Assembly: GCF_964194025.1 (NCBI RefSeq)
Contig: NC_134469.1
Span: forward strand, 40,982,001 to 41,046,000
DNA length: 64,000 bases
Origin: Convolutriloba macropyga
Lineage: Eukaryota
Direction of reading: 5' to 3'
Part shown: piece after piece, positions 1-64,000 of the stretch
Layout of the letters: each line of letters begins with the position of its first letter
Position numbering within the stretch: the first letter of the stretch is position 1
Made by a program: the position numbers and the translations under genes
The notes under the pieces: model-generated
Database searches by the model: none
Told to the model about the DNA's origin: nothing
What the model saw: only the letters and a program-made list of their open reading frames with translations

Positions 1-352
1 GCAATGCGGTGAAAAAAATTTTCAGTGCTATCAGCAGAATGCGGCAAAAAAAATTCACCGCTACCGGCAGAATCCGGTGAAAAAAAAAATTTTCACCGCT
101 TAAATCGCAAAACTTACAAATATTCACCCTGCTAATTTCACAGGAAACAGAGTTGCAGTAGGTGACAGATGGCTTAGTGGAAGAAGAAGTTGTTAAAATG
201 CAGGAGGTGAGAGGTTCGAACCCGTGTACGGCAGTATCTTTTTGTAAATAATCCGGTGAATGCGATGAAAAGTAAAATTTTCACCGCTAAAATACGAAAA
301 AATTCACCTCATTCAACGCTAAAAGATGCAGGCGCTTTGCAGTGAAAAAAGT
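1..352. mobile_element. Partial copy of the GCGGTGAA/TTCACCGC-repeat non-autonomous DNA transposon (same family as 5553-6183)
   Basis: Repeated GCGGTGAAAAAA-TTTTCACCGC palindromic units and the same internal tRNA-like cassette as 5553-6183; cut by the window start. Confidence 0.8.
161..235 (+). promoter_or_regulatory. tRNA-derived Pol III promoter cassette (A box + B box), not a functional tRNA
   Basis: A box TGGCTTAGTGG and B box GGTTCGAACCC at tRNA-like spacing; no complete cloverleaf. Confidence 0.65.
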
Positions 353-800
353 TAAAGGTAATTTTTATTTATGAAACTTCTTTCCTGGCAACGAATCAGT
401 CGTTTTTTCAACCTCACTTTAATTCTCCAAATTTATGTTAGTCGTGGTTTAATGCCACATAAGGACCTGTTGCACAGGCTTAAGTATCATCATTAATTCT
501 TTACGACACTAATTATAAATGTAGAATTAATCTAGTTAAGCTGATCTTATTTTTTTTTGACCAAACCTTAACCCGGGGTATCTCACAACAGTTGGAAAGG
601 CCTAACCACAACCGCTTTAAAAAGGTATGAAGATAATACAAAGGTAAATTTTATATATGAAACTTCTCTCCTGGCAACGATTCAACCGTTTTCTCAGCCT
701 CATTTTAATTCTCCGAATTTATGCTAGTCGTGGTTTAATGCCACATAAGGTATTATCATCATTAATTCTTTATAAGGGTAATTACTAATGTAGAATGTGT
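353..800. repeat. Diverged direct duplication (~353-530 vs ~641-800)
   Basis: Both copies begin AAAGGTAA.TTT.AT.TATGAAACTTCT..CCTGGCAACGA and contain GTCGTGGTTTAATGCCACATAAGG. Confidence 0.8.
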
Positions 801-1045
801 AATCAATGTTTGTAAGTAAAACTTAAAGTTTGTGGTTGAGAAATTCTTGGTCTCTCCGTATCTCAATTATTGTTAATATGGTTACTTTTCTTAATGTCTT
901 TAATTTTATTACTATTTTATTTTTTTTGTTTTGATCATTATTTTTATCAATGTCACTCAGGTTGCTGTTTTATATCACTATTTTTATTATTGTATCATTT
1001 ATTATTATTATTTGTATTAATTTTATTATTCAGAAACTTTTTTTT

Positions 1046-1448
1046 NNNNNNNNNNNNNNNNNNNNNNNNNNNNNNNNNNNNNNNNNNNNNNNNNNNNNNN
1101 NNNNNNNNNNNNNNNNNNNNNNNNNNNNNNNNNNNNNNNNNNNNNNNNNNNNNNNNNNNNNNNNNNNNNNNNNNNNNNNNNNNNNNNNNNNNNNNNNNNN
1201 NNNNNNNNNNNNNNNNNNNNNNNNNNNNNNNNNNNNNNNNNNNNNNNNNNNNNNNNNNNNNNNNNNNNNNNNNNNNNNNNNNNNNNNNNNNNNNNNNNNN
1301 NNNNNNNNNNNNNNNNNNNNNNNNNNNNNNNNNNNNNNNNNNNNNNNNNNNNNNNNNNNNNNNNNNNNNNNNNNNNNNNNNNNNNNNNNNNNNNNNNNNN
1401 NNNNNNNNNNNNNNNNNNNNNNNNNNNNNNNNNNNNNNNNNNNNNNNN
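1046..1448. other. Assembly gap
   Basis: Run of N. Confidence 1.
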
Positions 1449-1449
1449 A

Positions 1450-4400
1450 TTATTTTTTTATTTTTTGTATTGATAATTGGAAGGTTCACAAAACCATGCA
1501 CATCTCCATTTTTCAGGTCATTATTTCAGTTACCACTGCACTATTAGTTCCCATATATGTGCGACAGCAAATGATTGAGCAGATTAACGTTCAAAGGCAT
1601 GTGTCTGATTAGCTAAAGTGATCGTAAACTTAGTTCTACATGGTTTTGAATGAAATAGGCTTCGATACTGCAATTTCAATAAATTTAACAAAAATTAGAA
1701 GTATATCTTAACAATAAGCTGTCTTGTGTAAAAGAGTCGAGCGCTGAACGTCTTGTTTGATTTTGGGCAGAAAAAAAGAATGAATTGCTGGACCTGCCTG
1801 AGGTCAAGAGATTTTTAATTAATCAATACATACAATATCGTACCTGCCTTTGACAATTTTAGATTAAAGAAAAAAAGTCACATCGCACTAATTGACGGTC
1901 AAAACAAACGTGCTCATCACTCTGGTAATTTTACAAATATTTTGAAATCATTGACACATTTCTTTCAAAGTGATACAAAAATTACTTGAATGTTTAATTC
2001 TTGTTCTGGTATGACCTAGAACTTCTTGCACAATGAGTTCCAGATTGTCGATAGATTTGTCATCTGGCAAGATTGATTTTTCCAGATAAAATTGCATCTT
2101 AGGCATTTTTTTAAACCTAAAAACACTGCAATTCTTAAGATTGAAATTCATGTTGTTTTAGTAACCTCATCGGTGTATCGAATCTAACTCCACTTGAGCT
2201 TGTTGGCATTCGCCTAAATATTTATGGTAAAAAACTTCGATCCAATAGAAAAAAGTAAACAAAGGAAAGAAAAAGTTTGTTTGGCAGAGACTTTTTAGGA
2301 AAATAAAAATTGGCACGGCAAAAAATATGGAAAACTTCGGGACTTCAAAAATAACAGCCGTTGACTCAAAACAATTAAAATATTTTATTACAACAATTAA
2401 AATTTAAATATTTTAAACCGACTATTTGTTAGATAAAATTCCAACAGCTAAAAAGTCATCCAGCTATACAACTTTTTGATAGCGTTAATTGTCAAAATCG
2501 ATGTTTATCTTGCAAAAGCTTTCTTTCATTAAAAAAAAGACAGAAGCTTCCTGCAATTTATTTTCAACGGTTTCCAAAAAAATTAGTGCGATATTTGACA
2601 TATTTTTGAACGACGATAAACAGATATAAACAACTTTCTCTAACAACTTCGATATAGAGAAGAGTAGAGTAAACCGGCCATAATTTTTGATTTTAGCAAT
2701 TGATATTTCCTAAAGTTTGGACTCACAGATCCGATTTTCCGTTCTGTTGGAAAATTTGAAAAATCCTAAAATTTCGGAATAAACTGTTCCCAGATTTAGC
2801 TAACTCAGCAACGGCGTTTCTTGAGAAATACAGCTAGAAGATTGTCCGGACCAAAACTTTTCTTCTCGTTTATTTTTCTAATTATTGTTTATATTATTAT
2901 TATCAGTTATACTATTTTTATTATTTTTTTATTATTATTAGAAACTTCAAAAAATCTTGAACCTCTTCAATTAATATTTTTGTAAGGTCATTTCCTCATC
3001 TAACACTGGAAATTTTCGGTTTTGGCAACAGCAATCACCATGCAGATGAACGTCCAATTGCATTGGTCTGAATTGTTAAGTAATAGTAAAATAGTTCTAC
3101 GTGTTTTCAGTGAATTTTGCTCGGTACTGTAGGTAGTTCAATCAATTTTACAAAATTAGAAGTAAATCTGATCAATAAGATGTCTTGTGTAAAATGTTCG
3201 AGCGCTGGACCTCCGTTTGATTTTGGGCAGAACTAACAAATTGCTTGACCTGTCTGATGTCGGGATTTTTAATTAATCAGTATACGCAATATCTTACCTG
3301 CCTATGACAATTTTTGATGAAAGCAAAAAATTAGATTGTACTAAAAATACATTAAGATATATTAGACTCTCTTTATAACTTAAAAGGGAACTATACGTCT
3401 GGTTACTTTCAAAATTTCTCTTCTAATTTTGTTCTTGACAGCATGTATTAATCGGACGCAACGTGATGATAGAAACAAACGTGCTCTTCACTGCACTGTA
3501 GTAATAAAACAGAGATTCTGAGTTCATTGACACAAGTTTTTCCATTTGATAGGAAAAACTATTGGAATTTTTAATTCTTGTTTTGATAAGAGCTAGAAAT
3601 TTTTGTACAACGAGATCACAATCTTCGGCAGATTTATCATCTTGCAAGATTGGGTTTCCTTGATAAATTAGTTTTTGTTTTAATCTTAATTCATATCAAC
3701 CTAAAACAATGCATTCAAATGTTTAACTTACAGATTATGCTTGTTGTGGATTATGTTTACAATTGATTTGATGTTTTATTTGGGAAAATTTTTTCTGGGA
3801 CTGTTTTGTCTTGGACGGTTTTTGTTCTGGTAATGTTTTTTCCGGACACACAACAAAAACGTCATAATTGGAAGAAACATCTTGATGTCAGATGACGGCA
3901 GAAGAGACACCAATGGTTGATAGCAAGAATTGAGTAAGTCGAGTTTTATCTAGCAAAAGCGTTATAAAATTAAAAAAGAAAAGCAGAAAACTCATGTCGT
4001 TTGTTTTTAAATGTTTTCCCGAAAGGTCACTGAGATAAAAAAAGTAAGTTGTAGAAAAACCAAACACCAATAATTCTAATATGGAATTGAGCAGATTTAG
4101 CATGTTTTCGAGCGAAAATGAACAGATATAAATCACTTCTTCTAACAACCTTGATATAAGATATAGTAGAGTAACCCGGCGATAGTTTTCAATTCTGACA
4201 ATTGATCTTTTCTTAAAAGTTGGATTCACAACTCCCATTTTCCGTTTCACTGGATAATTGGAAGAATATAAAATCTCTGAGTGAATTCTTCATAGAACTA
4301 GCGAACTCAGCAAAACGTTTCTTGACAAATACAGCTGGAAGATTTTCAGGACCACAATTTATCTTCTCATCAATTTTTCTAGTTTGATAGCACATGTTCT

Positions 4401-5270
4401 TCTCCAAGACATCAAAAGCACATGGGAAGGTTAGTTACCTAATGTATTGAAAAATGCAAAAACGCCGAAGAGAAGTACTTGTACTTGAGCTGTTTTTTAC
4501 ATATTATGACGCTTCATTAGAAACCTATCTGTATTTCAATGGTATCATTTTTTTTGAATTTTCAAACAACATTAAACGCCATTTTGACGTCTCTTGTTTT
4601 GGTTAATTCAAAACTTAAGTTGCTGGTCTTCTTCAGATGACTGCGCAATTTCCTTTTTTATTTTCTCAAACTTGAATTTTATTGCAAATTAGTCAGGTAT
4701 TGACAAATTTTTTTGGCGGGTTTTAAGGTGTTTCACATAATGGGATTGTGACCTTGAAACCCATGGTGGAAGTTGATATTAATTTGTTGTTTGAGTGGAA
4801 GTAAATTTTCTAATTACACTCAAGAGCTGATCTTACAACTCTCTAGTCATGCCATCCACTGTACTGTAGGATAGAGGAGTGAAAGGCCTCACCTCATTTC
4901 TTATCTCTGTCGTTCGTAATCCTACTACAGAAGCTCAGTTTTTCTATTTTCATTTCTCTACCCTGAAATTGAAATAGCGTCAACTTTATCTCTTATGGAT
5001 ATTGGTTGTACAATCAAAAACTTGACAAAAATTTCCGGCCAATTTTGACATCGGTAACAACACTTTCAACTAGGGTGAAGAATTGATCAAGGATGTTTTG
5101 CCGCACATATTTTCGAATACTAGAGGAGCTAAGTTGTCTAATTTCAATTTTTCGATTAAATTGTTCTCAGAAAAATAATTCGAAGTTATTAGAGCCCAAT
5201 TAGTGTTAGTCAAATTAAATTCCCGCTTAACAAAGGTGTGATTGTGTTTGAGTGATTCCTTTTGAGTTTC
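1450..5270 (-). mobile_element. Highly decayed CR1/L2-group LINE remnants in duplicated blocks
   Basis: Minus-strand remnant KKRSIVRIENYRRVTLLYLISRLLEEVI (pre-RT YRPISLL motif, 3888-4250). Block ~1480-2150 resembles ~2980-3700; related copies at ~6960-7500, 18280-19500 and 23170-23950. Confidence 0.6.
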
Positions 5271-5552
5271 TGCAGCGGCTCGTCAAATACGGATTAAAAA
5301 TAATGGTCAACGCAAAATTAAGGTATCTTCAGCAATGGGTGCTAAACCGAGAAGACCGGTCTTCAAATCCTGTTCTACTGCTACCACTCTTAATGGGTGA
5401 TACGAGGTGAATATCAATGAGTGCGTATAAAATTGCTTCTTGGCATTGTTATAATGCTTTTGAGAAACAGAATGCCATAGCTACAACTAGGCCAACAAAA
5501 CAACTCAAACGCTTAAATCTCATTGCGAAATCTGGATTCTGCTGTTTGTTTG

Positions 5553-6183
5553 CCCGGGTCGAGGTGTTACCGCTAAAAAACGCTAAAAGATGTAAGATTT
5601 GCGGTGAATTTGAGTAAAAGTGTAAGATTTGCAATCAATGCGATGAATGCGGTGAAAAAAAACTTTTAAGCGGTGAAAAATATTTTTTCAGCGCTTAAGC
5701 GGTGAAAGAAAATTTTTCACCGCTACAAGCAGGATGCGGTGAAAAAAAATTTTCACCGCTACCAGCCGAATGTGGTGAAAAAAAAATTTTCACCGCTACC
5801 AGCAGAATGCGGTGAAAAAAATTTTTTCACCGCTAATATCGCAAATCTTACAAATATTCACCGCGCTAATTTCAACGCTTATTTTATATTCACATGAAAT
5901 ATTATTGAAGTAAGTGACAGATGGCGCAGTGGATTACGAAGTTGGTGACACGCATGATGTAGAGGTTCGAACCCTTGTACGGAAGTTTCTTTTTTGTAAG
6001 AATTCCGGTGAATGCGGTGAAAAAAAATTTTTCACCGCAAAATTCAACGCAATTCTTACAAAAATTCACCGCATTCAGCGCATTCAACGCTAAAAGATGC
6101 GGGCGCTTTGCGGTGAAAAAAGTTTTTTTTCACCGCTATTCACCGCTAATCTTACATTTTTTTTGTCTAAACCTCTACCCGGG
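5553..6183. mobile_element. Non-autonomous DNA transposon (MITE), CMC/EnSpm-like
   Basis: TIRs CCCGGGTCGAGGT / ACCTCTACCCGGG; 2-bp TSD TG (5551-5552, 6184-6185); many subterminal GCGGTGAA/TTCACCGC repeats in both orientations. CCC termini plus a 2-bp TSD fit animal EnSpm-type elements (superfamily is inferred). Confidence 0.8.
5912..5990 (+). promoter_or_regulatory. tRNA-derived Pol III promoter cassette inside the MITE
   Basis: A box TGGCGCAGTGG and B box GGTTCGAACCC followed by a T-run. Confidence 0.65.
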
Positions 6184-6289
6184 TGTAATTATTAGATTTT
6201 GACCATCAAGATAAAGCTTAATCTTAGTTTTTTTTATCGAACTTATTATTTTTCTGCTGCTATTTTCCCCTGTGTTCTGGAGAATATTG

Positions 6290-6950
6290 AGTTAGTTTAA
6301 ACTAGTAAAAGTTGTTAAAGTGAAAAACAAAATTGAGATTTAATATGTGACAAAGCAAAATCAATTTGTCATAAACGAAAAAAAAAATTACTTCTGTTTG
6401 TTGGTTTATGAGCAACACCATCGTCAGCAATTTTAGAAAAATATGAATCTTTTCCGTTTGAGCTCTTTATTACGTTATGCAAACCCAATAGATAGTTCAT
6501 CAATAATGGCACTAATTGGGAGTGGTACAAAGGCATGCTAAATCAAAAAAGAATATTGCGCGACTTCTGGTTATTTGCCTTTTAATAATTTTTAAAATCG
6601 TTTTGCTGAAGAACACCTATAGCAAATATTAAGATGCGTCAGTAATAGATGCAGTAAAAAGATTATTTAATTCGCAAATTGGATTCTTTTCCGTTTGTGC
6701 CCCCCAGCTTTGTTTGTGCATATTATTAGCACCCTCAAACGCACATGCCATACTTTTACAAAATGAATTGCGGATTTTTTCCTTTGTGCCCCCCAGCTTT
6801 GTAGTTGCAAATTGTTTACACTACCCAGACGCACGTGCAATACTTTTACATAATGATACACTATGTAAGAGCACGTGATCTGGGGGCGTGATCTGGGGGC
6901 GCGTGTAACTGGGGGCGCATAAAATACTGGGGGCACAAAAGGAAAAAAAT
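6290..6950. repeat. Interspersed repeat with GC-rich inverted ends (second copy 28895-29610; fragment ~24560-24630)
   Basis: Collinear with 28895-29610 (ACTTCTGTTTGTTGGTTT.ATGAGCAACACCATCG ... TTTTCCGTTTGTGCCCCC ... GGGGCACAAA.GGAAAA). Confidence 0.8.
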
Positions 6951-7499
6951 TATTGTTGTTTTAGTAAACTCATCGGTATATCGAAACTAAGTCCAATGCA
7001 GCTCGTTGGCATTCGCTTAAATGTTCATCGTAAAAACTTCGAATCATTTTTAAACACGTAACCAGTGAAAAGAAAAGGCTTGTTTGACAGAGAGTTTTTA
7101 GTAACATAAAAATTGGCATGGGAGAAAATATGGGAACCTGTAAGACTCTAAACCAGCCGATGACTCTAAACAATTATATTATAGTTAAACAAACTGTCAA
7201 CTATTCATTAGGTAAATTTCCAAGAGCTCAATCAGTCGTCCGGCTACACCATTTATTGACGGCACGGATTGAGTAAATCAAACTTTATCTTGCAAAAGCG
7301 TTATAATTCTAAAAAAGAGAACCAGCAAACTCATGTTGAATATTTTCAATAGTTTCCAAAAATATCATTTAGAAAGCAAATAAGTTGTAGAAAATTGAAC
7401 ACCGATAACTGTAAAATGGAAACGATCAAGTATAACATGTTTTTTAGCGATAAACAGATCTATATCTTTTTTCTAACAACATTGATGTGAGATATAGTA

Positions 7500-8259
7500 T
7501 TAGTGGTAGTAGCAATACTAGTATAAAATTTTGATTAAAGTTCAAGGGTCTCCAACCATTAGTCAGTCCAGTTTTAATTTTACAATTAGTTTTGTAACAA
7601 TGTTGCAATTCCAGCATCGGCATTGGAATCTCCATGTGCATCTGTTTGTGGGGGAGTAGGTTTGTTCGAAGTATTTCCAGTAGATGTCAGTCAGTACTGC
7701 TTTTGTCGCATTTGCTTTTCTCAGCTCCCTCAAAACATGATTGTACAGTCTCTTAGTTCTTCGGAAGTACTCAAATGGGTTTTGAATTGTAAAAAATCTT
7801 ACCTTGAAAAGTTCGAAAGTATTGGACATCTTGCCGGTTTCTTTTCAGCTAATTCGAACAGACCTTTTCCTTCTAAGGAAATTAGTAAATGCTTATATTG
7901 ATTCCAACCTCAATGCAACTTTTGTCTGCTCGATATCAAGAACCTATCAGTTTAGACATTTTGAAATCTCAAAAAACAAGAAATATAAGACAAATGAGCA
8001 TTTTTTGAGTCGGTCTCAACGAGCCGCAAATCATCTGATGCGAATGAAGTTTGTAGATTTTGACATGTCTAAACGTCATTTTACGTATGCAATTGACCAG
8101 TTTTTACGCACTCAAATTGAATAATTTGACCCGGTGTTCTTTTTTTTGTGATATGCTGTTGCTTTTTTGCATGACTTAGTCTTAATTTAATCACTTTTTT
8201 TATCTGTAAAAGTTGTTTCAGCATTCTTTGTACGCTCCTATGTTCTTCCCTAACAAGGA
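7500..8259 (-). mobile_element. 3' end of a CR1/L2-group LINE; the portion 7722-8259 is repeated at 15631-16167
   Basis: C-terminal TWRFQCRCWNC motif, like CSW.LACDCQLC at ~25000 in the LINE at 24912-28890; near-identical sequence at 15631-16167. Confidence 0.6.
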
Positions 8260-8481
8260 NNNNNNNNNNNNNNNNNNNNNNNNNNNNNNNNNNNNNNNNN
8301 NNNNNNNNNNNNNNNNNNNNNNNNNNNNNNNNNNNNNNNNNNNNNNNNNNNNNNNNNNNNNNNNNNNNNNNNNNNNNNNNNNNNNNNNNNNNNNNNNNNN
8401 NNNNNNNNNNNNNNNNNNNNNNNNNNNNNNNNNNNNNNNNNNNNNNNNNNNNNNNNNNNNNNNNNNNNNNNNNNNNNNNNN
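8260..8481. other. Assembly gap
   Basis: Run of N. Confidence 1.
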
Positions 8482-11415
8482 CATAAAGAAATAAAGGAAC
8501 AGTGGCAATATGTACAAACAAGTTAATAGAATGCATATAGGTTTGAGCTTATTTGCGTTTATTTAATCCAGGAAATGCTGTTCGACAAAACTGTTGAAGC
8601 GGGATTTAGACTCTCTTTTCGCTTTCTGTCTTAAGGTGATGTAGCTCATGTTGTTCCTTGAGCAATCTTCTTCAAGTTGGTCCAGCCACGTCATGTGTTG
8701 ACCCCCTGGAGCTCGTTTAGCATAACCATATTTTTTTGTCGGCTCCCAGGTGAAGGCTCGAAGCGCTAGACGATCGTCATTCATCCTCAGGACATGGCCA
8801 AACCATTTCAACCGTTTAATCATGATCATTGCAGAAAGTGTCGACATACGTGATCTAGCAAGTACTTCTTCATTTCTCACCTTCTCCATATATGAAAAAC
8901 ATAATATCCTTCGCAGACAGCTGGTGTGAAAGCACTCAAGTTTCCGTTGCGTTGATTTATTCATGGTCCACGTTTCAGAGCTATATAAGACCACTGATAA
9001 CACAAGAGCTCTGTATAACTTGCATTTGAGGGGAATACTAAGTTGTTTGCTCTTCCAAAGCTTCTCAAAGCTCGCAAATCGCTGTCTCCCTTCCGCCATC
9101 TTGAAACTGATTTCCTTTAGGTCACCATGTTTCAAGCTCACGAAAGAACCGAGATATTTGAAAGCTTCTACGTTTTCGAACTCCACTCCATCTCGATCGT
9201 GGACCTTGCAGGAGAAAATGCCAGATCGTCCAGCCTTTTCTCTGCCGCAGTATCGTGACTCGTGAATTCGTCGGCCTTTCACAGTTGCGAATTTCCTACT
9301 GCACTTCTGACAGGTGAGGCTATTCTCTAGCCCAACAAACTTTGACGCGCTGTCTTTGACACTCTTCGAATTCTTAGACTTGCAGAATCTGGCTTCATGC
9401 ACTTTGCAGCCTCTTGCAGTGTTGAAGCGACGTTTACAACCTGAACATACACAACTCACGTCATCAGAGACCGCAGATGATCTGTTACTCGCCGTAGACA
9501 CTAGGTCAGCAACCACTGACCTTTCGTCGCTGCTAACTGTCAAAAGCTCAGCCTCCGCTGAACTTTTCAATCTCAGTTTCTCACCAGCTAGTGTCTCGAA
9601 CCAGCCCGCATTCTTCTTCTTGCCCACCAGCACCTCCCTGCCAATGAGTAGTCGGGATTGGTTTTCGGACTCAATGAGAGTCCCATAACGGCCTTTGTGG
9701 TTTCCTGTAGGAACTTCCACGTTTTTTTGAGCAATGGGTACACTGGCTCCGGGTTTTTTGTATTTAACACCCATATTCTTTGTCTTTCCAACGTTGATCA
9801 TTAGGCCAACAGCCTCGGCTAAAGATTCAATTCTGTGTAGGTTTGCTTGAACTTCGGAATCAGAGACGCCCAATAAGGCAACATCATCGGCGAAATCAAG
9901 ATCAGCAACACAGCGTCCAATGTCAATTCCTCCTTGAACTGAATTAGCCAACACATAGTTTATCACAAGGCCAAAGAGAATAGGCGACCATACATCGCCC
10001 TGGCAAACACCAGTTTTTACGTCGAACATCTGACCCTTCTCGCCCTCTGCCTTGACGCAGCACTTGAAGCCTTCGTAACTGTTGCGGATGACATTCACAA
10101 CTTTTTGTGGGAGCCCGTAATGCTTCATTATCTTGTACATCATCTCGCGGTCCACCGAATCGAACGCAGCGCGGAAATCAATGAAACAAAAACTGACATC
10201 CAATTGGAAGGCCATGCATTTCTCTAGTATTTGCCTCAACGCAAACAATTGGTCAGTGCAGCCCCTGCTCTTTCGGAATCCGCATTGTTCTTCTCTTAGC
10301 ACTTGATCAAGTGCATCTCACATCTTCAGGATGATTGATGCAAAAACTTTTCCAGGTACTGAGAGCAGTGAATTTCCGCGATAGTTCCCACACTCAGATC
10401 TTTTTCCTTTGTTTTTGTATAGCGGGACAACTTCTGCTAACTTCCAGTCTTGTGGAAGATTTTCTTCAGTCCAGCTCTTGTTGACAATGTCCCACAGCCT
10501 TTCAGCGATTCCATTATGCGACTTTAGCATTTTGGCAGAAATATCGTCTGGTCCACTTGCTTTACCGTTTTTCAGTTTACGGACGGCATATAGAACTTCC
10601 TCAAACCGAATTGGACCTAGGTCTATTTCAAGACTCTCGGATGCTTCCACTATGCTGAACACAGAATTGTCGCTAGTCGTGGCTGGATTCAACAGATGCT
10701 TAAAGTGCTCGGTCCAACGTTCCAACCTTTCTTCTTTTGTTTTCAGAGGCTCGCCTGTGGTTGAAACTAATTTACTTATATGAGGACTCCACTTCCGGCA
10801 TAACTGTTTTGACTCCCCAAACACTTCTTTCAGGTCACCTTTGTCTGAATGATCTTGTATTGTTTCACCTTTGTCTTTCAACTACTGTCGTTTGTCAGAT
10901 CTTAGCGCTTTTCGTACTTCTTTGCAGCAATTAGAGAACACTAGCAGCGCCTCCGCGCTACTATGCTTCCTCAACTGTAACTCGGCCCGTTTCCTAATCA
11001 ACGCCAGCGTTTCAACTGTAATCCAGGGTTTGTGCACACGCTTTTCGGGGATGAGTAGTTTTGTTGCCGCTGCATTAAGAGCCGTTCGAAAATTTGCCCA
11101 AGATTGTTCTACGCCTTCAACATTATCGCTCTCATCAAGATAGCGTTTCACTTCTGCGCAGAAAGCTTCACGCGTGACTTCATCGCGCAACTTGGCAGAG
11201 CAGACTTTCGGTTGACTGCGTGGCTTCTGTGCCACTAATTTGAATCGCACTTGAGCAATGATCATTTCGTGATCGGTGAGAGTAATCTTTCCCCTCCTTG
11301 TCCTTACGTTGTGCAAACAACTCCTGTGCCTCGAACCGAATAAGATATGATCTAACATCTTCTTTCGCATCTGTTGGTCAGGTGGGTTCCAGGTTCCACC
11401 AATCAACAGGTCATG
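8482..11415 (-). mobile_element. RTE-clade non-LTR retrotransposon subfamily A, 5'-truncated (APE C-terminus + linker + RT)
   Basis: A single reading frame 11406->8563 broken only by in-frame stops at 10882-10884 (TAG) and 10318-10320 (TGA). APE motifs LDHIL..RTRRG..TDH; RT motifs PLYKNKGKRSECGNYRG, EEQCGFR, FIDFRAAFDSV, QGDVWSP, LDFADD, FKYLGS; RTE-typical LYSSETW and RLKWFGHVLRM. Confidence 0.95.
8563..10302 (-). pseudogene. RTE reverse transcriptase (579-aa open segment) with an internal KOW-like + 2x C2HC zinc-finger insert
   Basis: FADD catalytic motif at aa 137-140; ~205 aa between KTK (aa 173-175) and FKYLGS (aa 381-386); upstream in-frame stop. Confidence 0.9.
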
Positions 11416-11441
11416 AGTAGTAGTAGTAGTATTGTCCTTTT

Positions 11442-12300
11442 AATACTACTACTACTACTACTGTTTCAACACTTTAATTCCAAATATGAAATAAAGGCAC
11501 GGTTGGCAACAAATACAAACAAAACAAGAAGAGTTATTTGTTTGGTTATTCTGTGAAGTGCTGTACGACGAAATTGTTGAAGGCATTCTTTGATCCGGTT
11601 GCTGCTTTCTCCTGCAATCTGGTGAACGATACTTTGTTTCATACACAGTCTCCTTCGATTTGACTCATCCACGTTTTCCGTTGCCCCCCATGAGCGCGTC
11701 TAGCATGGACGTATTGACCGGCGGGTCCCAATCGAAGGCACTGCGGGCTAATCTTCCTGGTTCCATTCTCTGGATGTGTCCGTACCATTTTATCCGTTTG
11801 AGCATGATCATCGTGGATAGTTGGGGCATTCGTGATCTTGACATAATTTCTTCGTTCGTTGCTTTCTCCAGATATGACACACGTAGAATTCTCCGAAGAC
11901 AACCACAGTGGAAACTCTCAAGTTTTCTCTCCATTAATTTTGAAAGAGTCCAAGTCTCTGAGCTGTACAGCACGGCTGATAAAACGAGTGCTTTGTACAA
12001 ATTGCACTTGAGGTGCACGCTGAGCTGCTTGCTCTTCCAGAGATTTTGGAAGTTAGCAAACCGTTGTCTACCTTCTGCAAGTTTGCAATTGACTTCCTGC
12101 AGGTCTCCATGCTTGAGGCTGACATATGATCCGAGATACTTGAACGCTTCTATGTTTTCAAACTCGTTTCCGAGAACATCTTGTACTTTGCAGGAAAACA
12201 CGCGTGTGGCAACTGCTTTAGGTTTGCCACAGTATCTCGATTGGTGAACTTTTCGGCCATTGACTGTTTTGAACTTTCTTTCACACTTGTCACAGGTAAA
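11442..12300 (-). mobile_element. RTE subfamily B 3' part (zinc finger, RT C-terminus, 3'UTR, (TAG)n tail)
   Basis: FTCDKCERKFKTVNGRKVHQSRYC..FKYLGS..LYSSETW..IKWYGHIQRM; homologous to but clearly diverged from subfamily A; (TAG)n tail at ~11445-11462. Confidence 0.9.
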
Positions 12301-12746
12301 CCTCAACTGTAACTCGGCCCGTTTCCTAATCAACGCCAGCGTTTCAACTGTAACCCAGGGTTTGTGCACACGCTTTTCGGGGATGAGTAGTTTTGTTGCC
12401 GCTGCATTAAGAGCCGTTCGAAAATTTGCCCAAGATTGTTCTACGCCTTGAACATTATCGCTCTCATCAAGATAGCGTTTCACTTCAGCGCAGAAAGCTT
12501 CACGCGTGACTTCATCGCGCAACTTGGCAGAGCAGACTTTCGGTTGACTGCGTGGCTTCTGTGCCACTAATTTGAATCGCACTTGAGCAATGACCATTTC
12601 GTGATCGGTGAGAGTAATCTTTCCCCTCCTTGTCCTTACGTTGTGCAAACAACTCCTGTTTCTCGAACCGAATAAGATATGATCTAACATCTTCTTTCGC
12701 ATCTGTTGGTCAGGTGGGTTCCAGGTTCCACCAATCAACAGGTCAT
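12301..12746 (-). mobile_element. RTE subfamily A endonuclease fragment, fused in frame to the subfamily B zinc finger
   Basis: Near-identical to 10969-11415; ORF 11665-12738 reads RAELQLR|FTCDKC across the junction. Confidence 0.9.
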
Positions 12747-12776
12747 GAGTAGTAGTAGTAGTAGTATTGTCCTTTT

Positions 12777-12778
12777 AA

Positions 12779-12836
<58 letters not shown>

Positions 12837-13290
12837 GTTTCAACACTTTAATTCCAAATATGAAATAAAGGCACGGTTGGCAACAAATACAAACAAAACA
12901 AGAAGAGTTATTTGTTTGGTTATTCTGTGAAGTGCTGTACGACGAAATTGTTGAAGGCATTCTTTGACCCGGTTGCTGCTTTCTCCTGCAATCTGGTGAA
13001 CGATACTTTGTTTCGTACACAGTCTCCTTCGATTTGACTCATCCACGTTTTCCGTTGCCCCCAGGAGCGCGTCTAGCATGGACGTATTGATCGGGCGGGT
13101 CCCAATCGAAGGCATTGCGGGCTAATCTTCCTGGTTCCATTCTCTGGATGTGTCCGTACCATTTTATCCGTTTGAGCATGATCATCGTGGATAGTTGGGG
13201 CATTCGTGATCTTGACATAATTTCTTCGTTCGTTGCTTTCTCCAGATATGACACACGTAGAATTCTCCGAAGACAGCCACAGTGGAAACT
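12777..13290 (-). mobile_element. Second RTE subfamily B 3' end with a long (TAG)n tail
   Basis: Near-identical to 11442-11915; a longer CTA run at 12779-12836; runs into a gap. Confidence 0.9.
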
Positions 13291-13450
13291 NNNNNNNNNN
13301 NNNNNNNNNNNNNNNNNNNNNNNNNNNNNNNNNNNNNNNNNNNNNNNNNNNNNNNNNNNNNNNNNNNNNNNNNNNNNNNNNNNNNNNNNNNNNNNNNNNN
13401 NNNNNNNNNNNNNNNNNNNNNNNNNNNNNNNNNNNNNNNNNNNNNNNNNN
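13291..13450. other. Assembly gap
   Basis: Run of N. Confidence 1.
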
Positions 13451-15633
13451 CATAAAGAAATAAAGGAACAGTGGCAATATGTACAAACAAGTTAATAGAA
13501 TGCATATAGGTTTGAGCTTATTTGCGTTTATTTAATCCAGGAAATGCTGTTCGACAAAACTGTTGAAGCGGGATTTAGACTCTCTTTTCGCTTTCTGTCT
13601 TAAGGTGATGTAGCTCATGTTGTTCCTTGAGCAATCTTCTTCAAGTTGGTCCAGCCACGTCATGTGTTGACCCCCTGGAGCTCGTTTAGCATAACCATAT
13701 TTTTTTGTCGGCTCCCAGGTGAAGGCTCGAAGCGCTAGACGATCGTCATTCATCCTCAGGACATGGCCAAACCATTTCAACCGTTTAATCATGATCATTG
13801 CAGAAAGTGTCGACATACGTGATCTAGCAAGTACTTCTTCATTTCTCACCTTCTCCATATATGAAAAACATAATATCCTTCGCAGACAGCTGGTGTGAAA
13901 GCACTCAAGTTTCCGTTGCGTTGATTTATTCATGGTCCACGTTTCAGAGCTATATAAGACCACTGATAACACAAGAGCTCTGTATAACTTGCATTTGAGG
14001 GGAATACTAAGTTGTTTGCTCTTCCAAAGCTTCTCAAAGCTCGCAAATCGCTGTCTCCCTTCCGCCATCTTGAAACTGATTTCCTTTAGGTCACCATGTT
14101 TCAAGCTCACGAAAGAACCGAGATATTTGAAAGCTTCTACGTTTTCGAACTCCACTCCATCTCGATCGTGGACCTTGCAGGAGAAAATGCCAGATCGTCC
14201 AGCCTTTTCTCTGCCGCAGTATCGTGACTCGTGAATTCGTCGGCCTTTCACAGTTGCGAATTTCCTACTGCACTTCTGACAGGTGAGGCTATTCTCTAGC
14301 CCAACAAACTTTGACGCGCTGTCTTTGACACTCTTCGAATTCTTAGACTTGCAGAATCTGGCTTCATGCACTTTGCAGCCTCTTGCAGTGTTGAAGCGAC
14401 GTTTACAACCTGAACATACACAACTCACGTCATCAGAGACCGCAGATGATCTGTTACTCGCCGTAGACACTAGGTCAGCAACCACTGACCTTTCGTCGCT
14501 GCTAACTGTCAAAAGCTCAGCCTCCGCTGAACTTTTCAATCTCAGTTTCTCACCAGCTAGTGTCTCGAACCAGCCCGCATTCTTCTTCTTGCCCACCAGC
14601 ACCTCCCTGCCAATGAGTAGTCGGGATTGGTTTTCGGACTCAATGAGAGTCCCATAACGGCCTTTGTGGTTTCCTGTAGGAACTTCCACGTTTTTTTGAG
14701 CAATGGGTACACTGGCTCCGGGTTTTTTGTATTTAACACCCATATTCTTTGTCTTTCCAACGTTGATCATTAGGCCAACAGCCTCGGCTAAAGATTCAAT
14801 TCTGTGTAGGTTTGCTTGAACTTCGGAATCAGAGACGCCCAATAAGGCAACATCATCGGCGAAATCAAGATCAGCAACACAGCGTCCAATGTCAATTCCT
14901 CCTTGAACTGAATTAGCCAACACATAGTTTATCACAAGGCCAAAGAGAATAGGCGACCATACATCGCCCTGGCAAACACCAGTTTTTACGTCGAACATCT
15001 GACCCTTCTCGCCCTCTGCCTTGACGCAGCACTTGAAGCCTTCGTAACTGTTGCGGATGACATTCACAACTTTTTGTGGGAGCCCGTAATGCTTCATTAT
15101 CTTGTACATCATCTCGCGGTCCACCGAATCGAACGCAGCGCGGAAATCAATGAAACAAAAACTGACATCCAATTGGAAGGCCATGCATTTCTCTAGTATT
15201 TGCCTCAACGCAAACAATTGGTCAGTGCAGCCCCTGCTCTTTCGGAATCCGCATTGTTCTTCTCTTAGCACTTGATCAAGTGCATCTCACATCTTCAGGA
15301 TGATTGATGCAAAAACTTTTCCAGGTACTGAGAGCAGTGAATTTCCGCGATAGTTCCCACACTCAGATCTTTTTCCTTTGTTTTTGTATAGCGGGACAAC
15401 TTCTGCTAACTTCCAGTCTTGTGGAAGATTTTCTTCAGTCCAGCTCTTGTTGACAATGTCCCACAGCCTTTCAGCGATTCCATTATGCGACTTTAGCATT
15501 TTGGCAGAAATATCGTCTGGTCCACTTGCTTTACCGTTTTTCAGTTTACGGACGGCATATAGAACTTCCTCCAACCGAATTGGACCTAGGTCTATTTCAA
15601 GACTCTCGGATGCTTCCACTATGCTGAACACAG
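13451..15633 (-). mobile_element. RTE subfamily A second copy (RT ORF 13532-15271), 5'-truncated at ~15633
   Basis: 579-aa translation identical to 8563-10302; same TGA at 15287-15289; one visible difference (GPIRF vs GPIRL). Confidence 0.95.
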
Positions 15634-16167
15634 CTCCCTCAAAACATGATTGTAAGTCTCTTAGTTCTTCGGAAGTACTCAAATGGGTTTTGAATTGTAA
15701 AAAATCTTACCTTGAAAAGTTCGAAAGTATTGGACATCTTGCCGGTTTCTTTTCAGCTAATTCGAACAGACCTTTTCCTTCTAAGGAAATTAGTAAATGC
15801 TTATATTGATTCCAACCTCAATGCAACTTTTGTCTGCTCGATATCAAGAACCTATCAGTTTAGACATTTTGAAATCTCAAAAAACAAGAAATATAAGACA
15901 AATGAGCATTTTTTGAGTCGGTCTCAACGAGCCGCAAATCATCTGATGCGAATGAAGTTTGTAGATTTTGACATGTCTAAACGTCATTTTACGTATGCAA
16001 TTGACCAGTTTTTACGCACTCAAATTGAATAATTTGACCCGGTGTTCTTTTTTTTGTGATATGCTGTTGCTTTTTTGCATGACTTAGTCTTAATTTAATC
16101 ACTTTTTTTATCTGTAAAAGTTGTTTCAGCATTCTTTGTACGCTCCTATGTTCTTCCCTAACAAGGA

Positions 16168-16385
16168 NNNNNNNNNNNNNNNNNNNNNNNNNNNNNNNNN
16201 NNNNNNNNNNNNNNNNNNNNNNNNNNNNNNNNNNNNNNNNNNNNNNNNNNNNNNNNNNNNNNNNNNNNNNNNNNNNNNNNNNNNNNNNNNNNNNNNNNNN
16301 NNNNNNNNNNNNNNNNNNNNNNNNNNNNNNNNNNNNNNNNNNNNNNNNNNNNNNNNNNNNNNNNNNNNNNNNNNNNNNNNNNNNN
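16168..16385. other. Assembly gap
   Basis: Run of N. Confidence 1.
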
Positions 16386-18230
16386 TTTGTGAAATGCCTT
16401 TTTGGCAAGTGGGAATTCACCTCTCACTCCGTGTTTCGTGATTGATTGTTCAATGCCATGAACAGGTAGTTGATAGTCGAACTTATTGTTGATGATGTCA
16501 ATGAACATCGCTAAATTGTGTAACTCTCTGTACTGTGAAAAAGGAAGTAAGTTGAGTGCACGGACACGGTCTTTGTTGTCTTCGTTCGAAGCAAGGATCC
16601 AGCTTGTGGCTTTCTTTCAAATATTTTCATTATCTCAATTTTCTTTTTGCTTGGCATCTAAGCCTGTAAAGCATATGTAAGCATAAGTACTACGTACCCA
16701 GTATACGCGTTTGGTTTCGTCGTCCAGTGAGTTTTCTCAATCAAGATTCTTTTGATTTGAAAAAGGCACTCAACCTCTTTGAGCATATTTTGCTGCAGTT
16801 CTCTGTCCAGTTTCGAAAGTCATTCACTATCAATTTCACGTCTTTCTCAGACCGTGTTATGGGAAGACATTGGTTATTTAGGCTAGCTGTCATTTTGTCT
16901 TTCAGGTTCTTGTTGATGTTTGTCTTGTTGATGTTCAAAGACATTTTAATTTCCTTTAGCCATGTACCTAATGCATCCACTGCACGGTCGAATTTGCTTT
17001 GAGGACTGAAGAGGGCTTTGTTATCATCTGCATAACCGAAACCGTCCGTTTGAGGCATTGTGTCAGGCATGTCATTAATGAACATAGCTTAGTTAGTTCC
17101 TGCAAAGTCGATTTTCGATCGTTGTTTCTTAACAAATTGCGTTCTGTGGAATAGGACACAAAAAGCTTCAGCAGCTTTCCACCGATTCCAAAGAGAGTCA
17201 ATTTTTCAATCAGAATTTTATGTGGCACAGTGTCAAATGCCTTGGCAAAATCAATATAAAGTGCGCTAAGTTGTTCCTGCGAGTCGTTGTAGTGTATTTC
17301 ATACAATCTGTCCAGGCAAGAGTTGAAGGGTAGCTGAGCGTTTCTTTCTAAATCCATTCTGGTTTGCATGTACGCAATCCTTCACATTCTCAGAGATTGC
17401 ATCAAACATTTCCTTCTCGAAGATTTTGGAGCAACAGCAAAGTAGACTTATAAGACAGTAGCATTTACATCTTCCTTATTTCCCTCTTTGAAAATACGGA
17501 TGATTGGGCAGGTTTTCCAGATAGTTGGATATATGCCCTTCTTCAGATATGTTTGGAACAAAGTGGCAATTGATTGCCAAGGAGTGTGACTACAGTTTGT
17601 CAGTATCATATACCCAATTTCAACTGGACCCACTGCTTTGTCCTCTCCCAGAGATTTCAAGTGATTTGAAACAATTTCTGGAGTCAAATTCAGTTGATTT
17701 AGAATTCGGCGCTGAAGTATGATTTCATCCGATTGGAGAAGTTGAGCGTTGAATACGCTGATTGAACATAATGCATTGTTCATCTCCACAGGATAGTTCT
17801 TATCTTCATTTTTACAACAGGTGGTATTGCAGGGCTCTTGCGGATTGTTTTCAAACATTTTTGAATACTGCTAAACAGTCTGCTCTTAAAGACAGTCTTC
17901 TCAAAATTTTCTTGCTTCCTGGACTTGTCTTTTCTTTTTGAGGATCATAGCAATTTTCTTCCTTTTGAGGATCATTGAAAGTGTGCTTGGATTTTTCAAT
18001 ACAACAGTCTTTATCCGTTTCAACAGGTTGGTGGTCGATCTAGAGATCCACGGTTGGAGTGAAGCGCAATGTTGTGGCACAAGTGGTACTAAAGTATCAA
18101 TTTGTTTTCCAATAGCCACTTTTACCAGTATTGAACAAGGTGGTCCATGTTACAGTAGCAGTAGGGACGAAAAGGATTTAGTTAGATCCCTTCCTTGAAC
18201 TTGACCCAGTCTGTTTTTTTAAATGCGTAT
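16386..18230 (-). mobile_element. Decayed CR1/L2-group LINE ORF2 (RT)
   Basis: Frameshifted remnants IFKEGNKEDV, YIDFAKAFDTVPHKILIEKL, FINDMP..YADDNK, KDVKLIV. Confidence 0.9.
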
Positions 18231-18279
18231 TATTTCTTTTTGTCCACCAAACAGAGAGTCCTGTTTCACACACAATAGT

Positions 18280-19950
18280 ACGGTTTCGAACGGGTATCAG
18301 CAAAAATTTTGGTTGTTTTTTTCTCAGTCATGATTGTAGATTTTGGTCAGATTCGTTATAGTAGAGTAACACAGAGAGAATTTTCACTTTTGACAATTGG
18401 GTTTCTTAATATTTGGATTGACAACTCCCATTTTGCGTTTTGTTGGAAAACTTGAAAAAATCCAAAATATCTGAATAGATTACCTATAGAACTAGCAAAC
18501 TCAGCAAAGCGTTTCTTGACAAACACAGCTGGAAGAGGGCGACAACTTTCCTCCTCGTCATATTTGTAATTTTTTAACAGATGTTTTTCTCCCAGACATC
18601 AAAACTATTGCGGGCCCATTGAAAGGTTAGTTACCTGATTTATTGAAGACTGCAAAAACACAGAGCAGAAGTGCTTCTACATGAATTACTTTTTCTAATT
18701 TTGATGACGTCCTCATCTCAATTTTGATGCTAGCATTTTTTTCTTGAATTTTTAAGTATAACTAAACAATATTTTCGCGTCTCTTGTTTGGAAAAATTGT
18801 ATAGTTTATGGTCTTCTTCAAATGACTGCGCAATTTCTTTCTGCCTTTTCTCAAACTTTATTTTTATTTCAAATGAATCGATTTTTGGACAAATTGTTTA
18901 TTCATCTTTTTAGGGTGTTTCATGTTATGGGATGTCGGTCCTGAAACCCATGGTGGAAACTGATTCCTTTTTCTGATTAGATTGAAGTGCTGATATTACC
19001 TTTCACTAGTCATGCAATCAACTGTACTGTAGTATTGAGGAGTGAAATGCCAAGCCATCTTTTTTTGTCTCAGTCGTTTTCAATACTATCTACAGAAACT
19101 TAGTTTTCTAAGTTCATTTCTCTACCCTGAACTTGAAATATGATCAACTCCATCTCTTTTGGACAGCGGTTGGACCATCAAAAACGTGACGACAAGGTCT
19201 GGTCAGTTTTAGCATTGGCAACGACACTTTCATTTAACGTGAAGAAGTGATCAAGGATGTTATTGCCGCAAATTTGTTAAAAGACCAGATGAGCTAAGTC
19301 GTTTAATTTCGTTTTTTCAATCAAATCGGTCTCAGAAACATAGTTCCAAGTTATTAGAGTCCAATTAGTGTTAGGCAAATTAAATTCTACCATAACAAAG
19401 TTGCGATTTGTTTTGAATGATTCCCTTTGATGTTGAATGATTCCTTTTTGATGTCGGGAATTGACCTTGAGGTATTAGTTCGAATGCAAAAAATTTGACT
19501 CTTAAAAATCAAAAACAGTTCTGGTACAACTTAATTTGACTTTTTGTCAACCCCAATAAGTAAAGGATAGCAACAGATAGGATTGAAATTAAAAACTCCT
19601 TTTCAGGAAAAAAAACAATACATCCGGGATTTTCAAAGACTCCGGAAAAAAGATTGATTATCTTTTGGTGTAACAAATGTAATTGAAATTTTGTAAATGT
19701 GATTTTAACTGTAAAAACAACAGAAGTTCGTAGTTATTCTAACCCATTTCCTAAAATTCAATTGATAGAGTCAAAGACAAATTTGTACGCTTTGTTTTTT
19801 CTTTAATTGTTAATGATTTTACATCATTGTTAACCCTGACGATGATCGCATTGTTCGCAAACATTCTTTTTCAAATCAATTTTGATTTTTTAATTGACAA
19901 TTCGATCTTTTGTGCAGCTTTAACCATTGTCAATTCGATCTTTAACGGGT
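18280..19950. repeat. Composite repeat block (LINE fossil + AT-rich segment + Penelope LTR piece)
   Basis: Collinear with ~4150-5270 and ~23170-24330 (shared GAAGAA.TGATCAAGGATGTT, ACTGTACTGTAG, GAGCTAAGT). Confidence 0.75.
19833..19870 (+). ncRNA. Degenerate hammerhead ribozyme motif (5' PLE repeat)
   Basis: CTGACGATGATCGCATTGTTCGCAAACATTC; homologous to 23016-23054 with GAAA mutated. Confidence 0.45.
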
Positions 19951-20007
19951 CCAGAAAAGGCGAGACCAAGCGAAAAATTAATAATTTTCTGAAATGTTAC
20001 AGACAGG

Positions 20008-20640
20008 ATGGTTCATGTTATAGCTGCCAGCTCACTCCATTACGCGTTGAAAAATGTTCGATACAGTGAAAAGAAGGATCGGATCCCCTGACAAAAATAA
20101 CAACAGTACCTGAACTTTCTTTCAACCCCAATACAAGAAGTGGTTGAAAAACGCACAGAATCTTCCGGTCAAGGACCGATATTGATCACAAGGACTGAAA
20201 TAGTGGTGTGGCATGATCTAATTATCAACAGCATCTCAAGCCACAAATCGATTAACCACAGACCAAGTAGTGTACAAGAGCTGACAAACTACTTGGCATG
20301 AATTGGAACAAATTAAAGCGCTGGTTTACTGGCAGCGTACTGGAGTCCCGGATACTTTCAAAGAGTATTTGAGGACTGGGATACTGATTCTGAGGGTGAC
20401 AAAACACCTGATTTCGAAGCGGAAGGCCAAAACACAGCTGGGAGGATACAGTATGCTGCAACAAGGACCGGCACACGAGATCAGGTCACTGGAAATTCTT
20501 CGGCGCCACAAAACACTGGTAGAAAAAGCACAGATCGAGAGTGTAGCTCCTGAGCAAAAGGGGTTCGTTTCCCCCTGTCCTCGGGCGGGCTTCTGTGATG
20601 TGCAAACTTCTACCAGAACCTTGGCTCTGATACATTCTTA
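20008..20640 (+). pseudogene. Divergent SGNH/GDSL-like ORF upstream of the PLE RT
   Basis: MVHVIAASSL..TVPELSFNPN..VVWHDLIINSISSHKS..IKALVYWQRTG..TGILILRV; homologous to 50860-51513 (-). Fold assignment is inferred. Confidence 0.5.
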
Positions 20641-21878
20641 GGTATAACAAGTGCTTAGAATAAATTTTTTGAAAAACTATCAAAAAAATGATATTATTCC
20701 GGATACTTTGAAGTTTCGAATTCCCAAAAACAATGATTTTTCAGAACAAGCGGTGCCCAGTTTTCAACCTAAACTCTTATGGAAAGAAATAAGTTGCTCG
20801 GAGCAAGGCCGCAGATTGTCCTAGGAAAAACTTGAGGAGGATAGGGACTTTCCCAGGAAAGAATTGAAAAAAGAATTCTACCATTATTCGTGTAAAGCAT
20901 TAAAAAAGAAAATGCGATATCATTCCAAATTGATTATTTTGAGACTGAACAACAAGTTGGCAAAGCTGTCTGGGAGACAAAATAAGTTTTTTGCGGAATG
21001 AAGCTTATAATAAAGGTGTTATACTGGACGGTTTTCAATTGCCGAAATTTGTCCTGGAGGTCTTATCAAGACAAATTTATTGAACTGCACTTATTTGCGG
21101 ACGTAGACAAATTAGTTTGTACGTTAAAGGAGAACAAAATTGAAGGTGAAAATTTATGAGAGATGGAATCGTCTCCACAACGGAACGCCCAGAACGTACT
21201 TGAGACAACAGTGGATAGAGGGGTTACAAGAGCTAATGATTTTTTAAAAGATAGGAAACTACTAGCTGTTCAATTTGATAAAGCTTGAGGGTTTTGTGTT
21301 ATAAAAGAGACAAATACTGGGATAAAATAAATGAAATTCTTAGTGCCAGTCCTTTTGAGGCTTGTAATGGAGAAATTGATGATCTCACCATAAAAAATGA
21401 GAAACTGATAAACAGCAGTTTGCATCAGTTAATGAAACAGGGAAAGATAAATGAAAAAAATTATCACATGCTTAGAACAACTGGATTGAGGTTAATAGGC
21501 GCAGATTTTGAGATTAACTCGAAACATGCCAGAGCCGCTTTAGAATTGTAGAAAGATGAGCTAATCGTATCTCCTGATGTTAAGAGCTGATAAACCAATG
21601 AACCTTTTGAGGAGGCAATTGAAATTGCGTTCGAAGAACGGTAATCCTGTGACGAGGTTCCTGAGATTCCGAGGTATGCTATGAAGAGATTTTTGAGACT
21701 AGCCGTAATGAATATTCATTTTAAGTGTAATAAACAGTGGTAAACTCAATAGGACGGTTTTGCAAAGGTGCTTACCCGGCGTAAATTTTTTCAATTTTTT
21801 TGGATGAAAACATTTCAAAAATACTGGCAGACACCAAATGAGGGAAGGCACAACAAAACTCTTGACAAGAAGGGAATA

Positions 21879-22024
21879 TGCATTGATCGTACCCAACGCG
21901 TTACTTTCCGAGTTAAAAAATCGAGTGCGAATGATGCAAATTTTGGTTTAAGGCAAAATGCCAAAATATCAGTAATACGGAGTATAAGAACCTTCAGGAA
22001 ATTCAATGGATCTGTTCCAACTGT
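21879..22024 (+). pseudogene. PHD finger remnant inside the PLE RT
   Basis: With one frameshift: CID(R)..ECE*CKFWF(K)AKCQNISNTEYKNLQEIQWICSNC. Confidence 0.75.
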
Positions 22025-23015
22025 GCAGAAAGAAGTACAACAGAGGTTTTACATGAATAAAAATAATAAAGGAAGTATGTGGATGACATAATGTGCACTG
22101 TCAAAAGGAACCCGCTAGATTACCTTGAGTATGCAAATTCTCTTCGCAAAAACTTACAATTCACTCTTGAGACATCCAACGGTAGTGGAGACCTGGCATT
22201 TCTAGGTATGAACATAAACGTAAACAATGAGAGGAAAATTAGCTATCATTGGTATCAAAATCGCAGATAACGGAATAATCCTAAATTTCCGTAGCTCTTT
22301 ACCTTTACAACATAAGATAATGTGATTCAAGAAACTGTACATAGAATTTTCAATGCGACCACTGACTGGCAATCCTTTAATGTAGCGTACTAGAAAAATC
22401 AAGAGATTTGGACTGAAAGTCGTTATTCAACTGAGTGGTCCTTCAATATTGTTAATGAGACGTTAGATAAAATAATCACGAAGGGAAATGTTACAGTAAA
22501 AGTTCCTAAAAATGAACAACATCTCAAAACAATTAAAAGTCTCAACAAAAATAACAAAAATGAGCTTAAAACGAATTCTTTAAACCTCAAATAGAGGACA
22601 CATCTCTCAAAATTTTTCAAGTAGACTGAAAAAAATGCGTTATATTCCAATCATTCTCATATCGAGAAGACCAGCTACTTGCTTACCCAACCTGAAGTCA
22701 CCTTTTGACAAGAAATCTTAAATCCCATGTTAATTTGAAATTTTGTCAAACCCAACAAGAACAGAATAACAACAGGTAGGAATGAAAGTGAAAACTCCTT
22801 TTGAGTAAAGAATAATAAAGCATCCGGGATTTTCCGAAACTCCGAAATAAAGATTGAAATATTTTTTGGCGTAATGAACGTCAATAAAATGTGGTATTTG
22901 TGATTTCAACAATAAAAAAATTTAAAAAGTTGTTATTCGAACTCATTTCTTAGAAGTCGATAGATAGAGTCGAAGACAAAATTAAATAATTTATAAATGA
23001 TTTTATTTCATTGTT

Positions 23016-23054
23016 AAAGCTGACGATGAACGCAATGTTCGAAAACGTTCGTTT
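23016..23054 (+). ncRNA. Minimal type I hammerhead ribozyme motif
   Basis: CTGACGA-T-GAAC gcaat GTTC-GAAA-ACGT-TC: intact core, stem II, palindromic ACGT loop III; matches the minimal HHRs known from Penelope LTRs. Confidence 0.75.
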
Positions 23055-23169
23055 TTCTTAACTCAATTTAATATTTAATTGACATTTCCTTCTTCTCTGC
23101 AGATTTAACCATTGTCAATTCGATCTTTAACTGGCCCAATAATCGCAATTCGATCCCAATCTCAATTTC

Positions 23170-24550
23170 GATTGTGCGTTTTTTCCTTGATTTTTCAAAC
23201 ATAATAAAACAATATTTTTGTGTCTCTTGCTTAGAATTATTCCAAATTGTTTTTATGGTGGTGTTCTTAAAGTATCTGCGCAATTTCCTTCTTGTTTTCT
23301 CAAACCTAATTTTTGTTGCACATAAATCAATTTTTGGCAAATTTTTTTTGCAGTGTGTCGGGTGTTTCACCTTATGGCATGTCGGCCTGAAACCAATGAT
23401 AGAAGCTGATATCTATGTGATGTTTGAGTGGAAGTAAATTTCCTGATTAAATTGCAATGCTAATCTTAGCTTTCCCTAGTCATGCTATCAACTGTACTGT
23501 AGTATAACGGAGTGAAAGGCCTCGCCGTCTCTTCTTATCTCTGTCGTTTTTAAGACTATCTATTGAGACTTAGTTTTCTAATTTCAGTTCTCAAACCTGA
23601 ATTTGAAATAGGGTCAACGACATCTCTTTTGGACAGCTGTGGGACCATAAAAAACGTGACGACAAGTTCTGGTTGGTTTTAGCATTGGCAACAACGCTTT
23701 TATTTAGCATGAAGAAGTGATCAAGGATGTTGTTGCCGCAATTGTGTTAAAAAACCAGAGGAGCTAAGTCGTTTAATTTCGTTTTTTCAATCAAACAGTC
23801 TATGAAACATCGCTCCAAGTTATTAGAGTCCGATTAATAAAAATGTATTCGGTTCTGAATAATTTTTTTATGTTGAATTATTCCTTTTGATGTGGGGAAC
23901 TGACATTGAAGTATTGGTTCAAATGCAAAAAATTTGACTTTTTAAAATCAAAAACTATTCTGGTAAATGTTAATTCGACATTTTGTCAACCCCAACAAGT
24001 AAAGGATAACTACAGAGAGGATTGGAAGTAAAACTCTTTTACAGGAAAAAAACAATACGCTCGGGATTTTCACATAATCTGGAATAAAGATTGAATTGTT
24101 TTTGTTGTTATAAAGATTAATAAAATGTTGTAAACGTGATTTTAACTGTAAAAAACTTTTAACTCATTTTTTTAGAAATCGATAGATAGACTCAAAGACA
24201 ATTTTATATACTTTTTAAATGATTTTATTTGATTGTTAAAGCTAACGATGAACGCAATGTTCGAAAACGTTCCTTTTTTTAAATCAATTTAATTTTTAAA
24301 TGACAATACTTTCTTCTCCATTCCCTTTAATGTCTTTCAATATTTCTTCTAAAATTGACTAGCGAGTTTCTTTAGAGGTTCCTCGAATGCGAATTATAAA
24401 TGCAGGTGAACAGATTAATGGTTCTTCGGCAGTGGGTGCTAAACCCAGACGAACGATCTTCAAATCGTATTCTACTACTTCTAATGGGTGGCACAATTGA
24501 ATATCACTCGGAGCTTATAATGTTGCTTCTTGGCACTTGAAAATATGAGT
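23170..24550. repeat. Further copy of the composite repeat block
   Basis: Collinear with 18640-19950; 24360-24540 resembles 5260-5465. Confidence 0.75.
24238..24276 (+). ncRNA. Hammerhead motif copy with a core mutation
   Basis: AAAG-CTAACGA-TGAACGCAATGTTC-GAAAACGTTC-CTTT: stem I AAAG/CTTT intact, CTGA changed to CTAA. Confidence 0.6.
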
Positions 24551-24911
24551 CTTTCCTCTTTGTGCTCCCCATTACGTTATACAGACCCCATATTTTTTTC
24601 CAAAAATGGCACTAAGCTGGAGTGGCACAAGAGGAAATCTAAAATGGACTGGAGATTCAAAATGGGAACTCTAAAGAGCGACAAGAGAAAGCTATCAATA
24701 CAATTTAAGTGCAAAGGAAGAAAAACTAAGAGGAGAAAGCAAGGAGACGACTTTTGGCTGCGAGCCAGGGCTTTGGCTAACTTCTTTTGACAGTATTTTG
24801 TGGATTGGGCCAATCTTCTTAAATAAAACTGATAATTCTGATAGCGTATCTGAGCTAATTGAACCGCAGTTTCAACTAAATGTAAATGGGATCTTGGCGA
24901 TTGAAATGCAA

Positions 24912-27900
24912 CTGTTGTTGTTGTTGTAGATTTTCTGGTTTTCCTGAGGGGACTTCTCCTTGTTTTTGGATTAGAATCTTCACCACTGATCTCGGCACAG
25001 TTGGCAATCACATGCCAGCTACCAAGAACACACGTTTCGCGCTGAGAAGTTATAATGACAATTTTTCATACGCTTTATAATTCGGGTTTTTAGACCGATT
25101 GGATTCAAGAAACCCGCTTCATTTCCGCTATTATTGACAATCCGGTTCATTCGGTAGAAGAACTCATGTCGGGCTCTTTCGGTTCTGACTTTTTTGAGGT
25201 TAAAGCAGATTTTTTCTCTTTTCTGCGTTTTGGAATGGGGCGCGAGTAGATCTTTTCCTCCAGTGAACTCGAAAAAAGAAGTAGGTTGTTTAATTGCCGA
25301 TACATAGAGAGAGGCAGTAAATCCACTCGTAACAGAGGTTCTTTGTAATTAAGTTTGTAGTTTTTCGCTATCTACTTCAGTAATCTCTTTTGAAACTCCT
25401 CTAGCTTCTGAAAGTCCTATCGATGAAATGAACTGGCGAATGAACTGGACTCCATTCGTCAAAATCGGCAGTATCATATATTTGAGGAGTCATATCTTAA
25501 CTTTCTTGTTCACTTTGATTGACTGATCTCTTCTCAAAGAAAAAGTACTTTGTTTGTCTTTTTCAATCAATTTTCTAAATTTTCAGACCATGTTAGCAAA
25601 GTATTGGGATCTACACCAAGGTTATATACCACGTTTTTTTTTACTCTAGAGGGCCTCTGACAAGTCTAAAACTGAGTATACGTCCTTTAATGACTAATTG
25701 AGAACACCTATTTGGAGCTCATTGTTTTGTCTGTTTCCCATCATGAAACTTGTTTCAGGTCAAATTGAATTTCCTACTCAAAATTTCCTGGTGCCAAAAG
25801 TTTGAAATCATCTGCAAACAGAAAAAGATTGCCGAACGTGACAAGAACTGGAAGACTTTTCACGAAAATGCAGAACAGTAGCGGCCCCAAGAGGGAACCC
25901 TGGAGAACACCACTGGTTATATCCAACGTCTTGGAGGATACACTGTCTACTCTCACGAACTGCTTCCGTCCATCTACATAACTCGCCAGCATTTCAAACG
26001 GACGACATAAGACACCAGCGGCAGCTGAAGAAATCAGGTGAAAAGGAGGGAATTTATTGAAAGTTTTTGAGAAATCGCTGTAAGAAGCCACCATTTGCTC
26101 AATTGAGTTGTCAGCTAATGCTTGATAAATTATCTGTAGAAAACCAACAATTTTGGTTGCGACAGATCTTTTTTTCACAAAACTATGTTCAGAAGTGCTT
26201 ACGAAAATGATTCATCAATGGGTCGTACCATTGCTGACTTGTTTTTTTGTCTATTCTTGAAGATTGCTGAATCTGACGCTACTTTGCACTGGTTTGGTAC
26301 CTTTTATAACCTCAATATAATCTTGAAAACTCCTTGGAGAATTTTGCTGATTCAATCCACTGTTTGCTTGAAAAATTTTGTTGGTAAACCATCTGGCCAT
26401 CGAACCTTGGTAATGTCAAGCGAGAGAAGGATCGCGGAATTTTTACTTCATGAAACGGAGAAAATCGTCAAAACAGGTTTCTAGCAACTTATTTCCTCAA
26501 AATTTTTGTCTTTTTTGACGAAACGACACAATTGAAAAAATCATCTGAAAGATCAGTTTTATCTTGGTTATCCTTGCATTTTTTTTCACCCCAATTGATT
26601 TTTTTGGGTAAATTTCAAGATTTTATCAAAGATTTCAAGTGTTTGAAGACAGAATCGGTGTTTCTCGTGCTCATTAGCGCTTATTGATACGGATTTCAAC
26701 CCTTTTCACATTCTTTCGCGACAGTATTTTCTAACAGTGTCACACTCAGCTTCCAATAACAAGTAGATTTCTGTGCCAGAATATCCTTTTGCGTCTTCAA
26801 ATGTTTCAAGAGGTAAAAAATTGATGATGTTTTCCAGTGACACAAATTTGTCGATGTCTAGATCTGAGCAGGACATGCTCAACAATTAATTGATCCACGT
26901 AGCCGTAGAACTCATGGCACATGTTGTTTATATTCGTGGAGGAGACTGGGTTATATCTTCCTTGACTCACAGTGTTTCGCAATCCTGCGCAGTCCTGAGA
27001 ACCGAAACTCCTGAAATTTTGAAAGAGAGGCTTGGATTCCTCAATAGAGCAATCGGCTGAAAATTTGATTGCTATATGGTTAGAACAGTATAGACTTCGT
27101 TGAGATTTTCATCCACCTCAGCAGAGAGGCCAATATTTCGGCAAAAAGCGACATCCAATTTGTTGTGGGAGCAGGTCGGAAACTTTATTGATTGCAGAAA
27201 TATATTGGAATCCAGCAGATCAATGATTCTGTTTTTTTCTTCATTGTTGCTAAATTGAGTATGCCAATTTTTGGACGGAAAATTGAGGTCTCCGGACATG
27301 ATAAAAGCGTCTGTTTTATTGGTTATAGCGCACAATATCCTTTCAAAGTCATTGAAGTTGTACCGATACTGACTGCACTTGAGTGGATTGTAGAACTTAC
27401 AAACGAAGATGAATTTGTTATTCATCTTGATATGACAGATATAACAGCTCTCCGGAAGAGCATCATTTATTCGATGGAACAAAATTCGCTTTTCCACTGC
27501 GAGAAGAGCCGAACCTTCGCTTGTTGGCCGGTCAGATCAGAAGACCTCAAATTCTGCCTGTAGAAGTTCTGAGTCTGCGATGTTGTCAATGAGCCACGTT
27601 TCACAAACACATACATTGGCATAGTCAGCAGCTGCTAATGCATTGACAAGTTTGAACCTTTTTTTCAATTTATTAGGCTTCTTGCATTAATCTGCAAAAA
27701 ATTTAGAGATACTAGTTATGCTGAATGTTGTTTGGCCTAAGCAGTCTTGCGTGGCAACTCAATTTTCACAGCGTCGTTGAAAAGCTCAAGATTTTGGATT
27801 TTCAGCTTATCTTTTGGTACTACCGGGTCCAACGGTGGGCGGCGTTTCTCAGCATTTGTTGCATCTCCGCGCCTCTGTCTAGCATGAGGCGAATGTCATA

Positions 27901-28890
27901 ATCATTAGTCATTGTCACCAACAATGTTCTTGTTTTGCAACAATCTTTATCCAATTTTCCCAGTCGTCGGAATTGCTCCATTTTCGGGCTTAATTCAGTT
28001 CAAGTTTTCTATCAACTTCTTGTTCATTGGCACTAAATTCTCATTCCATGACTTCTCTGGATCCTCGAGAATTCCTTGCTCTCTAAAGCCTGATTGAAAG
28101 CTGCGATCAACGGTCTTGCTTTACTTTCCCTTGCTTCAACTTGAAATCTCATTTGAAGATGCCGTGGCAGATTTCTAAGCAAGATTTTCATGGTTTCTTT
28201 CCACTTTTTGCAATGCCTCGTTTACAGAGACCTGAATTCGGTCTTTAGCTACTTGAGTCAGTTGTTGCTCAATCTTCTCCAACATCTTTTCGAGGTGAAG
28301 ACTCTTAACTGATTCTTCTAATTTCATTTTGATTACAGACTCTAGTAGTCGCTCCCGTTTGCCGGTCTCTACAAGCCTTTGCAACGTCTGCTTCAAGCTC
28401 TTTTATGCCATTTATTGCTACGCTAGACAAACCACTACAGATTAGTTCCAAATGCACATCACAATTGCAACTCACACGGTGATACGATAGTTCATTGTCG
28501 TTGATTTTCTTCGTACACGTACGACACGAACGCGAAACTTTCGCAATAAGTGGGTGCACCTATAGCCACTACTTAAAAGGTCACCAGTGCACGATCACGA
28601 GAAAACCTAATCAGGGGTCAAGACTCTATAGAAGCCTTTGCTTGGTTTTTCAATGTCTTTGGTCTTCTTCTAGAAGGTGGGTTCTTCTGTTCCGTCAAAG
28701 AAAGCAGACTAGCTAATTGCTCCGATGAGGGGTGATAGAATTGTTCACAACGTCGTGCCACAACAACACATCGAGTTCTCGAAGACTTCGCTTCAGATGG
28801 TCCTGGAGTCTCTTCGCCTTGCCGACTGCTCGAGGGTTTACACTCAGTCCAGGAATTGCAAGGAAGTTTCGGCGACACCTTCGTCTAATT
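24912..28890 (-). mobile_element. Near full-length decayed CR1-group LINE (PHD-ORF1, APE, RT, (CAA)n tail)
   Basis: ORF1 PHD remnant SCRTC..CNCDVHLELICSGL (~28420-28540) plus coiled coil; APE FYNP..GDLNFP..LDVAF (27072-27497); RT SGVLQGSLLGPLLFCIFV..FADDFKL (25774-26178); (CAA)n at 24912-24927. Confidence 0.9.
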
Positions 28891-29280
28891 GAGTAACTAG
28901 TGAAAGTTTTTAGAGTTGAAAATAAATTTCGGATTTAAAATCTGACAAAGCAAAATTACATTGTCATAACGAAAAAACTGGTGATTTACTTCTGTTTGTT
29001 GGTTTTATGAGCAACACCATCGTTAGCAATTTTAGAAAAATTTGAATCTTTTCCGTTTGAGCTCCCTATTACGTTATGCAAACCCAATAGATAATTCCAC
29101 AATAATGGCACTAAATAGGAGTGGCACAAGGGTATGCTAAATCAAAAAAGAAATTTGCTTGACTTTTGGTTTTCTGCCTTGAATAATTTTCAATATCGTT
29201 TTTTGAAGAAGAATACCTATAGCAAATCTTAAGAGGCATCAGTATTAGACGAAGTAAAAGGATTATTTATTTAGCAAATC

Positions 29281-29522
29281 GGATCTTTTCCGTTTGTGCC
29301 CCCCAATTTTGTTTGTGCATATTATTAGCACCCTCAGACGCACATGCCATAGTTTTACATAATGATTTGAGGATTTTTTCGCTTTGTGTCCCAGCTTAGT
29401 GGGCGCATTTTATTTGTAACACCCAGACACGTGCAATATTTTTACATAATATACTATGCAATGGCATGTGCTCTGTAACTGGTGGCGCATAACGTACTGG
29501 GGGGCATAAAGGGAAAAGATCC
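29281..29522. mobile_element. MITE-like inverted-repeat element
   Basis: TIR GGATCTTTTCCGTTTGTGCCCC vs GGGGCATAAAGGGAAAAGATCC; no clear TSD. Confidence 0.65.
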
Positions 29523-29681
29523 TGATTTGCTATGTAATGTCACGTGCTTTGTAACTTGGTGGGGGGATGCATAACGTACTGGGGGTGGGGGGGGCACAAA
29601 CGGAAAAAACCGGCAAGTCTTTTGATTTTAATTATTCCTCTTGTTGTTCTTGTTTTACATGTAATTTTGAGAAGTATTCGA

Positions 29682-29793
29682 GGGTCTTTCCCATTATAGC
29701 CCCCCCCCCAGCTTAGTAGCCAGATAAGCTATAGCGTCCCCAAACATGGTAATTATACCATATTGAGGGGGGGGGCTATAATGGGAAAGACCC
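29682..29793. mobile_element. 112-bp MITE with an 8-bp TSD (Merlin-like)
   Basis: Perfect TIR GGGTCTTTCCCATTATAGCCCCCCCCC; TSD GTATTCGA at 29674-29681 and 29794-29801; GG termini. Superfamily is inferred. Confidence 0.9.
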
Positions 29794-30135
29794 GTATTCG
29801 ATGTGAATTTTTAGTCTCTTAGTAGAGTAATTGAAGTATTTCTCTATACCTTGAAACAGAATTCCGATCTCTAAACTCTTCTCTATGTCATTGGAATATC
29901 GAGAGGTGTACCTGTACTTATTTCTGTTCTGATCGCGTGGTGGTCTACGAAGGGTAATATTAATAACGCTTTACTGTAACTTTTGATTTTGTATCATAAA
30001 TCTGAGTAATGTGACTTGCTTAAACAAATAAAAGGGCGTTATGAACTTTGTACATGTAATGAAGTTGAAGAATTTGAGCGGACAACTGCGTTAAATTTTA
30101 GATTACAGATGCTAAAGTGAAACTTAATATTTGAA

Positions 30136-31248
30136 ATGAATTCAGCAAATTCTGCGACATTTATATCGTCTATGTCAGATCCAACGGCTCTCACATCGAA
30201 TAGCAGTTTTGCAGCTCGGCGCAAGGCGTCAGCCGATCTGAATAGGAGCTGTTGGGTATGTTTTGCAACTGATGAGGATTTTGAATCCAGAGATGAGTAT
30301 TCCGGAGGCTGGTTGAAGCCTTGTAAATGCAGGAATACGACCAAATGGGTGCATCAACATTGCCTACAAAGGTGGATTGATGAGAAACAAAGAGGAAATC
30401 CGAGCATCAAAGTTCAATGTCCTCAGTGCTCTTATCCTTACGTTATAAATTTCCCAAAGCAAAGCAAATTTATTAAATTTCTCGAATTGTACGAGAAGTG
30501 GATACAGAAAAGTTGTCCCATTTTTGCGGCTGCGTTTGCAGCAGGAGCTGTATATTGGACTTCAGTTAGTTACGGCGCCTTCACAATAATGCAAATCTTT
30601 GGATCACGTGAAGGGCTGGAGTTGCTTGAAAAAGGCGACCCGCTTTTTCTGCTGATTGTTATGCCGGCAATTCCCGTATGTCTAGTTCTAGGAAAACTTG
30701 TCAAATGGGAAGACCTGGTTTTGAAATTATGGCGTAAACACTCGAAAAGATTAATCGATTTTTTTCATGCGTATGCTGGAGACAGAAGTCAACTGCCTTA
30801 TCGCAGAGACATGGCCACCGGACAAATGACATCGCAGCAAGCTGCACGTGATCCAGTTGAGGCTGCAATAATTTCGGACCCAATAAGTGCAACTAGAGTT
30901 TTGTGCGGAGCTCTTGTTCTTCCTACAATCTCACTCATGTTCGGCAAAGTGTTCTTCCAAAACGTGCAAACCAGCCTGCAGCGAACCTTGCTGGGAGGCA
31001 TCAGTTTTATAGTGTGCAAAGGTGTTCTCAAGATGTATTTCCGACAACAGCAATTCTTGCGTACACTAAAGAGACAAATTGAAGATTACCAAGAGCCTGA
31101 GGAGACTAATGATGCGAGTTCTACGGCCTCGGAAAATGTTGATAACGAGACTTTAGTCACTGCTGAGATTGAGTTTGAAGCTGCTGGAAACAATGTCAGA
31201 TTGAATTCTGAAGAGGCAAATGACAGCGATTTCCTACCAACTGATTAA
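30136..31248 (+). CDS. MARCHF5: E3 ubiquitin ligase MARCHF5/MITOL (RING-CH, mitochondrial outer membrane), single coding exon, 370 aa
   Basis: RSCWVCFATDED..PCKCRNTTKWVHQHCLQRWIDEKQRGN..CPQC; DPLFLLI; ATRVLCGALVLPTI; LQRTLLGG..YFRQQQ - all characteristic of MARCH5. Confidence 0.96.
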   Translation: MNSANSATFISSMSDPTALTSNSSFAARRKASADLNRSCWVCFATDEDFESRDEYSGGWLKPCKCRNTTKWVHQHCLQRWIDEKQRGNPSIKVQCPQCSYPYVINFPKQSKFIKFLELYEKWIQKSCPIFAAAFAAGAVYWTSVSYGAFTIMQIFGSREGLELLEKGDPLFLLIVMPAIPVCLVLGKLVKWEDLVLKLWRKHSKRLIDFFHAYAGDRSQLPYRRDMATGQMTSQQAARDPVEAAIISDPISATRVLCGALVLPTISLMFGKVFFQNVQTSLQRTLLGGISFIVCKGVLKMYFRQQQFLRTLKRQIEDYQEPEETNDASSTASENVDNETLVTAEIEFEAAGNNVRLNSEEANDSDFLPTD

Positions 31249-31961
31249 TAACTATGACTTTGTGGCAAATTCATTACTCTAATACTCTGCTAGCACTATA
31301 AGTTTGTTTAAAGTTTCTGATTTCTGAAGGAGATTAAAAATGGCAGTGTTATACATTTAAGCTCACGGTTTAAGATTTTGACTGCAATTGAGGTTTGAGA
31401 ATGTGCTGGTCGACTTTATTTGCATAAATAGCTAGAGTAGAAATTGTAATTCATGTAGTGTTGCTTTAAGTTGAAAGAACGAATCATTCTTTTAGTCAAT
31501 CTTTAAGTGCAATTTTGCGTATATGGAGATAGTTTTTTTCGAGGTTTTTAAATCAAAATTTTGGGAAAAAATTCTCAAAGATGTCCTTGTCATAATCTTC
31601 TGAGTCCTTATTAAATTTGAATATTATCGGATACGATATATGGTAACAAATTGACGTCTAGAGATCATCAACAAACATTTGACCTTTGAAGATTGGTACT
31701 TTTCGAAAATTTTTCTGATGGTGCTCAAAAACTAAGATTCAAACTGCTCAAGCTGTAAAGCTTGTTGAACATATATAGAAGTATTACTTGGTCACGTAAT
31801 TTAAAGCAACACTGTGAAAATCTCTTAAGTTACATGCCTATTTGTATGCTCAGTTTACACTTTGAAAGAGTCATTTTTGTATTCGGATGAGATGATCTAT
31901 TTCTCTCTCTTCACAACTTTGATTGGGCAATCAAATTTTTCTTCAGTTAAAATTGATTGAA

Positions 31962-32193
31962 ATGCCGGAGGTTCAGAAAGGCCAAATTATTGTCTATTCG
32001 ATAATCGGATGTCCTCATTGTATGCGCGCGAAAAACTCCCTTCGTCAAGAAGGTCTACAGTATGTGGATGTGAGTTTGGACATGTTTCCACCCGAGATAC
32101 AGCAGCAAGTGACCAAGTTGAGTGAAGGCAAAACCAGTGTGCCGCAGATCTTCTTCAATGAGAAGCATATTGGTGGAAACCAAGAACTTCAAG
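31962..32193 (+). CDS. Glutaredoxin-DEP-DUF547 protein, coding exon 1 (glutaredoxin domain)
   Basis: VYSIIGCPHCMRAK..SVPQIFFNEKHIGGNQEL; donor GT at 32194, phase 1 compatible with exon 2. Confidence 0.9.
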
Positions 32194-32856
32194 GTTGTAA
32201 CCCCGAGAATTAATATAGCTGCGTGACTCTAGACATGCCCGCTGAAATGGTGCATATGAAAGCGTTACCTAACATTTTTCGAGTTTTTGTGGTTTGAAAT
32301 TGTCGGCGAAGTTTCGCTTTCGGTTGAGAAATTTCAAATAAAACTCATCCGGGGCAGCGAACAAGACGGCTCGTGCGAGACTGTTTGTAGCACAGAAAGT
32401 TCCAACATAAGTCTCAAGTTTTTAAATGTTTCTTTTTCTGAGAGGAAAAGCTTTTTGGACCTTCTGTAAACGTAGAAAAGAAGTGGATGACTGATTTTCT
32501 CATGTAGCTTTTTATTGAAATTTGCCCAACTGATAAAATTTTATCGATTAGAAGACTCATGGTCCAGTCGAAAGGTTTCTGTGCAAGATAGTACAAATAT
32601 CAAGCTGTCATAATAAATTTGAGTCTTTTGACTGTGTCACGTTACAAAAAATTCTATTGAATACTTACGTAACAATTCAAAGAAGTATGAAATTATTTTT
32701 TTTTGGAAAAAAATGGCATTGAGATATTTTTGTTTTTCTTTACGCGGATGGATTCTGTATTTTCATGATTCAGTCAGGTTGAGAATAATATTTTGAAAAT
32801 TTAACCAAGCAGAAGTTGCGAACATGGTTACATTGTTGAAATAGATGTTATTCTTG

Positions 32857-34505
32857 TTAATAGCCGCCTCAGCTTCGCAGCCGGCTATTATAGCGCTCCC
32901 ATTTATACAAATCAAAGAATTTGAATTTTATTGGGGAGCTGTCTTTTTTTTAAGATCTGTTCACACATTTTCATGCTTTTTGAAGTGAAATTTGAGTAGT
33001 GATTTTGATCACGCCGAAACAGGAAGTGGAGCTAAAAAGCGAGTGGTTTTGCGGTCTGAAATTTTTTCACCCTAATTTTAAAGTAGAGCGAGATGAATTT
33101 GGTTCAAGATGAATTGAGAAAAAATTCAGATAAATTGCGGAGCAACTGAATCTGAAAAAACAAGTGATTAGGGCGATTGTGTAGTTTTAATGTACACAAC
33201 AATTTCCATGTATGGAAATGACGTCAATCTAAAATTAGAAATGACGTCATTATCATATATGGAATTGATGTCGTTCCTTTCTTTAGATACAAGCGTCATG
33301 TTGGAATGTTCTAGAAGGTTAAAATTAGGCAAACAAGTTTTGAAGTTCATTCACATAAATAAATATTGATTTTAAATTTTCACATTCATTCCGTTGCGTA
33401 GATTTGGGACTTTTCGTTTCACTCTCAGTATCCTCGCATTTATTTTTGTTAATCTATACGTTATCGTTACTCTAAACTTGAAATTTTTCTTTCCAAAACA
33501 GAGTGGTTTAACAAGAAAAATACAACAGGAAAACCAGTCTTTGAATTTTCTTGATTGTTCCGGTGACTTCAATAGATGTAATTCAAACTTTTGTGTCTGA
33601 AGTACTAAAAAAAGTTGACTCTCTGAGATCAAATTGAAGATAGAACATAGCACATAAATGTGCTTTTATAATCAAAAGAGGTCCAGAAAAAGTTATATTG
33701 TCGAAGAACAAATTGACGTTGTACAACTTAATGTTGTTGTATTTGAGCCTCCTCCCATCCAATCAGATTTCAGCTTTAGAAAAATGATTCTCAAGATAAA
33801 CGATTTCATTTTATGAATTGCTTTTTCTATTTTACTTTTCATAATAGTGTTTTGCTTGATGCGGTAATCATTTGTGAAAAATGTAGATTAAGAACACTTA
33901 CAACGTTTGAAAAAATATACTAAAGAAAAGAAGGAATCCCCGATGCTTACAGAGTAAACGAAATTGATGTTGATTTTTTTTCTTGGACGTTTTTACTCAA
34001 AACAACAATCATTCGATTTAGTAAAGGATTTGAATATGCAACCTTCTCTATCAAAAAATTCGAGTACGATGACTACATAGCAAAACAATCTTTTGATTTG
34101 TCTTCAGAATTACACATCAACAAGTGTGAAATCCTCTTCATATTAAATTCTGTCCCAGAGTTTATGGACTAGTACAGAAATCTATCTCAATGCGCTTATA
34201 TCCCCATTCCTGAACCAGTAACAATTACTTCATCGCAACAAAGTGCGTTTTTTCATTTTTACAAACACTGCAGAGGATGTGAAAATGCGATTCGGAATAC
34301 GACTCAACAACATTTTTACAAAAATTCAGTTCCAATTTTGGAACATTTTCCGAGATGGATTTTAGAGTTAACGAGATGGAGAGAATTTATCAAAGCTTGA
34401 CATTTTTGGTCAATTATGTCAACTCATTTCCTCTAAGTTATCTATCTTTGGCTGTTAGTTAGGCTTGGCGGATAACAGGTTACCTTTTTTGGTCACTGTT
34501 CAGTA
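32857..34505 (+). mobile_element. Helentron-associated non-autonomous element (HINE/DINE-like)
   Basis: 5' AATAGCCG..CGGCTATT palindrome; 3' GGCGGATA subTIR followed by ACAGGTTACC-T6-GGTCACTGT stem-loop. Confidence 0.5.
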
Positions 34506-34739
34506 TTGAGCTTACCTGTTTCGTGTAATGATTATTCCTTTTCTACGAGTTGATTCCTTCCTTGGCTACTTTACAACTTATACATTTCCTTTTTTGGATA
34601 ATAACGTCACATTTTTCTGCTGAACCTTACCCTTTTTGTATACTTTGTTCTGATTGGTTGATGTTTAGTATAGGAGAGTTTAGTATAGTTCAGAGGTGGA
34701 AAATTCACACAGTATCATTTGCGTTCTCTTGGAATTTTC

Positions 34740-35225
34740 AGTGCTGAATAACAGCTTTCCCTACTCAGTTTTTTTCAGAGGAGACTGCTCGGATAAGCAT
34801 CACTTATTGAATGGTTTCTACGAGTCTGTAGTAACCCTGCATATTACATTATGGCACATCCTAGAGTACCAGAGACAACAGTTCGAAACGTATCACCAGG
34901 GACAAGTTCCGATCACCGAGAACCAGCTTGGAACTCACGCAATGGGCCACGAAGTTGGTGTTATCAGTTGACATTGTTATCCTCCTTTTGCTGGAAACGA
35001 GTTCTGCCTCAGCTGTGGCTGGGAACATCGAGCTTACTCTTCCATGGGAAGGACAGATTCGCAACAACTGGTTCAATACACCCGAGGCTAGTCAGGTATC
35101 AGGAACCGCAAAACAACCTTCTCCAGATAGTTGCCAATGCTGGCAGTAGTGAACTGAGTATCGACACTGGATCATTCTCAGTCAATGATTTGGAGAACTT
35201 CGTATTACATGGAACCTATGCTTAA
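34740..35225 (+). pseudogene. Frameshifted coding-like island of unknown family
   Basis: GC-richer than flanks, preceded by an acceptor-like TTTTCAG; three overlapping ORFs that can be stitched to ~160 aa. Confidence 0.25.
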
Positions 35226-35729
35226 TTTTAATACATTACGGGGATATATTTAATCTTAGCACAACGAGGGTAAAACGAACGTGTTTTTTTATTTTCCTTA
35301 AACTGATTTTTCGGTAATAATAAATTACAAGATTAGGTTGCTTCGATTTAGCACAGTGTATGCTATTTGATATCAAATTTACGTGATTATGAGCTTTTTT
35401 CTTGTATACTAATGCGGAAAATCTGTACCACAGCAAACTTGACTCTGACGAACGTTATATAGTACTTGTCAACTTGTTGATCAAACTTTTGATTGGATTT
35501 TGCTTAAATTATAATCTGTCTATTTTGCACTGAGTTAGTTCATTTGTTTTATAAAATTTAGTATTTTCAAACAATCAAAGTATTGAACAAACACCTTGTT
35601 TGAAAAAATGCGCCAAAAGTTTGCAAAAATTTAGCCAAAACTGCAAAAATCTTAATTTCTCTAAATTCTGCAAAAGCTCTGACGAAAAACCCTGGAAAAA
35701 TCTAAAAATTTGGTGAATTCAGTCCCAGA

Positions 35730-36030
35730 TCCTGTACCTAATCTTAATACTTGTAGTCTATACCTAATCTTATTACATGGGGGCTATACCTAATCTTAAC
35801 ATATGTAGTCTATACCTAATCTTAATACATTGCGGCGGCTGTAACTAATCTTAATTCATTGCGGCGGCTATAACTTATCCTAAAACATCACGGCGGCTAT
35901 GCGTTATCTTAATACATGGCGGTGGATATAACTAATCCTAATACATGGTGGGGGCTGTACCTCATTTTAATACATGTCGATTCCATTCCTAATAATACAT
36001 GCAGATTCTATTGCTAATCTTAATTTCGAT
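35730..36030. repeat. Minisatellite, ~30-bp unit TACCTAATCTTAATACATTGCGGCGGCTA
   Basis: About 8-9 diverged tandem copies. Confidence 0.85.
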
Positions 36031-39000
36031 TCTATTGCTAATTTTGATTTGTGAAAGAAAAATTTAATTTGAAGCCACTCTGGTGTACAATGAACTTGAA
36101 AAAAGAAAAAAGGCAAAATTATTCTAAAAAAAGACAGAACCCCATCAAAGTCTGAATAGTTTTTCGAATTGCTAAATTCCACAATTAGACCAAAACTAAT
36201 CTTGCTATTGCTGCTCTTCCATTTAATTAAAAAAAAGCTTTCAAGTATTACCGAAATAGCTACTTCGACAAACAAGAATCAATATCAAAAATAAATAATG
36301 AAATTTGGATAATTATCGAGTTATTTTAGCAAAAAGCATTAGGTATCAAATGAACGCCTTATATAGTTTCTGTAATTGCTCCTTAGATAGCGCAAATGAC
36401 CTCTGATTGTTTACACTCAGTCCTAGTAATACAAAAGGAAGAACAAATGCTAGCGAAATTCAAGAACTCGTAAAAAATTAAGAAAACTCTTGTTTGAGAC
36501 ATAAAAAGCACGTTTTTTTTGAAAACAAACTTTTGGCTTATTGAGAAAGCAAAGAATGCAAAATATTTCAAAAAGTATAGAGCCAAAGTAAAATTCGAAT
36601 CCTCTGTGCAGAGATCAACAGTGATGCCAAAACTGGCCTTGCTATTGCTGCGCGGCTGCTGAAAAACGATTTTACTCCAAAAATTGCATAAACAAAAATC
36701 TTATTATTTCAAAAATAATTGATGCAATTTTGATAATTATTGATTTAAATTGAGGAAAGGCCGCCAGATTTTTAGTTGCAGAGAACTGCAGGTACGAGTA
36801 GCCCTCAAATGAATACGCGAAGATTGTTTTAGCAATGTTTGTAACTGGACTGCCAGTTGATTTGAACTTTGTAGGCTAAAAAATTGTTTAGTGCCATTTT
36901 TCATAAAATGAATAAATAGTGCTAAATTTTGAAAATTTAGCCAAAATTTTAGTCAAAAGAGATAGGTCAAGCAATTCAACATTTTTTTGTCTTCAAACGC
37001 ATGAATTGAGACTATCGTTGTGAATTTCAGCATATTTTAAGGAAAATGGATCGGAATTTTAGCAAAAATTGTGAAGGTTTGAACAAAACGACGGAAGTGA
37101 GCCTAACGGTCACAACACTTTGAACATTCGTAATTTCTTAGAAAAAACGAAATTCAAAAATTTTTAAGATTGATGTTCTACGGTTGACAAGCTTTCTAAT
37201 GATAACACGTTCAATATATCAATCGGCGTTACACTTTACGTTGAATATATCTATTGGAGAAAGTTAACTAAGCAAAAAAAATTGTTGGGCATATTGCTGC
37301 TCCCTCACTAAAGTGGACTGGAACAAAAAAAATTCTGAAAATTTCGTTTCCCGTGCTCTATAAAGTTTTTCGGTGAAGTAGAATTTCTATCGAGCTAAAA
37401 GAATTGAAAGCCTGAAATGGGTACTAAGAAGAGGAGAAAGAGTTTGCGAAAAATCAATGAAAACTTTTTCCTTTTTGTCCTAATACTTAATTTGTATAAT
37501 GAAGTTTTTGTTCTCCAGCAGAATTGTATAATAACATATAATTATGGTTATATAATTTATTGACCATTTTTTCAGCAATTGTATTAAATAAATTAATAAT
37601 TTAATATCCGCGCCATCCCCATTTTTTCCTTTTCCTGTATTCCATTCCAATTTTTAAGATATCAATTCCAGTTATCCTGAACTCGAAACGATAATTGCTT
37701 TCAGGAACATATTTAGTCTTTATAAACAGTGCAGTACGTATATTATCCCACCAATATCTCTTGTAATTATAAGTATGGCCCCGAAATATCCAAGCTACAC
37801 GGATACAAACTACTAAAACGAGTTTAATGAACACGTTTTTGCAAAAACAAAACGAAAGTGCTGGACTAATATTTTTCTAAACCAGATTACTGATTTTTTA
37901 AACTAAGAATTAGAATTGGTTGAGTAAACTGTTTTTCGTTCTATGGCTGAAGATACCGTTTGACTATTGGTTCAATTAGTTTTCCAATTTAATGATTTTT
38001 AGCACAAGAAAATAACAAAAATCATTAAAAACAAAAACAATAACTAATCAAAAAGAGGGAAAAAAACTAATATAATAAGACCAATTAAGCAAAATACTTC
38101 TGTGTTGAATATCATACCAAAGCTCAATATCTGAAATATTGAAAATTAGATTAAATACAAGTTTTTTTGAATATTGTGTTTTGTTCACAGAGCTGATCCA
38201 TGATGGTAACTGTAACTGATGGCAGATATGTCGAAAATTAAAAAATTCCTAAGCTGTAAAATGCCCAAAAATTAATTGAAATTCGAAACCATTATATAGT
38301 TTTAGCCAGGAAATCTATAGATACTTATTTCGGTATCATGTTGCTGCTGTTAGAAGTTTTTTTACCAGTAACAGTATAATCAGCTTAAATTTCTCGAGTT
38401 TCTGACTGCTTACGTTCTAATTCTCATCATTAACACCTGATCATTAAACAGGTCAACTGAAATTTTTGATGAAAAAATATATATTCCATGTAAACTGAAG
38501 TTAAATGAATTTAAAGCAAAATATATAAGTCTGATGGTAATTGCGCAGTAATTGCTTTTGCTTTTGTATCTGATGATATAAATCTGGTGTTCATATTTTC
38601 TTTTATGAAAGATAATCAAAACTATTGGCGCGAGTGCTTAGGCAGAATCATTATTGTACTATAGCAAAAAGCTTTATCATAACAAAGAATTGGGAAATCA
38701 CTACCAGGTGAACGAAGAGTGGAGGAACTAGCATCAATATGTAAAACTTACAAGAAACAACAGAAAAGAATCTATGTAAGAATACGAATGCTATGTAATA
38801 CCTCTATTAAATTAGTTAATAGAATAATCGAAAATTTGATAGCGATACAACTGAGTTTCAAATAAATAGCTTTTTGCATAGCTTTAGGGGCAATTAGATT
38901 ATAGACACTGATGTTTTCTCAATATTGCTTTGGTAGGAGCTCAGCTTTGTTTTTGCATGAAACAAGTTGAACGGAATGTAGCACCCCGGACAGAGAATGA

Positions 39001-39559
39001 TTGCATGATTTTTAATTATTCTGGTAAATATCTAAGCTCAGGGACTCCTAATTGGTGTTACGAATATTGAGGTCTCCTTTGATAGCAGTATTAGCAAGAA
39101 TTCTTTCTCTGTCTTATGTTGATCTTATTTAGGAGCGCCCTGATTTTTTCGGTAGGATTTCTGTAAAGGCTTGAGTAAGGCGGATTATAAGGACAGGATA
39201 GGTTAATTTGACTGACTGTGTTTTTGATATTAATTATTGCTCATTCGGCTTCAGTTTGAATGCTGACTGCATTGCAAGACTTAAGATTTTTGACTGCCAT
39301 AAGAATTCCATGCCTAGAGTTGATATCGCTAGGTCTGTATTCCCTTTGCATAGCCTAATTGTTGCGATAAACTTATTTAATTGCAGTTTCTTTGCTATTT
39401 GATAAGTGGTGTTTCAGTTAAGGTTACTGTCGACGATCGGGAAATATTTTTGGACTGCCCTAGAAAAAAGATTTTAGAGTTCTGGTTAATGTGAAGTGCG
39501 ATCTTAAGGAATTCCAATTATCAAATTTATCTGTTTGAGTCAAGTGAGAAATCAACGCG

Positions 39560-42500
39560 ATTCTCAAAAACAAGAAAATCAAGTACCGGTTGGGGCCGAA
39601 AAAACACGAATCATCAGAATTCCTGGTTAGGCAGAAAAATCAGGTTAAGCAGAATTCCTGGTTAGGCAGAGTCATCAGAAGTCCCGGTTAAGGCAGAAAA
39701 ATCGTGAACGTCAGAAGTCCTGACAAGGGCAGAGTCTACAAATATGGACAACAGTATGACTCTTCTCTCGTTTTGCAACTCTGGAACACAGAAAATTGAT
39801 CACAGTAAATTGTCCAGCCTGTCGTAAGGTTGATCATTTAAGATGTGCGGGACTCGGAATGCCTTTGAAAGAACATATGTTTGGAACTGTGTAGATTGTG
39901 GACTGCATTCTCTGGGTGCACTCACTGCTATTGTTGGAACTGAAACAAAAAATAACTGCATTAGAATCTGTCCTCGAATATATCAGGTCGCTGAAACTAG
40001 AGGTCACTGCACTAAATATAGCTCGGTCGTACAGAGAACAACGAAGAATAAAAATACCTACAGCCCTGAAAACAAAATTTTTGGTTTTGAACTCGCAGGC
40101 CAAAGTAATGCTCCAAAGTACAGCTCAAAAAGACATAAACCTGACGACGAGAATGACGATGATGCAATGAACACTGCGGATTTTCCGGCGAGAATGAAAA
40201 CAACACGACCACGAAGGCAAAACTTTGGTACGAAGCAGAGCCATGATGATTTCAATGGTATCAAGAAAAACCTAGGCGACACTTTTCTTGGGAGTCTAAA
40301 TTCAATTTGTACAAACTATGTTTAGAAACTGGTGTAGTGATTGCGGTGCCAGTGTACTCCACTTGCGAGAAATTACAAAGGAAGGCTCAAAACCTAAAAA
40401 CTTTTACCTATTTTCCTCTGATGATGCCTATGAAGCAATTTTGGAGGACAGTTTTTGCCCAAGCAATGTAGTTCACGGACCATTTTTTTTTAATTATCAT
40501 GCTCGGAACTGGTTGAGATCACTCCCACCAGACACTTCCCATAAATCTTGACTCAAAATATTACTTGTGGACTTGTAAATGCACGTTCAGTCAGAAATAA
40601 AATTGAGCAATTTGAAGAAGAAATTTTTGATCATTGATTACGATATTTTCTCTATTAATGACTCTTGGATCTCGTCGAATATTGATGAAATTTGGATAAT
40701 AAAGCAACTCTACTCCAGTTCTTACTTCATCATTTCAATCTTCCAAGAACATATGCAAAAGGTGGTGGTCTCATTGCCATTGGTAAGAGACACTTAAATT
40801 TCACGCTCACTTCACACAACTGCATTCTGTTTTTAGGGTACGCATGGTTTCAGTTGAATACTAATAAAATTGTTAATTTGTTTGCTGTCTTGTCCGCCAA
40901 TTGATAACTCTTTGTTTTTGAAAAGTTCTTTATGACGATGTGTTGCCATCTTCACTGTCAAGGCATGTTGTTATGGGTGATTTTGGTCTTCCCCATAGAA
41001 CCAGGTTCACTATTTTTTTTAGGAGAATCAAGTTTTATCTCCGACTGAGAGGGGAAATATTTTTTGACCTAATCATTTAAAATAACTGCAAAAAAGTAAT
41101 TATTATCAGTTAAGGAAGTGAGTTTCTCGGATCATAAATTAATCAAATTCTTGACGGCATCGAAGGTAACAGCACAACAATCTTCTGTGTATTCAGAAAA
41201 TATGGAGAAATATGGACTGGAAAGAGATTAGCGATGCTTTGAAGTTACCGTTAGCTGTCAATCAGCACATCACAAAGCAACATGTGCTTTCAGAATTGCT
41301 CGTTGACACTTTCGTCGAAGCTGTGAAATATAATGTACCCGCTGCACAGCGCAGCACAAAAACAAAAATTTGTCCCTTTTTTGACACAGAGCTTTTCTAC
41401 CAAAAAAAATCTCATCCGTGAAAAGAAATTAGCGTAACAACAAGCTTTTTTAAATTATAAAGAGGCTTATAAACAGAACAAAACGATGTACTTCGATAGA
41501 AATGTTAATAAAAACATCAACCTGCTTGTTAAATTTTTAAACTTCAATCGGCCACTTGATGTTTCCACTGAGCACAAGGTTCCAAGAAACTGGGGATCAG
41601 TTAAAATGACCGTTGACCGATTTCAGAAGTTTAGAGACAAGGTGCTTGATATCAGAGAATTAATTCCTACTTCCACTGATATTGGCCTTAATAGCTTGTT
41701 TTTGGTTGATGAGTTTCATCACATCTCAATGTCTCTCCAACAGTTAAAATTAGTGGAAATGAAAATTGTGAGGGAAGCTCTAATTGATACATCAAACCGT
41801 TTTTGCGTGCTAGACGCAGTTTTAACAAGTGCGGCCAAGCTGATTTTTGTCTCCTGGTGTGATCATTTTCTGAATCTAGCTAATAGCAGCTTTGAACAAG
41901 GCACGTTTCCTGATCAAGGAAATAAAGCAATCATAAAGCCATATCTGAAGAAACCGAACCTTGACAATTAATTACCTAGCAGCTATAGGCCGATTGCAAG
42001 TACATTTTTTCGTCTCAAAATTATTAGAGCGATTAGCGGCTGATCAACTTAGGGAGTATCTTTCGGATGTGCAGCAGTCGGCATATAGAGTTGGCCAGTC
42101 GTGGGCTTGGATTTCTCGGCAGCTTTCGATACAATGGATCATGACATTTTTTACTGGGTGCTAGAAAATCTTTTTAAGATCAGATGTAAATTCAAAAGTT
42201 GGATCATGTCTACGTCAGCAAACGAAAACAGAGTACAAATTGGAAACTGTCTCTGCTGAAGAAATTGTTGATTTTGGTTTATCGCAAGGTTCGATCCTTG
42301 GACCCCTGGTTTTTAATATGTATGTGACTCCCATTAGTGATCTATTTAAGCAAATTCAGTTGAGTTATCAGGTATATGGCGATGGTACACTAATTCTTTT
42401 GAGTTTGAGGCGACAATCTTTGGATCATGGAATAAAGGATTTAAACGCGAAATTCAGTCTTTCAGGAGTTCAGCCACATGAAGTTAAGAATAAATCCTGA

Positions 42501-43870
42501 TTCGACTGAAATCGTTTTAATCCCATCAAGAAAGCAAAAACTGAACTTAGCTAAGCTTGAATTAGCAGGGGATACTTTCAAGTTGAAGCCCAATATCAAT
42601 TAACTCGGTATAACGATTTACCAACATCTTTCTTTGACATGGCACATAAACTCAGTAACTTCTTCGTGCTTCGCAAACTTAACAAGATCAGACATTATCT
42701 TACGGTTGAAACGAGAAAACTAGTGGTCCAGAACCTATTAATATCTCGCCATGATTACTGCAGCTCAGTCTTATCAGGAGTACCCAAAACAGAGACTATG
42801 AACTTCCAACAGGTACAGAATGCAGCATGCCGGTTTATCTTTTCACTGAAAAAGATCGAATCATGCAGAGATTGTATGTATCATCTACATTGGCTTCCTT
42901 CCTGTTGATAAACGGATTGATTTTAAAGTAATGATTTTTGTCCATAAATCTGTTCATGTCTTGTGCCGTACTATTTGAATCATCTAGTCGAAATTCAACC
43001 TAACCGGTGCAGGAAAAGATCAGTAAATGCTTTCAAGGCTGTCTTAGATCAGTCAAAAGTTCTTATGTTGACAGACCTTTTTGCATTCGCTGTCCCAAAT
43101 TATTGAACAAACAGAAAGTACCTGCATTTTGGGATCATCTCTTGTGTTTGGTATTTTATTGAAAATAGTGTTACAATTTCATGTTCAAGTGGTAGTATAT
43201 CTACTATGTGCTCTGAAAGCGTCTTTAAAGAAATTTTTGACAGAAATGTACGCCAAGTTATTTTGATGACAGGAACGAATAATCTATTTGACAAGAAAAG
43301 TGAACGATTGGTCGGGCCCGATTGATGAAATGTTCCATCTTATTCAGAAATTGAGGTTTTACCGTTTTCATGTTTGAATTCTAGTTAGAGCTAGTTAGTC
43401 GACGAGGTAAAGCGGAAACATATGCTAGATTGAACTATTGTCACAGTGATATTGCTCGAGAACTGAATGCCCCCCTTTGTATCATTGCAGAAATTTAAGG
43501 CTGCGAAACACTCAAGCGAAGATGGAATCCATCAAAATCCACGAAATTCGAAAATTTTCCTCCTATTTCAGACGTACCATAAAGCACGCTGAACTCTATT
43601 ACACTGCCAGACGATTTCAGTAAGAGCACGGTTAGTGCTGAAGATTTTAATTACGGTTTATATCAATTATTTAAGATGTATGCGGTACGACCTATCTAAC
43701 GATATTCCAGGTCTGGTTGAGTGAGAATTAATGCTTTGAATTGTCTGGTTAAGGCAGATGAACACTCCTTGATGCTCAGCACACCCCACTTTTGTGTGCA
43801 GAAAGGGTGGATAAAGAAAGACCAACACTACTACATGTGTAATCAGGGTTGAATAAAGCGCCATTTGGTA
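39560..43870 (+). mobile_element. Decayed near full-length L2-type LINE (5' tandem repeats, PHD-ORF1, APE, RT, L2 C-terminus, C-terminal SGNH esterase)
   Basis: 5' repeats CAGAA(T/G)TCCTGGTTA.GGCAGA (39605-39735); PHD NCPACRKVDHLRCAGL..WNCVDC (~39790-39900); KGGGL, SDH; AIIKPYLKKPNLD..SYRPI; QGSILGPLVFNMY..YGDGT; ISRHDYCSSVLSG..QNAACR..LHWLP. Confidence 0.9.
43123..43570 (+). pseudogene. SGNH/GDSL esterase remnant directly after the L2 ORF2 C-terminal motif
   Basis: Block I CILGSSLV (43123), block III VILMTGTNNL (~43260-43285), block V EDGIH (43518-43532). Confidence 0.8.
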
Positions 43871-43959
43871 TGTCACGAGTAAACAGGTATCGGTCAAACA
43901 TACGATGTCACAGTATCCGCATGCTGTTGCGTTTGCTAATTCAAATCGTCGTCCAAAAT

Positions 43960-43962
<3 letters not shown>

Positions 43963-43994
<32 letters not shown>
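43963..43994. repeat. (TA)n microsatellite between two convergent LINE 3' ends
   Basis: Direct reading. Confidence 0.95.
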
Positions 43995-44001
<7 letters not shown>

Positions 44002-47000
44002 AAGAAAGTCCACTTTTCGCGGGAAGATGTAAGCTCCTTTGCTACTTTTGTTTAGGGTGTTGATGAAATAAGTAGGGTGACAATCACTGAGTGATTTGCT
44101 TGTTCACTTTTCCAGTCGCCTCTATGAACTTGCTGAGGGATTGTCAGTCATCGTAAGTCAGTAGATTGAGCTGTTCAATGTTCTCTGGTCTGTAGTCCCA
44201 TAGACGCAATAGAAGAAGTTACGTTTCGAGTTTTCCTCAGCTGAGCCGCACATTCACAAGGGTGACGCACACTGACTCAGTCTCCATTTGAATTCTGCGA
44301 AAAGAGGGGTGTTACCAAAAACAAGGCTGCATTTTCTTTTGGCTAAGTAAGGATTTCCAAGGATCAGGGGGCTCTTGCAGTGGCAGTCTGGCATTGTAAT
44401 TCTGAACATTCTCAGGACAGCAAAGTCATCAAGTGAGGACTCTCTTCTCAGCCGCAGTTCATTGATGAAAGCAGTAACTGACTGAGTACTATATCCTAGA
44501 GCAGGATAGTTACCCGGGACATTTTCAAATCTCAGCTTTCGAGGAGATGCCCTGTCGATCGCGCGTGATCAAGTGCGTTGAAGTGAGCTTCAGCCACTAT
44601 ATCCGGTTAATTCTGCTTTAATTTTGTCGGAAACTTTGCGCTACTTCTCTGGAAGAGAATATCTACTGGGGGGGCTTCAAGCAAGATCTCACAGGCAGAC
44701 ATTGGCGGAGACATGCAGTTCTTGAAGATCGATCTTAAAATGCGATTCTGTTGCACTTGTAGCTTTTTCAAGTGAGAATGTGCCCAAATTGGGCAAACAT
44801 AGGTGAGTTGCGGTTGGATAACGGTTTTGAAAAGGAGCGTCTGAGTGTTAAGTGTGCGACCCCATCGCTTCGATTATTTCCGCTGGATCGAGTTCCAACT
44901 TTTCTGTCCTTTACTGATAGCATTGTCGAGATGATTCTTGTGTGTCAGTTTCCTGTCAATGATTAATCCTTGTAACTTTGTGAATTCTTCCGTTTTGCAG
45001 AATTGACCGTTAAGATAGATCTGTGTGGAGTGACATTTTTTCTGTTTTTGATCCGTTCACTTTCAGATTTCCGAGCTGGTCTGCCAGGTTAGCTGGCGAA
45101 TCCGTATGAACCAGTACCGATGTATCGTCTGCATATTTGAACACTTTGTGCGGGCTGATCAAGAAATCGTTAATAAACAAGATAAATAGGATCGGCGACA
45201 AAACGCTTCCCTGAGTTAGACCAATTTGGATTTCGAATTCGTCAGAGCAACAGGAGTCAATCTGAATGTAAGCTTTTCTGTTTCGTAAGAATGTTTCTAT
45301 GAGCTTCAAAAGATTACCGCCGACTCTATAGCCTTTGAGTTTATAGAGCAGACCGTTGTTCCAAACGCTATCAAACGCTTTTTCCACGTCGATGTTTACT
45401 GGGGCGCTAGAGTGGCTATTTTTCAGCGTCTCCGCTTCAAGGTGTACTCAATACAGCGAAAGAACTGTGCCTCTGCGAGATCTAAAACCTTCCTGGTGTT
45501 CAAGAAAATATCTATCGACGTGTCGTCTTAGTCTGTGCTCGATCATTCGCTCAAAAACCTTTCCAATGTGGGAAGCGGTCGATAAGCCGAAAACTGGAGA
45601 GGACTTGTTATGATTTTTTGTCAGCCTTTTAAATGAATATCACTCTAGAGGTGTTCCAGGGCCAGATACTTTTCCTGAGGCACATATTGAAGTCTTAGTA
45701 GGATCTCTATAGATCTGGCGCCGACTTTCTGCAGCATTTTAGGATGTATCTGATCATTGTCGAAAGAAGAGAAGCGAGAGTAGTTTTTTTTAATGCGCGC
45801 TCATGTTCGCATTCGGAGAAGTCCTCGGAGAGGGGATCGTTGTCCGTAGTATCGAAGAAGTTGGATGAGGCTACTGCTACATTGACGTGAGCTTCTTGAA
45901 CTCCATTGAACGTTTCATGTTGGAGGTGCTTAGCTTGGAATAACGTTTTCCTGAGTTCACCAGCAATTTCGTTGGGTGAGCAGAGGTATTTTTCATTGTT
46001 GTCTTTTATTGGTCCGAACGTTCCAGCCTTGGATTTGAAGAATCGGTTATATGCCCGCCAGAAGTCTTTGCCTTTTTTGTGCCTCAGTTCTATGAGAGTA
46101 TCCGACAAAAGCTTTGAGTGTGCGCTAAGGAGCCTCCTGAAGTAATCTCTTGCTGTATAGAGCTTAGCCCCGTTACTTGGGTTAGAGTGGTACTTTGACT
46201 TTTTCCTCAGGTATCCGAGGTTGTGACTGGCAATCGTGAGTTCGTCGTTCTAGAACGGTTTGCTGTGTTTGTTGGTAGTCTTGAACGGTATGGAAATATC
46301 GGTCGCTTCGCGGACAATATACCAGTTTTAGCCAGAGGGCGGTGGAATCATCTTGTATGATTTCTAGTTTGCTTTCGATCATTCTTCCCAGTTGGCTTTG
46401 TCAATCCATGGTTTTCTTTGAGAGTGGAAGGGCGGCTCCAAACGGCTGTGGCGGGTCTATGCCCCCTGTTTGGAGCCCCGGTGAAGAGCTCAACATCTTC
46501 ATCGGTAGCCAGAGTGAAGGTTTGGTTGGTAATTTTTCCCGATATCAGGCATAGGTCAATGACGCTGTTACCGTTGCAGGCTAGAAATGTGGGCTCACCT
46601 TTGTTGAGGGTTTTCACACGTGAGTAAAGTTTTTTGTCTAGTAAAACACCGTGGGGGTTAGCTGTGTTATCATTCCAGTTAGTATGTCGAGCGTTCAAGT
46701 CACCTAGGAAGAGAAGCCCTTCCAGCTTATAGGCCTCCACATGCTCTTGTGCTGTTCTGTGCAGAGATGGCCATATTTCTAACAGCCTAACTGAGATCGG
46801 GGGAATATATGCCGTTGTGGCTAGCATTTTGACACTTTTTAGCAAGACGATGATCCAAACACTATCAACCTCCGATATTTCCAATTCTACAATCTGAGTG
46901 TTTGAGATTTTCAACAAAATAGCAGCGCCTCTATCATCGTGGGAACATTCGGTGATGTAGTTATCAAAAGTATCTTTCAACAAAAGTCCTTGTTTCGTTG

Positions 47001-48700
47001 AGAAAGCAAAGAGAGGGTTTCCTTTTCGTCCTGGTATTTGTTTAAGGCTACTTTGCAGTGATCACTGTCCGTTTATGTAAAATTACCACCCGTCATTTCC
47101 GATATGGAGTCGATTCATCAGTTTTTTGATATGGTTTGGCAGGGTTGTACCTCGCGATGAATATAATTTTGATATACATTTCAGGCATGAGGGGCACTCA
47201 GTCGAATCAGCTTCGTGATTACTGTTGCAATTAGCACAATTAGTTGGACTATCTTTTTATCACAGCTTTTGAAGTTGTGGTTGCCCGAGCAATGCCCACA
47301 TCGAGGTGTTGACTTGCAGTTTTTGCTAACTTGTCCAAAGCGTTGGCACTTAAAACATTGTATGACTTCTATCGAACGTTGTTGGAAAATGGTTGGTCTG
47401 TAAAACAAGCTTTCGATTAAGATGCCTATTCTCATCACCCTTTCCGTGTCGTTGAGGTTTTTGGCAACTAACTTAACTGTTTCTAGTTTAGTTCCATCTT
47501 TTTTGACGAACATGGATGCTTCATGCCTTCGAAATCGTTCGCCAGTAGTTTTTCGATTTGGGAGTCTTCGAGTTCGGTTGGTACGCTTTTGATGAGCAGG
47601 CTACGGTTTTCCTTTTCAGGGTCGACTGCCTTTTTGATGACCGTTTCAGAGCCGAGGAATTTACTCTTCCGAGAGGTGAAAACTTCTTCCGCTTCGTCTG
47701 TCGTGAAAAACCCTAGATTTATGTTACCTCGAACCGTGTGAAACGTAAACACTAGTCGCTAGAGAGGGAAATGTTTAGCAAAGTCTTTTTTGATGGCTAC
47801 ACTGTTTCCGTAAGTGTTTGTTTTGGACACGATTTGTATTTTTGACAGGTCTCTTGTTATTTGTTTATCTACCAGTGCTGTTTTTGTTGCAGATTGAGCA
47901 GGTACAGCGGCATCGACCTTCGTTTTCTCCACAAAAGTGGGATTCATATCTATTTGGGCTTTAAGGGCTTGTATGGTGGCAGTCATGTCTTTGATTTGGT
48001 TCTGCATTTCTAGTAGCTTGGCATTGTCACCATTTCGTTGATCTACAAGAGCATCAAGTTCCTGGATCAAAAGCTTGAATTGGTCTTGCTGAATAAGATT
48101 ACATGGTTGGGACTCGCAGTTTTTGCATATCCATTGTACGGAGCCATATTTTGCTAGAATAGGTAGATCAGCAGCGACAATGTTGGTACCAGAACCATGT
48201 AGGCACTCTTGGCATTTATCACAACAGATAGCAAGTTTGTTGTTTTTGTCAAATTTCCGACTTTTTTGGCATTTATCATCAGAAGTTGAAGCTAGATTGA
48301 TCCCCCTCATGGAGAATTATCGCACTCTAGATTGATCCCCCTCATGGTGAATTATTGCATTCTCACGCGTGAAGGCAACTCCGGGATAGCTATATCCCTT
48401 TAACGTCACCGTTACATAAAAAGGAGAGAAAACTCACTTAGGCTTGTAAGAGCTGTTTCTTTTTGCGGAGTCTAGACTTCTTCGACTTCTTGTTCTTCCT
48501 AGTTGGACTTCTTGACATTGTTGGGTCTGCCTATTCTTGGGTCAGTTTTTCTGGATGAGACTTTGTAAGTTGTGTAATCTTCTGAAGATAATAGAGCTGA
48601 GTTTGTACTCGATGCTGACTGCCTGGTGAGTGTTGGTGAGGTTCTCCACAAACTGACGGTTTCTCAGGGTCTGCTTGGTCAGTAGGTGTTTTCTGACCTG
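43995..48700 (-). mobile_element. Decayed near full-length I/Jockey-group LINE (ORF1 PHD + coiled coil + CCHC knuckles; ORF2 APE, RT, C-terminal CCHC)
   Basis: CCDKCQECLH..WICKNC (47759-48310); QCFKCQRFG..C..RCGHCSGNH..C (47181-47513); AYIPP..GDLNARH..VIDLCL (46348-46983); KAFDSVW..QGSVLSPILFILFIND..YADD (45010-45387); CECG..E..FFYC remnant at ~44210-44265. Confidence 0.9.
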
Positions 48701-48989
48701 AATCACTAAAATTTTCGTTGAAGTGCCGTTAGATCATTCGGGGCCAGCTTGCGTTGCAGGTAAACAATCGCAATGGTGTTTTCCAGGCGTGCCAGGTCTT
48801 TAACGAGAGACATTTTGGGGGTAGAGTTTCCGTGATGGTTTCTTAGAATGGCGCGAGATAGAGTTATTGATACAATCGTGCCAGATAATTACTTTTTCCA
48901 TGGAAGATTTGATGTATTGTTCTCTCTGGTTAGGGTGGAAGGTAAGACCGCTGAGAGCTATACAATGCTGCATAATTGCTCGTTTGAAA

Positions 48990-49150
48990 TCAATAGGGAT
49001 CTCTTTACTTCTGGCTGTAATAAGATAGAACTAAAGATAATAAGAAAGAAGTTTGAAGGATAGGAGGTTGGGAATAAGATAGAAGGTTGGGAATAAGGTA
49101 AATAATAAGATGGAAGTTTGAAGGATAGAAGGTCGGGAATGTAGGCAGGG
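48990..49150. repeat. Purine-rich degenerate tandem repeat (GATAG.AGGTTGGGAATAA)
   Basis: 3-4 imperfect copies. Confidence 0.6.
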
Positions 49151-49259
49151 ATGAAGGACCACTTGATGCAACAGACCAACAGAACAGCACCAGAGACCAC
49201 ACAGTCCTGATCGTTCCAGTAGCGGTATACGTGAGGTATGGTTATGTTCAATCACCAAA

Positions 49260-49585
49260 GTCCATCTCTATTTAATAAGTTTATCACAACAATATGACAC
49301 TGAAGAACCCGTTCTTCAGGATTAAGTTCTCTGAGCTTGTATACTTTTCAACTGTATGCAGCCAGCTTTCTAGGTGAGAGGAGAACCAGTCTCTTTTGAT
49401 GTTCGTTTTGTGATTGATTATCAGTGTTCTCGTTGTGTCTTCATGGCTTCCAAAGAGCTTCAGAGAAGTTGTTGGGCAGTCAATTTGCGGGAAAGACATT
49501 ATAGATTTTAATTCTCGGGTGTCATGTTCCAGGCGTTCTCGTGCATGTTCTGACTTTGACGGGAGACTGCCTAGTAGCTGTATGC
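49260..49585 (-). mobile_element. CR1-type LINE ORF1 fragment
   Basis: PSKSEHARERLEHDTRELKSI..IDC..RTLII resembles the RRM-like region of CR1 ORF1. Confidence 0.45.
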
Positions 49586-50859
49586 CATCGTAGTTAATTG
49601 CTCTCAAACGAAGTTTGTAGCTTTTTGTATGCGATTTTTCGCTTGACCGATTTTTTGTCTGACCCATCTGACTTTTCGTCCTAAAAAAACGGGATAAACA
49701 GGAAGAGCCCAGCTGGCATTAACTGTTCTTAGTGCCTTTCAGCTCACTAGTCTCCAAGTATGCGATTCACAGAAACTGTTGTGGAGACTTATACTTATGG
49801 TGTGAAGGGCGGTTGACCACTCCCCCACAACCCCCCCCCCACACACACATACACACACACACACATCAGTCTCCCTCTCACTTCACCTGCATTCAATCTC
49901 TTCTCTGCACATTGTTCAGGCCATAAGGGCACCGTGCAACCAAAAAAAACCCTCCCACCGTTGCCCCACCCCCCCCCCCCCCAATGTTGCCCCTACGGTC
50001 CACCCGCTGCGCTCACCTCACGCCCTTTCAATTAAGATAGCCTCACTAAACCTTGGCTAGCTACTGACGAAGCCAACCGCTCCCTGGTCCTTTAGATCAA
50101 TTTGCCCGAAGTTAGTCGGTTATGTTCGTCCTTTGACCTCTGACTGTCTACTCGTTCTTTTGGTTTGTCTGCTTCTTTTGTTGCTCTCATTCTTATTGAG
50201 TTTCTTTTTTGATATCGGATGTTTCTTCTTTTATATCGGTCACTTGATCTAGCGCAGTTGTTTGGGAAGGATAGAACGCTTTGACTGGTTTCCATTAAAG
50301 CAAAGATAACTTTTTCTCAAAAAAAAACAGTCAGGTTTCCTGTGCATTGTTTCACAGGATGATAGGCAGCTGGCTTGGCTCCTGGTTCTTATTTTGCTTT
50401 TACTTGTATTACAGGTACTTTTAGGTACTAGCATTCAGCTTTTCAGACTGCGCATCCGAGTTCGCTGTTAAGCGCTTTGGAGTAACAAGCTCCGAGTATT
50501 GAGCATAATTGATCTGCAACATTGCGAGAATCACTTCAGTTATAAGCTTATCTCCTGGTCTAATTACCAGAAATTGTGCTGCAGAGATGGCCACTAGGTC
50601 CTGCGGAGTCGCAAGCTGAAAATTAGATCAGAAGGATGATAAGAAAGAATTAGAGTTAAATAAATGTTAGTATTTTCTGCTGGATGGTTTGGTTAAATCC
50701 TTAATAAGTTTATTGACGCTGCGCTTCCGACATGGCCACTAAGCCCTTCGGCGTCACTGGCTAAAGAAAACCATTTAAGAGTATGAAAAGGAGAATTTAG
50801 AAGCAGAAAAATCATTGGATGATTATCTTTTAAATTTATCTTGGACTTTCTCGCTCTGG

Positions 50860-51513
50860 GCTTTCTCGTTTTGCCTCTGCTGCTTCTGCTAGCTTTGCTT
50901 GTTGCTTTTCTTTTTGGTTCTGTGCTTTTGTCTCTTGTTGGGTTTCTTCTTTTCCAAACGTTTCTTTTTGATTAGTTTTTGCAGGTTGGTACCGTTTTTT
51001 ATTAATGTGTTGACCAGACGCAGGTCAATATCTGTATTTGCGTTTGAGAGATTTCGCAGAGCAATCGTTGGTTTTTATGTTTGGTCTTTGAGGGGAGGTT
51101 TTGGGTGACCTCTAAGATTAGGATTCCAGTTCCGCTAAGCTTTGCTGTGAGATCAAGCGTTCCCTGTCTTCTAGTGTAAACAATTGCCTCAATTTGATTC
51201 TGCTTTTTGATATTTTTAGGGTGTTCACAAGTTGTTAGGGACTCAAAGGGCAATATTTCTGACTCGATGGACATCAGTTGCATTTGTGAGGGATGATGAT
51301 ATTATTGATCACCTCGTGCCAAATGGTTAGACGTTTTCAGTATCGACGCGCTAACTTGTTTTTAAGAAGATTTTGAACTGTCTCTTTTGTGTTAGGGTTC
51401 ACTGAGAGTCCAGGGATAGCTGTTGCAAGCCTACTGAATCTCTTCTTGTCTTGATAGCACTTCATGTTTTGAATCAGCCGTGATAGGGAACTAGCTGCAA
51501 CCATTTGGATCAT
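50860..51513 (-). pseudogene. Second divergent SGNH-like ORF (homologue of 20008-20640)
   Basis: MIQMVAASSL..AIPGLSVNPN..LTIWHEVINN..PHKCN..IEAIVYTRRQGT..TGILILEV followed by a K/R-rich tail; contains stops. Confidence 0.6.
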
Positions 51514-51629
51514 AGCTACTCTTCATTAATTCCCATCTGAATGTATTTAATAATAAAAAACCGAGTTGTCTTAATACAGACAGTTTAGAATTTTGGTTTC
51601 GTTACTAATTCTTATTATTTGATTTGTAG

Positions 51630-51867
51630 ATCTGATTAAAAACACTTCAAAATGGGAAGAAATGAAGAAGTTCGTAAAGAGCACAGCGCCTGGTGATGAC
51701 AGTCCAAAGCCCCCGGATGCTTCCCTTGCCAAAAATGAAGAGGCCGCTAATCTGGTTCTGAACTGCGAAGCAGACGAGTATGCTTTGCTCATCAGCCAAA
51801 TGAAGAACGACTCCATCATCAGCAACAAGTTCTCAGGACTTTTCAAGAAGGCGAAGCAAGGCTTCAC
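51630..51867 (+). CDS. Glutaredoxin-DEP-DUF547 protein, exon 2
   Basis: Acceptor TTTGTAG; G|AT gives D-LIKNTSKWEEMKKF..CEADEYALL..GF; donor GTTAGT, phase 2. Confidence 0.85.
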
Positions 51868-52269
51868 GTTAGTATCAAATTTTGTAGTCATCAACTGAAC
51901 AAGGCCCTAACCAATATGTCGTGTTTGGCCGATAACGATACGGATGATGACAAACTAATATAACGCTAGTTTTGTCAGGAAATTGTTTTGTTTATCGGGT
52001 TAGTGATTAAATACTGAATACAGCAAACAAGAAACCTTCCATACGGGAAACCTTTAAGCAATCTTTCTCAAATCTGAAAGGAATATATTTCTTTAAAGTA
52101 ACGAAAACATAGCAAGTAGTGAAAACATATTCCAGCGGGCATTATTGCATTATCACTGGTCGTAACATCAGTTTATGAAAGACGCAAATGAGGGGGAAGC
52201 TATGTAATATTAGACAGCAAAATACTGCCATTTAATTTTTAAAAATATCTCAAGACTACTTCCATTTAG

Positions 52270-52365
52270 CGGGAAAGATTTTGTGAAGTGGATGAAGACG
52301 ACGAAGGAAGTTGACGAGGCAAAGGCGTTGGAGATTGGACAAGCACTGTTGGACCAACACTTCAG
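52270..52365 (+). CDS. Glutaredoxin-DEP-DUF547 protein, exon 3 (DEP domain core; not in the ORF track)
   Basis: Acceptor CATTTAG; (F)TGKDFVKWMKTTKEVDEAKALEIGQALLDQHF is the DEP signature; phases 2/2 match both neighbouring exons. Confidence 0.9.
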
Positions 52366-52897
52366 GTTATATCTCCCTCCTGATCTAGATCCTTATAACG
52401 GCTTTTAGCATGCATTATCATTAGTTCTTTAGCAGCTAAAACGACTAGAACCTAAAGTGCTTAGCTTCGAAATTAAAGGATGATATGACTTCGCTCTTGT
52501 TTAATTGCTCTCAAACAATGTTTGTAGCAATTGTATAGTCCTGATAGTTTTATTGTGCGATTTTTCGTACTATCGAATTTTTTGTCGGATCATTTTACTT
52601 TTCGTCCTCAAAAATGGGATAAACAGGGCATTGATTCGCTGAGCAGTTCTCGTACTTAAGTTTTATTAATTTCACTTTTTTTGCAAAATTTTCGAGAGGA
52701 TGTCTTAAGTGGCGCTAAAGTGCCCGCAAACTTCCTTAAACAGCTCCGCATTTTATTAAATATTACCTTTTGACATTTTCCCCGGGTTTTGAACTCCTGG
52801 GCTTTAATCGCAGATAAACGACATTCGAGAAGTTGATTTAATATAATGTTGACGGTGGAAAACGTTAATTTTGTTTGAGCCTTTCGATTTTGATATA

Positions 52898-53132
52898 GGT
52901 AAAAACGCAGTATTTACTTGATCGCAATCAGCAGGTACTGCAATCCAATTTCAGTTCCTGCTGGTAAGATAAGACTGTCTCTGAAAAACCGGATGTCTGT
53001 CATGTAGAAATGCTGATCAACGAAGTTTAAAAAATAATTGACATCCAGTTTTTCAGAGATAGTCTTATCGTATCTAATGAAAATGGATTGCAGTCCTGCT
53101 GATTGCGATCAAGTAAATACTGCGTTTTTACC
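52898..53132. mobile_element. MITE with long TIRs
   Basis: GGTAAAAACGCAGTATTTACTTGATCGCAATCAGCAGG and its exact reverse complement; flanked by TA (TSD ambiguous). Confidence 0.85.
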
Positions 53133-53309
53133 TATGTCATTTCTAATTTCTAATTCTCAAAATTTGTTACCAGAAAATTTGTCTTATGTTGAGGAAACTA
53201 CACGCTTTTATTGCCCGTGTACTCCATAATCAGAATTGAGTACTGGTGTTTGATAATCATTCATGATTTCGATAACTATTAAAATGATATCATCCTGCCA
53301 CTTATTTGT

Positions 53310-53875
53310 TTAATAGCCGCGAAGCGATAGCGGCTATTATTGGGGACATCGTGGTTTTTTTTTAATTCGTCGTCTCCATCGATGAGTCTTAAGACCTGAC
53401 TTCTTGGAATTGACTTCTTGGAATTGACTTCTTGGAATTGACTTCAGTGACTTCTATTGCTTTGCAGTTAAAATTTGTGTACGTGACGTCGTTTCTGTTT
53501 TTATGTCAATTGCGTGACTTACCTCACTCGAAAAAATGACTTCTGAACTCACTTATGGAACTTTAATTTTTTATGAAGATTTACTAGTTAATAGTGTGCA
53601 TTTAAGTAGTGCCAATATTATATACCCTAATTTGTGATTATTAGTTTTGAGTTTTTGATTCCGAATATCAATTTTGAAATAGCTCTTTAAGGGCGTTTTC
53701 CTTAAAGAACGTATGTGTCAAAAATTGACAGTCCGAAGCTAACCCGAAAAGTCTAGTGGTCTATTGAAGGACTGGTGGTCGATCTGTCTATCTTATTTCT
53801 TTAGGTGTTTCAAGTCATGGAAGGCCACGAGCGTCTGTCGCGGCTATTTTCCGGCAATCTGCCGGCTATGTTTTT
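53310..53875 (+). mobile_element. Helentron-associated non-autonomous element (HINE family 1)
   Basis: 5' AATAGCCGC-gaagcgat-AGCGGCTATT; internal (GACTTCTTGGAATT)x3; 3' GCGGCTATT + CCGGCAATCTGCCGG hairpin + T-run. Confidence 0.75.
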
Positions 53876-54229
53876 AGTTTTTGGGCTCTATCGCCTGGTT
53901 TTCTGTAAAGACCGGTTGTTTGTGGTGTATTCTGCGATGTAGTTATTTTGGTCGGCATTTCCTATGGGTTGTATTTTTGAAGCTCTGGTATTTGACTTCT
54001 GACGCTAATGTGCTGCAATTTTCATAACTTAAATGACATTAATCAAATACTCAAATTTATTGATGTATAATCTGCATGAGTTTTTAATCAATTACTCAAG
54101 CAAATGTTAAGTAATTATGTTAAACTTGGTGGTCGCGTTTACGCGATTTTTTGTCTGACCCATTTGACTTATTTGAGATTGTCTAATTTTCATGCGTGAC
54201 TTTTGTGTGATTTAAATAGCTCCCTTCTG

Positions 54230-54420
54230 TTAATTGCTCTCAAACGAAGTTATGTTAGTTCTGTGCGTCTGGCCTTTTTAAATTTGTGTCCTCAAAAATG
54301 GGATTAAAAAGTAGCCAACTTCAATTAAGCTAAAGCTAGTCTGCCCAAACTACAGTACTGAGGAAGTCAATCGCTTGCCAGTCGTTTGAGAGGCATTCGC
54401 ACGACATTCGACGGTTGTTT
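54230..54420 (+). mobile_element. HINE family 2 short copy (5' pieces also at ~49595 and ~52500)
   Basis: TAATTGCTCTCAAACGAAGTT start; GTTTGAGAGGCATT subTIR-like end. Confidence 0.5.
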
Positions 54421-54933
54421 TCGTGAAATTGAACCGAATTGCGAGCCATAATTGGCGGCAGTTAACACCTTAAAGTCGAATTGACCGTTTCTTTTTCTTC
54501 GATAAAAGTGTATACGATTATAATGTTAGATAAAAATTATATTAAGGCGGATTTCCGCTGCGACTGTCGAAAATTCTAGATATTGCATAATAGTTATTTA
54601 AAAAGATTCTCAACTGTCCATAAAAAGCTGCATCTTCTTCGTACATTAGCATATTCATCTCCAGATTCCGGTATGATTGAGAGATTATATCAAGTCGAGA
54701 CCTTGCGGGATTGCAGCATAGCAAATCATATTGTGATTCGGGCATTCTAGTCAAGCAATCAAACCGTGCTTGTCGTTTGAGAGTGATTGGTCCGACGCCT
54801 GTGGGTTCTGTTGTCTCTGCGCCTATATTCATTTCATTTTTTATTCAGATTTGTCTTTTTGAGTTTGTCAGATTTAGCTTGAATGAGTCCTCGACTGAGT
54901 TACTGCTTAAGATAAATTTGATTTGTGTTTCAG

Positions 54934-55555
54934 CCAAAATTCGTCGCAGCAACAGTTTAAAAATGACTCGACAGTGTACACACTGATTGAGGACACTTTC
55001 AGTCATGCTCTGAATTCCTCGACATACGAGTGTGCTGTCGGCAGTGCCACAGAAGTGGGAGAGGAACTTCGCAAGCTCATTCTAAAGCTGTTCGCGGTGT
55101 TCCTCTCTCCTGACGGAATGTCTGTTGACTATAAAGGAATGGCCAAGAGTAAAGAATTCGAAGTGTATGAGAAGCTATCGGCTGAGCTGCAACGTGTTGA
55201 CGTCACAAATATATCACGTGATGAGAAGGTGGCATTCTTCATAAATATCTACAATGCTATGGTCATCCATGCCACTATAAAGAAGGGCCACCCTACGTGG
55301 CTGTGGGCGAGATACAAGTTCTTCTACCAGACGTTCTATATCATTGCTGGGGAGCTGTACTCTCTTCAGGATATTGAGAATGGCATTCTGAGAGGGAACA
55401 AGAAGGGTGTGGGAATGATACGCGTCCCCTTCCAGCCTGGTGATCCAAGGAAGCAATTGGCTCTGGAAGCAGCCGAGCCTTTGGTGCATTTTGCATTGAA
55501 CTGTGGCGCCAAAAGTTGCCCACCTATTAAAACTTTCTCGCCAAATGGACTTAAG
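54934..55555 (+). CDS. Glutaredoxin-DEP-DUF547 protein, exon 4 (DEP end + DUF547)
   Basis: Acceptor TGTTTCAG; SVDYKGM..EKVAFFINIYNAMVIHA..YSLQDIENGILRGN..EPLVHFALNCGAKSCPPI; donor GTTAGT, phase 0. Confidence 0.92.
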
Positions 55556-55656
55556 GTTAGTCGGTCGGACAATTTATTTTAGCGAGCTTGGCTATATTGC
55601 GGTGTTCTTGGTTTTTTACATTTCCCAGAATTTGAATTGTATTGGGGTGCTCTTTG

Positions 55657-56010
55657 TAATTGCTCTTGAACGAAGTTCATAGCAATTATTGTAAACGTGT
55701 TGGTCTTTTTTTGTAAATTTTTTGCTTGACTGTTTTGCGCTTTTCTTCTAGAACATCCTTTAACTTCTCAAGTGACTTTTTCACGCTTTCGTTCTTCGTT
55801 TTTGAGTGATCTCTATTGCTTATTCCGAAATAAAGCTTGTTGCTAATATAAACTCGGTTGGAGCACAGCAAGAATAAGGGTCAAATAGCAAAGTCGGCAG
55901 TGCAAATGGGTATCAAGCGGGAGGTCAATGGTTCGAATCCCGGTGGGGTCAAATTTTTTCCCGCCTGTCGTTCGAGAGCAATTCTTCCGACATTAGTCGG
56001 TTTATGTTTT
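55657..56010 (+). mobile_element. HINE family 2 copy containing a tRNA-like Pol III cassette (~55879-55950)
   Basis: 5' TAATTGCT..AGCAATTA palindrome; 3' GAGAGCAATT + CCGACATTAGTCGG hairpin; A box TAGCAAAGTCGG, B box GGTTCGAATCC. Confidence 0.7.
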
Positions 56011-56037
56011 CGAAGATGAGTTTTAGCGAAGTCTTTT

Positions 56038-58082
56038 TAGTAGCCGGGAAGCGATAGCTGGGGCTATTATTGGCCTTCTCTTGGCTTTTTCACGACTCGT
56101 GTGTATAGGTTTTTTTTAACCGAAAGTACTCTTCGTTCAGACGGAATTTGACCTAAAAGCGAAAGTGAGCTAAGTTGCCAAGTGAACTTTTTTCTGAGCG
56201 ATCGAAGTTTTTTTGATCATGCGCTGCGTTCAGTGAATGACTTTTCGACTTGGTCAAGTTATTTTTGACTTGTAATTGGTTTTTTTGTAAAATAATTTTT
56301 AGTCGATGTTATATTGAAATATAGCCCTCAAAAGTTAATACCACAGTGCTTTGCAGAGCCTAATAATGCTTTTAAGGTTCAAAATTAGCACTTATTTCAT
56401 GATTTTTTAAATTATTTTTAGGCTTTTCCATTAATTTATTTATTTTTGGAGCTTTCAGCCGTGTTTTTATCAAAAATCAGTTCATATGACAACTTCCCAT
56501 TGATAATTTATATACTGAATGCCTCTTTCTACCGCGAGGTAATTCTGTTTTTTATAATTGTGCATATGCTAATCCAATTTTGCTAGTTTTTTTAATCGAT
56601 TTTTTCTTTTTTTTTGTATTTTGGTTTAATTTAATAGAAACTGTTTTTTTTTGCATTGTCAGGAAGTTTAATTTCGTTTTAATAGTAATTCAAATATTTT
56701 TAAGGCGAAGTCTTTGAAACACCGTTTTTGTCATAAATGCAGTTTAAAATTTTTTTTGTTTTTGCAAAAAATTTTAACGTTTGCAATGTTTGAATTTTGT
56801 TTCTACTTTTTTAATCTGTTCAGAAGGATGGCTCTTGGTTGATTCGAATTCTAGAATGCTAAGTTTTCAAAAGTATTTGTTCTTCAATTTTCTTTGTTTT
56901 TGATTTTTAGCTTTCAAGAATCAAGAAGTAGTCCTTTTTGTTTGTTTCCTATAATGTGTCTATATTCTCTGCATTCTAGCATCTCTCATTCTAGCATTCC
57001 CCTAGCACCTATTTGTGCTACGTTTTGTTTTCTTAGTTGTTAAAAATTTTACAGTTTTTTTCTCAGGATTTTGTCACTTCTTTGGTTTGCAATTGATTTT
57101 ATTTAACAGAATGCAGCAGTGAGAATTTGCTGGAAATCATTTCGCAAATTCATTTTTTCCATCATCTCTCCAACACGCAAGGAGAATATTTTATTTCTGT
57201 CTGAATTGTGGTGATATAAAACGAAAGGTAGTGGTTTTTTTAGTCTTTGTTTTTAGTATTCTCTTCTTTTGAAAAATTTAGTTTAGTTTCTAAGATGCTT
57301 ATCTGTTATTTTTCAAGGCCAGTATCATGCCTTTTTTCGTGCCAATTAATAGCGCTGCCAGTTTTTTGAGCTTGCCAGTATCTTGACCGTCCTATGAATG
57401 TTGGACATTTTTTTAAGTTACCTAATACTTTCAATATAATGAAATTTTACTGCATTTCTTTCTCGTAGTGACTTTCGTATGAATTTCAGCAATCTTTTAA
57501 AATCAGTCCTGGCGAGGTTAAGAGTTGATGGTTAAATACAAAAGATTATGGTATCAGCTGTGATTACGGTTTTTTGTGAGGCTTTGACGCTTCGAGTCGC
57601 TTCCGGCAGTCTTCTGGCTGTTTTTTTTATTTCGTCGGCAAGATTTTTGTTAAGACCATATGACGTCACAATCACTTCAAATCTGCTTTTTGGTCATTCT
57701 TTCATGCAATTTCAACTGAATTGCGTGCGTGACGTCATTTTTCACTCTGAGTTGAGCGAGTTTTTTGTTCATTTGCGTGATGAAATTTTTGGTGACACGT
57801 GACTTACCTCACTCTCTAAAATCACTTCACTTTGGAATTGACTTTTCTTTATTTTATTTCAAAGAGATAAGGTCAGGTGAATTTGTGTCACTCTAAATGA
57901 AGATTCAGAGCAGTTAATAGAGGCAGCAATAACTTATACAGATTCTTTATGAAAATATAACATTCTCGTACTTTAATGAAAAGTGTAATTTTTCAGGTCT
58001 GTCCTGGGCTGTTTTTTTTTTGTGACTGCAGATCTACGCAGCTATTGCGGCTATTTTCTGGCAATCTGCCAGCTATGTTTTT
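56038..58082 (+). mobile_element. HINE family 1 long copy
   Basis: 5' TAGCCGGGAAGCGATAGC..GGCTATT; shared internal CGTGACTTACCTCACTC (also at ~53514); 3' GCGGCTATTTTCTGGCAATCTGCCAGCTATGTTTT. Confidence 0.7.
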
Positions 58083-60049
58083 TCAACTTGAGGAATAATG
58101 GACAATGGGGGTATTTTTTAATCAATTCAATTTTGCCGAGTCTTGAAGCAGGAAATGAAAATTGCAAAAATTTGTAGTAGTTTGGTTGCTGAACAAAATT
58201 GAACAGTTGTGCGAAAAGCTAGTAGCTTCTGGTTCGTGTCATTATTTTTCTGGAGAGCGAGAAATTGAGGCGTATAAATTTTTAGGCCAGCAAAATTTTT
58301 TTCTCGAGCAGCCGCCTTTGAAAGCAGTTTTTTTGCAAATTTTTCTGCATAAGAGGCTTGACTATAATATACTAATTTTAGGCTTGTCTTGATTTAGGTT
58401 TGCCGGTAATTTTTGATACCGGTTTGCCGGAGTTTTTTTGTTAATTTAGAGATTTTTCATTTTGGATTCTTTGGCGATATTTTGTGTTTTCTTTTCTTTT
58501 ACTGCTTTAAATTGCATTTGAATAGACACTTATTATTTATGGAGTTTTAGATGCCAAGTTTTTAGTTTTTTTGCAATTTTTCTTTTTTCTCCGATCTTAG
58601 ACACGTTTTAATTTCAATACTCTATTTGAACCAATGATCTTTTTTTTTTGGCCCGGATGTGTTCTTTTAATATTAAACAGTTCCTCTGCTTTTGATTTTT
58701 TCAAGCTGTTTTTAAATGCTTTGTGTTCTTCAAATTTTTATAGCATTTGGGGAGGTCCATAGTTCAAATTATTTGTTCTAGATAATCTGGATGTCTTTTG
58801 AGTGAAATGGCATTAATTGTTTTTATTAAAGATAATTGAGTTATTTTAAGCAAATTTTTGCCAAGTTTCTTTTTTGCCTAATATTGCTAATGTCTTCTGA
58901 TTTGTTGTTTTTCGCTACGTCTTCTTGTTCAGTCTTTTATTCAAACATATTCTAAAGGTGTCGCTGGATTTCACTGGAATCTAGCCTGGGCACTTTTAAA
59001 GAAAAAATCAATACAAATTTCTAATAGCCAATAGTTGTTTTGGAGTAACCTTATAAAGAAAAAATTTATTTTGTAGAGAGAAGTTTTTGTCAGAAGCTTT
59101 ATCATTTTTTTCTGGTCAAATACTTTGTCGTTATTTAGTATTATTATTAAGGATGTTCATGTCAGTTAGGGTGGCCAATTATCTCCCTCAAGTCGTTCCG
59201 GGAACTCTTGCGGCTTTCTTTTTAATCTTAGTCAATTTGAGCAAATTTTCATGCAGGAAATTCCTGAAAAATTTTGGTGTAAATTGACTGTTGAACAAAG
59301 TCCGAAAATGGGGTGTATAAAAGTTTTCTGTAAGCTACCGAAGTTTGATAACGTGCGGCTTTTAAAGAATTTTTTTTGTTTTGACTATTTTCTTTGACTA
59401 ATAGGTTGAAATTGGCTATATTGACAATTTTAGTTCCTTTGGTAGTGTTTTCAAGTTTTCCTTCATTATTCTGAATTTGGAAGTGTTTGACATTTTGCGG
59501 TTTATTTACCCTACTTTTGCTTTTTTGCTTATTTTTCGCTTTCAATAGATTCATTGTGTATTATATAGAGGCTTATTGTTCCAAATAATTTTGAGGTCAG
59601 TTTATTGCAGTTTTGTTGAGAATTTGTTGACAAAGAGAACCAGAAATATGAAATTTATGCATTTCTTGCAGTTTTTCAGTTTCTTCTTTTTGTTGTATGA
59701 GCTTTTTAATAGTCTCAATTTGTTTTTATGTGCTCTTTTATTTTATGAGGGAATAATAGAATTTTTCTTTTCTTTTATTGCAGCTGGTTGTGGGCCAAAT
59801 GCTTCCTTAATTGACTTTAAATTGTTTGTTTTAGTTTTTTATTAGTTGTATATGTACTAAAGATTTCTTTATGCTATATATTTTTTAAAACGCCTCTAAG
59901 AAGAATAGTGATTGAGCGTCTTTTTCCGAGCGCTTATTTTGTTGGAGTGTATTTCAAAGAAGTGAAACGCGGGAAAACAATGTTTAGGTCAATTTGCTGA
60001 AAAACTTTATGTGCAGAGAGGAAAGAGATTTTCGGGTTATGTCGCATTT

Positions 60050-60116
60050 TTTGAGAGAGAGAGAGAGAGGAGGGAGGGAGGTAGGGGGAGGGAGTGAGAC
60101 AGAGAGAGAAAGAGAG
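60050..60116. repeat. GA-rich low-complexity tract
   Basis: Direct reading; similar (GAGAGG)n/(GA)n tracts at 60795-60875 and 63238-63319. Confidence 0.9.
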
Positions 60117-60206
60117 CTTGCTGCTCACTTGCAAAATTTTGTGAACAACAAGAAGGTCAAGTTGAAGTATACTCCATATGATTGAGGCCATAATGGGAAG
60201 GATTGA
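60117..60206 (+). pseudogene. Probable C-terminal fragment of the DUF547 protein with TGA at the conserved Trp
   Basis: LAAHLQNFVNNKKVKLKYTPYD*GHNGKD* matches the family C-terminal Y..YDW..N motif. Confidence 0.6.
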
Positions 60207-60713
60207 TTCCAGAAATTGCATATTGACCCCGTCAAAAGAGATTGTATCAAAGAGCGTATACAATTCTGTATAGTTAACCCATCAAAGAGTGAATATCGAA
60301 CATTCTATACATAATTTCGTCTCCTGATATCTGCGAACAACAACTTCTTTGCATTAAGTTTCTAACATGATTGGCTGACTTTTTCGCCGTAAATTTTGTC
60401 CACTCTTCGCCGTTATTAAAAACTTGATATAAATATTGTAATTGGTTTGTTTGAATTTTTCCCTCATGATTTGATTGTTTTAGCAATTGAAATTGTAGTA
60501 GATGCGACAAAATTGACCTCATTAGTTAGTTATTTTGAACAAAGAATTCGAACACAGTAAATAGTAGTATACATATCAGACTGTTTCTATCAATAGACTA
60601 TCAAAGCTGCTTTTTGAAAATTTGAAAGATTTAAAAAGTGGTATTTAGAGTTTATCTTGCGATTCAACTTAACTATATCAAATATAGCGGCTCCCATGGG
60701 AGTGGAAGAGGTT

Positions 60714-63274
60714 TCAAAAACCACTCGAAAGAGTTGAAATTTTAGAAACCCCATTTGAGATCTAGATAAAACATATTGGATCTTTTTTGTGTGGGAGAGC
60801 GAGAGGGAGGGATAGGGAGAGGGAGAGGGAGAGGGAGAGGGAGAGGGAGAGGGAGAGGGAGAGAGAGAGAGAGAGTAGGTATGAAAATGTTTTTTCTAAG
60901 CTAGTGGACTTTTTTATTGATCATGTGCGGCGTTTTTCAAAGGCATGAATTTTTTTAGTTCACTAGTTTACGCTCTAGTTTACGCTCTAAGTCTGAATTG
61001 AGAGGTGTTTCATTATTCTGAGTTTCGAGGTGGTTCAAACATTTTGCTGTATATTTACCCTTTTCTGCTTATTTCTTTTCTGCTTATTATGTTTCTCTTA
61101 TTGTGTTTTTGCTTATTGCGTTTCTCTCAATTATCTGAACCAATGAAACTGCTGTTGTAAGCCTTTTGGATCTTGTTTCAGTTATATAAACCAACAAAGA
61201 TGCTCATTAATGTTTGTTCGCACATGATGTTCCGACCCGAGCTCATCTACATTTTTGACATCCTAATGATGAGATAATTAAAAAATAGATGTTTGAGTTT
61301 AAAAAAAAATTTTAAACAACCGAACTAATAATTGAAATACATAACATCAAGTTTTTGGTAATTCGTTTTTCTTATACTTTTTAATAGCAATGGCGTTGTT
61401 CTTTCCTTAACAACATGGCTTCAAAAGTATAAAAAATATAATACAACCACGAAATTTTGAGAAAACCAGTTATATCAACGCCATTAAATTCAATAGCTTT
61501 CAACGGAAGTCAAAAGTACGCTAAATTTACCTGATGGAAAGAAATGAGAAAGAAATGATTTGTTTAATAAAAAAAAATCAACGAGACATCACAATAAGTC
61601 CTATGATTATGATGACAACGACAAATCCATGCAAAAACCAAAAATTCAGCCAAATTTTCCAGAAGGTGTCGAAGCCAATTAAAGCATAATCTTTGCTCTG
61701 ATAACTTTATCTCTGATCAATTGGCGGTCTTTTCTAAGCCATTGGGAACTATCAATTTTAGGATAACGGGAAAATATTTCAAAAGGAATCAAACTTACAA
61801 AAAAAATTGATTTTTGAATTTATGAAAACTCGTGTTATCGAAGTCCTAAAACTAATAGTTGTCAGATAAAACCACCTACCAGAATAATTTTGATTGCATT
61901 AAAAAAGAAGGTGGTCTTGTCATTGCTGAGGGTGACTTACTGTTCATGAAAATAAGTTTAATATCAATTAAAAAATCAAAAAATAAATTCGAAAAGTTGA
62001 TTTTTAAAGTCTTAGCAGCCATTAGCTGTCCACTCAAAGCACTATACAGGTTTACCTAATGCACTGTAGGAATTCGATTGCACTTTTAGTTAGCGAGTCT
62101 ATGCCATAAGACTCCCAAGATTTAGTGAAATCAAGATTTAGTGAAATCATTAAAAATTTCGAAAACGCAGATTCGAAGACAAAACAAACATGAGTGATTC
62201 CTTTAAAACGAATATTTTGTTCATTGGGTATCAGTTGACTATAAATTAGGTTTGACCTTTACAGAACATCGATATCAAAAGTGACTAGTCTCTAAGTGAT
62301 TAACGAAATAATAATAAATAGGAAATTTTTCTAAAAAAAACGGCTCTCAAATTGAATTAGACATTTTTTTGATAGTTAACTTCCTCAAGAGACCAGAACT
62401 AGCCTTTTTATCGATCCATTGGTAACACAAATTTGGCTCAATTTGTGGCGTGAAATGTAATTTTGAAATAATATTTTTATAGAAAGGCCTTAATTTGAAC
62501 AAAAATTTCGCTAAAAGTGAACAAAATCATGAAAATATCGCGTGTTCGCACAAAACTTTAAACTGGACAAAAAAACCCATATGAGTATATAGTTCCTCCC
62601 CTCACAAGTGGGGTCGGAACAATGAAAGTGCTCGTGTAAGCATTTTAGAACATATGACCAAGTTTTATGCTTTTAGATTCTATTTTCAGCTATTTTTACC
62701 ATTTTGACCTGTTTTAAGCTTTTTTTAAGCAGTTTGCGTGTTCTTCAATTTTATATAGAATTTCAGGAGTTTTGTGGTTAAAAAGAGTTGGCCTATGTTG
62801 GTTGGGTTTTCTTTCATTTTGATTGATATTGATTTTAAAAAGAAAATGGGTGATTTTGAGCATTTTTTTTGCCGACATTTGTGGGTTTAATATTTTTTAC
62901 CTACTAATTTTATGCTTTTCCCTGTAGTTTCTTGTGTTCAACTCTTATTAGCCTTTAACTCTTAGTCTTTCTAAAGATATTGCTACTTTGAACTGGCAGT
63001 TGAAAGCTAGACAGGGCACTTTTGACTGAAATAAATTATACAAATTTGAAATTATCTGGTTTTTTAATCTGCTCTGCTCTGCCAATTATTGGGTGTTTGG
63101 CCGATATGGCAAAGGATTTAATTAAAATTTCTCCAAATGATGGTTAGGAAGATGCAATCAAAAACCACTCGAAAGAGTTGAAATTTTAGAAACCGCATTT
63201 GAGATCTAGATAAAACATATTGGATCTTTTTTGTGTGGGAGAGCGAGAGGGAGGGAGAGGGAGAGGGAGAGGGA

Positions 63275-63321
<47 letters not shown>

Positions 63322-64000
63322 AGTATGAAAATGTTTTTTCTAAGCTAGTGGACTTTTTTATTGATCATGTGCGGCGTTTTTCAAAGGCATGAATTTTTTT
63401 TAGTTCACTAGTTTACGCTCTAAGTCTGAATTGAGAGGTGTTTCATTATTCTGAGTTTCGAGGTGGTTCAAACATTTTGCTGTATATTTACCCTTTTCTG
63501 CTTATTTCTTTTCTGCTTATTATGTTTCTCTTATTGTGTTTTTGCTTATTGCGTTTCTCTCAATTATCTGAACCAATGAAACTGCTGGTGTAAGCCTTTT
63601 GGATCTTGTTTCAATTATATAAACCAACAAAGATGCTCATTAATGTTTGTTCGCACATGATGTTCCGACCCGAGCTCATCTACATTTTTGACATCCTAAT
63701 GATGAGATAATTAAAAAATAGATGTTTGAGTTTAAAAAAAAATTTTAAACAACCGAACTAATAATTGAAATACATAACATCAAGTTTTTGGTAATTCGTT
63801 TTTCTTATACTTTTTAATAGCAATGGCGTTGTTCTTTCCTTAATAACATGGCTTCAAAAGTATAAAAAATATAATACAACCACGAAATTTTGAGAAAACC
63901 AGTTATATCAGCGCCATTAAATTCAATAGCTTTCAACGGAAGTCAAAAGTACGCTAAATTATACCTGATGGAAAGAAATGAGAAAGAAATGATTTGTTTA
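60714..64000. repeat. Near-identical direct duplication: 60714-~61570 repeated from 63158 to the window end
   Basis: Same sequence from CAAAAACCACTCGAAAGAG onward, differing mainly in microsatellite length and a small tandem indel. Confidence 0.92.

Follow-up and report, generated by a model that had tools for sequence, protein, structure and literature searches.

LINE esterases are usually viewed as ORF1 proteins of a Gag-like kind, which are made first and in excess and are tethered by a coiled coil. Esterase ORF1 proteins of CR1/L2/RTEX LINEs are reportedly described in the 2003 work of Kapitonov and Jurka. In the published elements the esterase is a component of ORF1 and is located 5' of the reverse transcriptase (RT) (PMC4120745, PMC3905857, PMC5408684), in agreement with the premise from which an earlier, sequence-only reading of the present locus had started. 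The survey of domains in PMC4120745 covered only those 5' of the endonuclease. In the zebrafish ZfL2-1 element, a transposon-specific histidine (H191) is situated four residues before the oxyanion Asn (Schneider et al., PMC3905857), and a lipid- or membrane-directed activity has been proposed for the ORF1 protein (ORF1p) of this element (PMC3905857). Esterase genes in a downstream position, namely a GDSL esterase encoded by ORF3, are known from the bdelloid Vesta LTR retrotransposons and Athena Penelope-like elements (PMC5408684).

In the window, that is, the whole 64-kb stretch of DNA analysed here, the remnant of an SGNH esterase is located 3' of the RT of a LINE and directly abuts the end of ORF2. 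We propose that a three-gene LINE of the CR1/L2 group (ORF1, ORF2, ORF3 and the 3' UTR) has left a decayed copy at this locus, and that the esterase has been kept as a gene of its own while at least two families diverged in this genome, and likewise in stand-alone relatives from other assemblies. Taken as a whole, the reading that the esterase is a separate, selected 3' gene of the LINE, and that its apparent fusion to ORF2 is an artefact of a deletion, is in our judgement very likely to be correct.

Gene order and expression of the intact element

Four young full-length copies of the family that includes the window copy (family A; L031, L032, L033 and L035) show a mutual identity of 98.5-99% over a unit of 4.98 kb, of which they share the first and last bases, while the flanks are unrelated. 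All comparisons were made between natural copies only, and not with a consensus, repaired or ancestral sequence. ORF1 of family A comprises 297 aa from the first ATG; its sole Pfam match is a PHD finger (E 4e-4), and no similarity to the esterase profile is observed (hhalign probability 0.15%). Besides the PHD finger, ORF1 probably contains a coiled coil. The single-sequence structure model of ORF1 is poor (pLDDT 47) and gives a hint of an RRM-like beta-alpha-beta-beta-alpha-beta topology at the C-terminus (residues 206-288); both PHD-only and PHD+RRM variants of ORF1 are known from the L2 as well as from the CR1 subgroup (PMC4120745).

The stop codon of ORF1, TGA, is in frame with ORF2 (L032 and L033; L032:4080-4140, equivalent to approximately 40549-40554 in the window), and in the same two copies there is no ATG near the start of ORF2, where the endonuclease motif comes immediately. 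Thus, the sequence suggests that ORF2 is made by stop-codon readthrough or by a non-AUG restart. ORF2 comprises 946 codons and has the domain order of a LINE, with the N-terminal APE endonuclease (Pfam Exo_endo_phos, residues 17-207) followed by the RT (RVT_1, residues 498-744, E 1e-29); its C-terminal tail is complete (GDRAF..GPKLWNKLP.. and approximately 30 further residues) and is followed by a TAG stop.

The ATG of ORF3 is located 1 nt past this stop, in the +1 frame, and is followed by an open frame that comprises 215 codons in total; upstream of the ATG, the same frame is open for approximately 25 codons, overlapping the end of ORF2. About 30 loci have this junction, which reads TAG-T-ATG or, in an older subfamily, TAG-C-ATG. 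The full open ORF3 is kept in seven of the 26 family-A loci examined, a small fraction as expected, since the copies decay. Past ORF3, the 3' UTR of approximately 225 nt contains an 8-9-bp hairpin, a spacer of about 20 nt and a (TAC)n tail, and the LINE-like combination of a 3' stem-loop with a short tandem-repeat tail is found in both families described here, A and B. Candidate target site duplications (TSDs) of 4-7 bp were observed at L031 and L032; those at the window copy are ambiguous. By their sequence, the window element and family A would be assigned to the CR1/L2 group of LINEs, where the label "L2-type" derives from the tail motif only.

Family B was recognised via protein P0004, which matches a locus of this genome with 100% identity; two other candidate proteins, P0028 and P0147, proved not to belong to this genome. 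Copies of family B are 95-100% identical among themselves, and their ORF3 shares 55% identity with its family-A counterpart. The tail of the family-B ORF2 is normal (GSRAF..GPKKWNALP..), with TGA as the stop, and the ORF3 ATG is located 20 nt past this stop, in the +2 frame. The terminal hairpin and the tail are conserved between the families, with one compensatory pair (TTT/AAA in A vs TCT/AGA in B). Thus far, the order of ORF2 followed by ORF3 is seen in two families of one genome only.

Several arrangements of family-B sequences were observed in addition. At least eight ORF3 3' fragments (residues ~59-208) occur with a period of approximately 1.13 kb at G000:C1:60892225-60900802, an arrangement suggestive of a tandem array that arose from the LINE 3' end. 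At L038:2680-3618 and at G000:C8:57874238-57877882, two copies follow each other head to tail at a distance of about 3.1 kb, the second copy being 5'-truncated and beginning directly past the tail of the first one. The (TAC)n tail of the copy at L045:1-1048 is expanded to a pure trinucleotide repeat of several hundred bases to approximately 1 kb. The 5' UTR of family A contains three copies of a 14-nt motif, CGGTTAGRGCRGAA, with 37-nt spacing, just before the ORF1 ATG (L032:3081-3168). This motif is also found at least five times in the 3' UTR of family B, directly past ORF3 (L038:2180-2370), and hence is situated at opposite ends of the two related families.

As for the translation of ORF3, the full-length LINE RNA could serve as the message, so that ribosomes that have finished ORF2 would restart at the ATG close to its stop. 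Judging from the sequence, the chances that such a restart is the route actually used seem to be roughly even. In both families, the ORF3 ATG has A at position -3 and G at position +4, and in family B the ORF2 stop itself reads UGAAUG, opening a mini-ORF of 17 codons that overlaps the ORF3 ATG. Coupled translation of ORF1 and ORF2 occurs in some LINEs, and a restart after ORF2 would parallel this. Restart past very long ORFs, here of 946 codons, is normally inefficient in eukaryotes, and this is one of the considerations in favour of another possibility, namely that ORF3 is a LINE gene with its own message, produced from an internal promoter, as a spliced or subgenomic RNA, or by read-through of 5'-truncated copies. 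The latter are the majority of copies and yet keep ORF3, and no structured element was found at the junction, where the predicted RNA structure is no better than in shuffled sequences (z -0.02); the same holds for the fold over the whole 3' UTR (z -0.66). However, if ORF3 were initiated independently, conservation of a tight stop-to-start spacing would not be needed, and hence the 1-nt spacing conserved in family A, together with UGAAUG at the stop of family B, argues against a separate message, which we consider rather unlikely.

The ORF3 protein, its relatives and selection

The Pfam matches of ORF3 are divergent, with 24.3 bits (E 5e-5) to Lipase_GDSL_2, below the gathering score of 32.9, and 16.3 bits to Lipase_GDSL, below the cut-off of 23.6. 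Its AF2 model, built on 12 homologues (pLDDT 77.6), has the three-layer alpha/beta/alpha fold of SGNH hydrolases. Foldseek matches the model to SGNH hydrolases (TesA, GDSL lipases) with E of about 1e-7 (1.6e-7 and below), and VIA yields Z 15-17 over residues 44-206, with rmsd of 2.0-3.6 A over 153-183 residues for the top-ranked matches. The model resembles E. coli TesA, GDSL lipases, sialate O-acetylesterases and PAF acetylhydrolase (PAF-AH 1wab, Z 14.9). Sequence searches of PDB with ORF3 alone and with the family profile yielded a chance match only (E 0.2-0.4), and the ZfL2-1 structure 4c1b was absent from their results.

The catalytic set of ORF3 comprises Ser53, Gly70, Asn100, Asp182 and His185. 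Ser53 is at the nucleophile position of block I (ILGSS, with GSS instead of GDS), the oxyanion hole is formed by Gly70 of block II (CPGG) and Asn100 of block III (GTNN), and block V reads D182-G-I-H185. In 10 representatives of the family, Gly51, Ser52, Gly70, Asn100, Asn101 and His185 are invariant, whereas Ser53 and Asp182 are each retained in at least 90%. Met96, located four residues before the oxyanion Asn (the equivalence follows from the alignment of block III), is invariant in the family as well. Both the N- and the C-terminal tails are basic. Only about 45 residues precede block I, and the model places one short helix there (residues 10-20, low model confidence) and no coiled coil. 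By sequence and structure model, ORF3 is predicted to encode a stand-alone SGNH (GDSL-type) esterase with all catalytic residues.

The 10 representatives, which extend down to 37% identity, are approximately 200-226 aa long, have the catalytic residues invariant or nearly so and share an N-terminal extension (..R.C.V....P.RRI..). In nine of them the protein has its own Met at the homologous position, and the tenth begins a few residues in. Stand-alone relatives of about 210 aa are also present in other assemblies. A search of 1.84 billion representatives showed the family to be small, with 228 matches at E <=1e-3, of which 18 had E <=1e-30. Of the 18 matches listed at E <1e-30, those of at least approximately 100 aa, 14 in number, all align at or near their own first residue, the lengths being at most 231 aa; four begin 21-52 residues in. 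Every strong match is a short protein that stands alone. No RT-sized protein was found among the 150 best relatives in this library. Among the weaker matches (E 1e-8 to 1e-5) are proteins of 340-700 aa whose esterase is C-terminal and in some cases situated behind coiled-coil-like regions, that is, in the ORF1-type architecture. Scans of viral and metagenome sequences retrieved no relative.

Between families A and B, the differences in ORF3 are distributed over the three codon positions as 0.39/0.26/0.61 (chi-square p 2e-12), and pN is 0.32 vs pS of 0.78, the latter being saturated. Owing to the saturation of synonymous sites, at which NG86 and YN00 fail, the comparison of the families comprises pN/pS and codon-position counts only. 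By these counts, ORF3 is under selection. Many of the least-diverged copies of both young families have an intact ORF3.

These observations bear on the possibility that ORF3, being catalytically dead or a relic, is carried along as a passenger and contributes nothing to retrotransposition. Such an interpretation could draw on the non-canonical blocks (GSS vs GDS in block I, GTNN vs GxND in block III), on the sub-threshold Pfam score and on the finding that the ORF1p of ZfL2-1 is dispensable in HeLa assays (PMC3905857). However, even the most distant representatives conserve the nucleophile Ser, Gly and Asn of the oxyanion hole, and the Asp and His, the codon-position bias is accompanied by pN well below pS, and the intact frames of the young copies point in the same direction, making a mere passenger improbable. 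If, as we propose, ORF3 is a selected gene, it may have an accessory role in the assembly or transport of the RNP through interaction with lipids or membranes, acting as a free protein without a coiled coil. By analogy, it is about an even question whether this would be the same accessory job that has been proposed for the ORF1 esterases of LINEs.

Structure of the copies and origin of the RT/esterase junction

ORF3 lies inside the 4.98-kb unit in every copy examined. Nearly all full-extent matches share one 3' end base, while their starts vary; in particular, four 5'-truncated copies (L019, L025, L026 and L027) start inside ORF3, at unit positions 4199-4345, and stop at the common 3' end. As these copies show the 5'-truncation signature of LINEs, the RNA that is retrotransposed includes ORF3, which is located 5' of the 3' recognition end. 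ORF3 is an integral gene of the LINE.

Derivation of the esterase from a different element, as the ORF1 or 5' ORF0 of an element inserted after the LINE or adjoining it, would be in line with other LINEs of this genome, where an ORF1 esterase directly precedes the endonuclease (L068, L070, L073), but it is rejected as extremely unlikely given the structure of the copies: ORF2, ORF3 and the 3' UTR are continuous, with an identical junction, at about 30 or more independent loci, the ends of the unit are fixed in four copies with unrelated flanks, truncated copies run from ORF3 to the LINE tail, and the hairpin and tail 3' of ORF3 are conserved in both families.

The window copy (Table 1) is an old one, 87% identical to L032, from which it differs by nine deletions of 10-243 bp (blastn and global alignment). 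Its 5' start (TAGCCTAATTG..) and its 3' end match those of the four young full-length copies, and the homology between the copies stops at position 43834. An (AT)18 microsatellite at 43960-43995, approximately 125 bp past the end of the LINE, is outside the element.

Table 1. Features of the LINE copy in the 64-kb window (positions of the window)
Feature	Position	Strand	Basis and remarks
Decayed full-length LINE copy (family A, ~4.98-kb CR1/L2-type)	39351-43834	+	blastn and global alignment vs L032:2850-7831
5' UTR region	39587-39698	+	three 14-nt CGGTTAGRGCRGAA motifs with 37-nt spacing in young copies; one remnant here, 39685-39698
ORF1 remnant	39744-40551	+	PHD finger ~39770-39899; no esterase; coordinates mapped from intact copies
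ORF2 remnant	40552-43112	+	APE endonuclease ~40599-41144; RT ~41975-42618; tail motif 43057-43112; shortened by deletion
Break point of the 243-bp deletion	43112-43113	+	corresponds to L032 6846-7088
ORF3 remnant (SGNH esterase), frameshifted	43113-43623	+	profile HMM, translation, mapping of the stop
3' UTR	43624-43834	+	terminal hairpin ~43785-43810; short (ACT)n tail 43827-43834

In the three-frame translation of 39400-44000, the ORF2 tail (..SYVDRPFCIRCPKLLNK) is directly followed by esterase-like pieces (CILGSSLV, TISCSSG, ILMTGTNNLFD and SEDGIH), with the frame shifting between them. When every six-frame ORF piece of the 64-kb window was searched with the profile HMM built for the esterase family, only four pieces matched, all on the plus strand and in different frames (43072-43263; 43107-43322, E 9e-25; 43385-43495, E 2e-7; 43467-43589, E 2e-4), which jointly span profile positions 44-190. 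The upstream ORF of the Penelope element in the window (20008-20640) has no match to the ORF3 profile. The esterase remnant starts just 5' of block I, retains blocks I (ILGSS), II (CSSG), III (GTNN) and V (DGIH), and has its original TAA stop at 43621-43623. Thus, a frameshifted esterase remnant abutting the ORF2 tail is real, far beyond chance.

To establish how the two sequences came together, other copies are decisive. The genome of the window (1.18 Gb) was searched at the DNA level with window positions 42600-43900, which yielded at least 75 matching pieces. In all other copies found, the sequences before 43112 and after 43118 are separated by approximately 240 bp. In the window, a 243-bp deletion took the 3' end of ORF2 (34 codons and the stop) together with the ATG and about 46 codons of ORF3. 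Since all other copies keep these ~240 bp, the damage is private to the window copy, and the apparent ORF2-esterase fusion is an artefact of this deletion.

A fusion protein made directly, or via a programmed frameshift or readthrough at the end of ORF2, might still be imagined, as the ORF2 tail motif of the window runs into esterase sequence and the open frame of ORF3 overlaps the end of ORF2; nevertheless, we reject it as scarcely credible, because the alignment to intact copies, which have a stop and a change of frame at this place, shows the deletion, because the differences between families A and B in the spacer (1 vs 20 nt) and the relative frame (+1 vs +2) leave no conserved frameshift site, and because nearly all representatives have their own Met, with no RT-sized protein among the 150 best relatives.

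The sequence-only reading had thus correctly located both the tail motif (..YVDRPF..PKLLN) and the esterase pieces adjoining it, and its description of ORF1 as having a PHD finger and no esterase agrees with the intact copies. Its central claim, that the esterase is fused to ORF2 and replaces the usual tail, does not hold, as the other copies have a complete tail and a stop; nor do the RT and the esterase share one frame in them, a stop, a change of frame and a separate ATG being present in all intact copies of both families. It had suggested relocation of the domain either to ORF2 or to a 3' ORF3, and it is the second variant that we observe, in the form of a separate 215-aa esterase ORF in another frame. 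It had also named an outcome that would speak against it, in which other copies end with a normal tail and the esterase belongs to ORF1 of a separate inserted element; the normal tail was indeed found, the inserted element was not.

Other esterases of the genome and comparison with known systems

The same genome contains a classic LINE with the esterase in ORF1 (L068, L070 and L073; e.g. L070:1300-2301, minus strand). The frame comprises 334 aa and includes a Cys motif, a coiled-coil-like stretch and the SGNH esterase, with the endonuclease ORF directly after it. Compared with the ORF3 profile, the esterase of L070 yields an hhalign probability of 90.5% (E 1.4e-6); the residue four positions before the oxyanion Asn is His in this ORF1-type esterase and Met in the ORF3 family. 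A stand-alone esterase of 208 aa with the canonical GDS (L074:1324-1947; G000:C3:26087020-26087643) matches the ORF3 profile with a probability of 99.75%, the N-terminal extension being included in the match, and by its sequence is clearly a distant member of the ORF3 family; no RT was found within 1.3 kb upstream of it. One more group consists of 228-aa esterases (e.g. G000:C5:33204516-33205022), which are 35% identical to L074 and intact at at least six loci. Finally, two open frames of 539 and 665 aa (L066:433-2049 and L067:1141-3135, minus strand) have a C-terminal SGNH domain above the Pfam cut-off and may be host genes or proteins of other elements.

Full-text searches of the literature retrieved no LINE described with an esterase gene 3' of the RT. 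The 3' esterase gene is a new positional variant of a known accessory gene of retroelements. A broader interpretation, to which we would give somewhat less than an even chance, is that this is the first described lineage of APE-type LINEs with a 3' gene for an accessory enzyme, and that the esterase is a portable cassette that can occupy either end of the RNA and acts in trans. If so, numerous 5'-truncated, seemingly "dead" copies retaining ORF3 and the 3' tail could supply the esterase to active elements.

A conserved separate esterase behind the RT does not fit the Gag-like picture of ORF1. As the ORF3 protein would be the last to be made and would probably be scarce, has no multimerisation domain and is still encoded by 5'-truncated copies, an enzymatic, trans-acting role seems to be favoured over a structural one, and the arrangement provides a natural test of the function of the esterase in retrotransposition. 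Surveys restricted to the sequence 5' of the endonuclease, such as that in PMC4120745, would miss esterase genes located at the 3' end.

The closest described protein is the Type IV ORF1p, exemplified by zebrafish ZfL2-1 (PDB 4c1b). Like ORF3, it comes from an APE-type LINE of this broad group and is an SGNH esterase whose catalytic set is intact, with arginine-rich segments beside the enzyme; the ORF1-type esterase of L070 and ORF3 also share G-x-N-N in block III. However, the Type IV esterase is located in ORF1, 5' of the RT and behind a coiled coil, whereas ORF3 stands free as a third gene 3' of the RT, lacks a coiled coil and carries its own conserved N-terminal extension. The position equivalent to H191 is occupied by His in the ORF1-type esterase of this genome and by an invariant Met in the ORF3 family. 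Thus, none of the features that define Type IV, namely the ORF1 position, a coiled coil before the esterase and the transposon-specific His, is seen in ORF3.

By position, counterparts are found outside LINEs. In Vesta and Athena, as here, a stand-alone GDSL/SGNH esterase with intact catalytic residues is encoded by an extra ORF downstream of pol, although these are LTR and Penelope-like elements, respectively, rather than LINEs. In the Ngaro (tyrosine-recombinase) retrotransposons, an extra SGNH ORF likewise follows the last of the replication enzymes and closes the coding region on its 3' side (PMC9210276); however, these belong to another order of retroelements, with split direct repeats and neither an APE nor target-primed reverse transcription. 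With the element described here, LINEs join the LTR, Penelope-like and Ngaro elements as carriers of a downstream SGNH gene.
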